64,000 nt of DNA, taken from a virus (taxonomy: Duplodnaviria > Heunggongvirae > Uroviricota > Caudoviricetes). The stretch lies in IMG/VR virus record IMGVR_UViG_3300044712_000123. One strand, written 5' to 3'. Below the pieces are notes generated by a model. It saw nothing but the letters and a program-made list of their open reading frames with translations. It was not told where the DNA came from and searched no databases. Position numbers and translations under genes: made by a program. Of this stretch, positions 1-64,000 are shown in pieces (position 1 is the stretch's first letter; each line of letters opens with the position of its first letter).

Positions 1-33
1 TCCAACCAATAAAATAGAAACCTGTTTTAACTT

Positions 34-285
34 TCATTTGTAATCTTTCTTTAACATCCAGAATAAGACTTCACCTTGATCTAGTTTACAAAGGTCACCG
101 CTGTATTTCTTTACAGGGCGAGTCGTTGGACTAGGATTTGCTAACATGATTTGCACAGTACCTTTACCTGAACTTGGATGTGCTTTTCCAAATGCTTTTA
201 CTCGGTAGATGTTGTTGTGAAATACAACAAAGTCATCAATACTAAGTTCACGGTCAATCAAGTCTGTTGGATTTGTCATTGGCAC
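34..285 (-). CDS. hypothetical phage protein
   Basis: ORF packed against neighbours on the coding strand; no recognisable motif. Confidence 0.6.
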   Translation of the reverse strand: MPMTNPTDLIDRELSIDDFVVFHNNIYRVKAFGKAHPSSGKGTVQIMLANPSPTTRPVKKYSGDLCKLDQGEVLFWMLKKDYK

Positions 286-512
286 TTGACCCCTTTGCCA
301 AACTCGTCCATTACTTGACGAGCTTGACCACGATCACCTACTACAAACTTATAACCATCAATACATCGCATTTCAGTCATGCCATTGACGCCCCAACTGA
401 TTGTATTACCCTGAGTTGTACCATTAGTCACACCCAGGACCATCAACCCAAGAGTGAGTACAAAGACAACTACAATCATCATTTCAATCAGAGTAAATCC
501 ACGCTGTTTCAT
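276..512 (-). CDS. type IV pilin-like protein (prepilin N-terminal cleavage/methylation motif)
   Basis: MKQRG|FTLIEMMIVVVFVLTLGLMVLG = class III signal peptide with E+5 and hydrophobic helix; two Cys in the short C-terminal domain. Confidence 0.8.
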   Translation of the reverse strand: MKQRGFTLIEMMIVVVFVLTLGLMVLGVTNGTTQGNTISWGVNGMTEMRCIDGYKFVVGDRGQARQVMDEFGKGVKCQ

Positions 513-757
513 TTTGCTCTCCATTCGGTTACGCCTTCTTCTTGACCAAAGCCCATGAATTCAGCAACATAGTCGCCTGCATATTCGCAACCTGCGTCCT
601 GTCCCATATCAGCGGCATCAGCACACATACGGACGATTAACTCGGCAAACTTGTCTGCACTAAAGCGGGTTGTCTCATAGGGCATGTTGTTAGACGGATC
701 AATCGCAGTGTCCGGCACTTGAGCCTGTCTGTAAAGTTCTAGCATTCGTTCGTTCAT
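509..757 (-). CDS. small phage protein, MNE...KFAELIV family
   Basis: MNERMLELY...ADKFAELIVRMC; paralogues at 7886, 46208, 46465 and 46972; own sigma70 promoter at 789-817. Confidence 0.75.
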   Translation of the reverse strand: MNERMLELYRQAQVPDTAIDPSNNMPYETTRFSADKFAELIVRMCADAADMGQDAGCEYAGDYVAEFMGFGQEEGVTEWRAK

Positions 758-824
758 GTCAGACTCCGTTTAGTGATTCAATACAAGTATTATAGCACCA
801 TATCCATTTATTGTCAAATTTCGG

Positions 825-903
825 CATAAATAAAAGTGAGGGTCACGATGCTACCAACATCTACCCTCTCTAATGCTAAAGTATTACATTTAGGAGCACC
901 AGC
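825..903 (+). promoter_or_regulatory. late-type promoter (CATAAATA) plus structured leader of GIY-YIG gene
   Basis: ATAAATA 826-832; stem GAGGGT/ACCCTC enclosing GATG/CATC; followed by TCTAATGCT...AGGAGC...AGCATG; same architecture at 8160-8260. Confidence 0.7.
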
Positions 904-1527
904 ATGAATATTTATACCAGAAAGAATCCTCCCTCAGGGTTCTATGTTTACGCATACTTGCGTCAAGACAACACACCTTATTACATCGGAAAAGGTCACA
1001 ACATCCGAGCATGGAATCAGCACGATAAAGGTATACATCCACCCAAGGACCAGACAAAGATTGTCATAATTGAATCCAACTTGACTGACATAGGAGCGTT
1101 AGCACTTGAAAGAAGAATGATTCGTTGGTATGGTCGCAAAGATACGAATACCGGAATTCTCAGGAACTTGACTGATGGTGGCGATGGTTCTGCTGGATAT
1201 GTTCCGACAGAGGAAACAAGAATTAAAATAAGTGTAGCAGGTAAAGGCAGAAAATTAAAACCTAGAACTAAAGAGCACAGTGAAGCATTGAGTAAATCAT
1301 TGACTGGTAGGAAGTTAAGTGAGGACCATGTCTCTAAAATCAAAGAAAGACCTGCTTGGAATAAAGGACTAATCGGACACTACATACAATCTGAGGAATC
1401 AAACGAAAAAAGGTCTGAGGCCCTTAAAGGAAGAATTCCTTGGAATAAGGGAAAGTCCCCGAGTAAGGAGACTTTGGAAAAGCAAAGATTAGCGAGATTA
1501 AGAAACGGGCAAAGCCCGAAATCTTAA
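904..1527 (+). CDS. GIY-YIG homing endonuclease with NUMOD3-type DNA-binding repeats
   Basis: FYVYAY...YYIGKG...R, ALERRMI, ILRNLTDGGDG; C-terminal TEETRIKIS, PAWNKG and IPWNKG repeats; antisense to neighbours. Confidence 0.85.
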   Translation: MNIYTRKNPPSGFYVYAYLRQDNTPYYIGKGHNIRAWNQHDKGIHPPKDQTKIVIIESNLTDIGALALERRMIRWYGRKDTNTGILRNLTDGGDGSAGYVPTEETRIKISVAGKGRKLKPRTKEHSEALSKSLTGRKLSEDHVSKIKERPAWNKGLIGHYIQSEESNEKRSEALKGRIPWNKGKSPSKETLEKQRLARLRNGQSPKS

Positions 1528-2525
1528 TTCTTCATACAGGTGGCCTGTGCCAATTGGCGCCAGTTAGCGGAAATCTTAACCAAGTCAGCAATCTTGAGAC
1601 ACATACGCAAGGACACTTCACGCAGTTTTGCATGGTTAGTATCAATGAATGCCATGATTTCGTCAGTTTGTTCCTGAGTAAAATCGTAGTCAGCAAACAG
1701 ACCACCATCAGCATCACGGTGAACTTGTTTGATACGCAACATTTTGTCACGCTCGGTGTCAACAGTCAGATCCAGAAAGTGACAACGACTTTGCAATGCA
1801 TCCAAGTGAGGTTGCATCTTGCTAGACTTCTTATTATCGAAAGTCTTGTTAGTGATGAAAATCACAGAGCCGTTGAAGTTGAAAGTGTTAGGGATACCCT
1901 CGTCACGCAGGATACGTGAGTCTTTGTTCCAAGATATACGGCGAGTCTTACCTGAATCCAATGCACCTTTCAGTACGTTGATAGCGTCTTGATCTTCCCA
2001 GATATCGCAGTCATCGAACACTAGAACGTTCTTGGCGTCAGAATATTTGTACAGAGTAGCAAACAAACCAATACCACTCATAGCACCTTTGACAATCTCA
2101 AAGCGAGGGCGCTTGCCTGAGATTTTGTCGAACATAGATGCTTTTTCCATCTGCATAGTCACACCGTGTGACTTACCGATACCAGCAGGACCAGTCACGA
2201 TCATCGCACGAATGTCACCTGCGATACAGGCGCGAGACATTTCATCAAGCACACCAAAACGTGAAGCAATGCGATCCATTGCCTGTTCATCAGTCTCCGA
2301 AACAGCCTCAACTTTTGCAGGCATACCAGACAGAAATTCCAGAGAATCTTGATTGTCAACGTTCACACGAACCTCGTCAGGACGACCGGGGAACTGACCT
2401 TCGTTCTTAACAGTAACGAAACCACCTTTGGCACCAAGTTGATAACCCTTAACCAATTGGAACACTTCACCTTTGACAGGGGTGTTACGATAAGAACCAG
2501 ATTTGATGCGAACGATGCTAGACAT
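1524..2525 (-). CDS. AAA-family P-loop ATPase
   Basis: Walker A GPAGIGKS, Walker B VLVFDDCD, sensor IFITN, ALQSR arginine finger. Confidence 0.85.
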   Translation of the reverse strand: MSSIVRIKSGSYRNTPVKGEVFQLVKGYQLGAKGGFVTVKNEGQFPGRPDEVRVNVDNQDSLEFLSGMPAKVEAVSETDEQAMDRIASRFGVLDEMSRACIAGDIRAMIVTGPAGIGKSHGVTMQMEKASMFDKISGKRPRFEIVKGAMSGIGLFATLYKYSDAKNVLVFDDCDIWEDQDAINVLKGALDSGKTRRISWNKDSRILRDEGIPNTFNFNGSVIFITNKTFDNKKSSKMQPHLDALQSRCHFLDLTVDTERDKMLRIKQVHRDADGGLFADYDFTQEQTDEIMAFIDTNHAKLREVSLRMCLKIADLVKISANWRQLAQATCMKN

Positions 2526-2581
2526 TTGTTTCCTTTGCTTGACTGTTTAAGATTCTATTATATGCCCAAAATGATTTATTG

Positions 2582-2782
2582 TCAACCTTTGAGGGCTTCA
2601 AAAATCATGTTTTGAAGTTGGTGAACGTCCTCATCTGGGACATAGAAGTCAGTCAGAGGATCGTAGTACTGACCTTCTTTGGGATCGTAGTACAGGACCT
2701 GACCGTTAGGATAGTGAAAAGGACCTTCGAGTCCCTTGCGAGGACCGAACTCTTTGCTGTGCTTGAAGACAATGTAAGACAT
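2582..2782 (-). CDS. hypothetical phage protein (GLEGPF...YYDPKEGQYYDP)
   Basis: own promoter and SD; coherent ORF. Confidence 0.7.
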   Translation of the reverse strand: MSYIVFKHSKEFGPRKGLEGPFHYPNGQVLYYDPKEGQYYDPLTDFYVPDEDVHQLQNMIFEALKG

Positions 2783-2974
2783 AAGACCCTTTCAACTGAT
2801 TAAGACTCTATTATATACCCAAAACGATTTATTGTCAAATAAAAATTACAAAACAGACAAGAGCCATAATCAATATTAAGGCAATACTATCTGCTACATC
2901 CATACCGGATGTATAAATGTGATCTTTGCTAGGTTCTAACATTTTGAGAAATTCTGTGAACTTTTGTTTCATTA

Positions 2975-3217
2975 TCAAGCCACGTTGAGTTGAACTTGCA
3001 GACCTTCCCAGGTACCAGCGAGACCAGTAGCACATTGGTCAGCGACACCGGATCCCGAGCGAGTGAATTCTAGTGCATCCAATGCTTTTTGTGTTGCGGC
3101 ATTGCACTTCATAAAGTCACCGACGCCATTGCGAATCTGTTTGGCAGTAGCATAGAAACATGCTTGACCGACAATAACACGAAACTTTTGAGTTTGTTTG
3201 AAACGCTTGACAATCAT
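2975..3217 (-). CDS. hypothetical phage protein
   Basis: promoter 3247-3275, SD AAAGGAG, ATG at 3217. Confidence 0.7.
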   Translation of the reverse strand: MIVKRFKQTQKFRVIVGQACFYATAKQIRNGVGDFMKCNAATQKALDALEFTRSGSGVADQCATGLAGTWEGLQVQLNVA

Positions 3218-3405
3218 GTGAACTCCTTTAATCAATCTATAGACATAGTATAACACCATGACCATTTATTGTCAAGAAATGGTTAAAATCGATTGAAGTC
3301 TGTCAGTATGCGTGACGAGAACCTCAATCGATTTTGAAGACCCTAGGGGTCAAAAATGAATACTAACGTTTACCTTTTTGTGAAACAATAGTATTCATTT
3401 TGTGC

Positions 3406-4470
3406 TTAGAAAGCACCGTAGTAGTCATAGGTCTTAGTCTTGACCTTAGTCAGTGTCAAACGAGTACCTTTGTCCTCGAAGATGAACTTACCTGCTTGAG
3501 CGTCCACAGAGACCAATGCGTTAGCATTGAAGTGAACATTTTCCCAATCAGAGTCTTCATCGTCCTCATTGCTTGCATCGAACTGAACATCCACACCTTT
3601 TGGTTGCAGAGGGTTACCATCGAACACTGCAGGATGTACGTCACCCTTGACCAATTCACCATTGTGAACAACCTCAACGTTGTATTTGCAACCACCATCG
3701 AACTCTGGCTTAGCGTTCAGCATACGCAATGCTTCCTGAGGAGTCTCGTTGTAGCGATTCATTTCTTCAACCAATGCCTTCAGCATGTCAAAGTTGAATT
3801 CAGCGAACAGGCTAGCGATAGACACAATCTTTTCGATGTGAGTGGTGTTCTTCAAATTGTCCTCGCAGTATTCACGAATGAATGTTGCATCTAGACCCTT
3901 GAAGTCCATCAAGTAGAAGATACGACCAGGACGATTGCGCATGTGGTAGTCAATGCGGTACTTGTCGTTGGATGTAATCAAGAACAATTTCTTGCTTGGG
4001 AATACACCATCCAACAGTGTCAGGATCTTTTCTTGGTCGTCACGATCATACACCTTCTCGAATTCGTCAAACAAGATGACGCAAGGTTGATCGATAGACT
4101 GAATGAAGGTGTTGAAGTTTTCACCGCACAATGGTTGATTGATAACGATAGTTGGGATATCGTGCTGTTTAGCCAATTCAACTGCGATGTTCTTGGTCAA
4201 CAATGTCTTACCAGAACCCTTCTCACCCGTCAGCATAACGCCAGTTGCCGCAGGACGATCCATGAATGTACGCATGATACGATCGGTGTTCTTCAAGCAA
4301 TCACCGTAGACCTTGCTAGGGATTGTGAAGTCTTCGATATGTTCCAGATACATATCGCCCATTGGGGGAACTTTGATCGTGTAGTTACCTGCGGGCAACT
4401 TGTCACGCACGTCCATTGCCTCATTAGAAGCTACGCGGTATGTATTGCCAGATTTCAAAAAGTGTGCCAT
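3406..4470 (-). CDS. AAA+ ATPase
   Basis: Walker A GEKGSGKT, Walker B ILFDEFEK, second region of homology NRPGRI. Confidence 0.85.
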   Translation of the reverse strand: MAHFLKSGNTYRVASNEAMDVRDKLPAGNYTIKVPPMGDMYLEHIEDFTIPSKVYGDCLKNTDRIMRTFMDRPAATGVMLTGEKGSGKTLLTKNIAVELAKQHDIPTIVINQPLCGENFNTFIQSIDQPCVILFDEFEKVYDRDDQEKILTLLDGVFPSKKLFLITSNDKYRIDYHMRNRPGRIFYLMDFKGLDATFIREYCEDNLKNTTHIEKIVSIASLFAEFNFDMLKALVEEMNRYNETPQEALRMLNAKPEFDGGCKYNVEVVHNGELVKGDVHPAVFDGNPLQPKGVDVQFDASNEDDEDSDWENVHFNANALVSVDAQAGKFIFEDKGTRLTLTKVKTKTYDYYGAF

Positions 4471-4563
4471 GTGTGTCTTTCAAAAAGATTTAACGATTTA
4501 GAACTTAGATTATATGCGAGAACGGTTTTGTTGTACAGAAGAAAAGGGCAAGTACCCCTTTCT

Positions 4564-5967
4564 TTATTTCATGCTGTTAGCACGGACCTCGTCAAAGGTG
4601 TATTCACGGATGAGTTTACCATCACGATACACTTCAACTAGTGCCTCAGTCCAACCGCCGATGCCTTTGTCTGACCAACCAGTTGGGGCTGATACGCTAG
4701 TAGCGAACTCACCACCACTGTTAGTCCACAAAGTCACGCGACCTTTCAGACTTGCTTTACCACTGTCAGTGATAGGATCTTTGTAAACATCGACCCACTC
4801 ACCGTTGACACATGCACTAGAGCATTTCATAGCCCATTTCTGGGTATCACGATCAATGCCTTGCAACAAAGCACCGCCCATACCGAATGCAAAGTTATCT
4901 GCACTCCAGCCCAGCATGTCAACCATTGTGCGCAAGATTGCTTGGATGCTCAATGGATTGATACCATCACCCCAGATCATGCGAACGTTGTTCAACACTT
5001 TGTAACCTTTGTCGTTTGTAGTGTAGCCGAAACCTTCAGAAAGAATCTGAATCATCTTTGGCATCACTTCGACAGGATCACCACTGTCAGGACGAATCAC
5101 AACTGTAGCACCTGAATCGATCACTTGTTGTTTCAGATCACCTGTGCTCCACATTTTGCAGGCTTCGTAAATGTTGTAGCTGTCACTAACGACTGCAACA
5201 ATACCACCGGGCTTGCCAAACTGTGTGACCATGTTGCTGTAAGCATTCAACTCACCTGCACGACCCCAACTTGTGATTGTGCTGTGTTCTGCGGCTGGGA
5301 TTGAGAAACCAGCAATACCAGCGTTGTAATACTCACGAGCGTATAAGACACCAGTAATAGTATCCGTGCCCATAAAGTTAACGAGGTGAGCTGTACCACC
5401 AATACCAGCAGACTCAAGAGAGCTAACGCCGCGGGCACCGAAATCATGTAGTTTAAAACCAATAGTTGTTGGGTCACCAGATTTCTCCAAGTAGTCGATC
5501 AAAATATTTTTAATGTATTTGCTTTGTGTAGAAACTGTAGTTGGGTACCACACTGCACGGAGCAAGGGAGTTTCCAACCAAGTAGTCAACCAGTAGCAGT
5601 TTGGATCGGTGTTTTCGATTGTGACCAATGCGTTGCCAACTGGGACAACAGTGCCTTCTGGTACAGCTTTGATGACTACGGGCAAGTAGCCACCGAGATT
5701 GTCAACGATATAATCCCAGCGACTGCGGTCAAAGGGCTCGCCGTGTGCTGTGAGGATTTCTTCTGCGATATCAACATCGGCTTTTGTGATAGGGTTGAGC
5801 AAATATTCTTTATTGAAAATTTGCAGACCAATGAATTGCGTGAACGTGAATTTGCCACCACGACTTGCAATGTAAGAAAATACGCCAGTAGTACCTGCTG
5901 GGTATTGAGGGGCCATCGACACTTTGTAACTGTCGGTGTTCAAGATGATGTTTTGAGTGAGTTTCAT
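4564..5967 (-). CDS. nadV: nicotinamide phosphoribosyltransferase (NAMPT)
   Basis: TDSYKVS, LHDFGARG, SIPAAEHS, VSDSY, IRPDSGDP, GDGI, FGMGG motifs. Confidence 0.95.
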   Translation of the reverse strand: MKLTQNIILNTDSYKVSMAPQYPAGTTGVFSYIASRGGKFTFTQFIGLQIFNKEYLLNPITKADVDIAEEILTAHGEPFDRSRWDYIVDNLGGYLPVVIKAVPEGTVVPVGNALVTIENTDPNCYWLTTWLETPLLRAVWYPTTVSTQSKYIKNILIDYLEKSGDPTTIGFKLHDFGARGVSSLESAGIGGTAHLVNFMGTDTITGVLYAREYYNAGIAGFSIPAAEHSTITSWGRAGELNAYSNMVTQFGKPGGIVAVVSDSYNIYEACKMWSTGDLKQQVIDSGATVVIRPDSGDPVEVMPKMIQILSEGFGYTTNDKGYKVLNNVRMIWGDGINPLSIQAILRTMVDMLGWSADNFAFGMGGALLQGIDRDTQKWAMKCSSACVNGEWVDVYKDPITDSGKASLKGRVTLWTNSGGEFATSVSAPTGWSDKGIGGWTEALVEVYRDGKLIREYTFDEVRANSMK

Positions 5968-5986
5968 AATAAAGTTCCTTTATTTA

Positions 5987-6015
5987 AAGTTGCCTTGCGT
6001 CTATCGCTAGGACTT
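5987..6015 (-). promoter_or_regulatory. candidate structured 5'-leader hairpin (AUAGA loop), copy 1, upstream of nadV
   Basis: AAGU-CCU-A-GCG-AUAGA-CGC-A-AGG-CA-ACUU between promoter and SD; related copies at 10006 and 10778. Confidence 0.6.
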
Positions 6016-6046
6016 GAATACAGTATAACACTAACCTATTTTAATG

Positions 6047-6526
6047 TCAACTGTTTATGTTGCCAAAACTTAGTTTCCTTTTTAAAACAGCATCGACCAA
6101 TTCGTCAAAACTGTTAACTAAAGTTACACCGTGTCTTTGGCATACAATTTCCACATTGCCTTTGCGCCAGAATCCATCTGGACAGCATACAATGACTTTT
6201 CCGCTACTTGCGTAGAGTCCTAGTTCCATGAGAGTGATAGGACTTTTAGTGTTTGGATCAAAATAGAATACAATCAAGTCACTGTAATCTAATGCATCCA
6301 ATTCCCAATTAACTTGTTGAGCAAATTGAGGATTGCTTGCTTCCTGCACCCATGATGAATCCCAGTCATCACGCCGAGGATTCAAGAAACGAATGTCAGA
6401 GTCTTTGAACTCATTGACCAATCTGTCTTGCCAAGGTTCAGCAAGACCCATTTCAATAGAGCCACCCAAAAATACGTTGATAAAGATACTACCGTCATAA
6501 CGTTCAGGTGATTTGATGTGTTTCAT
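6047..6526 (-). CDS. nucleoside 2-deoxyribosyltransferase-like protein
   Basis: VFLGGSI, WQ, NPRRDDW, QVNWEL, SPITLMELGL, CCPDGFWRKGNV motifs. Confidence 0.85.
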   Translation of the reverse strand: MKHIKSPERYDGSIFINVFLGGSIEMGLAEPWQDRLVNEFKDSDIRFLNPRRDDWDSSWVQEASNPQFAQQVNWELDALDYSDLIVFYFDPNTKSPITLMELGLYASSGKVIVCCPDGFWRKGNVEIVCQRHGVTLVNSFDELVDAVLKRKLSFGNINS

Positions 6527-6924
6527 TATGACCTCCAAAATACCATAAACGGTTTGTTCTTCTTTACTGCATAGTCATACGTATACCAGGTGCCACCTCT
6601 TGGTTGTGGTTCCATCTGCAATGGTACAACTAACAAGTAATCACACGCATCTACAATTGTGCGATTACGTTTAAAGTGTGACTGTGGTTCTCTACTTTCA
6701 TCTGCAGGTACATAGGCTCTGAGTCCATCATTATCAGGTCCAGGATGACTGATGATCTTGTAACCAATATCTTTTGCAAGTACTGCGGCTTCTGCATCTA
6801 CGCCAACGCAATCACCGTGATGAAATTCTGCACCTTCACAAAATCTTCCTTGAAGATATTGACGCACCATTTCAAACTGGTGATCAGTCATGCCTTCTCT
6901 AGTTCCTGTAATTCCTATTTTCAT
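6526..6924 (-). CDS. SLOG-superfamily (YspA/DprA-like) nucleotide-binding protein
   Basis: IGITGTR, HHGDCVGVD, RNRTIVD, GGTWYT motifs. Confidence 0.7.
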   Translation of the reverse strand: MKIGITGTREGMTDHQFEMVRQYLQGRFCEGAEFHHGDCVGVDAEAAVLAKDIGYKIISHPGPDNDGLRAYVPADESREPQSHFKRNRTIVDACDYLLVVPLQMEPQPRGGTWYTYDYAVKKNKPFMVFWRS

Positions 6925-7412
6925 TATCCAAACTCCACCAGTGTGACAGTGCCACCTTTAGCAGAAACCACTACAGCAAACTTTTCAATCATTGCCATAA
7001 TTCTTTTCTTGTCGCCGCCTGCCAAACCCATACCAATATAGGGTAGACCAAAACGATGACGACCATATTCGTGTGCCAGCTTGCGTAGGATCACGGCAAA
7101 CGATTCATACTCAAATACATCTTCACCTTGTTGACTAGTGACATATTGTGTATAAGCATTGATAATCTTGAATGGCTTCATGGTTTCATCGTAGTAACTA
7201 GACCAAGATACTGTGTAGTTGCCTAGCTTACCGATATTGCCCTTGCGAGTTTCACTATCCACTTCCTCAGCGTGAGGATAGCGTTTTGCGATTTGCGGAG
7301 CAAGACCAGCACCCATTGCGTTAAAACAATTACAGCCTTGAACGACAATATCAAACTCGCCTGCTTCTGCTAGGTCGAGTAAATTACCTTTTGTATGTTT
7401 AAGCATTTTCAT
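6924..7412 (-). CDS. macrodomain (ADP-ribose binding/processing) protein
   Basis: GNLL, IVVQGCNCFNAMGAGLA, INAYTQ, PYIGMGLAGG motifs. Confidence 0.9.
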   Translation of the reverse strand: MKMLKHTKGNLLDLAEAGEFDIVVQGCNCFNAMGAGLAPQIAKRYPHAEEVDSETRKGNIGKLGNYTVSWSSYYDETMKPFKIINAYTQYVTSQQGEDVFEYESFAVILRKLAHEYGRHRFGLPYIGMGLAGGDKKRIMAMIEKFAVVVSAKGGTVTLVEFG

Positions 7413-7587
7413 TTTCCATTTCTGTCACAATAGCTTCGGCTTCTTGCAAGCCGCGTTCCCAACGAGCCATCATTTCACGGAAGGCTCGAATGTTCTCATG
7501 ATTGTGAAAAGTGTCGCCACTCCATACACAAGCATCGATATCGTCCATTGGACCGTCTTCTAATCGTTCGTATTGTCGTGTTGTCAT
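7399..7587 (-). CDS. hypothetical protein
   Basis: overlapping stop/start with neighbours. Confidence 0.6.
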   Translation of the reverse strand: MTTRQYERLEDGPMDDIDACVWSGDTFHNHENIRAFREMMARWERGLQEAEAIVTEMENENA

Positions 7588-7889
7588 ACGTCTACCTTAA
7601 AATGATTTTTAATCATGTTGATTGCTTGCTCGGTACCTTCTTCTGATTCTAACATAGAAATGATTTCAATGAAAGTATCTTCCAACAAAAAGTCAAACGG
7701 TGAGCGAGGAATATGGTCTATATTGCGTCGGCGATCTTCCATAGATCCTAAATACTCATCCTCAGCATCATCAAGCGATTGTTTTGCAAACTCTATTAGT
7801 TCTGTGCTTTGTTCAATGAACGGAGCCCTACCATGAAACAAATATTCTAATGGAATGTCATTCCTTTTGCTAAGTTTTGGTCGATTCAT
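7584..7889 (-). CDS. hypothetical protein
   Basis: ATGA-coupled ORF; ends IKNHFKV, like the FAELIV-family C-terminus. Confidence 0.6.
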   Translation of the reverse strand: MNRPKLSKRNDIPLEYLFHGRAPFIEQSTELIEFAKQSLDDAEDEYLGSMEDRRRNIDHIPRSPFDFLLEDTFIEIISMLESEEGTEQAINMIKNHFKVDV

Positions 7890-8137
7890 TCTTCAACTCC
7901 GAAATGTTGTTTAATCTCGTCTATACAATGTATCCCACCTTGTTCAAAAGTATCAACTGATTTAGGAATAGGATCACTAATAACTTGTTCACAACATCCG
8001 ATACATTCCCCGACAATCAACTCGGCGAACTTTTCCGGGTCAAACTTAATACCCAGTTTCGCACCGTCTGGTCCTACATTCACATATGAATCTGTAACAA
8101 ATGACTGTTCATAAAGTTTCTGTAACTGTTCGTTCAT
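7886..8137 (-). CDS. small phage protein, MNE...KFAELIV family
   Basis: MNEQLQKLY...EKFAELIVGEC...IKQHFGVEE; SD AGGA before ATG at 8137. Confidence 0.75.
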   Translation of the reverse strand: MNEQLQKLYEQSFVTDSYVNVGPDGAKLGIKFDPEKFAELIVGECIGCCEQVISDPIPKSVDTFEQGGIHCIDEIKQHFGVEE

Positions 8138-8159
8138 TTTCACATTCCTAATTGATTTA

Positions 8160-8260
8160 GATAAATAATTATAGCACAAACGGTAATTTGTGTCAACAAA
8201 AATGTCCCTCGCGGAACGGTAATTCCCAGGGACTCTAACGCTACAAAGGAGCAATCAGCA
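8160..8260 (+). promoter_or_regulatory. late-type promoter (GATAAATA) plus structured leader of second GIY-YIG gene
   Basis: stem GTCCCT/AGGGAC enclosing GGAA/TTCC, then TCTAACGCT...AGGAGC...AGCAATG. Confidence 0.7.
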
Positions 8261-8965
8261 ATGTATTTATTCATATACAAGACCACTCACAAAAACGGCA
8301 AATACTACATAGGTCGCCATCAAACAGATAACCTGAATGACGGGTATCTCGGTAGCGGTAAGTGGGTTTCCGCCATCAAAGACAAAACCACACTGACCCG
8401 AGAAATTATAGCAGAGGCTAAAACTCTTGAAGAACTGTATGATCTTGAAGAATATCATATCTCTATCCATTATGGAAAACCAGAATGTATGAATATGAAG
8501 CGAGGCAGTGACGGTAATACCAGTGAAGATGCTAAAGAGTTCGCAAAAAGAATGATTGAAAATGGAACCCACAATTTTCTTGGCGGCGATCTTCAACGAA
8601 GGAGAATCACTGATGGCACCCACAATTTTCTTGATGGTGAAATTGCTAGTAAATCTAACGCCAAGAGAATTGCTGAAGGCACTCATAACTTACAAGGCTC
8701 CAACAATCCGACACATCGCAGAATTCAAGATGGCACTTACCATATGTTTGGTGAGAACAATCCTGCCGTTCAGCGAGTCCAACAAGGCACCCACAACTTT
8801 CTTGGTCCAGAAAACAATCAGCGAAGGATTGATAATGGTTCTCATAACTTTCTGGGACCCAATGCTCCATCGCAATTCGTATGGCATTGTGATGCCTGTG
8901 GTAAGACAGGCAAGGGTAAAGGAATATTCACTAGATTCCATGGTGTCAATTGCCGCCAATCGTAG
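8261..8965 (+). CDS. GIY-YIG (Seg-like) homing endonuclease with six GTHNFL repeats and C-terminal Cys/His finger
   Basis: FIYKTT...YYIGRH...YLGSG, E and N catalytic positions; repeats RxxxGTHNFLG; CDAC...FHGVNC. Confidence 0.85.
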   Translation: MYLFIYKTTHKNGKYYIGRHQTDNLNDGYLGSGKWVSAIKDKTTLTREIIAEAKTLEELYDLEEYHISIHYGKPECMNMKRGSDGNTSEDAKEFAKRMIENGTHNFLGGDLQRRRITDGTHNFLDGEIASKSNAKRIAEGTHNLQGSNNPTHRRIQDGTYHMFGENNPAVQRVQQGTHNFLGPENNQRRIDNGSHNFLGPNAPSQFVWHCDACGKTGKGKGIFTRFHGVNCRQS

Positions 8966-9986
8966 AGCCTACTGCCCATTCAATCATGTCGGCGTGATCT
9001 TCAAACAGTTCTTCTCTCTTTAGATCAGAGATAGGCCGCCAGAGTGCTTTTTCAGCATCGTCACTGCCTTTTACTTTTGGCAGTTCGCCATCGGGCAATA
9101 CGATTTTGAAACAGTGTGTGATGATACGACCGCGTGGTGAGCGATCCACAGCATCAAAAACACGATTGTCAACAATACTACCACGCAGTACAGGACCGGG
9201 CACTTTGATTAAAGTTTCTTCACGCAACTCACGAATAGCCGCATCCAATACAGTCTTGTCAGTGTTTGCGTTAACATAACCACCGGGCAATGCCCACAAG
9301 CCTTTACCAGGTTCGCTACGGCGTTTAATCATCAACACGTGACCTGACTGAATCACAACACTATCCGCAGTAGAGAAGATTGGGGGATATGGCAGACTAG
9401 CATATTGCTTTTTGTAGTTAGCCACGAACTCACGCTCCTTGATGATTTGTTCAAACTCGGGAGTTTGGCTGAACTCATTCAGAAAATCATAAGTTGTTTG
9501 GGGCACGACACCGCGAATGAAACTCATGTTAACATCCCGTTTGAAATACAGGTCGCGAATGTTGACTGCACTGAGTGGTTCGATTTCTTCCACGTTCTCG
9601 TATTCCCATTGAGGGAACATATCGAGGTAGAAACTTGATTCGTCTTTCTTGTGACCGATCACACCGATCTTGCCACCGAGAGCACGATATTTACTAACGA
9701 TGCCTTGAACACGAATTGCCCATGCCTGGTCGTTGTAGATGGTGTCAATGTTTTCTTCAACATGAATTTGAATGCTCAAGCCTGAGGTAGCAGACTTAAT
9801 CATGTTGCGGCGTTCTTGACTAGTGAAGGGGTTTTTGTAAGTGCGAGGTTGAGCGGCTGAACCAGTGATGATAATCAGTTGTTCGCACAATGCGGTTGCA
9901 CGTTTCACAATCTCGCAGTGAGCATTGTGGAATGGTTGAAAGCGTCCAATGAGGACAAGAGTGTGATATTTTTTAGTGAATGACAT
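8946..9986 (-). CDS. nadM: bifunctional NMN adenylyltransferase / ADP-ribose pyrophosphatase (NadM-Nudix)
   Basis: IGRFQPFHNAH (HxGH-like), NPFT..ER, Nudix box GG...AIRELREET, SDDA. Confidence 0.93.
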   Translation of the reverse strand: MSFTKKYHTLVLIGRFQPFHNAHCEIVKRATALCEQLIIITGSAAQPRTYKNPFTSQERRNMIKSATSGLSIQIHVEENIDTIYNDQAWAIRVQGIVSKYRALGGKIGVIGHKKDESSFYLDMFPQWEYENVEEIEPLSAVNIRDLYFKRDVNMSFIRGVVPQTTYDFLNEFSQTPEFEQIIKEREFVANYKKQYASLPYPPIFSTADSVVIQSGHVLMIKRRSEPGKGLWALPGGYVNANTDKTVLDAAIRELREETLIKVPGPVLRGSIVDNRVFDAVDRSPRGRIITHCFKIVLPDGELPKVKGSDDAEKALWRPISDLKREELFEDHADMIEWAVGSTIGGN

Positions 9987-10005
9987 AGAAAAATCCTTTC
10001 TAAGT

Positions 10006-10033
10006 ATGTCAGCTTTGCGTCTATCGCTTGCTT
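10006..10033 (-). promoter_or_regulatory. candidate structured 5'-leader hairpin (AUAGA loop), copy 2, upstream of nadM
   Basis: AAGC-AA-GCG-AUAGA-CGC-AAA-GCU-GACAU. Confidence 0.6.
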
Positions 10034-10067
10034 TATGTTTCTATTATACTGCCAGCTTGATTAAATG

Positions 10068-10433
10068 TCAAGCCGATCGTACTCTTCGGGTACGTATAAT
10101 TTGAGTATTTTTACTCATTTCTTGGTACGCCACGTTGTCTTTGACCTTGTCTAAGTATTCCTTTGGAGGGGGAATAATACCCTTCTTACCAGTCACCGGA
10201 TCAATCAAGACCCAACGACCGTTAACTAATTGAGGATATGCTTTACCTTCAGCAAACAATGTAAGTTGGCGATACTCGGCTTCCGATACCATTACATCTT
10301 TTATGCTTGCTGGATACGAATCCTTGTTATCGCTGACCCAGTTAATCACATTAACCAAGTGACCAATGTCCATATCTTTAATCTTGACTTTACGACCATC
10401 AGCCGATCGCCAAGTTACATCACGATTGTGCAT
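10068..10433 (-). CDS. hypothetical phage protein
   Basis: WRSADGRKVKIKDMDIGHLVN motif; coupled to upstream ORF. Confidence 0.65.
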   Translation of the reverse strand: MHNRDVTWRSADGRKVKIKDMDIGHLVNVINWVSDNKDSYPASIKDVMVSEAEYRQLTLFAEGKAYPQLVNGRWVLIDPVTGKKGIIPPPKEYLDKVKDNVAYQEMSKNTQIIRTRRVRSA

Positions 10434-10759
10434 TAATAACCTCGGATCAATTTGAATGCAGTAAGGGTAGAAGCAATATCCATACCATGTTCGTCACAAT
10501 GGCAGATCATTTTCTGTGCTTTTCTCAGGTACTCAGTGTGAGCATAACCTGTCCAGTCGTCTTTTTTGTTTTTGAATTCATAGTGCCAACCGCAACCGTC
10601 TGTGTGGTTCTGATTGCAAAGCATATTATGCAACTCTTTTGCAAGTTGATGATCTGGTGATTCGAGTTTAGCCTCAATCAGTTGGGCTTGCAAGTCTTTG
10701 AGACCTTGCTCATGTTGTTTGATTTTTTCTTCGATGGCGAAGAGAGTTAATTTAGACAT
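10433..10759 (-). CDS. hypothetical phage protein (LHxxLCxxNHTDGCGW, possible metal binding)
   Basis: SD GAAAGGA; leader closely related to the nadM leader. Confidence 0.7.
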   Translation of the reverse strand: MSKLTLFAIEEKIKQHEQGLKDLQAQLIEAKLESPDHQLAKELHNMLCNQNHTDGCGWHYEFKNKKDDWTGYAHTEYLRKAQKMICHCDEHGMDIASTLTAFKLIRGY

Positions 10760-10777
10760 TGAAAAATCCTTTCAATA

Positions 10778-10806
10778 ATGTCAGCGCGGAGTCTATCTCG
10801 TTGCTT
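10778..10806 (-). promoter_or_regulatory. candidate structured 5'-leader hairpin (AUAGA loop), copy 3
   Basis: AAGC-AAC-GAG-AUAGA-CUC-CGC-GCU-GACAU; compensatory GCG/CGC to GAG/CUC change. Confidence 0.6.
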
Positions 10807-10855
10807 GTACTTTTATTTATCTTATTGTATCAGACTTTACTTTTTTCGTCAAGCC

Positions 10856-11104
10856 TTAGAAATAAGATTTACCAAGACCGTTGCACATAGAACCACCGTC
10901 AGCCTCGTAGTAAGCAGGGTTTGTACCGGGCATTGCCGAACGTCCTACTTCATAATAAGTTTCGTATGCAGGGACTTTTTTGACATAACCACGGGCACTA
11001 CGAACAGTCCCCATCTCAGCTTCTAACTCACGCACACGTGCCTCATATGTGTCACGGAGAGTTGACAATTCATTTTTGATTTCTTTGATGTTACGCATTT
11101 TCAA
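10856..11104 (-). CDS. hypothetical protein
   Basis: own promoter and SD. Confidence 0.6.
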   Translation of the reverse strand: MKMRNIKEIKNELSTLRDTYEARVRELEAEMGTVRSARGYVKKVPAYETYYEVGRSAMPGTNPAYYEADGGSMCNGLGKSYF

Positions 11105-11156
11105 CTCCTGTTCTTTACTGTCTATGAGTCTATTATATGCCCAAAACGATTTATTG

Positions 11157-11447
11157 TCAATCCTTTTTCATAGAGTAGAACTGAATTTCTGTACCAAACA
11201 ATGTGATGGCAAAACCGCGTACTTTCGCATTAGTTGGACGACGGAAGCCGAACATCTTAGTGCCTTCTGCGACATCCAAGTCCCAACCCACTACCGCCAA
11301 CAGGAACATGAATGCGATCAGTACGATGCTGATAGGCCAAAACACGCTGAGAGTCAGAACTACGCGGAGTTCTTCATGCGGAGCACGAACTGCGAACATG
11401 CTTGCCATCACCACAACACCTACCAAATATGCTACGATCATTTCCAT
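11157..11447 (-). CDS. membrane protein
   Basis: two hydrophobic segments, including LSVFWPISIV; own promoter and SD. Confidence 0.7.
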   Translation of the reverse strand: MEMIVAYLVGVVVMASMFAVRAPHEELRVVLTLSVFWPISIVLIAFMFLLAVVGWDLDVAEGTKMFGFRRPTNAKVRGFAITLFGTEIQFYSMKKD

Positions 11448-11505
11448 TATTAACTCCTGTTTGTTGCTGTCTATGTATCTATTATACAACCAAACTGATT
11501 AAATG

Positions 11506-11703
11506 TCAACTTTTGGGCAAGCGATTTTGCTTTAATCTCCAAAAAAGTCGCCAAAGTCTTGACTGTTTTGTCCGGTGTAGGCTCTTCGTTCCTGTCCAAA
11601 ACCTTCCGCCTTCTTCCATACGGCCAAAGGGCTTTGCTTTGGGCTGACCCTTCAGTAGTTTTTCGGCAATGCGTTCGTAAGTAGTCATTTTTGTGTACAT
11701 CAC
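11506..11703 (-). CDS. small basic hypothetical protein
   Basis: ORF coupled to upstream gene. Confidence 0.5.
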   Translation of the reverse strand: MMYTKMTTYERIAEKLLKGQPKAKPFGRMEEGGRFWTGTKSLHRTKQSRLWRLFWRLKQNRLPKS

Positions 11704-12074
11704 AGATTCAACAATTCACGTTCTTCGGCAGTCAGTAATTCATTGACCTTACGCAATGCTTCCTTCTTAACTTCTGCCACACGCTTGCGTTCGGCGAGTT
11801 CTGCTTCATAGTGATCCAACTCTGATTCCAACGATTCTAATTGCGCTTGGCTATTAGGACTGTGTGCGTATGCCAACGTCACGGTGCGGGCATAACTATC
11901 GCGGGGTTGAACTTGAAACTTGTTATCGACCACACTGAGTTCAAAGTATGCGTTGGTAGCACGTGCCAGAACATTCATCAAACGCTGAGGATACTCGGCA
12001 ACTTGATTTGCGAGGTATGTCTCACGCTCTTGGGCGTATCGTGCATTACGCTGTGCTACTGTTTCACGTGCCAT
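11700..12074 (-). CDS. hypothetical phage protein
   Basis: own promoter, SD AAAGGAG; ends LTAEERELLNL. Confidence 0.7.
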   Translation of the reverse strand: MARETVAQRNARYAQERETYLANQVAEYPQRLMNVLARATNAYFELSVVDNKFQVQPRDSYARTVTLAYAHSPNSQAQLESLESELDHYEAELAERKRVAEVKKEALRKVNELLTAEERELLNL

Positions 12075-12145
12075 CTTCAACTCCTTTAATCAATCTATAG
12101 ACATAGTATATCACTTTGCCCATTTATTGTCAAATTTTTAGCCAT

Positions 12146-12174
12146 AAAAAAAGAGTACTTTCGTACTCTTTTTT
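12146..12174. terminator. intrinsic terminator (bidirectional form)
   Basis: AAAAAAGAGTAC-TTTC-GTACTCTTTTTT after rIIB. Confidence 0.8.
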
Positions 12175-12187
12175 AAGTCAGTAACTA

Positions 12188-13234
12188 TTACTGATTAGGG
12201 AAGGGCCAAGCACCAGTTGCTTTTGGAGCCGCTTGCTTAGTGACATACTGATAGCGAGGGCTGAGACCCAATTCACTATCATTGTCACCCTTTTCAAAGC
12301 CTTCTTCATAGTCAAGGTTAGAACGAGTGCTAGGAGAAAACTCTTTGCCGTCGTAACCATCAGTGTAACCACGATAGAATTCAGTAGAACCTTGCTTTGG
12401 ACCAGTTGAAACATTTTGTGTTTCATTCCAACGCTTCACAAACTCAGGGTCAGCAGTGACGACTGGCTTAGCAATGTTGTTACTGGCGTTAGCTTGAACA
12501 GGCTTGTTGAAAGCATTGTCAATCTTGTCACCGTCGTTGCCGATTTCACCGACAACTTCATAACGACATGCACGACCTTTAGCGTTGTTGTAGTCACTAG
12601 GGATAGAGACCACATCTGCTGGGTTGATCTTCACGATAACAACACGGCTATCGTAACCATTGCCAAAGTGTGGCAGATAATCTTGTGAACAGAAGTGCAA
12701 ACCAGTAGAACAAGTTTGATCCTTGTTGTCATCAACTTCGTTGCGTTCCATTTCAACAACTTTGCCAACACTGTTGTCCATAGTGCCACTGTGAATGTCC
12801 AAGTAGTCGTTACGAACTTTCTTGTAAGCCAAGAAATGACCATCGGGAGTGATTGGCAAACTGTTCTTTTCCAAGAAGCCATACAACTCAGTGACAGCCC
12901 GCTTAGATGGGTTAGTCATCAAGTTTTCCATGAAGTTGACCAGAGGTTCAACAGGGAAGCCTTCTTGCAACATTGCAATCATTCGGCTAGTCAATGCATT
13001 GTGCATTGGCTTGCCTTTCCAGAACAGTTCCTCGCCCTTGACACTCACGTTACCTTTGCCATAGTTGAGAACAACCTTGACTGGTTCGATAATGTCTTTA
13101 ACCAAAGCCCAATCTTGGGCCTTGATAGCGTCCAACACTTTCTGGAAAGTGATGTGTGATTTAGAAATAGTGTGGGGCTTAGAACCAATAACAACTGTGA
13201 TGCTGTTGCCCTGCATGATAAACGGATAGCTCAT
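12188..13234 (-). CDS. rIIB: RIIB lysis-inhibition/anti-exclusion protein
   Basis: NPSKRAVTELYGFL, ITPDGHFLAYK, CSTGLHFCS, VKINPADVVSIP..Y...KGRAC.Y.V; directly follows rIIA. Confidence 0.9.
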   Translation of the reverse strand: MSYPFIMQGNSITVVIGSKPHTISKSHITFQKVLDAIKAQDWALVKDIIEPVKVVLNYGKGNVSVKGEELFWKGKPMHNALTSRMIAMLQEGFPVEPLVNFMENLMTNPSKRAVTELYGFLEKNSLPITPDGHFLAYKKVRNDYLDIHSGTMDNSVGKVVEMERNEVDDNKDQTCSTGLHFCSQDYLPHFGNGYDSRVVIVKINPADVVSIPSDYNNAKGRACRYEVVGEIGNDGDKIDNAFNKPVQANASNNIAKPVVTADPEFVKRWNETQNVSTGPKQGSTEFYRGYTDGYDGKEFSPSTRSNLDYEEGFEKGDNDSELGLSPRYQYVTKQAAPKATGAWPFPNQ

Positions 13235-13236
13235 TT

Positions 13237-15402
13237 TTAGACTCCTTTAGTCTGGTCGATCAAATTAATATACTCTGCCAAGTCAGCACCTTCAGTGCTG
13301 TATTTGCTGATGCCTTTGATAAGCGGGTAACGCTTAAAAATTGCTTCAACTTCTTTGTTGTACTTATCAATCAAACTTGCTGGATCAACATTTGTCGATG
13401 TTGCAACTTTGTACTGTCGGCACAACCATTCCAAACTCTGACGCAATGATTGGTCAGATTCTTTCACATCCTTGAAAGTGTTGAACAACACCATGTAAGG
13501 ACTAGATTTGTTTGCAATGTGTTTAGTAGCATTATACTGGAAGAGTTCTTTCCAGTCAATACTTTGTTTGACCAAACCCATCACATCTGCCTGACCCAAC
13601 TTAGCCAGCTTACCCTTAACGTGTTCGTCAAGGTTAACCCAGTTCTTTTGAGCCTTGATAGCTTCAATGTCACCTTTACGCACGCCGTAAATGTCTTGAG
13701 TGTAGATACCTGCTTTACGCAAGTGAATCTCCAATTGCTTGACATCCTCAACAATACCGAGGTTCTTGTAACCACTCAGAGGCAAGTAGTAGTAAGTTTG
13801 TTTAGCGTCAAAGCTAGAAGCCTTGCCACCATCACGCCAAACCATTTCACCGCGATCACGCCAGCTACGATTACGACCTTCTTCCAATCGCATGATAGTA
13901 ACGTTCTGACCGATACCGCTTGCACGTTCTTTTTCGAGCAAAGAACTAGCCTTCAGAATCTTGTCTTCGGGAGGAGTAGATAATGCCTTGAAGAATGCAT
14001 TAGTCAGCATTGGCTTAGACTTATCAGCAGCCTCAATCACATACACATTGGAATTGTGACTCTTGCTTTTGTTAGCATCGGTACTGTTCTTCCAGTGAAA
14101 CTTTGCACGTTCAGTAGCACCAACTTTAGTATCGTTAACAACAAAGTAAACGTCATCACTTACGCGAATTTCCCATTCGTCAGTGAACACGTTGTTGTTC
14201 GCGACCGTTGTGTAAGAATGAGTAGGCTTGAGTGTAGAACACACGTTGTAACTGCGGCTCTTAGAAAAGCCACGAATCACCATGTTGTAGTCTTTAGCCA
14301 AGTCCTTGACTTCAAACTTGAATTGTTTCATCGCATTCCAACGATTGAGTTGAGGCGTGTACAATTCAAACTTAGTGTCAGTCACGTACTTAACCACAGC
14401 CTGATTGAACAGGTGTTCCTGAAAACGCTTTTCCAAGTAACCAGCACGTTCCCACAAGTTGGTGATCTTGTCAGCCTCTTGTGCAATGTGAGTTGCCAAT
14501 TGTGCGTTCAACTGCTCCAACTTAGTTTTGATAGCGTTGACAGTTTGTGGGATGTAGCTCAGACCTTCACGTGATGCTTGGAAGTCAAGTTCACCGATGT
14601 TGAACTCCATGACCAGACCGCAGTGCAACAGACCTTGCAAACCACCGAGTGACTTTTCAGCACTAGGAATGTCAGTCAATGGATACTTGATGTTACCCAT
14701 GATAGCATAGCTATGGTTGTTGTCAGAGTAGTGAACACCAGGGATGATGTTCATTTCTTTGTAAGAAGGATCTTTGAATTTGAAATCACTGTTACCAGAG
14801 ACTACTGGACGCAGTTTGAAATATTCGTAAACATATCGAGCCTCGTCACGGAACTTGCTAAAGTCGTAACGTTCCTCAACTGCAAAACGAACCTCAACAC
14901 CTGCTGGCTCAGTAGTTTGTTCATCCATCATTTTTGCGATAGATGGAACACCTTGTTCGTTGATGAAGGCTGTGTAAATACCTTTAATGCCGTCTTTAAT
15001 CGCGGTAACGGTGAAGTTGTCAGTGTAAGAGAACGGGCTTTTAGATCCCAGACCAAGTGCACCGATGAATTCGTTACTCGCTGTTTTAGTACTTTCAAAG
15101 TAAGTGGTGTAGATGTTTGTGACTTGGTCCGCAGAAAGACCTGTTCCGTAGTCACGGATCGAGAACCAGGGTTCGAGACTGTTGGGCAAGTGAACGTCAA
15201 AGGGGGTGTCTTGCTTGCCAGCTGCCGTATGTGAGTCCACAGCGTTGCAGGACAATTCTCGGATGATTGCTCGGACTTTGTTTGCATAGAGACCTGAGGA
15301 AAGAATGTTGAAAGCCTTCGCACTATTGCGAATGCGAAACTCACCAATCTCGCCTACGTTAGACATGATTGCTTCGTTTTGGGGAGCAGCATTGATAATC
15401 AT
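13237..15402 (-). CDS. rIIA: RIIA protein (N-terminal GHKL/HSP90-like ATPase)
   Basis: ILSSGLY, IRELSCNAVDSH, IRDYGTGL, STK, IGALGLGSKSPFSY, ASREGLSY. Confidence 0.9.
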   Translation of the reverse strand: MIINAAPQNEAIMSNVGEIGEFRIRNSAKAFNILSSGLYANKVRAIIRELSCNAVDSHTAAGKQDTPFDVHLPNSLEPWFSIRDYGTGLSADQVTNIYTTYFESTKTASNEFIGALGLGSKSPFSYTDNFTVTAIKDGIKGIYTAFINEQGVPSIAKMMDEQTTEPAGVEVRFAVEERYDFSKFRDEARYVYEYFKLRPVVSGNSDFKFKDPSYKEMNIIPGVHYSDNNHSYAIMGNIKYPLTDIPSAEKSLGGLQGLLHCGLVMEFNIGELDFQASREGLSYIPQTVNAIKTKLEQLNAQLATHIAQEADKITNLWERAGYLEKRFQEHLFNQAVVKYVTDTKFELYTPQLNRWNAMKQFKFEVKDLAKDYNMVIRGFSKSRSYNVCSTLKPTHSYTTVANNNVFTDEWEIRVSDDVYFVVNDTKVGATERAKFHWKNSTDANKSKSHNSNVYVIEAADKSKPMLTNAFFKALSTPPEDKILKASSLLEKERASGIGQNVTIMRLEEGRNRSWRDRGEMVWRDGGKASSFDAKQTYYYLPLSGYKNLGIVEDVKQLEIHLRKAGIYTQDIYGVRKGDIEAIKAQKNWVNLDEHVKGKLAKLGQADVMGLVKQSIDWKELFQYNATKHIANKSSPYMVLFNTFKDVKESDQSLRQSLEWLCRQYKVATSTNVDPASLIDKYNKEVEAIFKRYPLIKGISKYSTEGADLAEYINLIDQTKGV

Positions 15403-15460
15403 TTAAAGTTCCTGTGTTTCAGTGTCAATACAAGTATTGTATCAGAGTTTGGATTTATTG

Positions 15461-15634
15461 TCAACCAATAGAGTGAAGTTCTGCCATTTCCTGTGTCAGT
15501 GCATCAATCTCGGCGCACATGGTATCACAGTAACGGTCCATACCGTCAACTTGATTCAAAAGTTCTACCGCTTGTTCAAGTTTCCAAATAGCTTGTTGAA
15601 TCTTGGAAATGTCAGCTTTGATATCTTGATCCAT
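15461..15634 (-). CDS. 57-aa hypothetical protein (not in ORF track)
   Basis: promoter 15667-15695, SD AAAGGA, MDQDIKADISKIQQAIWKLEQ...LHSIG; stop lies in the next promoter's TTGACA. Confidence 0.65.
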   Translation of the reverse strand: MDQDIKADISKIQQAIWKLEQAVELLNQVDGMDRYCDTMCAEIDALTQEMAELHSIG

Positions 15635-15708
15635 TTACTGTCCTTTAGTTGACTGTCTAAGATTCTATTATATACCCAAAGTGATTTATTGTCAAATTTT
15701 GGGTGAAA

Positions 15709-15999
15709 TTATTTTAGAAACGATTTTATTACTTTTTTAAGTGCTTTCTCAACCTCTTGGGCCACTCGCTCTTTAACTTCTCGCTCAACCCTAGTGCGGG
15801 CTTGATTGGATACATTAGCCTTGATTGCTTTCATAATCCATTCAATGGATTTATCTTGCACAGTATAATCGCCTTCAACTGGAAACACATAACGGTATTG
15901 GTCACTCTCTGAAAAGAAAGGATCAACCCACCACAATTTACCCATGAACTCCTCTTGAGTGAAGCCGATAGATACCAGGAAGTTTTCGTTCTCAGTCAT
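15709..15999 (-). CDS. hypothetical protein
   Basis: ORF downstream of 16001 gene; ATG at 15999. Confidence 0.6.
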   Translation of the reverse strand: MTENENFLVSIGFTQEEFMGKLWWVDPFFSESDQYRYVFPVEGDYTVQDKSIEWIMKAIKANVSNQARTRVEREVKERVAQEVEKALKKVIKSFLK

Positions 16000-16000
16000 A

Positions 16001-16483
16001 TTAAGCCTTAACAGTAGAGCGAGGATCGTTGATTGTCTTTGCAGTGCCACCTTCAGTTGGACGCACGGTCAGTTTGCGGTTCATGATACCGTAACTTGCT
16101 TGAAAGGGCTTCTTGTCAATCTTTTCAACGACACATGGAATCACTTCGTTTTTAGAGGAGATATAGATAGTGTCGCCGACAAAAATCTCTTTGTTGAAAC
16201 GATCAAACGGGACGCACATATCCATGTAGTCATCTCCGTAAGACACACCTTCTTCGGAGATAACGGTGTTGCGGTAGTCATTGCGTTGAACACGCTCATT
16301 CTGTTCAAGCATCCAGATGCCTTCGTATTTGCCACTAATCTTGGCAACGATTGTGTGACTGTCCCAACCCTCTTTTACAAACTGTTCAGGGTAATCTTGA
16401 AAACCAATCTGAATGCCCTCACCAACCAGACCCTTCATAGGACCAGAAAGTACTTTGTAACGATGAATACGAATTCGGCTCAT
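16001..16483 (-). CDS. hypothetical protein
   Basis: own promoter and SD AAGGA. Confidence 0.65.
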   Translation of the reverse strand: MSRIRIHRYKVLSGPMKGLVGEGIQIGFQDYPEQFVKEGWDSHTIVAKISGKYEGIWMLEQNERVQRNDYRNTVISEEGVSYGDDYMDMCVPFDRFNKEIFVGDTIYISSKNEVIPCVVEKIDKKPFQASYGIMNRKLTVRPTEGGTAKTINDPRSTVKA

Positions 16484-16540
16484 TTTGTTTCCTTGTCTTG
16501 ACTGTCTAAGATTCTATTATATACCCAAAACAATTTATTG

Positions 16541-16756
16541 TCAAATATAGAAAGGGGTATCAAAACCAAGTTTGATGTAAACACACTCACGGACTGCGGT
16601 ATCAGTAGCTTCGCCAAAGTCTTCAGGAAAACGCTCAGCCAAACTACGGAGTTCAGCAAGAACTTGAGGCCAATCCATTTTGAGTATTTTAGCACTACGC
16701 ACGATTGCGTCAACTGCATCATTACCGAAACCTGTGTACATTGAGTAGTTAGCCAT
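16541..16756 (-). CDS. hypothetical phage protein (MYTGFGNDAV...EATDTAVRE)
   Basis: own promoter and SD. Confidence 0.7.
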   Translation of the reverse strand: MANYSMYTGFGNDAVDAIVRSAKILKMDWPQVLAELRSLAERFPEDFGEATDTAVRECVYIKLGFDTPFYI

Positions 16757-16816
16757 CTTCGAGTCCTTTAATCAATCTATACATGTATTATATGCCCAAA
16801 CTGATTTATTGTCAAG

Positions 16817-16844
16817 AAAAAAAGCCCCTTTTTATCGGGGCTTT
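16817..16844 (-). terminator. intrinsic terminator
   Basis: AAAGCCCC...GGGGCTTT hairpin followed by a U-tract on the minus strand. Confidence 0.75.
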
Positions 16845-16856
16845 AAAATGAGTACT

Positions 16857-17057
16857 TTAGATTCTACCGCGGTAGTCAGCGATCATGTACCAATCAGGAA
16901 CTTCCTTTGCAGTGTTCTTGCTGTTGAAGTCCTTGCAATACTGACGGGCTTCTTCTTCGTTATCAAAGTAGATGGTTTCATCTATTTTGCTACCCCAACC
17001 ACGTTCATATTCAATGAGGTCTACCCTATAACCAACGGGACGATTAATCTGTGCCAT
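16857..17057 (-). CDS. hypothetical phage protein (EYERGWGSKID...PDWY)
   Basis: own promoter and SD. Confidence 0.7.
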   Translation of the reverse strand: MAQINRPVGYRVDLIEYERGWGSKIDETIYFDNEEEARQYCKDFNSKNTAKEVPDWYMIADYRGRI

Positions 17058-17123
17058 CTTGAGTTCCTTTCTCGGGGGTTAATAACTACTGTGATTACAG
17101 TTTAACAGAGAAAGGATTTATTG

Positions 17124-17936
17124 TCAAGTGAAATCAATCTTCTCGGCAATTAGATAACCGATGCCATCACGTGATTTTGTGTTGTATGTTGCAAGAACCT
17201 TGATAGGAGTCTGTGCATACTTTTCTAACAACGACACTAGGATGTTTTCTTGTTGAACAGTGAATGTGACCAAGTTGTTTTCTTCATCAGTGAACCAGAA
17301 CTCTTTACGCTTAGAATACTTTGTGCCAGTCAAGAATACATTTTGCAATGTCAATGTCTTTGTCTTGCGAACACTTCTAGTTTGTTGAGTAGTGGTGCGA
17401 TTGAATTGCCTGACCATTTCATCAAACTTGATATCATAGTCATAGAACTCAGGCAAACGATATGCAAGAGGACGAATATTGTCTTTGAATACTTTACCAT
17501 CACTGTGAACCAGTGAACTCATGTCTTGGCGGAACTTAGAAAGATTCACACCTTTCAGATTCCACATTACAATCTTCTTACTGTAGTAGTCACGAATAGT
17601 ATCTGCACGTTGACGATCTTCCGGTGTCAAGTGGTCAAACAAAACCTTATCAGTTATACTAGTTGCACCTACATACTTAGAGTTGTCAATCTTAGCCTCT
17701 TTGCGCAAACGTTGCCATGTTGCACTCAATGCAATCAAGTCTTCTGTTATCTCGATTACCTCATAACGTTTGATGTTTGGGTTGTCCCAATCACTACTAA
17801 CGCTGATACTTGCAAAAGGGTTACTAAGATTACCAAGAGTTAGTCCAGGACCAGAAACGTTACTGAGAGTAATGTTATTAGTGATGGATCCTGAACCAAG
17901 GATTCCTTTAATTTGAGAGAGAGTGTTATTAGCCAA
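17124..17936 (-). CDS. hypothetical phage protein
   Basis: long ORF overlapping the uvsY end; TTG start inferred. Confidence 0.65.
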   Translation of the reverse strand: MANNTLSQIKGILGSGSITNNITLSNVSGPGLTLGNLSNPFASISVSSDWDNPNIKRYEVIEITEDLIALSATWQRLRKEAKIDNSKYVGATSITDKVLFDHLTPEDRQRADTIRDYYSKKIVMWNLKGVNLSKFRQDMSSLVHSDGKVFKDNIRPLAYRLPEFYDYDIKFDEMVRQFNRTTTQQTRSVRKTKTLTLQNVFLTGTKYSKRKEFWFTDEENNLVTFTVQQENILVSLLEKYAQTPIKVLATYNTKSRDGIGYLIAEKIDFT

Positions 17937-18390
17937 TTGTGATATCTTCCATTCCAGCAGTACGTAAACGAACAATATGGCCCATCTGCCACTGCTTGGC
18001 TTCAAGACCTTTCATCACACCTAACCATTTGTTACGCAACAATGCAACTTCGTTAATCAACACTTCCATGTCAATCACTTCGTCTTCACCATCTACATAC
18101 TTCTCGGCAGTGCGATCACTTAAAGCTCTATTATACGCTTCTAAATACTTTTGAAAATGTTTTCGGCGAATTTTCCTAAGTTGTATGTTCAGATATTGAA
18201 GCACCGCTTCAATCTCTTGTAGTTGATTGAAACGGTGTTCTGTTACTCCTGGGATAGCAGCAATGTTCTTTTCAACATTGCCCGTAACCTTAACTTCACT
18301 CTTCGCCGAAATCAATTCAGATTCGTAATGACTGATGAAATCGGGTATCACTCCTAAATTAGCAGTGATTCTAGTGTACCAGTTTGTCAT
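17929..18390 (-). CDS. uvsY: UvsY-like recombination mediator
   Basis: helical protein with KYLEAYNRAL..AEKYVDGE..WQMGHIVRLRTAGMED; located next to uvsX. Confidence 0.75.
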   Translation of the reverse strand: MTNWYTRITANLGVIPDFISHYESELISAKSEVKVTGNVEKNIAAIPGVTEHRFNQLQEIEAVLQYLNIQLRKIRRKHFQKYLEAYNRALSDRTAEKYVDGEDEVIDMEVLINEVALLRNKWLGVMKGLEAKQWQMGHIVRLRTAGMEDITIG

Positions 18391-18639
18391 TTAATCCCAT
18401 TCGTCTTCGTCGGTGTCGTCTTCGTATTCTTCGTAGTCGTCTTCTTGGAAGTGTTCTTCTGCATAGCCCTTCAATGCTGTATTGATAACCTTATCATTGA
18501 AAGCATTCTTGATATCGTCAACTTCATAGTTGTTTTCAATCAAGTATGTTACCAATGTATCGGCTGCATCTCCACGATCATTAAAATCAATATGCGTCTG
18601 TAACGCTTCCCAAACTTCTGCTACAATTTCTAAACTCAT
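18391..18639 (-). CDS. acidic hypothetical protein
   Basis: between uvsX and uvsY; D/E-rich tail. Confidence 0.7.
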   Translation of the reverse strand: MSLEIVAEVWEALQTHIDFNDRGDAADTLVTYLIENNYEVDDIKNAFNDKVINTALKGYAEEHFQEDDYEEYEDDTDEDEWD

Positions 18640-19706
18640 TCTGTATCTTCTCCCTCAGTGTTAGATACAGTACTTAGCACAGGTTTAGATTTTTCAGTAT
18701 ATTCGGCCATAACTTTGTCAAGACAGCCATCAACGTTAGCTTCCCATGCCTTACGAAACTTCTTAATGATTTCACCATCAAGTGTCGTATAGACCAATGA
18801 GTTGCCTTCTTTCTTAACAAGTTCAGCCTTCTCAATCATGTCAAGCATACCTGAGTATGGACTCATGCCTGATTCATAAGGAATCTTAACTTGAACACTT
18901 TCGAAAGGCTTAGCGTAACGTGTCTTCATGATTTTACATGCGGCACGAATACCACGTACATCACTAATCTTGTTGCCGTCTTCGTCTTCTTTCAGTTTCA
19001 GTTTCTTCATGGCAACTAGAATACTAGAAGCATAAACGAAACCTTGACCGCCTGATACTTTGTCATCAGGATCAAACATGTCTTGACTTGCATAAGTGTG
19101 ATTAGTTGCAACCATACCGATGCCTAGACTACCGAACATGTTAACACAGTTACGAACAAGTGCGGCGAGTGCTTTAGGCTTACGACCCATGTCACCCTTC
19201 ATGTCACCTGCTTCAAACTGATTAACGTCAGTAGGTGTCAATAACATACCAAGACTGTCAACAACGAACAATACCTTAGGACGATCTTCTTCTGGTAGTG
19301 CCTTGTATTCTTTTACGAATTCTGAAATTGTTTTAGCAACGTCATCAATCATAGCCATGTTAAGTTTCAACAACTTGCTGTCATCGGTGCTTACACCCAA
19401 TGCATGTAGCCATGCTTCATCCAATGCGTTTTCACTGTCAATCAATACAACGAAAATGCCTTGCTCTTGTGCGTGACGCACTAGGTTACCTGAACAGATG
19501 AAACTCTTACCAGAGCCTGATTCACCTGCGAATACAGTAACCTTACCTAGGGGAACACCCTTGTTAAAATCACCACTGATAAGATAGTTCAGTGCGTAGT
19601 TGCCTGTACTGATCCAATCAGTAGGATCGTTAAATCCGATACTAAGTCCTTCAATAGACTTTGTAATGCTTTTTCTAAATTTTGATACGTCAAATGGTTT
19701 AGCCAA
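18636..19706 (-). CDS. uvsX: UvsX/RecA-like recombinase
   Basis: STGNYALN, GESGSGKS, DSENA, VDSLGML, NHTY, SGG, KTR motifs; TTG start after GGAG. Confidence 0.93.
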   Translation of the reverse strand: MAKPFDVSKFRKSITKSIEGLSIGFNDPTDWISTGNYALNYLISGDFNKGVPLGKVTVFAGESGSGKSFICSGNLVRHAQEQGIFVVLIDSENALDEAWLHALGVSTDDSKLLKLNMAMIDDVAKTISEFVKEYKALPEEDRPKVLFVVDSLGMLLTPTDVNQFEAGDMKGDMGRKPKALAALVRNCVNMFGSLGIGMVATNHTYASQDMFDPDDKVSGGQGFVYASSILVAMKKLKLKEDEDGNKISDVRGIRAACKIMKTRYAKPFESVQVKIPYESGMSPYSGMLDMIEKAELVKKEGNSLVYTTLDGEIIKKFRKAWEANVDGCLDKVMAEYTEKSKPVLSTVSNTEGEDTE

Positions 19707-19944
19707 TTTTATCTCCAACATGTTTCATATGTAGTCTATCAGAGTAGGAGAGTTTATCAAACAATTCAGGGCACTTGTCTGCGAGATTATCAATCTCATA
19801 GTCTTGTGGGAAATGTCGTAGTGCGGCTCTTGCTCTGTCTCTGATTAAACTGGGTACTCGGGGAGTGCGACCAGGATCGCAAAGTTCCTCAAGTAACTTC
19901 TTGCCTTGCTTAAGGGCGCGGTAGCGTTCGTCTGGTAGTGTCAT
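19699..19944 (-). CDS. conserved phage protein (MTLPDERYRA...LRHFP)
   Basis: SD GGAG; coherent ORF. Confidence 0.7.
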   Translation of the reverse strand: MTLPDERYRALKQGKKLLEELCDPGRTPRVPSLIRDRARAALRHFPQDYEIDNLADKCPELFDKLSYSDRLHMKHVGDKIG

Positions 19945-19987
19945 GGGGATTCTCCGTTAGACAGGGGGCCGAAGCCCCCTGTTCCCA

Positions 19988-20986
19988 TTAAGACTTGTTT
20001 TGTCTTGCACGAATCATCGCTAGGATGTCTTGTGCTTTATCGCTTGATGGAGTTGAAGTTGGTACTTGAACTGGTGCACTTGAGGTAGACTCATCTTCCC
20101 AAGGTGCAGTTTCTGCTACCGGGGTAGCAACTGCAGGGGCGCTGGTTTCAGCAGACGCTTGTGTCTGACCTGCATTTGATGTACCTGATGGAGCTTCGAC
20201 ACCCCATGGGCGGTAGTATTGACCCCAACGTTCGTTATCAAACGCTTGACCATCAACTGATGCCTCAAACATTTCTTTGATAACACGCAATTCTGCTTCT
20301 GTAGGCTTCTTAGGCAAGAAGTCAGCCAAGTTGAACAAACCATGTGCTTCGATAGCCGCTTGCTCTGCTTCTGTCAATGGAGATTCTTTACGAGCCCAGT
20401 TAGAAGTTGAGTAGTCAGCATAGCCACCCTTGCTTGTCTTCTTGATGTTGAAGTCAAGACCACGCAAGTAGTCTGTTGGCAATTCATCAATCTCAGGATC
20501 CATCAAGCCAGCTTTAACAACTGGGATGATTTGTGGGCTGATGATGAATCGGCGAATTGGGTTTGCTGGGACTTTGTCGTCACCAAGTGGGTTTTGACGA
20601 ACAAAACCTTGGAACAAGTAACTACGCTTCTTCCAGTACTTGTTTGCCATTTCTTTCAATGTTTCGTCTTTGTACCAAGGACGAACTTCTGCCAAGATAG
20701 GGCAAGCGTCACCGTACATTTCCATACATGGAACTTGAACGATTACTTGTTTGAAGTTAGGATCACCCTTGACACCATTGAATGGCAATTTGATGATTTG
20801 CTTTTCGACCCAGAAGAAGTCGTTCTTTGAGTTACCGTCAGGTAAGAATCGAACACTTGCTGTAGTGCCTTCATCCATATTCCAGTGGGGGTAAACTGCG
20901 TTGTCAGATTGGGTGTTAGAACCCTTGTTGTTTGACTTGTTTTCTTGCGCTGCGATACGAGCGCGGATTTCTGCTAATGATGCCAT
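19988..20986 (-). CDS. single-stranded DNA-binding protein (gp32-like)
   Basis: VRFLPD, CMEMYGDACP, YWKKRSY, KGGYADYSTSNW, low-complexity linker; adjacent to uvsX. Confidence 0.85.
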   Translation of the reverse strand: MASLAEIRARIAAQENKSNNKGSNTQSDNAVYPHWNMDEGTTASVRFLPDGNSKNDFFWVEKQIIKLPFNGVKGDPNFKQVIVQVPCMEMYGDACPILAEVRPWYKDETLKEMANKYWKKRSYLFQGFVRQNPLGDDKVPANPIRRFIISPQIIPVVKAGLMDPEIDELPTDYLRGLDFNIKKTSKGGYADYSTSNWARKESPLTEAEQAAIEAHGLFNLADFLPKKPTEAELRVIKEMFEASVDGQAFDNERWGQYYRPWGVEAPSGTSNAGQTQASAETSAPAVATPVAETAPWEDESTSSAPVQVPTSTPSSDKAQDILAMIRARQNKS

Positions 20987-21114
20987 GATATATTTCCTTA
21001 TAAAATTGAGATGGTCTCTGTTTTAATATTCGACACTCACCGTGAATGTCTAACACAAATGTAAGTATAGCAAACGCTTACAAGCATGTCAATAGTATTT
21101 ATGCCGGATGTGGT

Positions 21115-21142
21115 AAACCTCACCTTTTAAGTGAGGTTTTTG
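21115..21142. terminator. intrinsic terminator-like hairpin
   Basis: AAACCTCAC-N6-GTGAGGTTTT. Confidence 0.65.
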
Positions 21143-21147
21143 AGAAC

Positions 21148-22974
21148 TTATTTACCCAATAGTTTGAGTAGTGTCGTTAGCTCATCTATGCCTTCGTCAA
21201 CTTGTTCCTTGTCATCATCTTCTTCTGTTACTACAGCTTGTGCGTCAGTGTTGATGAAGTTTTCGTTGGCACCAACTAGTTTACCGATATTGTTATTTTT
21301 AACTTTCTCAGTAGGACCTAATTGACCTACACGCTTTTGATTAGCGTCAAGCCCTTCATCGACTTCTTGACCAAACTCATCTGCTAAACGGTCAAAGACG
21401 ATTTCTTGAATACGTTCAAAATCATCATCTGGGTGTAGACCTGAATCGATGACAACATCATTGTACATATCTTGTACGAACTTACCTGCTGGTGTGTCGG
21501 CAGTGAACAAGTCATACAATGCGTCATAATCTTCGTTAGCAACAATATCTGATAACTCAGCATGTAGTTCGTCCATTGCACCTTCGTTAACACCTTGTGA
21601 TCCTGTCAATTCTCTTTCAACTTGTTTGACCCAACCACTAACGTCACTAGAACCAATTTCATCGGTGTCACCAACAAAGTCAGCAACACTATCAATAGCT
21701 GAACTAACAGCTTCAGGTCCAAACTTTGATAACAAGTCAACACGTTGCATTAAAATTCTACGAGTGATAGCTTGTGCAACAGGGCTAACTTCTTCTCCGG
21801 GGTTAGCTAACATACCTTCAGGGATTCCACTTGGATTCAGAGCCTCTTGACCTCCATCACCTTCAGATAGATTATCTTCTGGAGCATCTTCACCACCTGG
21901 TTCACCTGCATCGGCAGCAGTATCAACGTCAGTTTCTTCACTAGCTTCGCCACCATCGCCACCTTCAAGCAAGCTATCTGCCCATTCAGACAATGCACTG
22001 ACTTCTGCCATTTCGCTAACTTGTTTGTGTAATTTAGACAAGATTGGCATAACTGATTCGATGCGTGGATCTAACGTTTCTTGTACAAACAATTCGTTGA
22101 TAGAAGCGGTATCACTGTCGTCTTCCATTAGAGGAGGAGTCCATGATTCAAAGTACATGTTGTATCCACGGTGGCCTGTCATCTTGCTCAATGACTCACG
22201 CAACGAGTTATAGTGGGCAATACCACTTTCTACTAATTTCTGTGCTGATTCATTGAACTGACCGCCACGTGTAGCACGAACGAATCCTGCCATCTTTTGA
22301 TATTCTTCGCAAATGCTACTGATATGATTCCAACGATCATCGTGAGGCTTGCCACCTTCTGCGATGTGACGAGCGTATACCTTAGCAATACCAGGCTTTG
22401 TAGTAGGAGCTAAGAATCTCTCACCTTCTTGATTCTCTAAGAAGATACGTGCCACATTACGATAGCGTTGTTCACCTTCTTCGATTTGACGGCTGTGTTG
22501 AATGACCATCTTAACTGTAGGAACTGCGTCACTGTAACTAGCTTTCTTACCCATCGGATAATAGCCTTCTTTAATTGCTTCTTGTTTTCTCATGTGTTCT
22601 CTCCGTGCCATATCTGATTCTAAATGGTCTTCGTTTTCTAAATCGAATTTGCGCAAGCCATTACGGAAGCGCCAGCTGCTCAACAATCTCACAAATGAAG
22701 TCCAACTGTCAGAGTACTGTGTACCTGATGTATTTGTATCAGGGCTGTTAGCTACTTCGTCACCGTAGTAAACAATCAATTTCTTGTCACCGTCAATGGT
22801 AATAGATACCTTGCCGTAGTCTTCACCGTCTTTGATGAAGTTGAATTGGAATACTGCTGCCTCTTCAGGAACAGGAGTTGCCTGACCTGAAGAAGATAAC
22901 ATCTTGGGTTTGTAACCTCTACTGCGTAGAAGCTCATATAAATCGCGGTTTAACGCTTCTGAATTCTTAGACAT
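21148..22974 (-). CDS. acidic putative head/prohead-associated protein
   Basis: late promoter; next to terL; acidic modules bounded by xxE sites (inference). Confidence 0.5.
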   Translation of the reverse strand: MSKNSEALNRDLYELLRSRGYKPKMLSSSGQATPVPEEAAVFQFNFIKDGEDYGKVSITIDGDKKLIVYYGDEVANSPDTNTSGTQYSDSWTSFVRLLSSWRFRNGLRKFDLENEDHLESDMARREHMRKQEAIKEGYYPMGKKASYSDAVPTVKMVIQHSRQIEEGEQRYRNVARIFLENQEGERFLAPTTKPGIAKVYARHIAEGGKPHDDRWNHISSICEEYQKMAGFVRATRGGQFNESAQKLVESGIAHYNSLRESLSKMTGHRGYNMYFESWTPPLMEDDSDTASINELFVQETLDPRIESVMPILSKLHKQVSEMAEVSALSEWADSLLEGGDGGEASEETDVDTAADAGEPGGEDAPEDNLSEGDGGQEALNPSGIPEGMLANPGEEVSPVAQAITRRILMQRVDLLSKFGPEAVSSAIDSVADFVGDTDEIGSSDVSGWVKQVERELTGSQGVNEGAMDELHAELSDIVANEDYDALYDLFTADTPAGKFVQDMYNDVVIDSGLHPDDDFERIQEIVFDRLADEFGQEVDEGLDANQKRVGQLGPTEKVKNNNIGKLVGANENFINTDAQAVVTEEDDDKEQVDEGIDELTTLLKLLGK

Positions 22975-22994
22975 CTTATATTTATCTTCCTCAG

Positions 22995-24548
22995 TTAGTT
23001 AATGACTGCAAAGAAAGGCAACGGAGCGATTCGTTCCTCGTGGTCTCTAATATGTGCTTCTAGCTTAAAGTGATAGTCGCTAACCACTGTTAAAATACGT
23101 ACAACTAATAAACTAGCCATCACTAAGTCATCAGTATCACCGATTTTAGCTGCAAAACTGCCACCATGGGCTACAAAAGACTTCAATTCACTGATAAGAC
23201 TATGACTATTTACCTTCATTTTCTTGCTTTCCACTAGTGTTTTGAACTTTGCGCAAGCTGCAAGTTTGCTCTTGTTAGTAGTGTTGAATCCTCTACGACT
23301 CTTACCTGGTTCAGATAAGAAGATACCGGGGATATTAGACTCTCCGAATTCATTCAACGACACAATAGCTGCTTCGCCGATACCATTACATTCAATTGAG
23401 TAGTAGATGCTGTTGGGTTCGCTTGTACATTCAGCAATGTATCGATTGATTTGTGCAAGTAATTTAATTTGACTAGGAATGTCGGTCTTGTTGTGCTTCC
23501 ACTCACCGATCTGTGTTGTTGTGTTAGCTTCAAAGATTTGAATAGCTGCTGGATCACCACCTGTACCAAGTGAAGGATCTAGTGCAACAACATAGATGTT
23601 GCCCTTCTTAGGCTTCTCGTACCAACGAACCTGTCCCATTCTATTGACAGGTTCAGTGCCCTCCATCATGATTAGAGTGTTAGGATTGATAAGCGTTTCG
23701 TCAGCAATAATGAACTCACAACCAATCTCTCGATTGAAACGATCCTCACCTAACTGAGCCTTCATTTCTTTAGCCCATTGTTCATCTCGTCCGGGTTGTT
23801 CATTCCAGTAAGCTCTATATGCTCTAAATCCGTTGACTCCTAACTCTGTCTTGTTACCGTATTCGTCTTCTGTCTTGTTGGCACCCTTCCAGATCAGAGC
23901 AAATTGATCTTCGTCACTGTTAGGAGTACTTGTGATAATCGCTTTACCACCAGTTGACAATGTAGGTGTAATAGCAGTCCAGAACTCTGTCGCAATACTA
24001 GGTCGAACGAATGCAAATTCGTCTAGGTATAATAATGAGATAGACATACCACGACCTGTGTTTTCAGTAGTTGTAGCTGAAACGATACGTGAACCGTTCT
24101 CAAAGTCTAGTGAGCCTTTGTTGTACGTAGTGACACCTGCTTTAATGTAGTCGGGGCAGTTTTCATATGCATAACGAATACGTTGCATGATTTCTTGCGC
24201 ACCTGTGTACTTGTGTGCTGCGATTAGAATAGTTGAATCAGGTACAAACATAGCGTACCACAATAGGTATCCTGCGGCTGATGTACTCTTACCTGACTGA
24301 CGAGGCATCAAGCTGATAGAGTAACGATATCTGTGATACGTATCGATCAATTTCTCTTGATAGGGCCAAGGGTGATAATTCATGCTACCCTTAGTAGGGT
24401 GCTGAATCATAAAGAAGTTATCCATGAAGTATAGATAACCCGTATTAGGGTCACAGCATTTTGCAAACTCTTGCAGTTGTTGTGTAGTGTAGGCCGTCTT
24501 TTGATAAGGTGTTTTTACTAATGACGGAGCGTTATTGTTTGTAGCCAT
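22995..24548 (-). CDS. terL: terminase large subunit (gp17-like)
   Basis: PYQ, PRQSGKS Walker A, LYLDEFAF Walker B, STPN coupling motif, nuclease LDPS...DDLVMA. Confidence 0.95.
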   Translation of the reverse strand: MATNNNAPSLVKTPYQKTAYTTQQLQEFAKCCDPNTGYLYFMDNFFMIQHPTKGSMNYHPWPYQEKLIDTYHRYRYSISLMPRQSGKSTSAAGYLLWYAMFVPDSTILIAAHKYTGAQEIMQRIRYAYENCPDYIKAGVTTYNKGSLDFENGSRIVSATTTENTGRGMSISLLYLDEFAFVRPSIATEFWTAITPTLSTGGKAIITSTPNSDEDQFALIWKGANKTEDEYGNKTELGVNGFRAYRAYWNEQPGRDEQWAKEMKAQLGEDRFNREIGCEFIIADETLINPNTLIMMEGTEPVNRMGQVRWYEKPKKGNIYVVALDPSLGTGGDPAAIQIFEANTTTQIGEWKHNKTDIPSQIKLLAQINRYIAECTSEPNSIYYSIECNGIGEAAIVSLNEFGESNIPGIFLSEPGKSRRGFNTTNKSKLAACAKFKTLVESKKMKVNSHSLISELKSFVAHGGSFAAKIGDTDDLVMASLLVVRILTVVSDYHFKLEAHIRDHEERIAPLPFFAVIN

Positions 24549-24573
24549 AACACTATTTATGAATTAAATGCTA

Positions 24574-24852
24574 CTATTTTGAAAAAGGGTTTTCACCAGT
24601 AAGATGTGGCTTTGCAAACATAACCTTGAACCACTCTTTGTCACCGGGACGAATGTTGTTCTCACGCATGTACTCAGTTTTCTTAGCTGCGAGTTCGTAG
24701 TTAGGAGTTACTGTAGTCTCTCCTGTGATCTTTCCGTTGCCACTCAAACGTTTCAACTCGTCAAGTGTCATATCTTTCTCGGGTGCAGGTTTATACTCCT
24801 TCATAGATTGATATGCGTTTTGTAACTTAGATTGTTGAAACGGATCAAACAT
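24574..24852 (-). CDS. hypothetical virion-associated protein
   Basis: LDELKRLSG, NIRPGDKEWF; ends with tandem TAG TAG. Confidence 0.65.
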   Translation of the reverse strand: MFDPFQQSKLQNAYQSMKEYKPAPEKDMTLDELKRLSGNGKITGETTVTPNYELAAKKTEYMRENNIRPGDKEWFKVMFAKPHLTGENPFSK

Positions 24853-25852
24853 TGTTTGCGATTAAATAACCTTCAATCTGTCCACCAATATTGCTAGTGC
24901 CGCTACTACTTGCAACTTGCCATTGAATGTCAGTTTTTTCCGGGTATGGTCGAGGGACAACTTTTGTAGAATTGTACTGTTGTTGCATTGGAAATGTCAA
25001 TACAATACTAACCAAGCCGCTGGGATTTTTCGTCCAACTTCTATACAATGCAGTCTGGCTACCTGTTTGGTTCGTATACCAATTACTTTGTGTAAGATAA
25101 AATGTATATCCGGCAGGAACTGTGTACACTGTCATTTGGCTTCTACCGGCGCTGTTGTTATTCACTGTTCCAATGTATGCAAGTGTAATAGATTTATCGC
25201 TACTCCCTGCACGAAGTAATCCTACGTTCTGTGGTACTCTTGTTAAGCTGATACTATTAATCCTCAAGAAACTACCTGAGGTCAATACTCCTGTAGTGCC
25301 GTTTGTTAATACAACGGTCTCGGTGAGAATATTATAACTTGCATCTAACCCACTGACTAGTACACTAACGTTAGTATCACTTGCGCTAGCACTCCAAACA
25401 CGTACTTGTTGTGCTGAATTGAAGTACACATATGTCCCATCTTCCCAAGCTGGGATAAACGTGGTTCCAACGTTAGAACTATATCCTGAGATACTCAACC
25501 CCTGAACACCAGATACTTGATTTCTGGCAACTTGTAATTGCCATGGAGCATTGTCTAAACTGTAGTTGTTATCCAAAGATACAATCCATGGATTAGTTCC
25601 TTGTGTTACTTCTACCGTTTGTCCCGGATCAATTGTAATATTACCTGCAATAGGCATGTACGGGACTTGTAGATTTCCTGATGTTCCAATCTCACTAATA
25701 TGTGCATCTACTGATGTACCTATCGTCACATTTCCGATAATCTGTGCGTTTGTATTTAAATAAACCGTACCGGTAGTTTCATCTAGTGCCAATGCTTGGT
25801 TGATATTGCGTAAGTACCAAGGACTTACATTTGATGGATCTGGTGTTGCCAT
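24845..25852 (-). CDS. putative virion structural protein (beta-rich)
   Basis: late promoter; S/T/G/N/V-rich composition. Confidence 0.55.
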   Translation of the reverse strand: MATPDPSNVSPWYLRNINQALALDETTGTVYLNTNAQIIGNVTIGTSVDAHISEIGTSGNLQVPYMPIAGNITIDPGQTVEVTQGTNPWIVSLDNNYSLDNAPWQLQVARNQVSGVQGLSISGYSSNVGTTFIPAWEDGTYVYFNSAQQVRVWSASASDTNVSVLVSGLDASYNILTETVVLTNGTTGVLTSGSFLRINSISLTRVPQNVGLLRAGSSDKSITLAYIGTVNNNSAGRSQMTVYTVPAGYTFYLTQSNWYTNQTGSQTALYRSWTKNPSGLVSIVLTFPMQQQYNSTKVVPRPYPEKTDIQWQVASSSGTSNIGGQIEGYLIANNV

Positions 25853-25882
25853 ATAAAACTCACTATTATTGAGTATTTATCA

Positions 25883-26551
25883 TTATACATCTTTGATTAG
25901 GTTAGATATCCATAGTTTGTGTAGTTCTAGGGATTCAGCGGGCAATGTAAGTCCCAGGTTGTCTTGTAGAAGCCCATTAAGATAATTCCAACCTTCTAAT
26001 GAGAACAGTTTTTCTATTTCTACTACGAAACCATTGGTCTCATCAGCTAATAATATGAACTCTGACGTATCAGGGGTGATTATCTTCTCAAAATACAACG
26101 GTAGTGAATACTGCTCAGGTTGTTGAGGACCTAGTCTATATTTGTCTATTCGTTGTTTAGGCAGAGAATTGGGGCTAGGCCAGGATACTATTAACCAAAC
26201 ACAATCATCTAATCCCAAGAAGGCATCTCGAATTAAGTTTGTCTGATAACAAGCCCAGTGACCATGAATGATATTGGTATTAGCATTATTCTCTAATACA
26301 AGTCGATGTTTTTTTGAGTCATCTAGTAATGCATCCATCTGATTTGTTTGAAATAGATGTACTTTATAAAACGAGCCGGGCTGCCCGTCAGACAGGTAAC
26401 CCTTCTGTAGCTTATTAAAATAGTCTGTTGAGTGGAATCTAGGTTCAAACCCAGTTATAGTACTGAGTAAATTAGATACATGATTCCCACCGCCACCTCC
26501 GGGATACAAGACACACAAGTGCTTGTACCTTTTGGTTATTTTAGCGGTCAT
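25883..26551 (-). CDS. hypothetical protein (P-loop/sulfotransferase-like N-terminus)
   Basis: VLYPGGGGGNHVSNLL motif; weak assignment. Confidence 0.5.
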   Translation of the reverse strand: MTAKITKRYKHLCVLYPGGGGGNHVSNLLSTITGFEPRFHSTDYFNKLQKGYLSDGQPGSFYKVHLFQTNQMDALLDDSKKHRLVLENNANTNIIHGHWACYQTNLIRDAFLGLDDCVWLIVSWPSPNSLPKQRIDKYRLGPQQPEQYSLPLYFEKIITPDTSEFILLADETNGFVVEIEKLFSLEGWNYLNGLLQDNLGLTLPAESLELHKLWISNLIKDV

Positions 26552-27237
26552 TTAATATCAAGAGGTCTAGCTTTAGTGGCTACAATGCAGTAGAACTTCT
26601 CTCTAGCAGTATAGTCTTCACCATTTCCATTTTTACCTTGAAGATCGAACTCTAGTTTTTCGAACATGTTAATGTCAAAGCCTGTTCGTACTAGCAATGC
26701 AGCTAGTTGCTGTTCACCCAAGATACTATAGTGATTCAAATTCCACTCATGCTGACGGTCACAGTCGGGAGCAGGAACTTCAATGTAAATCTTACCGTTT
26801 TGTTTTAAAACACGATTGTATTCCATCAAACTAAAGATAGGATATGGACTGTGTTCCAATGCGTGTCGCAAGAAAATGAAGTCTACTGATTCATCGTGAT
26901 ATCCATCGGCTTGTGGCAAAAAACTCAAGTCATATGGCTTAGTAGTATGACCTTTAGTCTTACAGATTTCAATGTCACCGGGGCTTAGTGTAACTCCAAT
27001 GACATCAGTGTATTCTCTTTCCTTCATCGCATCTAAGAAATAACCGGGGCCACAACCTAAGTCAAGAATTTTAGCATCTTTTGGGATATTAAGAGGATCT
27101 ATATATTTCTGAACGATATCGGCAGTAAGTTTTTCATGCATCGGGCTGTTACCCTCATCATAGATGTGGGCTGTGTACAACCATTCGTTGTAAAACTTGA
27201 GTTTGAGTAAATCTAGGGTGTTGTTAATGTCAATCAT
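26548..27237 (-). CDS. class I SAM-dependent methyltransferase
   Basis: ILDLGCGPG, RHALEH, RVLKQNG motifs. Confidence 0.9.
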   Translation of the reverse strand: MIDINNTLDLLKLKFYNEWLYTAHIYDEGNSPMHEKLTADIVQKYIDPLNIPKDAKILDLGCGPGYFLDAMKEREYTDVIGVTLSPGDIEICKTKGHTTKPYDLSFLPQADGYHDESVDFIFLRHALEHSPYPIFSLMEYNRVLKQNGKIYIEVPAPDCDRQHEWNLNHYSILGEQQLAALLVRTGFDINMFEKLEFDLQGKNGNGEDYTAREKFYCIVATKARPLDIK

Positions 27238-27269
27238 AGAATTACTTATTCTATGACAGGCTTGAGAAA

Positions 27270-27644
27270 TTATTTTCTCTTATATCCCTTGAAGGGTTTT
27301 ACTAGACTTTGGGTGTTTGTTCCTGGCAACTCTCGGCTCTCATTGTCGCCGTGATTTAAGTCATGCATCTCACTACCAACAGCACCGTATGCTTGTTTAA
27401 GCATAGCAGCTTCAATATCAGTATATGGATGTGCAGTATTGAATCTACCGCTCCAAGTCTCTGCATCTAGTTCAAGTGGAGTGACACCATCGGCACATGC
27501 GGTAGCCATCATGATACGATTCAATTCATATGTCCTGTCGTATCCACCTGGGTCACGAAACTTATGTAGTCCGCGGGTAGCATTTGATTGTCGCTTTGTA
27601 GGTTTAGCTACTTTACGCTCTGTTAAAAATTCGCTGGCTCTCAT
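27270..27644 (-). CDS. putative internal head protein (MRAxEF family), paralogue A
   Basis: MRASEFLTE N-terminus; FKGYKRK C-terminus. Confidence 0.6.
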   Translation of the reverse strand: MRASEFLTERKVAKPTKRQSNATRGLHKFRDPGGYDRTYELNRIMMATACADGVTPLELDAETWSGRFNTAHPYTDIEAAMLKQAYGAVGSEMHDLNHGDNESRELPGTNTQSLVKPFKGYKRK

Positions 27645-28033
27645 TTTCTCTTGTATCCTTTGAAAGCCTTCATTGGGCTACTTTTAACAACATCTACTGC
27701 TTCTTCACTACCATCAGTACTAATTAATGTCTTCCCGCTTACGCCAACTTCCTTCATAGCTAGGTCGATATCTGCTGCGATGTTAGGATCCATATAAGAC
27801 GATACAATCATGTTCTCGCCCCAAGGAGTTTCTTTTTCGAAGTTATAAGGAGGAATAGAGTCTTGTGCTCTTTCTACTTGACCGCGAACTCCTGCCATAG
27901 CAACACCAAATCTATACTGTGCATAGAAATCACTGTTTGGTAAGCCCGGAATTGTGTAGGTGCCTGGCAACGCTCTAGCAATATCAACAGACAATGCTAC
28001 TCGTTGTTCGGTTATAAATTCTTTTGCTCTCAT
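27641..28033 (-). CDS. putative internal head protein (MRAxEF family), paralogue B
   Basis: MRAKEFITE N-terminus; FKGYKRK C-terminus. Confidence 0.6.
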   Translation of the reverse strand: MRAKEFITEQRVALSVDIARALPGTYTIPGLPNSDFYAQYRFGVAMAGVRGQVERAQDSIPPYNFEKETPWGENMIVSSYMDPNIAADIDLAMKEVGVSGKTLISTDGSEEAVDVVKSSPMKAFKGYKRK

Positions 28034-28560
28034 GCTGGTTGCTCAGTCGTGATCTCAGCTAATCCTTCTGTTCCTAAAACGCCCGAGTCATTTTCAAGGG
28101 ACATTGACATACCAACGACATTATCATTGAACATAATTTGATATCCAATAAAGTGGTTCACTTGGTCGTTAACTGTTGGGGTAACGTATATGTTGACGAA
28201 TCCATCTATGATATCCATATCGTAGTTACTGACTACATGCGTACCGTTGATAAGAGCATTAAATGCTGTAAACTTCACGGACGTTAAATCATTGGAAATT
28301 GCAGCAGTCATTGTGATGTTTTGACTATCATTGGTTGCAGGATTTACTGAATTGATCTGAAACTGCGCTTGGGTAAAGAGTGTAGCGTCTATGCTGAAAA
28401 TAGATTGCGTAGTATCATCAAGCGTTACGCTTTCAGTAGTGGCCCAACCAGTTCCAAACAGTTGTGTGAAGTTATTATTGATCTTTGCAAAAGCCGTGCG
28501 TAACGGATCGCCTTCACCGTCGTTGGCTTGTGCGCCAATATTAATAATTTCTTGTGTCAT
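28030..28560 (-). CDS. baseplate/tail-associated protein (gp9/gp10-like N-terminus)
   Basis: INIGAQANDGEGDPLRTAFAKINNNFTQL motif. Confidence 0.75.
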   Translation of the reverse strand: MTQEIINIGAQANDGEGDPLRTAFAKINNNFTQLFGTGWATTESVTLDDTTQSIFSIDATLFTQAQFQINSVNPATNDSQNITMTAAISNDLTSVKFTAFNALINGTHVVSNYDMDIIDGFVNIYVTPTVNDQVNHFIGYQIMFNDNVVGMSMSLENDSGVLGTEGLAEITTEQPA

Positions 28561-28590
28561 TTGTGTAAATCCTAGCCTATAAAGTATTTA

Positions 28591-28860
28591 TCAAAACCCG
28601 AACCAACCTCTGGGCTGCTCAAGTTTGATTTCTCGCTTACTAGCTTGGATTTGTTGTATTGCTTTGATAGCTTCGACCTTAACTTCAGATGTTGCATCCT
28701 TTGCTAACTCGGTCAAAGCAGCAATTCTTGCAGCATCAGTGACTGTTTGGTCTCTACTGAATGACTTTTGCGCATCAACATATGTGTCAAATTCTTTAGT
28801 AGATGCACATCCAGCTAGCAGCACAGTACATAATATGATACTATTTTGCGCTATCTTCAT
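28591..28860 (-). CDS. lipoprotein
   Basis: lipobox LLAGC. Confidence 0.7.
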   Translation of the reverse strand: MKIAQNSIILCTVLLAGCASTKEFDTYVDAQKSFSRDQTVTDAARIAALTELAKDATSEVKVEAIKAIQQIQASKREIKLEQPRGWFGF

Positions 28861-29104
28861 ATATTTTCTTTTGCTCATTGTACCACTCTTGCCATCCATC
28901 TACCTTAGTAGAGCATTCATAGTAAAGAGTATAGTTGGTTACGACAACTTTAAGCATGTCAGTGATAGAAACTTTGTCTCCCTCAATCTTCTTGAGGCTT
29001 TCGCATTGTTTCATTAATTCAGGGGTAGCTTTAGGAAACTTAGGCTGTACAGGGACCGTAGTAGAGCATCCTGCAAGCAATAATGCTAGTAAAAGATATC
29101 TCAT
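28841..29104 (-). CDS. o-spanin-like lipoprotein
   Basis: LLAGC lipobox, Pro-rich PVQPKFPKATP, follows i-spanin-like gene. Confidence 0.7.
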   Translation of the reverse strand: MRYLLLALLLAGCSTTVPVQPKFPKATPELMKQCESLKKIEGDKVSITDMLKVVVTNYTLYYECSTKVDGWQEWYNEQKKIYEDSAK

Positions 29105-29544
29105 TTTGTTGCTGCCTTATTGTGTTCTTCGATGAGTGAAGTAGGAATCGCAGGGCAACGTTCTATATATTTGATAACTTCTTCATTCTTCACAACTTCA
29201 CGGTCGATGTACTTTATAATGTCTCGACCCTTCTCACGGATAACTTTTGTCTTTTCAACGACTTTTTCCTGAATCTCTACATTCTTGTCAGCACCCTTGG
29301 CCTGCGCCTCAGCTACTTTGACTTCCATGTCCTTGACTTTGAGTTCCCATTCTTTGTAGTCTGCTAGGCCACCTTCGAGATATACACCTAGTAGCAATAG
29401 CATAATGCTACAGACTTGAATTGCAAGTTTATATGCCCTAACAAGGGGCATGAATCCGAGAACGAATCCAACGATAGTGCCAAGTACACCTAATCCAAAG
29501 ATGATGTGTATGGCAGATTCGGGTAGTATTGATAGTATCCACAT
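29101..29544 (-). CDS. i-spanin-like membrane protein
   Basis: N-terminal TM segments, coiled-coil, C-terminal Cys; ATGA-coupled to lipoprotein gene. Confidence 0.65.
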   Translation of the reverse strand: MWILSILPESAIHIIFGLGVLGTIVGFVLGFMPLVRAYKLAIQVCSIMLLLLGVYLEGGLADYKEWELKVKDMEVKVAEAQAKGADKNVEIQEKVVEKTKVIREKGRDIIKYIDREVVKNEEVIKYIERCPAIPTSLIEEHNKAATK

Positions 29545-29570
29545 AGTACCCGTATTTATACCCGGATTGA

Positions 29571-30629
29571 CTACTCTCCGAAATATTCGTCTACTTTGTC
29601 AGCTATGTAATTTACTTCTGAATCTGTGAGTTCTGGGTACATAGGGAGGCTCAAAACACCTCTAGATAGCATTACGCTTGTGCTTAACATGTCTGGTTTC
29701 TGTAATCCGATCGAGGTCGGCAGATCACCTAAGACATATTCATAGTGACGTTTCGTATCAATACCATTCAGCATCATGTGTGTATGTAGTGAATTGCGAT
29801 CAGGAAGATACATCACGAACTTTTGATGTGCATGAGGTTGCGGAACATTAGATAGACATGTTATCGGTAGCTCACTGAATCTGTCACACCAAAATTTAGC
29901 AATCTCTTTCCTACGCTTCTGCCATTCATCAATGTACTTGATTCTGACTAACAAGTGAGCACAATCAATCTCGCTCATTTTACTGTTAGTACCAACCTCA
30001 TGAAAGTAAGGTTTATTGTTGTCACGATATCTGGATGCGAATAGATATAGTTTTTCATCGTTAGTAACGATTGCACCACCGTTGCCACTTGCATTCAGAT
30101 TCTTTGTAGGATCAAAGCTGATAGCCATACCAGCGCCGACGTTGCCATCTGCGACTAACCAATGTTGTGCTCCGTCTACTATGACACCATATGATTGATC
30201 GTAGTGAAGATTATCCCAAGGCTTCATCCCATACAATCCAACTACACAATCATACAAACCACCTCGCTGTGTATGCTCTAGGATGCCATACTTGTCAGTG
30301 TCAGCTATCTCAACATCCCATCCAGCAGTCAAGAAGGCATTCATTGTTGCAGGATAAGTTAGATTCGGAATGCGAACCTTAGGATTACCATCCATAGTTT
30401 CACTGTGTTTGATCTTTTTCCAACGAGCAATAATCTCAAGTGCTTGTGTACCACTATGAACAGTGATAGCATACTTGGTCTTGGTCTTGTGCTTTAACCA
30501 TTCTTCAAACGAACGAGTATAGTGGCCGCCCACAAGTATACCATCCTTCATAGCACGATGAGTTGCATCAAGCAACTCTTCGCCGATGTTCTTATACTGT
30601 CTTACTAGACCAAAGTGCGGAATGTTCAT
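29571..30629 (-). CDS. DegT/DnrJ/EryC1/StrS PLP-dependent sugar aminotransferase
   Basis: HSGTQAL, DGAQ, SFDPTKNL (PLP Lys), GGAIVT, LSLPMYP. Confidence 0.92.
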   Translation of the reverse strand: MNIPHFGLVRQYKNIGEELLDATHRAMKDGILVGGHYTRSFEEWLKHKTKTKYAITVHSGTQALEIIARWKKIKHSETMDGNPKVRIPNLTYPATMNAFLTAGWDVEIADTDKYGILEHTQRGGLYDCVVGLYGMKPWDNLHYDQSYGVIVDGAQHWLVADGNVGAGMAISFDPTKNLNASGNGGAIVTNDEKLYLFASRYRDNNKPYFHEVGTNSKMSEIDCAHLLVRIKYIDEWQKRRKEIAKFWCDRFSELPITCLSNVPQPHAHQKFVMYLPDRNSLHTHMMLNGIDTKRHYEYVLGDLPTSIGLQKPDMLSTSVMLSRGVLSLPMYPELTDSEVNYIADKVDEYFGE

Positions 30630-30982
30630 CCCCATTTTACCGTCATCCAAGTTAGTAGTTCTTCGCACACGATGTAACGTGTGCAAGCAAAGTGACAACC
30701 CTCAGTTTCTTCTGCGTATTTCCACATATGAAGGGGTTGAATTAACAACCATTCTTCTACGATAGGTCTAACATCAACTGCATAATACATTTGTTCAGGA
30801 GTATCATACAGTACACATTCATTCTGATTGAGTGCTAGTGTGTAATTTTTGAACCCAACCATGCCATCTTTCATTTGAAAGATAGGATTGGACTTTGCCA
30901 TTGGCTGCACGCCAACTATATCTTTAGCAATAATAGCTGGCATCAACTTACGAAGGATTGGTATAGCGTGTTTATTAAACAT
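30626..30982 (-). CDS. small protein with major-capsid-like N-terminal motif
   Basis: IPILRKLMPAIIAKDIVGVQPM resembles the gp23 segment ending in GVQPM. Confidence 0.55.
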   Translation of the reverse strand: MFNKHAIPILRKLMPAIIAKDIVGVQPMAKSNPIFQMKDGMVGFKNYTLALNQNECVLYDTPEQMYYAVDVRPIVEEWLLIQPLHMWKYAEETEGCHFACTRYIVCEELLTWMTVKWG

Positions 30983-31949
30983 TCTTCTTTGCCCAGAACT
31001 CTGATGTGCTCAGCCAGTCATAGTATTTCTGAAAGCCTTCTTCAACATCAACTTTAGGGTCATAACCGAAGTCCCTACGTGCAGCATCAATGTTCAATGC
31101 ACCACGACTCGGAAAGTCTGCGTCTTTATCACGTACATTGATTGTACCTTTACCAGCGATCTTAACTGCTAAGTTGGCTGCATCAAGTAATGTTCTGCTG
31201 TGTGACTTAGTGATGTTGTATGTTTTGTTTTCTGTGTTGTCAGATAATGCGGCGCCTACAATTCCATCTGCGGCGTCTTCTACATACGTAAAGTCGAGTG
31301 TCTCGCCGGCACCATTAACATTGAGAGTGCCACCACGCATCGCCGTAAGCATGAATTTGGCAATAACGCGGTCTTCCACATCCAACGGACCATAGACGGC
31401 ACTAGGACGTATAATAGTGTGTACGATGTTATCTCTACGAGTGTAATCTTTGACAAGCCATTCACCTGCTAGTTTCATAATGCCATATTGTCCTTGAGGA
31501 TTGCAGATGGCATCTTCTGTAACATCATCAGTGAAGTCACCGTAGACCATTGAACTACTGATGTACACGAACTTTCTAACATCATAATTCTTGCTAGCTT
31601 CCAACAAGTTGAGCAACCCTTCACTCATAACACGACTCCCCCACGCAGGATTCGCATTGACTACTTTTTGTCTTGGGAAGCTAGCCATGTGAATTACAAT
31701 CTCAGGCTGTTCGATGTTGAAAATTTCCTCCATCTTATCTTTATTGGAGATGTCTGCATCATACACAAAAGGACTATACCCCTTTAATTTTTCAATGCGT
31801 TCATCCATCAAGTAATCTATTTCGTCTTGTGGGATGATCCCGTAGTTTGTTCGGGTGTCAACAATAGATACCTGATGACCTAATTTGCATAGTCTTTCGA
31901 CTACATTGTGTCCAATAAGGCCAAGACCGCCTGTTACTAAAATGTTCAT
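30975..31949 (-). CDS. NAD-dependent sugar epimerase/dehydratase
   Basis: TGGLGLIG, SSSMVYG, YGIMK (YxxxK), RPSAVYGP, DFTYVED. Confidence 0.93.
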   Translation of the reverse strand: MNILVTGGLGLIGHNVVERLCKLGHQVSIVDTRTNYGIIPQDEIDYLMDERIEKLKGYSPFVYDADISNKDKMEEIFNIEQPEIVIHMASFPRQKVVNANPAWGSRVMSEGLLNLLEASKNYDVRKFVYISSSMVYGDFTDDVTEDAICNPQGQYGIMKLAGEWLVKDYTRRDNIVHTIIRPSAVYGPLDVEDRVIAKFMLTAMRGGTLNVNGAGETLDFTYVEDAADGIVGAALSDNTENKTYNITKSHSRTLLDAANLAVKIAGKGTINVRDKDADFPSRGALNIDAARRDFGYDPKVDVEEGFQKYYDWLSTSEFWAKKNV

Positions 31950-32182
31950 TTGTATTTCAATTCAAAAAAGGTTATTTCTTCGGGAGTTAATTCAGCCCTG
32001 ATCGTGTATAAGTAGCCATATGTGTTCATGTCGAGACTACGAAACCACTGTGGCTCGGGCTTAGAATGTTGCATGACCCACTTGCCTGCTTCTGTTTGTT
32101 GCCATTCGTATATGGGTTGAGCAACATATAGATCAGGATCTTCACTGTCGCTCAATCGTATTTGATGAACATTATACTTCAT
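31946..32182 (-). CDS. hypothetical phage protein
   Basis: EDPDLYVAQPIYEWQQTEAGKW...TFFELKY. Confidence 0.7.
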   Translation of the reverse strand: MKYNVHQIRLSDSEDPDLYVAQPIYEWQQTEAGKWVMQHSKPEPQWFRSLDMNTYGYLYTIRAELTPEEITFFELKYK

Positions 32183-33081
32183 TACACTGCCATCTTAGCC
32201 TTGATAGATTCCATAGATGTATAGTTCTCTAACTTGATATCAGTCATAGTGAACTTTTCAATATCTTTGACTTCAGGGTTCAACCACAATGTAGGGTGCT
32301 TCAATGGAGTACGAGACAATTGTTCTTTAACCTGTTCTAGGTGATCGCTGTAGATATGAGTATCGCCAGTAGAGATAATCAACTCTCCGACTTTTAAATC
32401 ACACACGTGTGCAATCAAATGAGTGAGTAACGCATAGCTAGCAATGTTAAAAGGTAAACCAAGAAACACATCCACGCTACGCTGGTACATATGACAAGAG
32501 AGTTCTTTATTTTTGTTGACATAAAATTGACTCATAACATGACATGGTGGCAAAGCCATTTGATCTAGTTCACTCACGTTCCAGGCACTAAGAATATGTC
32601 TACGACCATTGGGATCTTTTTTGATTCCTTCTATTAGATTTGCTAATTGGTCTACTTCAAGTTTATCGACCGCGAGTCTCGTTCCACCTTTGTGCGCCGG
32701 GCCCATGTCTTTCTCCGTGCGGTACTTATTCCAGTGACGCCATTGTACTCCATATACTCGTCCCAAGTCGCCCTCGAATTTCGCCTTAGGCTTCCAGTAG
32801 GGCGCAAGCGCATTTGGCGTCCAGATAGTAGTCTTGCCTTCGGCAGTACCATGGGTGAGTTCTGCCAGTCTACGTTCATCACTAGAGCCTTCAATAAACC
32901 AGAGAAGCTCACCGACGCAAGCCTTCCATGCAAGTTTCTTAGTAGTGACAGCGGGAAAAGATTCACGCAAATCAAAGCGAAGATTACGTCCAAAAACACT
33001 AATGGTGCCCACGCCAGTTCTGTCATCTTTTTGTTCTCCGTTGTTTAAAATATCTTGTAGTAAGTCTAAGTATTGTTTCAT
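32182..33081 (-). CDS. thyA: thymidylate synthase
   Basis: DRTGVGT, ELLWF, YGVQWR, LPPCH, YQRSVDVFLGLPFN. Confidence 0.96.
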   Translation of the reverse strand: MKQYLDLLQDILNNGEQKDDRTGVGTISVFGRNLRFDLRESFPAVTTKKLAWKACVGELLWFIEGSSDERRLAELTHGTAEGKTTIWTPNALAPYWKPKAKFEGDLGRVYGVQWRHWNKYRTEKDMGPAHKGGTRLAVDKLEVDQLANLIEGIKKDPNGRRHILSAWNVSELDQMALPPCHVMSQFYVNKNKELSCHMYQRSVDVFLGLPFNIASYALLTHLIAHVCDLKVGELIISTGDTHIYSDHLEQVKEQLSRTPLKHPTLWLNPEVKDIEKFTMTDIKLENYTSMESIKAKMAV

Positions 33082-33533
33082 TTCTTTTTCCAAATTTGGT
33101 ATACGTGATCTGTTTGGTCTTCACTAAACCAACATGTATAATTCTGTTCTAAGTATAGCAAGTCAATGAACGTATCACAAGTGTATTCGGAGAATGTCTT
33201 GGTTAAATGTACTTCATCGATTAAGTGCCACGCTGAGTTAATCAACTGTGCGCCACCGATGAGCCAAGCATTTTTGTATTCGCCGAAGTGATTTAAATTT
33301 GGTACTTGAATAGCACCAATTGGCAAATGTAGTGACTGACTGGACACTACAAAGTTTAGTCTTCCTATTAGTGGTTTCTTGGGGAGACTATCCCAAGTGT
33401 TTCGACCCATTACTACAACTTGGCCTTGAGTCAAATTTTTGAATCTTGGCAAATCGCCCTGAATGTTACTCCAGGGCAATTTGTTGTTGTAGCCTATCCC
33501 ACCATTTGGGTCACATGCTACGATTAGTTTCAT
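33078..33533 (-). CDS. folA: dihydrofolate reductase
   Basis: IVA...IG...LPW, MGRNTWDS, IGGAQ, CDTF. Confidence 0.93.
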   Translation of the reverse strand: MKLIVACDPNGGIGYNNKLPWSNIQGDLPRFKNLTQGQVVVMGRNTWDSLPKKPLIGRLNFVVSSQSLHLPIGAIQVPNLNHFGEYKNAWLIGGAQLINSAWHLIDEVHLTKTFSEYTCDTFIDLLYLEQNYTCWFSEDQTDHVYQIWKKK

Positions 33534-33826
33534 AGTTTATTCAGTAATTTATCTGTTTCAGGTTGCACTGTGTCAGCAATACTTTGCACATTAAGAATGA
33601 ATTCTACACTGATAACTTGGTCATCAAGTTCATGTAGTTTTCTGCTTACGACTTCCTCAATATGATCTGGTTCTAATCCCTGTGTTAAAAACTTTTCAAT
33701 GTTGATGGTGTGTTGTTTCTTACCTTCTAGTTTAATAATCAATTTCTTAATGAATTGTACTGGTATTTTGTTTTTCTCAACATCTTCGAGGATGTGTTCC
33801 CATTTCTCAATGAATTCAGGTGACAT
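33530..33826 (-). CDS. hypothetical phage protein
   Basis: coupled ORF. Confidence 0.7.
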   Translation of the reverse strand: MSPEFIEKWEHILEDVEKNKIPVQFIKKLIIKLEGKKQHTINIEKFLTQGLEPDHIEEVVSRKLHELDDQVISVEFILNVQSIADTVQPETDKLLNKL

Positions 33827-33832
33827 TGTATA

Positions 33833-34507
33833 TTAGCTTGTGACTGTTGCCTTTGCAGGACGGCCACGCTTCTTAGCAACGGGCTGTGATACTACTGGTG
33901 TCAATGTTGGATCCATTGAACGTGCTTCTGCCATTAGTCGTTCTGACTCTGCTAGCAAACCACGGGCTTCTGCTGCCATTTTATTAGCCTGCTGAATACG
34001 TTGTTGTGCAATTGCCGCATCACCTAATGCATCACCAGAACTTTGTAGTCCTGCTGGTGGATTTTGGTTACCGCGCATTCTGCGTACAACATCTGCTGGA
34101 TCTTGCAATCCAGAACTTGCATCCATTTCAGCTAGCTTCTTGACTGCGTTCTCACCTTGTTGCATTTCGTCTAGAATCTTGTTCAATTCATCTAGCTTGA
34201 TGCGAGTGTTAGGCTGTGGTGTCATGACGATTAAAGAAGTTTGAACTTTCTTCAACTGACCTTCACGGTGCAATGTTTGCAAGATTGGCTTACCATCGAC
34301 AGTATATGAACGATTCAATGCATCGGCCAAATTCTCACTGTTCTGACCGATATCAGATTCAATGCAACGAACCAATGGGTCATGAATGTGTTGATTCAAT
34401 AGCTCAGTATATGTGACCAAACACATATGTGGTTCACCGGGAACTTCTCTAAAAATGACAGCGACTTTGCGGTCGCCATGCTTACCTACGTGACGTAAAA
34501 AACTCAT
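33833..34507 (-). CDS. hypothetical phage protein with C-terminal KKRGRP (AT-hook-like) motif
   Basis: SD AAGGAG; long ORF. Confidence 0.7.
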   Translation of the reverse strand: MSFLRHVGKHGDRKVAVIFREVPGEPHMCLVTYTELLNQHIHDPLVRCIESDIGQNSENLADALNRSYTVDGKPILQTLHREGQLKKVQTSLIVMTPQPNTRIKLDELNKILDEMQQGENAVKKLAEMDASSGLQDPADVVRRMRGNQNPPAGLQSSGDALGDAAIAQQRIQQANKMAAEARGLLAESERLMAEARSMDPTLTPVVSQPVAKKRGRPAKATVTS

Positions 34508-34564
34508 ATTATTCTCCTTGAGTATTAGTGATATTTAATATGAATTAAACGGTGTCAAATATTT

Positions 34565-34822
34565 TTAAGACCACTTCAATTCATACATCATTGCTTCTTT
34601 TGGGTCTTCAAAAGCAGGGAACTCGTTCATGTTAAACAGAAAATCAAACTCGTCACCGCTCTGCATGTTGGAGGTTATGCTGTATCGTCCTTCTAACTTA
34701 GAACGAATCCACAATTCAGCTTCAGTGGTTAATGCAGTAGTGGCTATAGTGAAGTGCTTTGGAGTATATCCTAGCTTCCTTTCACTATACCAATCTATAG
34801 GCTTGATGTTATAATCACTCAC
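34565..34822 (-). CDS. hypothetical phage protein
   Basis: ends FEDPKEAMMYELKWS. Confidence 0.65.
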   Translation of the reverse strand: MSDYNIKPIDWYSERKLGYTPKHFTIATTALTTEAELWIRSKLEGRYSITSNMQSGDEFDFLFNMNEFPAFEDPKEAMMYELKWS

Positions 34823-35234
34823 GTGTCAAGCTATCCAACATCTTATACTTGTCGTATGCTTCCATTACTGCGGGAGTTGTGTTGCGATTAGAAGGTACAA
34901 CTTGCATCCATACCCCATCACCGTAATCAGTAGGATGACGATATGTACCATACCCATCACCCATCACGACTCTAGGCTGATGAATCTTACCACCGTTCCA
35001 CAGTCTAGTTGCGAGGTCAGTTACCTCGTCAATTGGGAAGTCGCCCAATTCATAATTTCGAGAGTTACTAGCATATGGATTGCCCTGAGCATAATAGGTT
35101 TCTACCACCTGCATATATTGATCGAATTTAGGTGCGTAGGTGCGAGTTACGATGAACATAACATCATCCTCGGACACTTCACCTGCCATGATACTTTGCA
35201 AACACCCACCGAGGCTAAGACCAATGTATTTCAT
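34815..35234 (-). CDS. hypothetical phage protein (IGLSLGGC...GKIHQPR)
   Basis: coupled ORF. Confidence 0.7.
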   Translation of the reverse strand: MKYIGLSLGGCLQSIMAGEVSEDDVMFIVTRTYAPKFDQYMQVVETYYAQGNPYASNSRNYELGDFPIDEVTDLATRLWNGGKIHQPRVVMGDGYGTYRHPTDYGDGVWMQVVPSNRNTTPAVMEAYDKYKMLDSLTRE

Positions 35235-35470
35235 TTCTTTAGTTCCATCATCATTTCAATTTGATTAATCAAGTCATTGATAGCAGGGTCATCTAAGAAC
35301 ACTGCCTCTTTTAACTTAACCCAACGCTCTGCTAACTTCTGCTCCTGCGCATACATAGCATCAACATGATGCAACGTGCGGGCAGTCTCTCCCGACTTGC
35401 GAGAGTAGACTGTCTTTCCACCATCTGGTGATTCGTAAATCGTTAATACTTCACTAGACTTAATCATCAT
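35231..35470 (-). CDS. hypothetical phage protein (IYESPDGGKTVY)
   Basis: recurrent T4-like phage motif; start inferred. Confidence 0.65.
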   Translation of the reverse strand: MMIKSSEVLTIYESPDGGKTVYSRKSGETARTLHHVDAMYAQEQKLAERWVKLKEAVFLDDPAINDLINQIEMMMELKK

Positions 35471-35579
35471 TGTGTTTAACGGCTTTGAATCCTGACCAGA
35501 GTACCTTACCAAATGCGTATAGTACTCCGATCACTGCTGCCATCAAGACAGCATAACCAATTGTAGTTAATGCTTCCAT
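35460..35579 (-). CDS. 39-aa membrane peptide (not in ORF track)
   Basis: MEALTTIGYAVLMAAVIGVLYAFGKVLWSGFKAVKHNDD fills the gap between genes. Confidence 0.5.
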   Translation of the reverse strand: MEALTTIGYAVLMAAVIGVLYAFGKVLWSGFKAVKHNDD

Positions 35580-35581
35580 GT

Positions 35582-36880
35582 TTAACCTTTCTCGTCATAC
35601 AGTGCAAACTGACCGAACGGGGGATTAGGATCAGGGTCACCGTGAATGATCCAAGTCGTATCACAGTAGTCTGGGTCACCCCAAGAACCGCAGGGGTAGC
35701 CGTCAGTGAAACAGATCAAACGATTGGGCACGTTGCCTACTTTCTTCAAATAGTCAAAGATAGCATCGAAGTCAGTACCACCACCGCCCATTGGCTCATA
35801 GCTGTGAATCGAATCCATGTTCTCGCTTGTGAAGTCTTGAGGGTTGTATGTGTCAGTATCGAAACAGAACACATGCACCTTGTAACCATCAAACGAATCC
35901 ATCATGCCACCAATCTCACCCAAGAATGCTTGCGCTTGCTTGTTAGAGATAGAGCCTGACATGTCAATAGCAACGACCACATCGATTTCTTCGCCTGGAG
36001 TCATTCCGGGCATGATAGCATCCATGTGCCAAGACCGACGAGAAGGACGCATCCAAGAGTAGTCAGTACGAATTGCACTGGTCAAGTTAGTCTGAATCAG
36101 TTCACGCCAGGGCATGACTGGGTCAGTAGCTTGACGAATCAAACGTTCAACACCGAGAGGCATGCTACCAGCTTCGGCAGATTGTGCGGCGTTGATAATC
36201 GCTTGCTTGATTTCTTGACGGGCACGTTCACGTTCTTCGGGAGTCATCTTAGGACGACCTTTGCCCTTCTTGTTGCCTTCACCGTCACCATCACCATCAC
36301 CGTCATCGCCTTCTTCATCACTGTCAAGGTGATCGTCAAGCATTTGATCTACGAGGTCATCGATGTTGATTTTCTGCACATTCTTCATTAGGTCATCATA
36401 GATTTCCTCAGCAGCCTTGCCGTCATACTTTTGTTCGTACAAGCAAGGAACTGTAGTAATGAATTGACCAACCTTGTGGCGCTTCAAGTCTGCGTTAACT
36501 GCGTAGTCGTCAGCAATGTTCCAGATTTGAGGGTCACGATGATTTCGGCGACCCATGTGATCGTAAACAACGTGCAAGACTTCGTGAGCCACAAGAAACT
36601 CAACCTCTTTGGGTTTGAGCATCATGATGAAGCGGCTGTTGTAATAGAATTTGAGACCGTCAGTTGCCGCAGTAGAGCACCATTCATCAGCATTAACGAG
36701 AGTCAGGCGAGTCGCAAGATTACCGAAGAAAGAATGACGCAACAGCAAGCCAATACGTGCGGTCACAAGACGCTCACGTGCCTGCATGTCTACGTTCTTA
36801 TCCATAGGGCCTACAAGTTTCTCGAACTTGTCGCTACGGGTCTTTTTCTTCGATTTGTTTTTGTCGATTACATCGCTCAT
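35582..36880 (-). CDS. VWA-domain / HExxH metallopeptidase-like protein (DUF2201 type)
   Basis: TAATDG, AHEVLH, WNIADDYAVN, MIDAS DMSGS, GGGGTDF, TDG. Confidence 0.88.
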   Translation of the reverse strand: MSDVIDKNKSKKKTRSDKFEKLVGPMDKNVDMQARERLVTARIGLLLRHSFFGNLATRLTLVNADEWCSTAATDGLKFYYNSRFIMMLKPKEVEFLVAHEVLHVVYDHMGRRNHRDPQIWNIADDYAVNADLKRHKVGQFITTVPCLYEQKYDGKAAEEIYDDLMKNVQKINIDDLVDQMLDDHLDSDEEGDDGDGDGDGEGNKKGKGRPKMTPEERERARQEIKQAIINAAQSAEAGSMPLGVERLIRQATDPVMPWRELIQTNLTSAIRTDYSWMRPSRRSWHMDAIMPGMTPGEEIDVVVAIDMSGSISNKQAQAFLGEIGGMMDSFDGYKVHVFCFDTDTYNPQDFTSENMDSIHSYEPMGGGGTDFDAIFDYLKKVGNVPNRLICFTDGYPCGSWGDPDYCDTTWIIHGDPDPNPPFGQFALYDEKG

Positions 36881-36939
36881 GTTTGTTCCTTTATTTCAGA
36901 ATATGCTATATTATAGCATACCCTGGAATTATTGTCAAA

Positions 36940-37206
36940 TTAGTGTAGGTTGCGATTTGCCGGTTTGATATCTTCCGGGCTATCAATGTCAGCGAGTTGG
37001 TCGATAAGGTCTTCGATTTCCTCATCCGAGAGTTCATCAACCAAAGACTCGATTGCGACCGGAGTAGATTTTTCAAACAGTTCGCCGGTCTCGGCCATGC
37101 TTGTGATTTGTTTAATCAAGTCATCGAGTTCTTCCTGCGATCCTTCGAACGAATCGAAGCAGCCAGGCATGAACACAACTTCCAATGGCTTCTTATCTTC
37201 GCTCAT
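36940..37206 (-). CDS. acidic hypothetical protein
   Basis: coupled ORF. Confidence 0.65.
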   Translation of the reverse strand: MSEDKKPLEVVFMPGCFDSFEGSQEELDDLIKQITSMAETGELFEKSTPVAIESLVDELSDEEIEDLIDQLADIDSPEDIKPANRNLH

Positions 37207-37355
37207 AGAGACAATCCTCGGTAGCCTGCATCAAATGCGATACGTGCATAATGGGCTCCTGCTTCAATTTCGAAGTGTTCCATTCCTGCAGTCTTTGTCC
37301 AACCCCATGCTCGGACTCGTTGACCAAGAGCATAAAAATACTTTTTACCAGACAT
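37203..37355 (-). CDS. 50-aa hypothetical protein (not in ORF track)
   Basis: SD AAAGGA, MSGKKYFYALGQRVRAWG...FDAGYRGLSL, ATGA overlap with next gene. Confidence 0.6.
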   Translation of the reverse strand: MSGKKYFYALGQRVRAWGWTKTAGMEHFEIEAGAHYARIAFDAGYRGLSL

Positions 37356-37420
37356 ACTATTCCTTTATTAAAAAAAGGGTGAGCATATTGCTACACTCAC
37401 CCTGTAAAGCAGTTTAACTA

Positions 37421-38524
37421 TTAGTTACCTGCCTCCACGATGTACTTACCGTACTTCTTGTGGAATTCATCGAAGTTCTTCAACTGACTTGGCTCGATTG
37501 GGAGCTTGTAAGTCTTCAACGCAATCTTCGCGCCCATCACAACCAACTCAGTTTCAAAGTTAGCCATGATGTAAGTGAAGAAGTTACCTGCCATTTCATG
37601 GAACTCTTTGTTGTTCACTTTCTTGTTTTCCAGTGCATCACGCAATTCGTAGCACATAGAAATAGTCAGTGAGTACATCGCAGAGATTTCCTTGACGTTC
37701 AAGTCCTTGACTTTGCCTGACAAGATATCAGTTGGGTTGGGCATCTTACCTGCGATCTTGCGGTGAGCCATAAACTTGACTGCAAGACCATCACCAACTG
37801 CACCAGACACCAAGTTGAACAGTGTATCAGAGTCAACATTGTCCTCGTCATTCAGCAAGTCAGACACGAAGCACCAGCTACGAGGAGTAGCAAACGCACG
37901 TGAACTAGACTTAGCATCGAAGTCGTAAATGTCATTCTTAGCGAAAGACAAGTAACCAACAACGTCTTTGTGAATGCCTTTGTTCACAGCCCAGTTCTGC
38001 CAGCTAGTGAAGTCAGGACGCATTTCCAAGTGAACGAATCGGTTAGCGAGGGGCATCGGCATGCGATATGTCACACCTTTGTCACTGTCTCGGTTACCTG
38101 CAGCCACGATAACAACGTTATCAGGCAAGAAGTATTTACCAACACGACGGTTCAGAATCAACTGATAGCCTGCAGCCTGCACTGCTGGGGGCGCACTGTT
38201 CATTTCATCGAGGAACAGAACAACGATTGGGTACTGCGATGCAAATTCTTTGCTCGGCAGATCGACGGGCTCAGCCCAATCCATCTTGTTGATTTCTTTG
38301 TTGAAGAAAGGGATACCGCGAATGTCAGTTGGTTCCATCTGAGCCATACGCAAGTCGATAATAGCACCACCGAGTTCTTCGGCAATCTCAGCGACCACCT
38401 CAGATTTGCCGATGCCGGGAGGGCCCCACAAGAACACGGGACGTTTTGCTTTGAATGCAGTCAGCATTGCTTTGCGGGTTTGAACAGAAGTGATCGTCAG
38501 ATTGTCAGAGACGGGCGATGCCAT
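37421..38524 (-). CDS. MoxR-like AAA+ ATPase (partner of the VWA protein)
   Basis: GPPGIGKS, LFLDEMN, AAGNR, PLANRF, TPRSW. Confidence 0.9.
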   Translation of the reverse strand: MASPVSDNLTITSVQTRKAMLTAFKAKRPVFLWGPPGIGKSEVVAEIAEELGGAIIDLRMAQMEPTDIRGIPFFNKEINKMDWAEPVDLPSKEFASQYPIVVLFLDEMNSAPPAVQAAGYQLILNRRVGKYFLPDNVVIVAAGNRDSDKGVTYRMPMPLANRFVHLEMRPDFTSWQNWAVNKGIHKDVVGYLSFAKNDIYDFDAKSSSRAFATPRSWCFVSDLLNDEDNVDSDTLFNLVSGAVGDGLAVKFMAHRKIAGKMPNPTDILSGKVKDLNVKEISAMYSLTISMCYELRDALENKKVNNKEFHEMAGNFFTYIMANFETELVVMGAKIALKTYKLPIEPSQLKNFDEFHKKYGKYIVEAGN

Positions 38525-38604
38525 AAGATGCTCCTAAAGTGAAGGTGTGTTTAAAAGAAAGAAACTGTAGTTTAACAGAGATTTGATTTATCGTCAAATT
38601 TATT

Positions 38605-38910
38605 TTACAAGATTTGGGCAACGATGCGATTGTACACATCCTTCTTTGCCATCATGTAATCGTAGTCACGTTCGCCGGGGCGAAAGTTGTTCCACTGATT
38701 CTGACCTGCATACGAGATGAGGTCACGTTTCAGGGATTCACCTGTGTAGCTTGCAATGAAACCATACAGGTCGTAGTGAGCAATGAAACCACTGCATTGG
38801 TAAACGAAGTTGTAACCTGTCTTGTTCAGGTTGTCAATGTTCTTACATGCCTTAACAACGTTAGAGACAATCAGAGTTTTTTGACGTTCAGTGAGGGGAG
38901 TCAGAGCCAT
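38605..38910 (-). CDS. hypothetical phage protein (GFIAHYD)
   Basis: own promoter and SD. Confidence 0.7.
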   Translation of the reverse strand: MALTPLTERQKTLIVSNVVKACKNIDNLNKTGYNFVYQCSGFIAHYDLYGFIASYTGESLKRDLISYAGQNQWNNFRPGERDYDYMMAKKDVYNRIVAQIL

Positions 38911-38973
38911 TTCGTTTTCCTTTGTTTCAGTGTCAATACAAGTATTGTAACAGAGTTTGGATTTATTGTCAAA

Positions 38974-39384
38974 TTATTCTTCGATTGCGCGGCGAAGAAT
39001 AAGTTCCTGTTTACTAAATGCTTCAATTTCCCAGGGCATACTCAAGTATGCAGTTTTCTTGCTATACTTTTTGCCAGCCCAGATTGAGACTCCGTTTTTT
39101 GTAGACTTTAGTGTACCCTTAGCCATCTGTTTAACGTGAACCATTTCGTGTGCAAGTGTCAGTCCAATCTCTTTCAGTCTGCGATTGGGCTTGATGACAA
39201 CCATGTAGCAACCCGTAGCTGCCGAAAGGTCAAGTGTAATGCCACTGTTGTCACCGCATTCGTCAGCAACACGAATGACTACTGCTTTAGTACTATTTTC
39301 GAGTTTCAGTTGTTTGAACATCGAGGGCAGGATGGCTTCAATGAACTTTTTGTTTCTGCGACTAGCTTCAACTTTGAATTCCAT
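38974..39384 (-). CDS. putative zinc metallopeptidase
   Basis: TLAHEMVHVKQ and PWEIEA motifs. Confidence 0.8.
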   Translation of the reverse strand: MEFKVEASRRNKKFIEAILPSMFKQLKLENSTKAVVIRVADECGDNSGITLDLSAATGCYMVVIKPNRRLKEIGLTLAHEMVHVKQMAKGTLKSTKNGVSIWAGKKYSKKTAYLSMPWEIEAFSKQELILRRAIEE

Positions 39385-39438
39385 TTCAGCTCCTTTAATC
39401 AATCTATGAGTCTATTATATGCCCAAAACGATTTATTG

Positions 39439-39654
39439 TCAACCATGCTTCAATGTAGTCCAAGCAGGGTGCTCTAACAATTCAAGCAATCTATTTTCAG
39501 CATCAACTCCGTTACCAAAACTCATGACGTATATAGGTCCTGGTTTAACTTGATTATACATATCGGATTCACGAAACACCCTAACGATGTAACTGTAGTG
39601 GTACACTTCAACGTACCCAAACAAGCCTCCGCTTCTCAAGTCACACATTATCAT
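39439..39654 (-). CDS. hypothetical protein
   Basis: ORF ends in the next promoter's -35 box. Confidence 0.45.
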   Translation of the reverse strand: MIMCDLRSGGLFGYVEVYHYSYIVRVFRESDMYNQVKPGPIYVMSFGNGVDAENRLLELLEHPAWTTLKHG

Positions 39655-39658
39655 AGTG

Positions 39659-40069
39659 TCACCATAAATGAGGTTCGTGAGTTGGTTCGTCTTTCAGAAT
39701 CAATACAATTTCTTGTTTCTCAGAATACACCAATCCCAACGCTTCTAATAGATCGCGGCGCTCCTCTGCAGGCTTTTTCAACCATGCATCAACGACTTCA
39801 TAAGACCCGTGAGTAGTCCCATTGACCAAATGATTCATGATCCACGATACTGTTTTCTTCAAAACAGGTACCGTGTTCGCAGGATGACTTCTGGCCATTG
39901 CTCCCATAAAATCATTTGCAAGGACTGCATTCCAAAAGCCACCGGGATGAAACCCATGGACAAGATAATTGAAAATAGGATCAGCGTAGTCTTTTGGAAC
40001 TTCGTATTGTGAGAACGTTCCCATAAATTTATTTCTACTATGTGCTGTCAATGTCACTGTCAATGTCAT
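39659..40069 (-). CDS. hypothetical phage protein (PGGFWNAVLAND)
   Basis: coupled ORF. Confidence 0.65.
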   Translation of the reverse strand: MTLTVTLTAHSRNKFMGTFSQYEVPKDYADPIFNYLVHGFHPGGFWNAVLANDFMGAMARSHPANTVPVLKKTVSWIMNHLVNGTTHGSYEVVDAWLKKPAEERRDLLEALGLVYSEKQEIVLILKDEPTHEPHLW

Positions 40070-40587
40070 ACGAACCTCGCTACTAGATTGTTTACGAATT
40101 CATCCGAGCTATCACCCAGATCGTGGTCTTCACAGAATACAGCAACATCACCGAACTTGGCAAGTTTGCGACCTGCATCATCGTTATCACATACTGAAAC
40201 AACCTTGCGGTTCAACATCATCAACCAATTACTCAAGTCTTTACCGGTGTTGTTGCTTAACACTGCGAGGGCACTAACACCTTTCGCAGTCAATCGTGCG
40301 GCATCAAAAACACCTTCAACCAAAAATACAACGTGCGGGGTCAGATGCAAACTTTCAACACCAAAGACCGCAAGAGTGGGTTGCTTTCTGTAAGTAAAGT
40401 ACTTACCTTGCTTGGGATTGTTTTGTGGCTTCTTCTCGCCTTCGGGTCTGTATTGTTGGTAGCCAACAACTTGACCACTCAAGTTGTACAGGAAGAATGT
40501 TGCAACACGCTCAACCTCGTCCACCATAGGACGATGCAACTCAAGATTGAGGTGTCTGTCTTTCAAGTGTTCGAGAACTGTTTTCAT
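40066..40587 (-). CDS. stand-alone TOPRIM (primase-like) domain protein
   Basis: FLVEGVFDA, CDNDDAG, DLGD motifs. Confidence 0.8.
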   Translation of the reverse strand: MKTVLEHLKDRHLNLELHRPMVDEVERVATFFLYNLSGQVVGYQQYRPEGEKKPQNNPKQGKYFTYRKQPTLAVFGVESLHLTPHVVFLVEGVFDAARLTAKGVSALAVLSNNTGKDLSNWLMMLNRKVVSVCDNDDAGRKLAKFGDVAVFCEDHDLGDSSDEFVNNLVARFV

Positions 40588-40838
40588 TTCAATAACTCTG
40601 CCATTAGTAATAGTTTCTCTAAGTGGTCGATTGATTTGTTGATTGCTTCAATCTGTTTTTCCAAATACGAGAACTTTTGTGTTCGTCTTGCTTCAACTTC
40701 TAGCTTGCTTAATTCACTGACCATGTTGCTAATGTTGTTTAACATTTTACGCAAGTCTGGGTTGAACGGCAAACTGTTAACTTGAGTTCTCAATTTAGAG
40801 TGTACATGTTGCCAGTCAAGTGAAGAATTTATTTGCAT
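40584..40838 (-). CDS. hypothetical helical protein
   Basis: follows promoter 40845-40873. Confidence 0.65.
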   Translation of the reverse strand: MQINSSLDWQHVHSKLRTQVNSLPFNPDLRKMLNNISNMVSELSKLEVEARRTQKFSYLEKQIEAINKSIDHLEKLLLMAELLK

Positions 40839-40877
40839 ACGCTAAGTATAACACTTTTGGGTATTTTTGTCAAGCCA

Positions 40878-40900
40878 CAAAAAAGCCCCTTTCGGGGCTT
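40878..40900 (-). terminator. intrinsic terminator
   Basis: AAGCCCC-TTTC-GGGGCTT followed by a U-tract on the minus strand. Confidence 0.8.
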
Positions 40901-40903
40901 ATG

Positions 40904-41845
40904 TTATGCGAAAATTTCTAACGCTGTCCCGCATTCAGTACAAAACTTTGCAGTAGCTTTGTTCTGTTTACCACATGTAACACACTTAGGTTTGTGCTTT
41001 GTAGTTACAGGCTTTAATACAGGCTTATTGTCTTCTGTCTCACCTAACAACTTCAATACGATAGAAAACTTCTCCGGCTCCATTGCGTTCATATAAGTTG
41101 TTTGGAAACTTTGTGTAGACTTAGAGCCTGGCACAGTGATGCCAACATCGTTCTTAGGTGCTTCCATCCAATCCATAGTAGCCATGCCATCATGTATTTC
41201 CATCTTGTTGATGATACCATTAGTAGCACAGTAATTATCAATTGACGCACTGGCTGCTTGTGCAGTTGCTTGTCCGTTCTGGCTCCAATCAACACCACGC
41301 ATTGAGCCATTGACGTTCGTAGAGTAAGAAGTACCGCTACCCTGTATCCAGCTATTGTTGATACTCTTGCTGTATTTGTCAGTGACTCCTGGATACTCAC
41401 TTGACCCAATGCTGCCACTGATGCTACCAAAGTCAAGACCTCTAAAGAGTTGATTTTTTTGCCAATCATTCAAGTTGTTGACAGAGATAGGAGGCTTCTC
41501 AAACTGAAATTCAATACGAACTAATCCGTCTTCTAGTTTGACACCTCGTGGGCCGTCTTCGATTGATTGTGTGCGTTCGATGAATTTGAAACGATTACCC
41601 TCTTTAAGATTGCCACCCTTGATACTGCGTTCAAGGTCAATCTCTTGTCCTGCATTAAGAACAAGCCCACCTGGCGTCATGTTATCACCGTCGATAAAGA
41701 CGTTGACTAGTGCTCGTTTTGTGTTGAGGTTTTTGAGTAGAAAACTGTATTCTGATCCGAAGGGGATATAAACAGTGTCTTTAAATTCGCGGAGAATTTT
41801 ACCATTGGCTTTTAGGCTGGCCACCAGCTTTGATTCATACATCAT
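40904..41845 (-). CDS. conserved phage protein with C-terminal zinc ribbon
   Basis: PFGSEYS, GITVPGS, CVTCG...FCTECG. Confidence 0.75.
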   Translation of the reverse strand: MMYESKLVASLKANGKILREFKDTVYIPFGSEYSFLLKNLNTKRALVNVFIDGDNMTPGGLVLNAGQEIDLERSIKGGNLKEGNRFKFIERTQSIEDGPRGVKLEDGLVRIEFQFEKPPISVNNLNDWQKNQLFRGLDFGSISGSIGSSEYPGVTDKYSKSINNSWIQGSGTSYSTNVNGSMRGVDWSQNGQATAQAASASIDNYCATNGIINKMEIHDGMATMDWMEAPKNDVGITVPGSKSTQSFQTTYMNAMEPEKFSIVLKLLGETEDNKPVLKPVTTKHKPKCVTCGKQNKATAKFCTECGTALEIFA

Positions 41846-41961
41846 ATTTTCCTTTTACTGCTCACAGACTAAGAGCATGTTGGTTAAAGTCTGTCGGTGA
41901 AGCCCTGTGCTTCAACAGTATTTAGTGTAACACAGGGCTTATATAAAAGAAAATTGTTTGG

Positions 41962-42480
41962 TTAGTTTGCTACAACTTTAGAAACCGAATTGATAACACT
42001 TGCGATACGACCGATATCACGAAGTTGTTCTACCGTGTAGCCCATTTTCTTCAATCCTTCGTAGTGTGCTTTCACACAGAAGTGACATTTACCAACAATG
42101 CTTGCAGCCAAACTGTATGCTTCAAATCTTTCGGCAGTTGTGCCACCGTGAGTTGCAATAGCATTCATGCGTAACTGTGCAGGCAAGCCCTTCAAGTTTT
42201 CATCATCAGCCATTTCAACGAATGGATACCAAACGTTGTTTTGCGCCATCAACGCACCTGCTGTTAATGCCGCATTTGTTTCAGTCTTGTTTTGAATTTG
42301 ACTTTCCATCCAAGTCCACAACTTACTGTTACCTGTTGCAAACGCTGCCGCTAATGCGACTGCTTCTGCTTCTTCTACAGGAAGTGTACTACGCTTGATT
42401 ACAGCGTCAATGTTTAGTTTAGTATCCTTGGCATAGTCAGGAATACTGTTCTCTTTTAATGCGTCTACCCATGTTGTCAT
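41962..42480 (-). CDS. ahpD: alkyl hydroperoxide reductase AhpD
   Basis: PDYAKD.KLN, MAQNNVWY, LRMN, CHFCVKAH; next to ahpC. Confidence 0.9.
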   Translation of the reverse strand: MTTWVDALKENSIPDYAKDTKLNIDAVIKRSTLPVEEAEAVALAAAFATGNSKLWTWMESQIQNKTETNAALTAGALMAQNNVWYPFVEMADDENLKGLPAQLRMNAIATHGGTTAERFEAYSLAASIVGKCHFCVKAHYEGLKKMGYTVEQLRDIGRIASVINSVSKVVAN

Positions 42481-42573
42481 TTTGTTTCTCCTATAGAAGG
42501 GCAATCCTTACAACCCTTCTCTTTGCAGTATTCTACATAGTCAGTAAAGTCGTACATGATTGCCCCTTCTTAA

Positions 42574-43119
42574 TTAAAGTGTATCACCACCGATTGGGCG
42601 TGAGCATGGGCACAACTCGCCAGTTTGCAATGCGTCAAGTACACGCAACGCTTCGTCTGGGTTACGACCAACGTCCAAGTTGTTCACAGTAACGTGTTGA
42701 ATAACGTTCTCTGGGTCAACAATGAATGTTGCACGAAGTGCTGCGCCTGCGGGACCATAGAAGATACCAAGTTGCTGAGCCAATGACATTTCATCACGTG
42801 CTACGTCTGCGAACGACCATGAATTTGTCTTCTTCAAGTCTTCATGTGCATTACGCCATGCCAACTTACAGAACTCATTGTCAGTAGAACCGATCAATAG
42901 AACTGCATCACGATCAGCAAAGTCACCGTTCAACTTGTCATATGCTACGATTTCAGTTGGGCACACGAATGTGAAGTCCTTTGGATAGAACACGATTACT
43001 TTCCATTTGCCTTCGAAACTTTTTTCTGTAATAGTTTCAAATGCTCCTTCTGGTGTGAGTGCTCCTGGCTTAACGCCTGTAACTGCAAAACTTGTGATTT
43101 TATCGCCGATTGTTTTCAT
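42574..43119 (-). CDS. ahpC: peroxiredoxin AhpC
   Basis: FYPKDFTFVCPTE, RATFIVDP, GRN, LCPC. Confidence 0.95.
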   Translation of the reverse strand: MKTIGDKITSFAVTGVKPGALTPEGAFETITEKSFEGKWKVIVFYPKDFTFVCPTEIVAYDKLNGDFADRDAVLLIGSTDNEFCKLAWRNAHEDLKKTNSWSFADVARDEMSLAQQLGIFYGPAGAALRATFIVDPENVIQHVTVNNLDVGRNPDEALRVLDALQTGELCPCSRPIGGDTL

Positions 43120-43143
43120 TTTATTTCCTTTTAAGTTAATGAA

Positions 43144-43509
43144 TTATTTTCTCTGTGCTCTACAATTAGGGCATATCAACTGTAGATTGTCTTCCTTAGT
43201 ATTGTAACTGTCTCCATCACTGTAAGTTACATCGAGTGGAATGTCTTTCCCATTGTGATGTTCGTTATTACAAACTTCACATTTATGACCTCTCTCTTTA
43301 ATCAAGTACTGTTTAATCCAATCAGGGATTTTAGCCCAGGCTTGTGGCTCTTTGCCCTCTTTCCATTCTTGTACCTTCTCAAACATCTTGTTTCTCCGTT
43401 GATGTTCTTGTTGGCAACTATTATTACAGTACTTGTTAGTGTAAGAGTGACCTTTGATCGGATTGACCTTGCCACAACTCAAACAAGTAAAACAACCTAA
43501 ATTTGACAT
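43144..43509 (-). CDS. HNH-fold zinc protein with substituted catalytic residues
   Basis: CxxC motifs; PLDVTYSDGDSYN...NLQLICPNCR, where active HNH nucleases have DH.DG...CPNCH. Confidence 0.7.
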   Translation of the reverse strand: MSNLGCFTCLSCGKVNPIKGHSYTNKYCNNSCQQEHQRRNKMFEKVQEWKEGKEPQAWAKIPDWIKQYLIKERGHKCEVCNNEHHNGKDIPLDVTYSDGDSYNTKEDNLQLICPNCRAQRK

Positions 43510-43600
43510 TTCTTCTTTCTTAATAGAGCATCATTGTAGAGCACTATGTACTTTTATTTAGTGCTCTATGTTCTCTATTATATACTACTATTTTGCATTT

Positions 43601-44212
43601 TCAATCGTTTTGGTCATCCTCGTCATCGTCGGACCAGTCGTCATAATCAATTGCATCCAAATCGATATCGCTGGTCCCTTGATACTTTGGGTCGTCATAC
43701 ATCCTATAGTATCCTTCATTAGGCATAAGTTTTCTAAAGTCTGTATCTGTCAGCATTAGTGCGAGGTAAGTTACATCGCTTGCATTGTGGATATCAGTTA
43801 CGTAGTACGTAGTTGTACATGCGCCACCTATACTTTTGATAGGACCATGTTTGATTTTCTTTTCTTTGAGCAACTCACGCAGTTTGTTTCCTCCCCAACC
43901 ACTGATAGTTACACGGGTAATGCCTTTCTTGGCATTGTTCAATCGGACCTTATCGTGGGTCGTGAGTTCTGAGATTGTTGCGTTGTTCTCATCGTCAATC
44001 GTAAGGAGTGATTCCTTGATTTTGATAGAGCCTTTTGTCGCAGGATTGTCGGGAGTTTCTTTGGTATCCCAGGGAAGTTTACAGTGAACATGATTCACGT
44101 AAAATGATTCACCATGTGTTTTTAAGACCCACATAGGTATGGTCTGATCTTGCAAATGTCCCTTGTTGAAGTGGAACACTATGTCCTTACATGCGTATTC
44201 AATCTATGCCAT
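43601..44212 (-). CDS. phage protein with in-frame amber codon at codon 3 (predicted read-through)
   Basis: AAAGGAG-N8-ATG GCA TAG ATT GAA TAC GCA TGT AAG GAC ATA GTG TTC..., in frame with ORF 43601-44179, whose GTG has only a weak, closely spaced AAGGA. Confidence 0.75.
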
Positions 44213-44247
44213 TTTGATTTCTCCTTTGTTAATAGCAATTTTATTTA

Positions 44248-44526
44248 TTAGAAATTTGCTTCTTCTAATTCTTCGTCAGTTAGACTCTCATACCGTAGTT
44301 GAACTCTACCATCATACTTGAGCAACAACCATGTTAGTTCTTCATCGGTATGTGTGTTCAAGTAAATCTTGTGTCGGTCAGTTAATATTCCATAACCAGT
44401 AGTCGCATCGCACCAGCCACTATCACCCTGTTCATAAGGAGACTCTAGATCATAATCTACACCAGAGTTGTTGATCCATTCAACATCATCTTGGGTGTAA
44501 GGTGGGGGCAAGTACCAAGTTTTCAT
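44248..44526 (-). CDS. hypothetical protein
   Basis: between the tRNA and the amber-containing gene; ELTWLLLKY motif. Confidence 0.6.
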   Translation of the reverse strand: MKTWYLPPPYTQDDVEWINNSGVDYDLESPYEQGDSGWCDATTGYGILTDRHKIYLNTHTDEELTWLLLKYDGRVQLRYESLTDEELEEANF

Positions 44527-44538
44527 ATTTACAAATTA

Positions 44539-44613
44539 TGGTGCGCTAGACGGGAATCGAACCCGTGATTCAGAGTTTTAGAGGCTCCTGCTATGCCACT
44601 TAGCTACTAGCGC
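44539..44613 (-). tRNA. amber suppressor tRNA (anticodon CUA), CCA encoded
   Basis: GCGCTAG acceptor stem, GCTA/TAGC D-stem, anticodon arm GGAGC-CT[CTA]AA-ACTCT, T-arm ACGGG-TTCGATT-CCCGT, ends ACCA; promoter TTTACA-N17-TATAAT at 44626-44654. Confidence 0.88.
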
Positions 44614-44633
44614 AGTATGAGAGTTATTATACA

Positions 44634-44664
44634 CAAAAAGAAAGGCTCTGTAAAGAGCCTTTCT
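44634..44664 (-). terminator. intrinsic terminator overlapping the tRNA promoter -35 box
   Basis: AGAAAGGCTCT-N4-AGAGCCTTTCT followed by a U-tract on the minus strand. Confidence 0.75.
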
Positions 44665-44681
44665 ACCCAATTCAGATAGAA

Positions 44682-45134
44682 TTAGAATGTATACTTCAAG
44701 CCTGCAGTAACAGTGTTACCATCAGAATCCTGAACACGCTTCTGACCATACTGACGAGCCGTATCCAAAGTGAAAGCAACTTGCTTAGTCAATGGAAGGG
44801 TTGCGCCAACACCGACAGCCAATGCATAGCCATCACTAGTAGTTTGGTTATTCAAGTATGCGACTGCAACTTTGGGAGTCACAGTGACAGGGCCGAACTT
44901 AGCAATGTCGTAGCCAGCAGTAACGCTGTAACGGTCTTGATCGTTAGCACCCTTAGTGAAACGTTCGAAGCCACCTGTAACGCTAACCTTGCCATATGAT
45001 TGACCAACCGCGATACCGAAGCCTTGACGGGCAGTTGGTGCGCTATAGTCAGTTGTTGATGTTACGCCAACTTCCAAAGCTGATGCTGAGAATGCGGCGA
45101 CTGCTAAGATTGATGCGATTGCAAATTTTTTCAT
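44682..45134 (-). CDS. outer-membrane beta-barrel protein (OmpA-TM/Ail-like)
   Basis: Sec signal peptide MKKFAIASILAVAAFSASA, alternating beta-strands, C-terminal beta-signal AGLKYTF. Confidence 0.82.
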   Translation of the reverse strand: MKKFAIASILAVAAFSASALEVGVTSTTDYSAPTARQGFGIAVGQSYGKVSVTGGFERFTKGANDQDRYSVTAGYDIAKFGPVTVTPKVAVAYLNNQTTSDGYALAVGVGATLPLTKQVAFTLDTARQYGQKRVQDSDGNTVTAGLKYTF

Positions 45135-45204
45135 TTAGTTTTCCTTTAAAAAATGCTTCTTTCGAAACATGAACTATTATATATCACTCGAAAAGTACAT
45201 GCAA

Positions 45205-45230
45205 TAAAAAAGGCTACCGAAGTAGCCTTT
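45205..45230 (-). terminator. intrinsic terminator after tmRNA
   Basis: AAAGGCTAC-CGAA-GTAGCCTTT followed by a U-tract on the minus strand. Confidence 0.8.
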
Positions 45231-45231
45231 A

Positions 45232-45525
45232 GTGAGTTTCTGTTACGAGGTATTTCTTACCCTAGCGGCCTTTATCAGGCTGCAATGCGGAAACTTTCGT
45301 CATTTGCATTTAAGTTTTTTGCGTCTACGACCGGGTCACCCCAATCCTACGGGTTCTGCTTTCCCGAGCTGTCCACTCTGTTACTCTTTGCCCTGTCGAA
45401 ACCATTTCATCCCCAACAACAACACACTATTTCTAATATGCTCTTGGTGGAGATGGGGGCTTCGAAGCCCCGTCCAAGACTCATTTCTCGTTGTATCTTT
45501 CCTTTCGGACTTTACAGCAATATTC
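45232..45525 (-). ncRNA. ssrA: tmRNA, circularly permuted two-piece gene; tag ANDESFRIAA
   Basis: acceptor piece ends ...GGAC-GGGGC-TTCGAA-GCCCC-CATCTCC-ACCA (45445); 30-nt spacer; coding piece starts GGGGATG (45414) giving G3.U70; tag ORF 45307-45278 then TGA TAA; outer ends approximate. Confidence 0.9.
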
Positions 45526-46158
45526 TTATTTAATCAATCTACGCTTTTGTAAATTCAATTCTGCTATTTTAGCATCGTCTGGCTTTAGATAGTAATTCTT
45601 CTCACCATCGTTATACCAGTGTCTACCAAAGGCATTGTTGTTTTTATTCTTGCGTAGTTGACTCCATTCAGTTGTTGTGATCCAACCTTCCGGGATTTGT
45701 TCTTTATTATACTTCTTGCGTGATGACAAGTCAACCGCATCTTTTACCACACACCAAACTTTTCCAAATTGAGAATTGTTTTCTTTCTGTTGGTGCTGTC
45801 TTTCGGCAAAGGTCTTCTTACGCTTTTCCATTGCGGATTCACTATTGGCTAAAGCACACACCTTCTTTTGATGTTCTTCATTCACGGCAAAATTGTGTTC
45901 AGTGCGGATACCAGTGAATGGATTAGGGTGTAATTGATGGCGCAACTTTGCCGCTTCTCGTTGTCTTATTCTTACCAATTCTTCTTTTGGGCTTAACTTT
46001 GCTAACCCGTGCCACGCAACATAATCTTGCCAACGACCATATTCTTCGTATAACTTGCGATGTGCTTCTGCGTGGTCATCAACAGACAATTCTACAAGAT
46101 TACTCGGATCGTCTGTTCCGCCTGCGTGTTTAGGAATAATGTGATGTTTGTGGCTCAT
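45526..46158 (-). CDS. HNH homing endonuclease
   Basis: HKHHIIPKHAGGTDDPSNLVELSVDDHAEAH; C-terminal NSQFGKVW and GRHWYNDG repeats; TATAAATA at 46164-46171. Confidence 0.85.
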   Translation of the reverse strand: MSHKHHIIPKHAGGTDDPSNLVELSVDDHAEAHRKLYEEYGRWQDYVAWHGLAKLSPKEELVRIRQREAAKLRHQLHPNPFTGIRTEHNFAVNEEHQKKVCALANSESAMEKRKKTFAERQHQQKENNSQFGKVWCVVKDAVDLSSRKKYNKEQIPEGWITTTEWSQLRKNKNNNAFGRHWYNDGEKNYYLKPDDAKIAELNLQKRRLIK

Positions 46159-46207
46159 ACAAGTATTTATACCTGTCGAACCAAAGTCCAGCATTTACTG
46201 AATCTTA

Positions 46208-46468
46208 TTAAACTCCAAAATGTTGTTTAATCTGATTGGATTTAGTTTCCACTGCCACTTGCCAACCTGTGTCAAAATATTCATCCTTGGACAAACTATA
46301 CATTATAGTAGTGCCTAGTGGACGAGGGTTATTATTTTCCACAATACTCAAACATTCTCTCACAATCAATTCGGCGAACTTTTCCAACAACACAATTTGT
46401 TTTGTGTTAGTCAAATAATCTACGCTAATACCAACTTCTGTGGCAAGTTCTCGAATTCGTTCGTTCAT
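46208..46468 (-). CDS. MNE...KFAELIV family protein
   Basis: MNERIRELA...EKFAELIVREC...IKQHFGV. Confidence 0.75.
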   Translation of the reverse strand: MNERIRELATEVGISVDYLTNTKQIVLLEKFAELIVRECLSIVENNNPRPLGTTIMYSLSKDEYFDTGWQVAVETKSNQIKQHFGV

Positions 46469-46671
46469 TCTTCAACTCCGAAGTGATCTTCAATCCTGTT
46501 AGCAACAATCATTCCTGGACCAGAAAGTTTTGGAGCATCGTATGCGTAGGCAATATCCATACATTCTCTCACAATCAATTCGGCGAACTTTTCTTTACTA
46601 AAAATCAATTCACCGTCATGCTCGACAAGACTTTGTGCGGCAAACTTTTCTAACATTGGTATCTTACTCAT
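46465..46671 (-). CDS. KFAELIV family protein
   Basis: EKFAELIVREC...IEDHFGVEE; 33-bp identity with the neighbouring gene. Confidence 0.75.
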   Translation of the reverse strand: MSKIPMLEKFAAQSLVEHDGELIFSKEKFAELIVRECMDIAYAYDAPKLSGPGMIVANRIEDHFGVEE

Positions 46672-46979
46672 ACATTATTCCTTCCTATGCGGCTGTAGCC
46701 TAACTTTGATTTAATCTCTTTACGGTCCGTTTTCTTTTCTGGTTTCCAGGCTCTTGGATCTACGGTTTCGCCGGTTAGTTCATATCTGTAATCTGGATCG
46801 TAAACCATGTATCCCAACTTGTTCCATTTGATTACTCCCTTATCAAACAGGAAGATACAACCGCGGCACATACAAAAACTGGCACCATTATCGCTCATCA
46901 CATTACCATTTACCGTGCCAGCATACTTGACTACATTGCCCTGGTGCATTTGTTTTACGGCTTCGTGATAGTCAATCAT
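46668..46979 (-). CDS. hypothetical protein
   Basis: coupled ORF. Confidence 0.65.
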   Translation of the reverse strand: MIDYHEAVKQMHQGNVVKYAGTVNGNVMSDNGASFCMCRGCIFLFDKGVIKWNKLGYMVYDPDYRYELTGETVDPRAWKPEKKTDRKEIKSKLGYSRIGRNNV

Positions 46980-47286
46980 TCTTTACCCCCAATAATTCTT
47001 TAACTAGGGTCTTTTTATCTTCTGTAGTCATACCGACTTCGAACCTCTCACGCATAACTTTCAACACAGCCAAAGCACCGTTGACACTTTTCATAACTTC
47101 TTCCTCTGATTGACCTTGTCGGAATCCAGATTCGGCAAGTTCGTTGGCAGTTTGCTTGACTACATCCGAAAACTCAATAACCATCAACTCGGCAAATCTT
47201 TCCATTTCCGGTGATACATGGTCTTCAATAGGGAGAGGGACATAACCGTATGCTCTAACAAATAGTTCTTGAATTCGTTTGTTCAT
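46972..47286 (-). CDS. KFAELIV-like family protein
   Basis: MNKRIQELF...ERFAELMV. Confidence 0.65.
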   Translation of the reverse strand: MNKRIQELFVRAYGYVPLPIEDHVSPEMERFAELMVIEFSDVVKQTANELAESGFRQGQSEEEVMKSVNGALAVLKVMRERFEVGMTTEDKKTLVKELLGVKND

Positions 47287-47461
47287 TTTAGGCTCCGAAA
47301 GTAAAAACAAAAGGGATAACAATCAGTGCCATTAGGATAACTGTCGCACACACAGCATTGACCACATCGTGAAGGTCGTAATCGTAATATCCAAGCACTT
47401 CAAACTCCTGTTTTGTTACTATGACTATAGTATAGCATCAAAATGATTTATTGTCAACCGA

Positions 47462-47488
47462 CAAAAAAAGCCCAGGAAATCTGGGCTT
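47462..47488 (-). terminator. intrinsic terminator
   Basis: AAGCCCAG-N5-CTGGGCTT followed by a U-tract on the minus strand. Confidence 0.8.
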
Positions 47489-47679
47489 AAATGTAATACT
47501 TTTGTGTTGTGGTATTTGCGGTGTCCTACCCTTGCGTCCAGAACACTTTTCTCTTTGCTTCATACAGCAATAACTTTTATTCTCCGTCGGGATGTTTGTC
47601 GTGCCAATCCATTAGCCACCAGATGGCAGCAGTGAATACAACAGCGATAAAGATCCATACAAAGAACATAGTGTATTAT

Positions 47680-48681
47680 TTATGATTTCAGCTTCAATAG
47701 CAAGAGTTTTCGGTAAATATCAATCAGTTCTTGGTTGAGTACTTGCCCAGTTGTATCATAGATGTCCAAAACTTCTCTCACTGTGCCAGGGTAATTGTTG
47801 AAATCAAAAACTAGTTCCTTGACCCTGTTCTGATTGTGTAGTATCTTATCCTTTACTTTGTCGTATAGTTTAGGTAGCTGATCTAATGGAGTCTTTGATA
47901 ACTCTGTAAAGTTAGACGCAAGTTTTTCACAACGGCTAAAGTAGTTATGTTTACTCACAGTGTCGAACGAGTAGTCAAATATTTCCGAGTAGTGTTCAAA
48001 GCCTAGCTTAGTTAACAATTGTGAGTTTGAGTCAGCACCTAGAACTAAGAATGGCTTACCTAATATCAACGGTGTTGCTGTCTTTTCTGATATCTCGATT
48101 ACCTCTAAAGATGTTTCTGCTACTAACTGTGCAAAGGATTGAGAGTACTCGTCTGGCATACAGTACTGTTCAAAATTACTTGAGAAGTTGTCAGTTAGTG
48201 ACATAATTCTCCCATCAAAGTATCTCCAGTTATAATTTGTATGCTCATGCCAAGATACTGCATTTCCTTGTAGAAGATTGTACTTTGCTAGTGTATCTAT
48301 CATCACACAACGATGTCGTTTAGCCCTATGATTCATTGATACAAAATGATATTTGTATTCAAGTGATTGTTCTTGTGGTTGTATTTTTAGATAAGTCTTA
48401 ATTAACCAATAGATATCCCAAAAAGTTCTATCTACGTTTGGATGTGACGGTTCTTTGATTACAAACGATGATAGTCCCACTAAGACCTCTAGCTTCTTTT
48501 CTTTAGACGAAACAGCACTCAACAATTGTTGATATTGTTGAGGCATGTCCCAATACAAGAAATCGTTCAAGCAGAAATAGAATATCCTATCAAAGTCTTC
48601 ATTTGAAGCCTTCTCAGCGAGGCGTGTTAACTCTTCCGGATCACGCAACACATCCCATATCTCTATCGAAAGGTTGTTCAT
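47680..48681 (-). CDS. glycosyltransferase-like protein (ET...SEKT..P...KPF family)
   Basis: LVAET, ISEKTATPLILGKPF, LGFEHYSEIFDYSFD; same domain in the 55820 and 61489 genes. Confidence 0.6.
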   Translation of the reverse strand: MNNLSIEIWDVLRDPEELTRLAEKASNEDFDRIFYFCLNDFLYWDMPQQYQQLLSAVSSKEKKLEVLVGLSSFVIKEPSHPNVDRTFWDIYWLIKTYLKIQPQEQSLEYKYHFVSMNHRAKRHRCVMIDTLAKYNLLQGNAVSWHEHTNYNWRYFDGRIMSLTDNFSSNFEQYCMPDEYSQSFAQLVAETSLEVIEISEKTATPLILGKPFLVLGADSNSQLLTKLGFEHYSEIFDYSFDTVSKHNYFSRCEKLASNFTELSKTPLDQLPKLYDKVKDKILHNQNRVKELVFDFNNYPGTVREVLDIYDTTGQVLNQELIDIYRKLLLLKLKS

Positions 48682-51600
48682 TTATAGTATGAATCAAATT
48701 TGTTTCGCAACCATTCCCATTCATAACTCAACTTCAACTTTTCAAAGTCTCCATTAACTGATTCATAGTACTCAATCGCATGTTGTGCTCCGTCGGTGCT
48801 GTATTCGTTGAACTTGCCCATACCAACTGTGAGCCACATCTCTAAACGATTCTTACTTACATCGTCTGTGTTCGCACGTAATTTTAGTGCTTCACGGAAA
48901 CTAGTACGCCACGTTGACCATGCATCTGTGTTGAAGTTCGCAGTGCCTGACAACAACTCAACAATCTCATGTTCGTCATCCATCGTAAAGTCAAGACCCT
49001 TACCTTCGTTAGCGAGTGTTAGTTTCTTGTTGTACGCAATCATTGCTTGGTGACCATAGACTAATCCATTCACAGGATTCTTAGCATGAAATACATAATG
49101 CTTAGGAAGCTGTAGTCTATCTGGTTGCCAGTTCCAATCGAACTTGTTACTGACTTTTAACTTAGCAAAGACTGTGAACATCCAAGGTGTCTCACTTGCT
49201 TCTGCCGCAGCATGATAAGCAGCTACACGACCATTGACACCATCAACACGTGTAACACGATTGGCTAAGCCATGTGTTGTTCTTAACAAGTGTTCATAGT
49301 TCTCGTCTGCTCCTGTCTCACCGTTAGACAAGAAAACGATGTCCATTGGCTTAGACAATGCTAGCTTACTGTTAGTGATGATGTATGGATAGTCATACAA
49401 TTCACGCTTAACTTGTTCTTTAGCTTCTTTAGGAATTGTGATGCGAGTACCACCTGTGCTAGTGATGATAATGTTCTTTGTCTCTGGACTCCATAGACTC
49501 ATAGGCTCAGTATCAATCACTTGAATATCTTTGTCAGTGCTAGACACAAAAGTAGCATAAGGGAAATCAAAGTCTGCATCGATAGATGAAACGTGAGTAT
49601 CACCTTCAGTCACGATAACAGGCGCACTTAAACGTTTTGCACGTTGGTGTTGATTGTAGTTAATCTTTTCATAGTCACCTAATGCTTCCATGTCAGTAAT
49701 CAACTCACGCAACTTGTTCACGTTCACTAAGAATGTGTCGCCAAACTTTTGCTTATCGCTAGGGAACACATGTAGTTGTTCACGTGCGAATGGATCGCAA
49801 ATATATGTGAAGTCAAAGTTAAAGTATTCGCATACAGTACTGAGTACCCAGACGTAGTGTTCTTTTTTGTTAGGTAACTTAGCAACCATATTCTTGAACG
49901 TATTCAAGTAACTATCTTCGTACTTAACAATCAATCGTCCTTCACATTCAATATCGTTGTAATCACTAGCTGTCAAGTTGCCATGATCGATGTATACAAT
50001 ATCATACAACACATTGGTTGCAGTTGCTCTGCGATCCTTAACAAAATTTAAGTTGCTCAAATGTTCGATGATCTTGATGTGCTTAGTATCTTCTGCAAAC
50101 GTTTCACGATTGACCATGAACGTTGTTCCCCAATGTGACCACTGAGTACCAAACACTTGAACCATCTTCATCTGCCAAGGGTTAGGATAATAATTGAAGT
50201 CAAAGCCAGTGTAATCTAATTCACTGTTAATGATCCAGCACAAGTTAGTAGAAGCACGGTTGATACAACGATTGATAGTATCGACCCAGCTATTCAAGTA
50301 GCGAGTCTTTTGAATGTCAGGGAACTGTTGCTTCAATTTCTCAAAGCGTTCTTTGACTTCTTCGTTACCTCTATCAACAAAGAACATATCAATCTTTGTC
50401 TTGACTTCCATCTTGCCTTCGACATAGTTAATCTCAGTAAAGCCTTTGTTATAAGATACAGCGTTAACAAAATATGTTTGTGTGTTGATGTTATCTTCTG
50501 AACCAAACGCATGAACATAGTTAGCTTGTTCGATGCTTGGTCTCCAAGCAAAGTCAAAGTTCGAGTAGTCCAAGTCAGGGTTCAATGCCCAGAACAACTC
50601 GGTTGGATGCTGTTTGATTAAGTCCTCAAGTGTTGTTTCAATAAAGTATTGAGAACAAACCAATTCAGTTGATTCTGTTTCAACACGTTCTAAGTTAATC
50701 ATCTCACCGTCATTGCCGGGTACAAGATAACGAGGTCCGTCATTGGGATCAGTAATAGTACCAAATTGATACACATACTTAGGTGCAGTGCTATCTGGAT
50801 GCCACGAGAAGTCAAACGTTGATACATCAACGTCTTTAGGTACAACCCAGTTAGTTCTATCTGGTAATACTCTTGCCTTCTGAACGTCAACAAACTTAAC
50901 ATCAACTGCACCTGGCATCACATATCGTGGGCCACCTGTCTTCTGCCATTGAGTACCGAACTCATAGATATAAGGCTTGTCTTCAACGCCGGGTTGCCAG
51001 CTAAAGTCGAATGATGTTCTATCTACGTTGACTGGGATTTCCCAGTTAGTCATATTAGGTAGCTTTTTAGCTTTCAACACACGTGTATCGATGTATTTGA
51101 TAGGAGACATGTCATCACACTCAGGTGCGATATACTTAGGTCCACCACTAGCTTGCCACTGTGTACCAAACTGATAGATGTATGGATCGTCTTCTGCATA
51201 TGGGTGCCATGAGAAGTCAAATGCTTCCACATCAATGTCATCAGGGATGATCCAGTTCTTGCGATTAGGAGCAGCCTTTGCAGTAGGTTCTTCAATGTAC
51301 TTAACAACTGTAGCACCAGGTACAATGTACTTAGGACCACCACTCAATGCCCACTGTGTACCAAAGACATAGATGTATGGGATGTTCTCTGTGTCATCTG
51401 GGTGCCATGAGTAATCAAAGTCAGCAATTTCAATATTCTCTGGTAGTTTCCAATTACTGTCACTAGGATTATCAATGTATCTTGCTTTTATATCTGACAC
51501 ATACTTAACTTCAGTTGCCCCGTCTACGATGTAACGAGGGCCACCTGTCTTCTGCCATTGAGTACCAAACTGATAGATGTACGCAGGATCTTTGGGGTTA

Positions 51601-53189
51601 GGTTTCCAACTAAAATCAAACTCTGATACATCAATGTTCTTAGGTACTTCCCAGTTTGTCATATCAACTGCTAATGTAGCAACTACATCATTAATGTATT
51701 TGACTTGTTTAGCACCCGGCACACTGTATTCAATCGTAGGCATGATAGTGCCGTCATATTGTTTGTTACCAAAAACATAAACGTATGGTTCTTCAGTAGT
51801 GTCAGGGTGCCATGAGTAATCAAACTCAGCGATCTTATGATTTCCCAAGACTGCAAAATTCTTTTTACTAGGTAGACGAATAGCCTTCAGAATACGTGTA
51901 TCAATATATTTGGTTGCGCTATTCTTATGTACACCCGGTGTTATATAACGAGGACCACCTGTCTTCTGATGTTGTGTACCAAATTGATAAATGTAGGGTT
52001 CATCTTGTGCGTATGGATGCCATGAGAAGTCAAATGCTTCTACATCTATGAACGATGGTATTTCCCAGTTAGTTCTATCTGGAAGTGCCTTAGCAACCAT
52101 GTCTTCAACATACTTGATTTCAGTTGCACCTTCTACTGTGTAAACAGGACCACCGCTTAGTGCCCATTGTGTTGGGAACACATAGATATACGGAGGACTA
52201 GTGGCATCTGGGTGCCATGAGAAGTCAAAGTCTGCAACGTCAATATTAGATGGCAATGTCCAGTTATCGTTTGACACACGATGTTTAACCTTCATCGTAT
52301 CAATGTACTTAACCTCAGTCGCACCTTCGACTATATAACGAGGGCCACCTGTCTTCTGCCATTGAGTGCCGAACTCATAAATGAATGCAGGATCTGCTGG
52401 ACTAGGTTCCCAACTATAGTCAAAGTCAGAATCATCGACATCATTGGGAATTATCCAATTGTCAAGACATGGTAGGCGAGTAGTTCTATCTCCCATGTAT
52501 TTGAACTCTGTTGCACCTTCAGCAACATATTGTACAGATATCTTGTCTTGTGGAATATTCCACTGATTGCCCCAAGCGTAGATAAAAGGTGGGCTAGTAG
52601 GATTAGGTACCCAACTATAGTCAAAGTTTTCGATCTTTTCGAATGTATCGAAGTTCTCTGGCTGTTGTGCTAATATAGCGATGCTGTTCTCAATGAACTT
52701 TTTATCTGTGGCACCCTTAACATGGTACTCAACTGTAGGCATGATCTTGCCTGAATGCCACTGGTTACCCCATACGTATATGTATGGAGGATCCGTTGGA
52801 TCAGGATGCCAGCTAAAGTCGAACTGTAGTTCGTCTATAGGTACTAGCACATTCCAATTAGTATTCTTTTCTTTCTTGCGTATGAGTGGAGTTACATCCG
52901 CACGATAGATAATGAGTGGTTCTTTATTGCTAGTGTTACATAACCAAGTGCCGCTGTCTCGTTGATGCTGACTAGGCCACACATTGATGTGTTCTTCTGT
53001 CCATACATCTTCGTCGGGTAGAAATTCGAAGTCCCAATCCCAATCAAATCCTCGATAGTCACAGAACTCATTGATTACCCAGAAATCAACCGTTGTAGAT
53101 TGACTTCTGGCATCTTCGAAATTTTTAGCAAATTTTTCTCTGGGGTGAACGTTTGGCTTACTGCCGTAATAAAATACATCTCTCAACAT
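48678..53189 (-). CDS. 1503-aa protein with about 11 FD(F/Y)SWxP repeats and C-terminal glycosyltransferase-like domain
   Basis: repeat W..P..ID...FDFSW.P...PYIY.FGTQW...GGP.Y...GA...KY; C-terminal DIVFLSNGE..A..NY, RVDGVNG, NPVNGLVYG, WRTSFRE. Confidence 0.7.
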   Translation of the reverse strand: MLRDVFYYGSKPNVHPREKFAKNFEDARSQSTTVDFWVINEFCDYRGFDWDWDFEFLPDEDVWTEEHINVWPSQHQRDSGTWLCNTSNKEPLIIYRADVTPLIRKKEKNTNWNVLVPIDELQFDFSWHPDPTDPPYIYVWGNQWHSGKIMPTVEYHVKGATDKKFIENSIAILAQQPENFDTFEKIENFDYSWVPNPTSPPFIYAWGNQWNIPQDKISVQYVAEGATEFKYMGDRTTRLPCLDNWIIPNDVDDSDFDYSWEPSPADPAFIYEFGTQWQKTGGPRYIVEGATEVKYIDTMKVKHRVSNDNWTLPSNIDVADFDFSWHPDATSPPYIYVFPTQWALSGGPVYTVEGATEIKYVEDMVAKALPDRTNWEIPSFIDVEAFDFSWHPYAQDEPYIYQFGTQHQKTGGPRYITPGVHKNSATKYIDTRILKAIRLPSKKNFAVLGNHKIAEFDYSWHPDTTEEPYVYVFGNKQYDGTIMPTIEYSVPGAKQVKYINDVVATLAVDMTNWEVPKNIDVSEFDFSWKPNPKDPAYIYQFGTQWQKTGGPRYIVDGATEVKYVSDIKARYIDNPSDSNWKLPENIEIADFDYSWHPDDTENIPYIYVFGTQWALSGGPKYIVPGATVVKYIEEPTAKAAPNRKNWIIPDDIDVEAFDFSWHPYAEDDPYIYQFGTQWQASGGPKYIAPECDDMSPIKYIDTRVLKAKKLPNMTNWEIPVNVDRTSFDFSWQPGVEDKPYIYEFGTQWQKTGGPRYVMPGAVDVKFVDVQKARVLPDRTNWVVPKDVDVSTFDFSWHPDSTAPKYVYQFGTITDPNDGPRYLVPGNDGEMINLERVETESTELVCSQYFIETTLEDLIKQHPTELFWALNPDLDYSNFDFAWRPSIEQANYVHAFGSEDNINTQTYFVNAVSYNKGFTEINYVEGKMEVKTKIDMFFVDRGNEEVKERFEKLKQQFPDIQKTRYLNSWVDTINRCINRASTNLCWIINSELDYTGFDFNYYPNPWQMKMVQVFGTQWSHWGTTFMVNRETFAEDTKHIKIIEHLSNLNFVKDRRATATNVLYDIVYIDHGNLTASDYNDIECEGRLIVKYEDSYLNTFKNMVAKLPNKKEHYVWVLSTVCEYFNFDFTYICDPFAREQLHVFPSDKQKFGDTFLVNVNKLRELITDMEALGDYEKINYNQHQRAKRLSAPVIVTEGDTHVSSIDADFDFPYATFVSSTDKDIQVIDTEPMSLWSPETKNIIITSTGGTRITIPKEAKEQVKRELYDYPYIITNSKLALSKPMDIVFLSNGETGADENYEHLLRTTHGLANRVTRVDGVNGRVAAYHAAAEASETPWMFTVFAKLKVSNKFDWNWQPDRLQLPKHYVFHAKNPVNGLVYGHQAMIAYNKKLTLANEGKGLDFTMDDEHEIVELLSGTANFNTDAWSTWRTSFREALKLRANTDDVSKNRLEMWLTVGMGKFNEYSTDGAQHAIEYYESVNGDFEKLKLSYEWEWLRNKFDSYYK

Positions 53190-53226
53190 GTATCTACTTA
53201 TGACGATTCGTAAGTAGCTTTAGTTT

Positions 53227-53484
53227 TTATAGCATACCTGACGCTCGTGCGATACCAATTACACCCACTAAAATCCAAAACGAATTTAGTAACGTGTATG
53301 CTTTGTCTTTTCTTAGGTGAGCACAATATGCCAACAAGATAGCATCTAGTGTATTAGTTACCCAAACAAACATAAAGGGACTTTCAGGGCCCATCCATGA
53401 TACTAAGGTGAAACTGATAATACGCATTATCACACCAATCATTTCCATTAATGGAATGTTTTTCTTAATATATTCTCTAATCAT
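53227..53484 (-). CDS. small membrane protein
   Basis: three hydrophobic segments. Confidence 0.65.
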   Translation of the reverse strand: MIREYIKKNIPLMEMIGVIMRIISFTLVSWMGPESPFMFVWVTNTLDAILLAYCAHLRKDKAYTLLNSFWILVGVIGIARASGML

Positions 53485-53495
53485 TTTATACTCTC

Positions 53496-54977
53496 TTATG
53501 AAATCACTTTAACATTATACATTTGCTCGAACCTATCAGCATCATCTCTATCGTTGACCATTGGTTCTCCGCGGATATTCAATGATGTATTCAGTAGCAT
53601 TGGGCAACCTGTTTCTTTATACCATGCTTCTAAGAGTTTTCTAATTCCCGAACCATCTTTCGGTACAGTCTGGACACGACTAGTGCCGTCAGCATGAACG
53701 ATAGCAGGAAATAAGTGAGGAAGCCTACAACGAGCGATGACTTGCATATACCTACTGTTATCCCAACCGTGAGGCATATCAAAGTAAGTATCAGCCAGCT
53801 CCTCCAAAATAACAGGTGCAAAGGGTCTGAATTTTTGTCTACGTTTGATTTCATTTACTTTATCCTTAATTTCTGGACCTCTTGGGTCCGCTAATAAACT
53901 TCTATTGCCTAACGCTCTTGGGCCAAACTCAGCCCGGCCACTAGCAACACCGACAATACTGTGACTAAGCAAGCGTCCAATAATGGCATCCACTGGGTAA
54001 GCACCTTCAATATTGTGGCCCAGAAAACTATCACGCCAATTAAGCCTGCCACCGTAGCCCAACGCGGCGGCGCCCAAGCTATTACCAGCGTCACCAGGAT
54101 TAGGCATAATCCATATGTTATCAAAAAATGCTCCTAAGAATCTGTTAGCTGAACAGTTAAGTGCAACACCACCACCATAGACTAAGTTCTTGCTCTTGCC
54201 GATCTTGCTTGCTCTTTTCATTACTTGTGCAATCAATAGTTCAACAACCTGCTGACTACTTGCAGCAATGTCCATCTCGTCTGCATCTTCTAGAAAGTCT
54301 TTACTTACACCGGTGTGTAAATTCTGCGTGAAATCAATATCTTCTTCACTGTCTAACAATACTTCACGCATTGTATCTACGTGTTTGTTTTGACCATATG
54401 CGGCCATACCCATTAGAATGTATTCTTCGTCTAATGGACGTAAGCCAACTCGTTCTGTCATTGCTGAATAGAACAAGCCAATTGAGTCGGGGTACTTCTT
54501 AGACCATAGTTTCTTGTACTTGGCTCTGCCGTTGACATACTTTGCATCCCAGATAGTAATCGTATCGAACTCACCGATAGCATCAATCACGACTACAGTT
54601 GCATCATCGTATGGGCTCGTCTGAAACCCTGCAGCAGCATGACTCAAGTGATGATTGTGAGTGGTTACACTAGACACATCCAACTGCTTTAGATATTGTC
54701 TGCCAATGATATTCTTTGCACTAAGATTAAAAATGAATGGCTTCTCACCACTACGCACTTGTCGTAAGAACTTCATCCAAGGACGTTCGTAGTAATGAAC
54801 TTCCCACTTGTCATTAGTGTGTCTAATCGCATCCTCAATCAAATCGTGGCACAATTGTTTATCATGCTTACTCTTGCTATAGCGTTCACTATGACCAGCA
54901 AACAAGATGTTACCTTGGCTATCCACAACACTTACAGCAGCGTCATGGAATCCAGTTGATATACCGATATAGTTCAT
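53496..54977 (-). CDS. carbamoyltransferase (NodU/CmcH/TobZ family)
   Basis: HDAA, HHLSHAA, GGVALNC, EFGPRALGNRS, RPFAP, LLNTSLN. Confidence 0.93.
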   Translation of the reverse strand: MNYIGISTGFHDAAVSVVDSQGNILFAGHSERYSKSKHDKQLCHDLIEDAIRHTNDKWEVHYYERPWMKFLRQVRSGEKPFIFNLSAKNIIGRQYLKQLDVSSVTTHNHHLSHAAAGFQTSPYDDATVVVIDAIGEFDTITIWDAKYVNGRAKYKKLWSKKYPDSIGLFYSAMTERVGLRPLDEEYILMGMAAYGQNKHVDTMREVLLDSEEDIDFTQNLHTGVSKDFLEDADEMDIAASSQQVVELLIAQVMKRASKIGKSKNLVYGGGVALNCSANRFLGAFFDNIWIMPNPGDAGNSLGAAALGYGGRLNWRDSFLGHNIEGAYPVDAIIGRLLSHSIVGVASGRAEFGPRALGNRSLLADPRGPEIKDKVNEIKRRQKFRPFAPVILEELADTYFDMPHGWDNSRYMQVIARCRLPHLFPAIVHADGTSRVQTVPKDGSGIRKLLEAWYKETGCPMLLNTSLNIRGEPMVNDRDDADRFEQMYNVKVIS

Positions 54978-55072
54978 TTGTAGATAAAAGGATCACGTTT
55001 ACGTAGTTCTTTGATGCGTTTACGGTACTTGTACTCACGTACAAGGTTCTTGAAAAATCTGATTAGAAACAT
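54974..55072 (-). CDS. 32-aa basic peptide (RKRDPFIY)
   Basis: MFLIRFFKNLVREYKYRKRIKELRKRDPFIYK overlaps both neighbours. Confidence 0.6.
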   Translation of the reverse strand: MFLIRFFKNLVREYKYRKRIKELRKRDPFIYK

Positions 55073-55818
55073 TTGTTTTCCTGTATAAAGTTGTATAGTT
55101 CTTCTGCAAAAATCTGATGGGGTTTCTCACCATGATGCCAGTATTTGGCTTTGTCATTAGTGTATCCCAAGGCTTTATACTTTGGGTAAAACGCCTCAGA
55201 TGCATTGTGTACACCGTAATATTTAGTGTAGTCGATTAAACTAAGATAAAAACCAAGGTGGTCATCTACTCTTTCATACACTGGCATTGCGTTACACATT
55301 ACATACTTAACGTTCTTTGATTTAAAAAAGTATTCCATCTGTAGTATGTAATTTAATGACATGATTTCCATAAACTTCTCATTCTCTACGATGAACTTAT
55401 GGCACTTTTTAGTCAACTCAACTTCACCCGGAGTCCATGGATCACCCTCCCAACCAAGTGTTAATCGATAGAATCGTTTAGCAGTTATGTCTAGCCAATT
55501 AACATGGTCGCATTCAGGCAAATACACATCACGATCTACTGGGATTTCCATTCGTGTACTATCAGTCCATGCAATCAATACTACCACTTCCATTGATTCA
55601 GGATCGTAGTTTGCTTCAAACCATTTAAGAACTGTACGAGCGATACCACTATTGCTGTTGCCGGCAATAGCTAAGTTTACAGGAAGATATTCCATCTTCT
55701 GAGATAATAGGCTACCAAAGCAATGATGACGATTGAATTCTGAGTCAGGGGTGCCGTCAATCTCACTACCTGCTGCATGACTGCATCCTGCAATCAACAT
55801 AATCTTTTGTTTTTCCAT
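55063..55818 (-). CDS. SGNH/GDSL-hydrolase-like protein
   Basis: AGCSHAAG, NLAIAGNSN, WTDSTR, HHGEKPH. Confidence 0.7.
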   Translation of the reverse strand: MEKQKIMLIAGCSHAAGSEIDGTPDSEFNRHHCFGSLLSQKMEYLPVNLAIAGNSNSGIARTVLKWFEANYDPESMEVVVLIAWTDSTRMEIPVDRDVYLPECDHVNWLDITAKRFYRLTLGWEGDPWTPGEVELTKKCHKFIVENEKFMEIMSLNYILQMEYFFKSKNVKYVMCNAMPVYERVDDHLGFYLSLIDYTKYYGVHNASEAFYPKYKALGYTNDKAKYWHHGEKPHQIFAEELYNFIQENKCF

Positions 55819-55819
55819 C

Positions 55820-57613
55820 TTATACCTTCAATTTGTTATTGACTAATTGTTCATTGTGTTCAAGTATCGGTAACATTTGACGATACATATCCCTCAATTC
55901 ATCAATAGATTTATCATTGATAGAATCAATGACTCGGAAAATAGCGAATAGTCTTTCTTCGTGATTCTCGATTAGATCGTATGATTCGTCCCAAAAGTCA
56001 TTGAACGTCTTAAACCCTTCTTCCTTCAAATACTTTAATGTATGGGGAGGAGCGCATAGAACGAACGGCTTCTTATAGAACATGGGCTGATAAACCTTCT
56101 CACTATAGTTACCTGTTGCTTGTGCAAAGCGAGATTCAGTTACAATGTCACAGAAGATATCTCTATAGAACTTCTCAAGTGAGTTAGTTGTTTCTGTCTC
56201 TCCGGTAACTGAACTGTTGTTGATCTGGTCATAGATAATCTTTCCGGGAAAATGACTATCCATCAGATATTGGTGACTAATCATCACCGCTTCTTTGACA
56301 TTTAAATCAATGTTCAATGGAGCATTACGTGTTAAGTATTGTGTGCCTACAATCATCTTATTAAAGAACTCCATTGTATCATCACTTTCTTTCCATTCAT
56401 GTAAATTATACCAATCAGCTTCGGCTACTGTACAGAAATCTGCTCGAAAATACCATGATGTATAACTATTCAACGGGGCCACATATGCAGCAATTAAGTT
56501 ACGATGAGGGGTATATCTCCAATTGGCGCATATAAATTTCTTAGTGAATTGATCTGCTACCGAATGATCTTGTACTTTGATCGGGATGCAAGTCTTAACA
56601 AACAAATCATCACATACTAATTTCATATAAGGACGATAGTAAGGTAGCTGATTATCCATATCATAATCACATGAGCGTACAGTTACATTAGTTAGTCCGT
56701 TACGTTGAACATATTTTTGTATTGAATCTAGTTCGTCAGCACGAATAGATTCAGGATCTTCGTCCCCGGTGAACTCGCTATAGAACCATCTAGAGTGCTT
56801 TGTTCCGAAAGGTGGATGACGCTGCTGTGCCCCTACTACGTAACTACACAATGGTTCATATAGATAAATGTCTAGCCCATGCTGATTCAAGTATTCAACG
56901 GCTTCACTATCATGTACAATATCACCGATCTCAGGAATCTCTTGGTTGTACATATAAACCATATATGGAGTAGTTGGGTTCTTTAGCTTGTGTCTAATGT
57001 TGAACAAGAAAGGATCTACCAAGCTAGGTCTCTTTGATTCTAAATTAGGGATGTTATACCAGTGTAGATTTTTCCATATGTCGTTTGAATTGATTTTCTC
57101 ACAAGTAATTTGTAATGTATATCTATCCTCTACACCGATGTTGCTTGCTGCATGGGGGCAACCTGCTTCCCATACAAAGTAATCGCCGGCTACCCAATTA
57201 ACAATACCGATGCCATCAATCTCTAAGTAATGTCCTGGCTTCCAGTCTTCAAGCATTACTAGAATGCGACAAACATCTTCGAACTTAGCACCATTAAGTC
57301 TCATGTATGTACGATAGTGATCTGAATGCTCGGGCATTATCTCTAACGTCTGCATCTTGTAGAATGTGTACGTCAAGTTTTTAAAGTCAAACAATCCATT
57401 TAATTTGTACACCCATTCAGGCATAGGATTTTCATTGCTATACATGCTTCCAGTAAAGCTCTTTACATGGTCATATCCTTTACTGACCCATAAATCAACT
57501 TCTTCCTGTGTTACGGGTTGTTTAGTGTATGGAAGTTTGTTATACGAATCTGGATCCCAGAATCTTCCAATATGGCCTTTATACCATTTATGCTTACTCA
57601 TGATTTCTTTCAA
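55820..57613 (-). CDS. fusion: 2OG-Fe(II)/cupin-like domain plus glycosyltransferase-like domain
   Basis: PEHSD...LEDWKPGH...PHAASNIG...RYTLQIT; C-terminal VTES, SEKVYQP, KPF, GFKTF.DFWDESYD. Confidence 0.7.
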   Translation of the reverse strand: MKEIMSKHKWYKGHIGRFWDPDSYNKLPYTKQPVTQEEVDLWVSKGYDHVKSFTGSMYSNENPMPEWVYKLNGLFDFKNLTYTFYKMQTLEIMPEHSDHYRTYMRLNGAKFEDVCRILVMLEDWKPGHYLEIDGIGIVNWVAGDYFVWEAGCPHAASNIGVEDRYTLQITCEKINSNDIWKNLHWYNIPNLESKRPSLVDPFLFNIRHKLKNPTTPYMVYMYNQEIPEIGDIVHDSEAVEYLNQHGLDIYLYEPLCSYVVGAQQRHPPFGTKHSRWFYSEFTGDEDPESIRADELDSIQKYVQRNGLTNVTVRSCDYDMDNQLPYYRPYMKLVCDDLFVKTCIPIKVQDHSVADQFTKKFICANWRYTPHRNLIAAYVAPLNSYTSWYFRADFCTVAEADWYNLHEWKESDDTMEFFNKMIVGTQYLTRNAPLNIDLNVKEAVMISHQYLMDSHFPGKIIYDQINNSSVTGETETTNSLEKFYRDIFCDIVTESRFAQATGNYSEKVYQPMFYKKPFVLCAPPHTLKYLKEEGFKTFNDFWDESYDLIENHEERLFAIFRVIDSINDKSIDELRDMYRQMLPILEHNEQLVNNKLKV

Positions 57614-58571
57614 TATCTAATGTGACACAGTGGAAGCAACCTCCCAGTGTACGTGCGTGACGCATTGGTAACATCTTAACTTCAATACCCTTTGCTTCTA
57701 ACATATCACGCAAGTTTGTTTGATGTTCTTCTACGATAGCTAAGTTAGGATTAACGCTAAACATATTTACACTGACCCATGTGCTAGCATTACAAAAGCC
57801 AGGGTAATGTCCAATATCAACAGGCTCAGGTGCCCAGATTACATCCCAATTACGCAATACCTCAGGTAATTGTTCTACTGATTTAATACGTGATGGGTTT
57901 AATAGCATTAATCCTTCACGCAACAATGCAATCGTACTGTCTAAATGCATATAGCTGTAAACATTCTCAATTAAATGCACACGCTTGTTTGGATGTAAGT
58001 GACGCAACATCTCTGCACCTGTCTTATTTCCGCTATTGCTCACAAGATAAAACAAGTCATCATTGCAACGTAATACATTGGCAGCATCAAACGCAGGCTC
58101 TGTCTCATTCAGTGCTAAGATATCAGGGTTGCCGATACAGTTCGCATTATACAGATTAGTATTGCGTGGGATGTTCGTTGCCATGACTTTACCGTATTGT
58201 TTAAGTGTGCCGTACATAGCTTTGAACTCATTAGCTCTACTACGCAATGGGTTAGGAGTAGCGAGGATAACGTCATCGTGAATCAATACTGTGTCACGTG
58301 GGCAATAGTTGTAATAGTCTGGCTTGAAGGACTTATCTGGACGATAGACAGTAACACCCTGACTCTTTAAGAAGTCGCTTAATATCTCTAAGTCTTCGTT
58401 CGCTTCGTCAATCACTTGTTGTGGATATGGACCCTGCGGTAAGTTATACATATAACGCTTGTCTGCATAGTTGACAAGTCGCAAGCTAGGATCTGCTAGG
58501 GGAATACGTGCATCATCTGCGATACCCACGATCACTGACTTTAATGGGTCCCATTCATTCTTACTTAACAT
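57594..58571 (-). CDS. amidinotransferase (glycine/inosamine-phosphate type)
   Basis: NEWDPLKSVIVG, CPRD, FDAAN, HLDST, GGCFHCVTLD. Confidence 0.92.
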   Translation of the reverse strand: MLSKNEWDPLKSVIVGIADDARIPLADPSLRLVNYADKRYMYNLPQGPYPQQVIDEANEDLEILSDFLKSQGVTVYRPDKSFKPDYYNYCPRDTVLIHDDVILATPNPLRSRANEFKAMYGTLKQYGKVMATNIPRNTNLYNANCIGNPDILALNETEPAFDAANVLRCNDDLFYLVSNSGNKTGAEMLRHLHPNKRVHLIENVYSYMHLDSTIALLREGLMLLNPSRIKSVEQLPEVLRNWDVIWAPEPVDIGHYPGFCNASTWVSVNMFSVNPNLAIVEEHQTNLRDMLEAKGIEVKMLPMRHARTLGGCFHCVTLDIERNHE

Positions 58572-59151
58572 TGAATACTTTCATCTTTGATATATCTGGA
58601 TAGTCTTTAAAAGACCATTGTCTCGGCTCCAAGTCCTTGACGATGTTGAAACGGTCGAGTCCCAATTGTGCTGTCTCTGGGGTCATGTAGTAATGGTAGC
58701 CCAATGTATCTACGTCTTGTTCAGCCCAAGCAACATCTGGAAGTCGACCGTCATAACTCATCTTCTTTAACTGTGTATATGACTCGTAATCATCAGTTAA
58801 TATCATTCCACCACGTCCTACGTTTAAATGTTTCTTGTGTTGAAACGATAGACACATGAATGAGTTAGGTACATAGCCACCACGCTTGAAATACACGGCA
58901 GCATCAATGATATTAGTATTGCCCAAGAAGTAATATTCTTCCCAATTAGTATGATACCAATGCCAATTAAGATGTAATTTCTCTAAAGTCATAGGCACAC
59001 TCAGATAAGTGTGCTTTTGTGTAGTGACTTTCTTAAACTGTGTATGCCGTAGACATAGCTCAAGTGCATGAGTACAACAGTCAGTGGCTACGGCATACTT
59101 GCTGCCGTAGAACTCTGCTATTGTTTCTTCAAAATGTGTGACTTCGATCAT
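58561..59151 (-). CDS. short DegT-family PLP aminotransferase
   Basis: DCCTHAL, DAA, SFQHKKHL, RGGMILTD; lacks the usual C-terminal domain. Confidence 0.8.
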   Translation of the reverse strand: MIEVTHFEETIAEFYGSKYAVATDCCTHALELCLRHTQFKKVTTQKHTYLSVPMTLEKLHLNWHWYHTNWEEYYFLGNTNIIDAAVYFKRGGYVPNSFMCLSFQHKKHLNVGRGGMILTDDYESYTQLKKMSYDGRLPDVAWAEQDVDTLGYHYYMTPETAQLGLDRFNIVKDLEPRQWSFKDYPDISKMKVFNVK

Positions 59152-61424
59152 ACTGGGAGATTAGGTCTCGATACTTTACGTGTCTTGATACTATCAAGTG
59201 AAATAGTCTGAACTTCGGCTAGCTTCATGACTTCTTTCTCTGGTAATGCATCACGCTTAACGTCAGATACCTTTACTTCATAGTCTTCTACGTTACCCCA
59301 GTCACCTGTACCCACATAATGTAGATTAAATGAGAAGTCAATAGTTGCATTTAATGCAGCTTCTTCATTCAACAAGTCGCTAAAGTCTTGACCGTTACGT
59401 CCTTCTTCGTCACTCCAGCTAGGCTTTGCTAGCTTACGGGCACGTTTAGTTGTATTAGATTGTAGTCGTGAATAGTCTTGTGCATAGAACGGACCTTTGC
59501 GACCCTCTGGTGGAGGCAATCTGTCATCATATGGGTTCTCGACATTCTGGTCGAACTTCATATCAAAGTCAGCAGACCATTGACCTTCGTCACTAATCGT
59601 AAACTTATACACTGCATTAAACATACCCGGGCCAAATTGACTACCGAATTCTTTTAAATCAATCTCAGGGTTGAAATGAATCTCAGCTTCATAACCTCCA
59701 CGACACTTCCAAAGCATACGCAAGAAGGGCCATATCTCGTTGACTAGACTGTTAGCGAAGGGATTGTTATTAACATCAACTGGTGGAATGATATTGTAGT
59801 CAAATTTCTCGTACTTAATTTCATTCTGTACCTTAGGATTATTTAATTTAATCTTATAGTGACTTTTCTCTAATGACGAACGATGAGGATAACTGATTGG
59901 AACTTCTGTTACACCACGCAAGAAGTCAGCAAACATATGCCAAGTCTTTACTCGCATTAACAAATGTGTGCCACCGAACGTAAAGTCATTACGGATCCAA
60001 TGACCCATGTACTTGTGCCAACTGATGTTAAACTTGTGTGGATTCTGTCCTACAATAGTCTCTGGACCCATGCCATATCCTACGCCTAAGCCAGCGTTAT
60101 TGATATTGTTATTACGCATACGCCACAAGAACGTCATTGTGTCTGCATAGTCTTGATAGTCTTCAGTGGGGAAGCCTACGATCCAGTTAGTTGCAGCATA
60201 GATACCAACCTTCTTGCAGTCAATAAAGTTCTGCTCCATCTCTTGAATAGTAACACCCTTAGCCATATCGTCTAGGACTTTTTGACTCCCTGACTCTACG
60301 CCAAAATTAAACATAATTGCGCCACCGTCTTTTAAGTCTTGCAAATACTCTAAATTCATACGGCCATCACAACGTGCATAGCCTGTCCACTTAACGTCTA
60401 GGTTTTTATTCTTTAATGCTAGAGCAAATGCACGTAATTCATTTGGATTACCGTTAATTAAACTGTCAATAAACCAAACAATGTTTGTGCCTTTGTTGTA
60501 ATAAAGCCATTCAATCTCGTCAATTAAGTCAACGCTCTGACGCTGACGGTACTTCCAGAAGTGTGTTTCTTCACAGAATGTACACTTAGCTGTGCAACCA
60601 CGACTGATTTCACTATTAACGCCGTTAGGCAATTCGTATAGATTGAAGTCAATAGATTCATAGTCTGGCATTGGCAAGCCATTGATGTTGATACGTTGAT
60701 CTTCGGGCTGTGTAAGAACTAACGGGGTGTTACGCACATTACCTTGCTCTACATCGTCTAATAGAACTAATAGGTTCTGTTCACCTTCACCCACTACAAC
60801 ATAATCATAATAGTCTTCGATCTTGAACCATGATTTGTGTACGTTAGGACCACCAACAGCGATCTTAACGTTGGGCATTCTACGCTTTAGTTCACGACAC
60901 ATCCACTTAGTGGGTTCTTCGCTAATGTAATAGACACTAAAGCCAACAACATCAGGCTGTAGTTCTACAAGCTCGTCAATAGCTTGAGTAAGAATAGGTT
61001 CGAGTACGGGGTGAATGTCGTTTAGATATGTGTCTCCGAGCCAGTGCCATGATGCACTAGGATCCCATAGTCTAAAGGGAAGTTTCTTATTGGGTTGCCA
61101 GTCATCACGGTGAGCATTGTATGCCTTAACGTTCAAGTCCATGATTGTTGTTTCATATCCTGCACTCTTAGCGATGCCACTCAGCCTTGCTAGACTAAAT
61201 GGAGGCATATGGGGTGACCATTCAGGACATAGAACTAATGCTAGCTTAGTCTTACGTGTCTTGTAGTCTACGTATACAGGCGTTAAGTTCTTTTGGACAG
61301 TCTTTTTCGCATATGGTGCGATAGCTTCCATCATTGAACGATGGCGTGCATCAGCGATATCTTCTGTGGGTTTTTCTTTTGGCTCGACTTTTTTAGCGGC
61401 TAAAGATTTTAGATTGAAATCCAA
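59148..61424 (-). CDS. B12-binding radical SAM enzyme
   Basis: PPFSLARL, DVVGFSVY, VGGP, GEGE, SRGCTAKCTFC, GVESGS. Confidence 0.9.
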   Translation of the reverse strand: MDFNLKSLAAKKVEPKEKPTEDIADARHRSMMEAIAPYAKKTVQKNLTPVYVDYKTRKTKLALVLCPEWSPHMPPFSLARLSGIAKSAGYETTIMDLNVKAYNAHRDDWQPNKKLPFRLWDPSASWHWLGDTYLNDIHPVLEPILTQAIDELVELQPDVVGFSVYYISEEPTKWMCRELKRRMPNVKIAVGGPNVHKSWFKIEDYYDYVVVGEGEQNLLVLLDDVEQGNVRNTPLVLTQPEDQRININGLPMPDYESIDFNLYELPNGVNSEISRGCTAKCTFCEETHFWKYRQRQSVDLIDEIEWLYYNKGTNIVWFIDSLINGNPNELRAFALALKNKNLDVKWTGYARCDGRMNLEYLQDLKDGGAIMFNFGVESGSQKVLDDMAKGVTIQEMEQNFIDCKKVGIYAATNWIVGFPTEDYQDYADTMTFLWRMRNNNINNAGLGVGYGMGPETIVGQNPHKFNISWHKYMGHWIRNDFTFGGTHLLMRVKTWHMFADFLRGVTEVPISYPHRSSLEKSHYKIKLNNPKVQNEIKYEKFDYNIIPPVDVNNNPFANSLVNEIWPFLRMLWKCRGGYEAEIHFNPEIDLKEFGSQFGPGMFNAVYKFTISDEGQWSADFDMKFDQNVENPYDDRLPPPEGRKGPFYAQDYSRLQSNTTKRARKLAKPSWSDEEGRNGQDFSDLLNEEAALNATIDFSFNLHYVGTGDWGNVEDYEVKVSDVKRDALPEKEVMKLAEVQTISLDSIKTRKVSRPNLPV

Positions 61425-61488
61425 ACAATTGTCTCCTATAACTCTTACTAGTATACACTATTTAAGTCAAGGAGACAACCGTATAGAA

Positions 61489-64000
61489 TTACTGTTTGAC
61501 CTTTAAGTGATAAATTGCACCTTTGGGCAAAAACTTTATTGGGTATTTGTTCACAATATACAATCCTGCTTCTTCGATAAATGCTTCATATCGCACATCC
61601 TGAACAGATTCAATGATATAAAGGTCAGCATCGTCAGATAAATGTTTTCTGATATTAGCATAGAACTCTTTGTGTATTCCCCAATTCTCGTCTACAACTA
61701 ATCTTGCACTGTTTTCAATAAACTGATGACTGCGTTCTGGATCGTTTCGCATATGGTCAAAGAATCCACTAGCTTCTTCACTGTGAGGAGGATTGGATAC
61801 AACCAAATCCCATTTTTCGTGTTCAGGTATATTGCCAATACATGGAGTAACATAACCGGTAACCTTACTACTTAAACCGTTACTGTTTGCAGTATCAACA
61901 CAATGTCTGATGGCAATGTCATAATAATCACTAAACACTAGAGACTTAGTTAGATGCAGACCTAGTAATTCATATCCCAACACACCAAATCCTGCACACC
62001 ATTCAAATGCTCTGTTATAATAGCTCTTACCAGAAGCACAGATTGCAGTAACTAAATCTGAAACCATTTCTCTACCACCGCCATCTAAATGTGTAGGGAA
62101 CGTGACTTTGATTCCTCCGCTAAGTTCGATTGTTTGCGGTGTCCAATCTCTATCTACATTAGTGTCCATTAATGTCATATAGTCAGGTTTCTCTTGTGAC
62201 AAATAGATGGGCTTGCAATTACTGTCTTTTGCTAAATCACTAAAGAAAGGTGTAATATCTGTAGGGCTATAGTCACGTGTTTTGACATGTTGACTATTGT
62301 GTTTGACGATAGCTAATATATTACGCTCCCACTCAGCCCATTCTTCATCCGTCTGATTACATAGTCTTTCAATCTCATTGACTACAAAGTTAAAACGGTC
62401 TTGATCGTTTTCAATATCATCGTATGCTTCATTGATATATGGACTAAATGTCTTGTAGCCACTATTCTTTAACTCTTTTAGTAATCCTGGTCGAGCTAAT
62501 GCAATAAATGGATGTTCCAAGATCATACAACGATAAGTCTTTTCTGTAATAAACATGCTGTCAGCATATTGTCCAGCGTTGTATTTCACTGTACGATAAT
62601 CTTTATAGAAGATTGTTTCCGTAACAATACTGAAATGACTATCACGATGGTACTTGATATCATCACTAATAATGTCAACAGGATTAACACGGTTCTCGTT
62701 TATGTTTAATCTTAGTGGTAATTTGTCTTTGTTAAGAATGATATTTGGAAACTCATCGGGAATCATTCCATTAATACGATCTTGTAAGCCGTCAGTGCCT
62801 TCAAATGAATAGTAACCCTTGTCAATTAAACCGTTACCCATCATACGTTCTAATAATTTCAAACGATGCTCACGGTCTACTTTATTAAAGCATACAAATA
62901 GTTTGTTTTTCTTAACTGTTGGATCGTATTCTGGAAGACTATCGAAGTCCTTAATAGCCATCTTAGCTGCTTTAAATTCGAGTCCGTGACACGCTAATAC
63001 GTTGATATTATGATGCCATTCATGTGTTTTACGTTCTCGTTGATATGCTTCTACACCATCCACACTGCTGGTTAGATAGAATAAGTTGTCGGGACCAATC
63101 TCATGCCCAATAACATCAGCGATTCGTTGAATCTTACTAACAATGTGACTCAAGAATCCTTCTTCGACAGTCCAGAATAAAAACTTCTTTTTACCCTCGA
63201 ATCTACTTGCATGTAGAATTTCGTTGATAATATCTTCTGTTGGGCGCTTAATGAATGAGGTTGACATTTCAATTCCAGCATAGACCAGATGAGTCTGACT
63301 GGCATATTGTTGTAATGACGGCCAAATATTGTATAATTGGTACTGCATTATACTAATTGATTCAGGTGGCGTGACATATCTAGTCTCTCTTTTACGAGTA
63401 TCACCGTAATGAATGATCTCCCCTGTATGCTGCTTATCTGTAATCTTGCGCCACGGGTCAATAACAACAATGTGATTGTCGAATTTAATTTCTTCGACCC
63501 ATTGTTCCCAATAACCAATTAGATATACATGAGTCCAGTTGCGTCTTAGATCATTGTCTCCTGTGTTAGGATCATAGTAATGAACTTGACCACCGTGCTT
63601 TTCGATATAGTATCCAACTAACATGCTTGCAGAGCCGTTTAAGTATGGAACTGCTGGCTTGTATGCTTTACCAATTATAGTAATGTTCTTGCCGTTCTTC
63701 AAACATTTAAGTGCCATTAGTTCTGCTTGTTTCTCACGTGCGGTCATAATACTATCAAACAAGTCATATCCTAAGTCTAGTCTATCTGCTAGATAGCGTA
63801 ATGCAATGTTATCTCTAGGGTGACATGCACCTGCATCTCCGAGCCCGGCAGTCATGTATGCAGGGCCCATAATGCGATAGGTACTGTGCTTCAATGCGTT
63901 TGTTACTACGTCTACATTGATATTGCCGTTACGTTCTGCAACGTCTTGAATCATATTGACTAATGCTAGCTTGGTACTGATAAATGTATTGTAGAATATC
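61489..64000 (-). CDS. UDP-glucose/GDP-mannose dehydrogenase fused to glycosyltransferase-like and methyltransferase domains (5' end outside window)
   Basis: frame open to the window edge (IFYNTFISTKLALVN); GDAGACHPRD, AYKP; middle VTET..FITEKT..HPF; C-terminal EWCAGFG...DLVVSNPPH. Confidence 0.8.
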   Translation of the reverse strand, partial: IFYNTFISTKLALVNMIQDVAERNGNINVDVVTNALKHSTYRIMGPAYMTAGLGDAGACHPRDNIALRYLADRLDLGYDLFDSIMTAREKQAELMALKCLKNGKNITIIGKAYKPAVPYLNGSASMLVGYYIEKHGGQVHYYDPNTGDNDLRRNWTHVYLIGYWEQWVEEIKFDNHIVVIDPWRKITDKQHTGEIIHYGDTRKRETRYVTPPESISIMQYQLYNIWPSLQQYASQTHLVYAGIEMSTSFIKRPTEDIINEILHASRFEGKKKFLFWTVEEGFLSHIVSKIQRIADVIGHEIGPDNLFYLTSSVDGVEAYQRERKTHEWHHNINVLACHGLEFKAAKMAIKDFDSLPEYDPTVKKNKLFVCFNKVDREHRLKLLERMMGNGLIDKGYYSFEGTDGLQDRINGMIPDEFPNIILNKDKLPLRLNINENRVNPVDIISDDIKYHRDSHFSIVTETIFYKDYRTVKYNAGQYADSMFITEKTYRCMILEHPFIALARPGLLKELKNSGYKTFSPYINEAYDDIENDQDRFNFVVNEIERLCNQTDEEWAEWERNILAIVKHNSQHVKTRDYSPTDITPFFSDLAKDSNCKPIYLSQEKPDYMTLMDTNVDRDWTPQTIELSGGIKVTFPTHLDGGGREMVSDLVTAICASGKSYYNRAFEWCAGFGVLGYELLGLHLTKSLVFSDYYDIAIRHCVDTANSNGLSSKVTGYVTPCIGNIPEHEKWDLVVSNPPHSEEASGFFDHMRNDPERSHQFIENSARLVVDENWGIHKEFYANIRKHLSDDADLYIIESVQDVRYEAFIEEAGLYIVNKYPIKFLPKGAIYHLKVKQ

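Follow-up and report, generated by a model that had tools for sequence, protein, structure and literature searches.

Comparative sequence analysis indicates that an in-frame TAG codon just behind the start of a phage gene is a selected feature, and that it is very probably read through by a suppressor tRNA encoded by the phage itself. The gene lies in a 64,000-nt stretch of Caudoviricetes DNA (IMG/VR record IMGVR_UViG_3300044712_000123; hereafter the window), which is part of a large T4-like phage and encodes terminase, rIIA/B, UvsX/UvsY, and SSB. An earlier note on this DNA had described a complete tRNA with a CUA anticodon and a gene carrying TAG as its third codon. ARAGORN and Rfam agree on the tRNA, and the Shine-Dalgarno (SD) sequence, the ATG, the in-frame TAG, and the ORF were all confirmed (Table 1). 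We refer to the start with its early stop as the gate.

Table 1. Features of the gate locus in the window.
Feature	Position	Strand	Remark
Gated gene, 203 codons	43601..44212	-	open frame past TAG to TGA 43601-43603
Gated protein: residues 4-83 form a beta-rich N domain and residues 99-165 a ferredoxin/ACT-like C domain, with an acidic tail	43601..44212	-	
Gate: SD, ATG GCA, TAG, then ATT	44201..44227	-	SD AAAGGAG 44227-44221; ATG at 44212; TAG 44206-44204
TAATAAATA, T4-late-promoter-like motif	44242..44250	-	read from sequence
ORF of 92 codons between tRNA and gated gene	44248..44526	-	
Amber-suppressor-type tRNA(CUA), 75 nt with encoded CCA	44539..44613	-	ARAGORN, Rfam
Anticodon of tRNA(CUA)	44579-44581	-	
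Sigma70-like promoter of the tRNA, TTTACA-17-TATAAT	44626..44654	-	read from sequence; function inferred
Permuted tmRNA, betaproteobacterial type	45184..45536	-	context, not core part

Sequencing error does not account for the TAG of the window. One contig, which comes from an independent study and spans 43916-44421, differs only at 44258 and has the same TAG, and no variant at 44204-44206 was among those listed for three runs covering the site, so that the codon reported in the earlier note is genuine. The gated gene lies downstream of the tRNA, with 327 nt between the tRNA and its ATG. A scan for an SD, an ATG, an early TAG, and a long ORF returned this single case in the window, and a separate scan added a GTG case with a weak SD at 57628. 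Relatives of the 92-codon ORF stand directly upstream of the target gene in 10 of 98 loci. The promoter of the tRNA overlaps the terminator hairpin of the porin-like gene upstream, a 150-aa outer-membrane beta-barrel-like gene with a YfaZ match (44682-45134, minus strand) located between tmRNA and tRNA. Elsewhere in the window, two homing-endonuclease genes (8261-8965 and 904-1527, plus strand) run opposite to nearby genes, and NAD salvage genes (3406-9986, minus strand; nicotinamide phosphoribosyltransferase, NadM/Nudix-like) lie close to phosphatase and GTP-binding-domain genes.

To describe the early stop across homologues, we collected the best 80 of 362 viral matches, all 3 genome-bin matches, and the best 80 of 531 metagenome matches, which together with the window gave 164 loci; without two that lack the anchor motif and two cut by contig ends, 160 were scorable. 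An in-frame TAG follows soon after the start in 155 of the 160, and 5 have no stop there. Neither CAA, CAG, TAA, nor TGA occupies the gate codon in any of the 160, and CAA is common at the codons next to it. Below 90% identity the early TAG is found in 93 of 98 loci. We examined 62 TAG-bearing representatives drawn from the viral matches and the genome bins, whose identity averages 58% (the minimum over all 65 is 44%). In 45 of them the third codon is the TAG; all 62 have an SD before the ATG, and E5 does not vary. The homologues begin M-x-TAG-IE, the N-terminus that the earlier note had expected. Residues 5-11 vary mainly at third codon positions (entropy 1.06 versus 0.42 and 0.43). The base 3' of the gate TAG is A in 92 of 93 loci, compared with 21 of 55 at true TAG gene ends. 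The conserved TAG, the conserved A, and coding selection past the TAG together indicate that the frame is translated through the stop and that selection acts on the stop as well. The start region folds weakly, at -8.8 kcal/mol on average across 90 nt, thus no structured read-through element is evident. Two gated loci (L109 and L110) reside on short contigs binned as Bifidobacterium and Flavobacteriaceae genomes, which are probably mis-binned phage DNA.

It is hardly credible that no read-through takes place, that is, that the TAG closes a mini-ORF with translation starting at V12 (GTG) or M27, or that the phage uses code 15. Gene callers do begin many homologues at V12 or M27 and put Q into others, and in one locus (L139) the gate is kept six codons upstream of a second SD and ATG past the TAG. 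However, the codon of residue 12 is GTG in 34 of the 62 representatives and GTC, GTT, or GTA in the other 28, E5 never varies, and a strand of the predicted fold is made up of residues 4-16. The residues past the TAG evolve as protein, coding selection being seen at residues 5-11, and therefore GTG is not the start, a possibility that the earlier note had named against its own proposal. Two further candidates were rejected. A frameshift or hop of the prfB type does not fit, as the ATG and the downstream ORF share one frame and the take-off codon is repeated in only 7 of 62 representatives. Q at residue 3 of database proteins was dismissed as evidence for glutamine, the DNA being TAG in every readable case; this Q is likely a gene-caller choice of code.

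Genome-wide tests were run on four near-complete relatives (332-361 kb), which stand in for the window phage. These four are standard-code phages, not recoded ones. TAG ends 16 of 403, 34 of 417, 42 of 376, and 18 of 344 of their genes (4-11%), and their coding coverage under codes 11 and 15 is 0.921/0.916, 0.915/0.914, 0.928/0.932 (G012), and 0.932/0.924. The earlier note had judged the window to use the standard code as well; there, TAG ends 3 of 85 genes of at least 70 aa, and coverage drops from 0.929 under code 11 to 0.922 once TAG is taken as a sense codon. In the relatives, 5569 frames containing a TAG were screened, a procedure blind to stops within the first 8 residues; it gave 23 homology-flanked matches, all antisense or low-complexity by eye, and hence no conserved gene with an internal TAG. 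A frame with a TAG in its middle (G005, 97496-99553) was by eye resolved into two adjacent genes, aminotransferase-like and radical-SAM-like. A start-gate scan recovered the target in each of the four genomes, plus 5 weaker early-TAG matches (1 in G005, 2 in G011, 2 in G012) that are likely due to chance. With one convincing gated gene in each standard-code relative, the proposal that the suppressor licenses one gene or a few stands.

The code-15 alternative, with TAG read as Gln, could point to the CUA-anticodon phage tRNA, which is one mark of such phages and is present here, and to the slightly higher coverage of G012 with read-through (0.932 versus 0.928). It was nevertheless rejected: coverage is otherwise not raised, TAG ends genes, no conserved gene has an internal TAG in the four genomes, no Gln codon is seen at the gate, and the tRNA lacks the Gln identity elements. 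A single RF-1-domain gene was found, in one of the four genomes, so a phage release factor is not a fixed partner. It encodes a 124-aa GGQ protein within the tRNA cluster of G005 (L192:1411-1785), ArfB-like by size, and is absent from the other three genomes. All four relatives carry the permuted tmRNA, which in the window is in two pieces with the tag ANDESFRIAA; it adjoins the gate locus in the window, L001, L002, and G005 and is distant in G011 and G012.

The co-occurrence of the TAG with a CUA tRNA across related phages, as foreseen in the earlier note, was observed. The tRNA is in the flank of 55 of 62 TAG loci having at least 3.5 kb upstream, and it was found elsewhere on the contig in all 5 checked loci initially scored negative. 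Each of the four near-complete relatives has one CUA tRNA; that of G005 stands beside the target gene, more than 200 kb from a cluster of 34 tRNAs. Among 98 representative loci, the closest CUA tRNA is upstream of the gene in all 67 in which one was found, frequently less than 100 nt from the gated ATG. Two different CUA tRNAs per genome are seen in the L050 contig (G008: 991, 1390), the XacN1 repeats, and Phosso (171983, 446731), where the second may serve another gate.

This arrangement could also reflect a timing or feed-forward gate, in which the tRNA, made from an early promoter, would have to be processed, charged, and built up before the protein appears; the outcome would be a delay and a sharper dependence on phage gene dosage, with no stress being sensed. 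The sigma70-like promoter of the tRNA and the late-type motif of the gene (TAAATA precedes 46 of 92 gated starts, compared with 306 of the 1172 remaining ATG genes) are in line with this, as are the upstream position and short distance of the tRNA, and the same logic is proposed for recoded late genes in the accessible text of Borges et al. (10.1101/2021.08.26.457843). Yet a late promoter by itself suffices for a delay, timing leaves unexplained why the gate sits on Pth2 and HD genes (see below) instead of lysis or virion genes, and in Rhizobium phage RHph_I1_18 the CUA tRNA is downstream, 11 nt past the stop of the gated gene. We regard timing as a serious but unlikely explanation.

We aligned 58 distinct copies of the CUA tRNA. 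U33-CUA and the pairs G1-C72 and C2-G71 are invariant in all 58, G3-C70 is present in 53, and position 73 is A in 52 and G in 6. At position 31.39, 47 copies have a mismatch, 9 have U.G, and 2 have a Watson-Crick pair. The window tRNA (64 bits with the Rfam tRNA model) has G1-C72, C2-G71, G3-C70, A73, a C31.A39 mismatch, and the loop C32-U33-CUA-A37-A38. As expected of functional suppressors, the cloverleaf, U33-CUA-A37, and CCA are kept while the body is highly variable. Position 8 is not U in 29 of the 58, and some (L005, L082) have a shortened D arm. Several CUA tRNAs of cultured phages have other acceptor stems or a paired 31-39.

The loose anticodon stem would also suit a fixed attenuator or genetic lock, with constantly lowered output or a gene silent in cells without the tRNA, because a mismatch or wobble at 31.39 in 56 of 58 tRNAs could weaken the suppressor. 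An A directly 3' of a stop favours read-through. Such a context, and the strong SD kept in all 62 representatives although a weaker SD would be cheaper, make a fixed attenuator very improbable.

Which synthetase charges the suppressor was approached through identity elements established for E. coli, not for the likely betaproteobacterial host. According to the accessible text of PMC1483225, lysine identity comprises U34, U35, U36, and A73, glutamine identity elements include U1-A72, G2-C71, G3-C70, and G73, and LysRS prefers a loose 31-39 pair, a tighter one reducing lysine charging. Judged by these elements, the phage tRNA is lysine-like and not glutamine-like. Class II Lys/Asp/Asn and Glu/Gln synthetases, the classes searched, are absent in 4 of 4 genomes, and our best guess is that lysine, loaded by the host, would be the inserted residue. 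With G73 in six of the tRNAs, differing acceptor stems or a paired 31-39 in several from cultured phages, and a UCA tRNA that would not be lysylated, one charging enzyme cannot hold for all. The residue is probably immaterial, because ungated homologues simply start there. No pyl genes were found among the 93 window proteins with PHROGs, and the cloverleaf is canonical by Rfam.

The gated protein belongs to a small family of 170 representatives. Sequence comparison of the window protein with PHROG, Pfam, and PDB gave no match, Foldseek returned none with an E value of 0.001 or lower, and by Pfam the protein is not a PTH2 member. AlphaFold2 gave a confident two-domain model with pLDDT 83.9 (92.8 for the N domain alone). 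For the C domain, Z goes up to 6.9, and ACT and RRM domains tie with other ferredoxin-like ones. No structural match of the N domain reaches Z 5; ADP-ribosyltransferases head its list at Z 2.5-3.2 (HopU1, Z 3.2, rmsd 3.9, 62 aligned; SpvB and XopAI, Z 3.0), which is noise level. The accessible text of PMC9503650 offers nothing specific for an ADP-ribosyltransferase lead. The N domain also occurs alone, or fused behind a helical protein, whose free form stands in L050 between the target and a Pth2-like gene (probability 97%). Genes often seen near the target encode a zinc-ribbon protein (41 of 98 loci), AhpC (30), and AhpD (26). The window protein is predicted to be tied to tRNA recycling through its neighbourhood and shared gate only.

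The loci without a TAG were then placed on the protein tree, where they need four changes, one being a distant outgroup and three nested losses. Both gate and tRNA are missing from the 2.2 kb of the outgroup (L111). Three of the 5 loci lacking a TAG (L048, L050, and L168) have a target that begins with a plain ATG, and in them an upstream gene of the same operon starts SD-ATG-NNN-TAG-AT; this gated gene is Pth2-like. The N domain and Pth2 share operons in L048, L050, L168, L321, Phosso, and Atu_ph07. PTH2 (PF01981) scores exceed the Pfam cut-off for Phosso (73.2 bits), RaK2 (27.2), XacN1 (25.3), and RsoM2USA (25.1), fall under it for GAP32, ME3, L048, L321, and L322, and there is no PTH2 Pfam match in Arash, L050, and L168. 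Homing-endonuclease-like genes with NUMOD3, inserted at the target start (L052:5313-5984, L035:4470-5135, and in L039 about 720 nt upstream of target residue 12), duplicate the gate, so the nuclease itself comes to lie behind TAG, or TAA in L039. Judging by these arrangements, the gate is a movable cassette.

Ten cultured phages were drawn from 3 of 4 records (the fourth a duplicate) plus 7 of 35 records. Gate and tRNA agree in 10 of 10, GAP32 and BF being near kin: eight pair TAG with CUA, one pairs TGA with UCA, and one has neither. RHph_I1_18 encodes the N domain by itself, in a gene whose sixth codon is TAG. In Sinorhizobium phage Phosso, which has two CUA tRNAs, TAG is codon 4 of a Pth2 gene two genes upstream of an N-domain fusion. 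A Pth2-like gene has TAG at codon 3 or 4 in RsoM2USA, GAP32, BF, ME3, and Arash; in XacN1 the third codon of an HD-Pth2 fusion is TAG, and each of these phages has a CUA tRNA. RaK2 lacks both gate and CUA tRNA by pattern search. In Atu_ph07 the gene orthologous to that of Phosso has TGA at codon 7, and the tRNAs read include a UCA tRNA and none with CUA. This joint switch of stop and anticodon, seen in one phage only, is the strongest evidence that the tRNA would read the gate. In GAP32 (L277:2830-3396) and BF (L278:2821-3387) the Pth2-like gene is followed by an HD-type gene with TAG at codon 47, which is annotated as split in these two and continuous in ME3 and Arash. The gated genes are unannotated in RHph_I1_18, RsoM2USA, and BF and annotated with too late a start in Phosso, GAP32, ME3, Arash, XacN1, and Atu_ph07. 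The gate thus exposes genes missed or truncated by annotation, and since it is present in cultured phage-host pairs, the switch is already open to testing.

For the function of the gate, we tentatively favour, at close to but below even chances, translation-stress sensing by read-through that raises a predicted tRNA- or ribosome-recycling protein. Host RF1 and a weakly charged suppressor would compete at codon 3. Host LysRS would charge the suppressor poorly while tRNA-Lys is free, given U35, A73, the loose 31.39 pair, and no phage LysRS or GlnRS. As Heurgue-Hamard reportedly found in 1996, a shortage of Pth in E. coli deprives the cells of Lys-tRNA-Lys. Read-through would rise once tRNA-Lys is held as peptidyl-tRNA or cut, or, as in prfB, once termination falters, and the gated product would refill the tRNA pool, so that the gate closes again. 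A broader version is somewhat more doubtful: a dedicated suppressor tRNA, weak by design, and a portable SD-ATG-Nn-stop-A cassette may form a widespread feedback sensor of tRNA-pool and termination stress, rewired between UAG and UGA; once translation is jammed by host defences, it would turn on HD enzymes, peptidyl-tRNA hydrolases, and a new domain for tRNA rescue. Against a tight tie to Pth2, tblastn with Pth2-like queries found no match in the window, G005, G006, and G012, and the Pth2-like gene of G011 (near 226528) is ungated, 9 kb from the gated target. General tRNA damage would hit the suppressor as well and close the gate, which counts against a sensor. The earlier suggestion of a sensor shut off by tRNA cleavage fits poorly, with the gate also on tRNA-recycling genes.

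Pth enzymes act on N-blocked aminoacyl-tRNA and not on ordinary aminoacyl-tRNA. This preference argues against sentinel autoregulation, in which the gated enzyme would deacylate or modify tRNAs including the suppressor and so limit its own synthesis below a toxic level. The gated Pth2-like hydrolases and HD proteins, the constancy of pairs 1-72 and 2-71 of the acceptor stem in 58 of 58 tRNAs, and the ADP-ribosyltransferases among the fold rows of the N domain would fit it, but a Z near 3 is noise level, and we consider it rather improbable.

Suppressor tRNAs have been noted in standard-code phages before. The accessible text of the XacN1 paper (PMC5852040) states that targets of its CUA tRNAs were not identifiable after annotated amber gene ends had been tested, and those of the Atu_ph07 (PMC6102473) and RsoM2USA (PMC8504454) papers note a suppressor tRNA and name no target. 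These orphan suppressors (CUA, UCA, and CUA, respectively) are the same tRNAs as analysed here, and the early-stop HD-Pth2 fusion or Pth2-like genes are their candidate targets; the stops lie upstream of the annotated start or in unannotated genes. Suppressor tRNAs of standard-code phages thereby gain a concrete, testable job that the genome papers did not give them. The accessible text of Borges et al. (bioRxiv 10.1101/2021.08.26.457843) describes suppressor tRNAs in recoded phages (code 15 in crAss-like and Lak phages, code 4 in Jade phages) and treats those of standard-code relatives as a step toward recoding. A suppressor need not be such a step and can be maintained for the sake of one codon in phage groups that infect different hosts. 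PTH2 of jumbo phages is discussed in RNA repair and ribosome rescue in the accessible part of PMC7824862, whose main text lacks the word "suppressor" and describes no gating; the gated gene class of nine cultured phages is partly the same. No description of a single-gene suppressor gate was found in the literature searched, mostly papers outside subscription and without supplements. If it is true that the gate senses translation stress, it would be a new phage answer to tRNA-targeting defences.

The gate shares features with several known systems. The prfB gene (RF2) is autoregulated through an internal UGA that is escaped by +1 frameshifting. Here too an early in-frame stop would be the point of competition in a gene predicted for termination or rescue, but prfB changes frame, whereas the gate keeps it and a dedicated tRNA would be the bypass. 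The Streptomyces bldA tRNA-Leu gates TTA-containing genes, and in both cases a single tRNA licenses a small gene set; bldA reads a rare sense codon with its own amino-acid identity, while the stop here would be contested with release factor. In pyrrolysine and selenocysteine systems, tRNA(CUA) and tRNA(UCA) act at chosen stops, and ARAGORN labels the phage tRNAs Pyl and SeC. Unlike them, the phage tRNAs are ordinary at 74-78 nt, and the residue falls in a variable N-terminus and is missing in ungated homologues. With recoded phages, as portrayed in the accessible text of Borges et al., the gate has in common a suppressor tRNA, an in-frame stop, host synthetases, and a proposed control of translation timing. 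In contrast to them, the code here is standard with TAG still in use at gene ends, read-through would concern one or two codons, the stop lies at codons 3-7, neither lysis nor virion genes are targets, and the tRNA is without Gln identity. The gate is a form of tRNA-gated expression distinct from that of code-15 phages.
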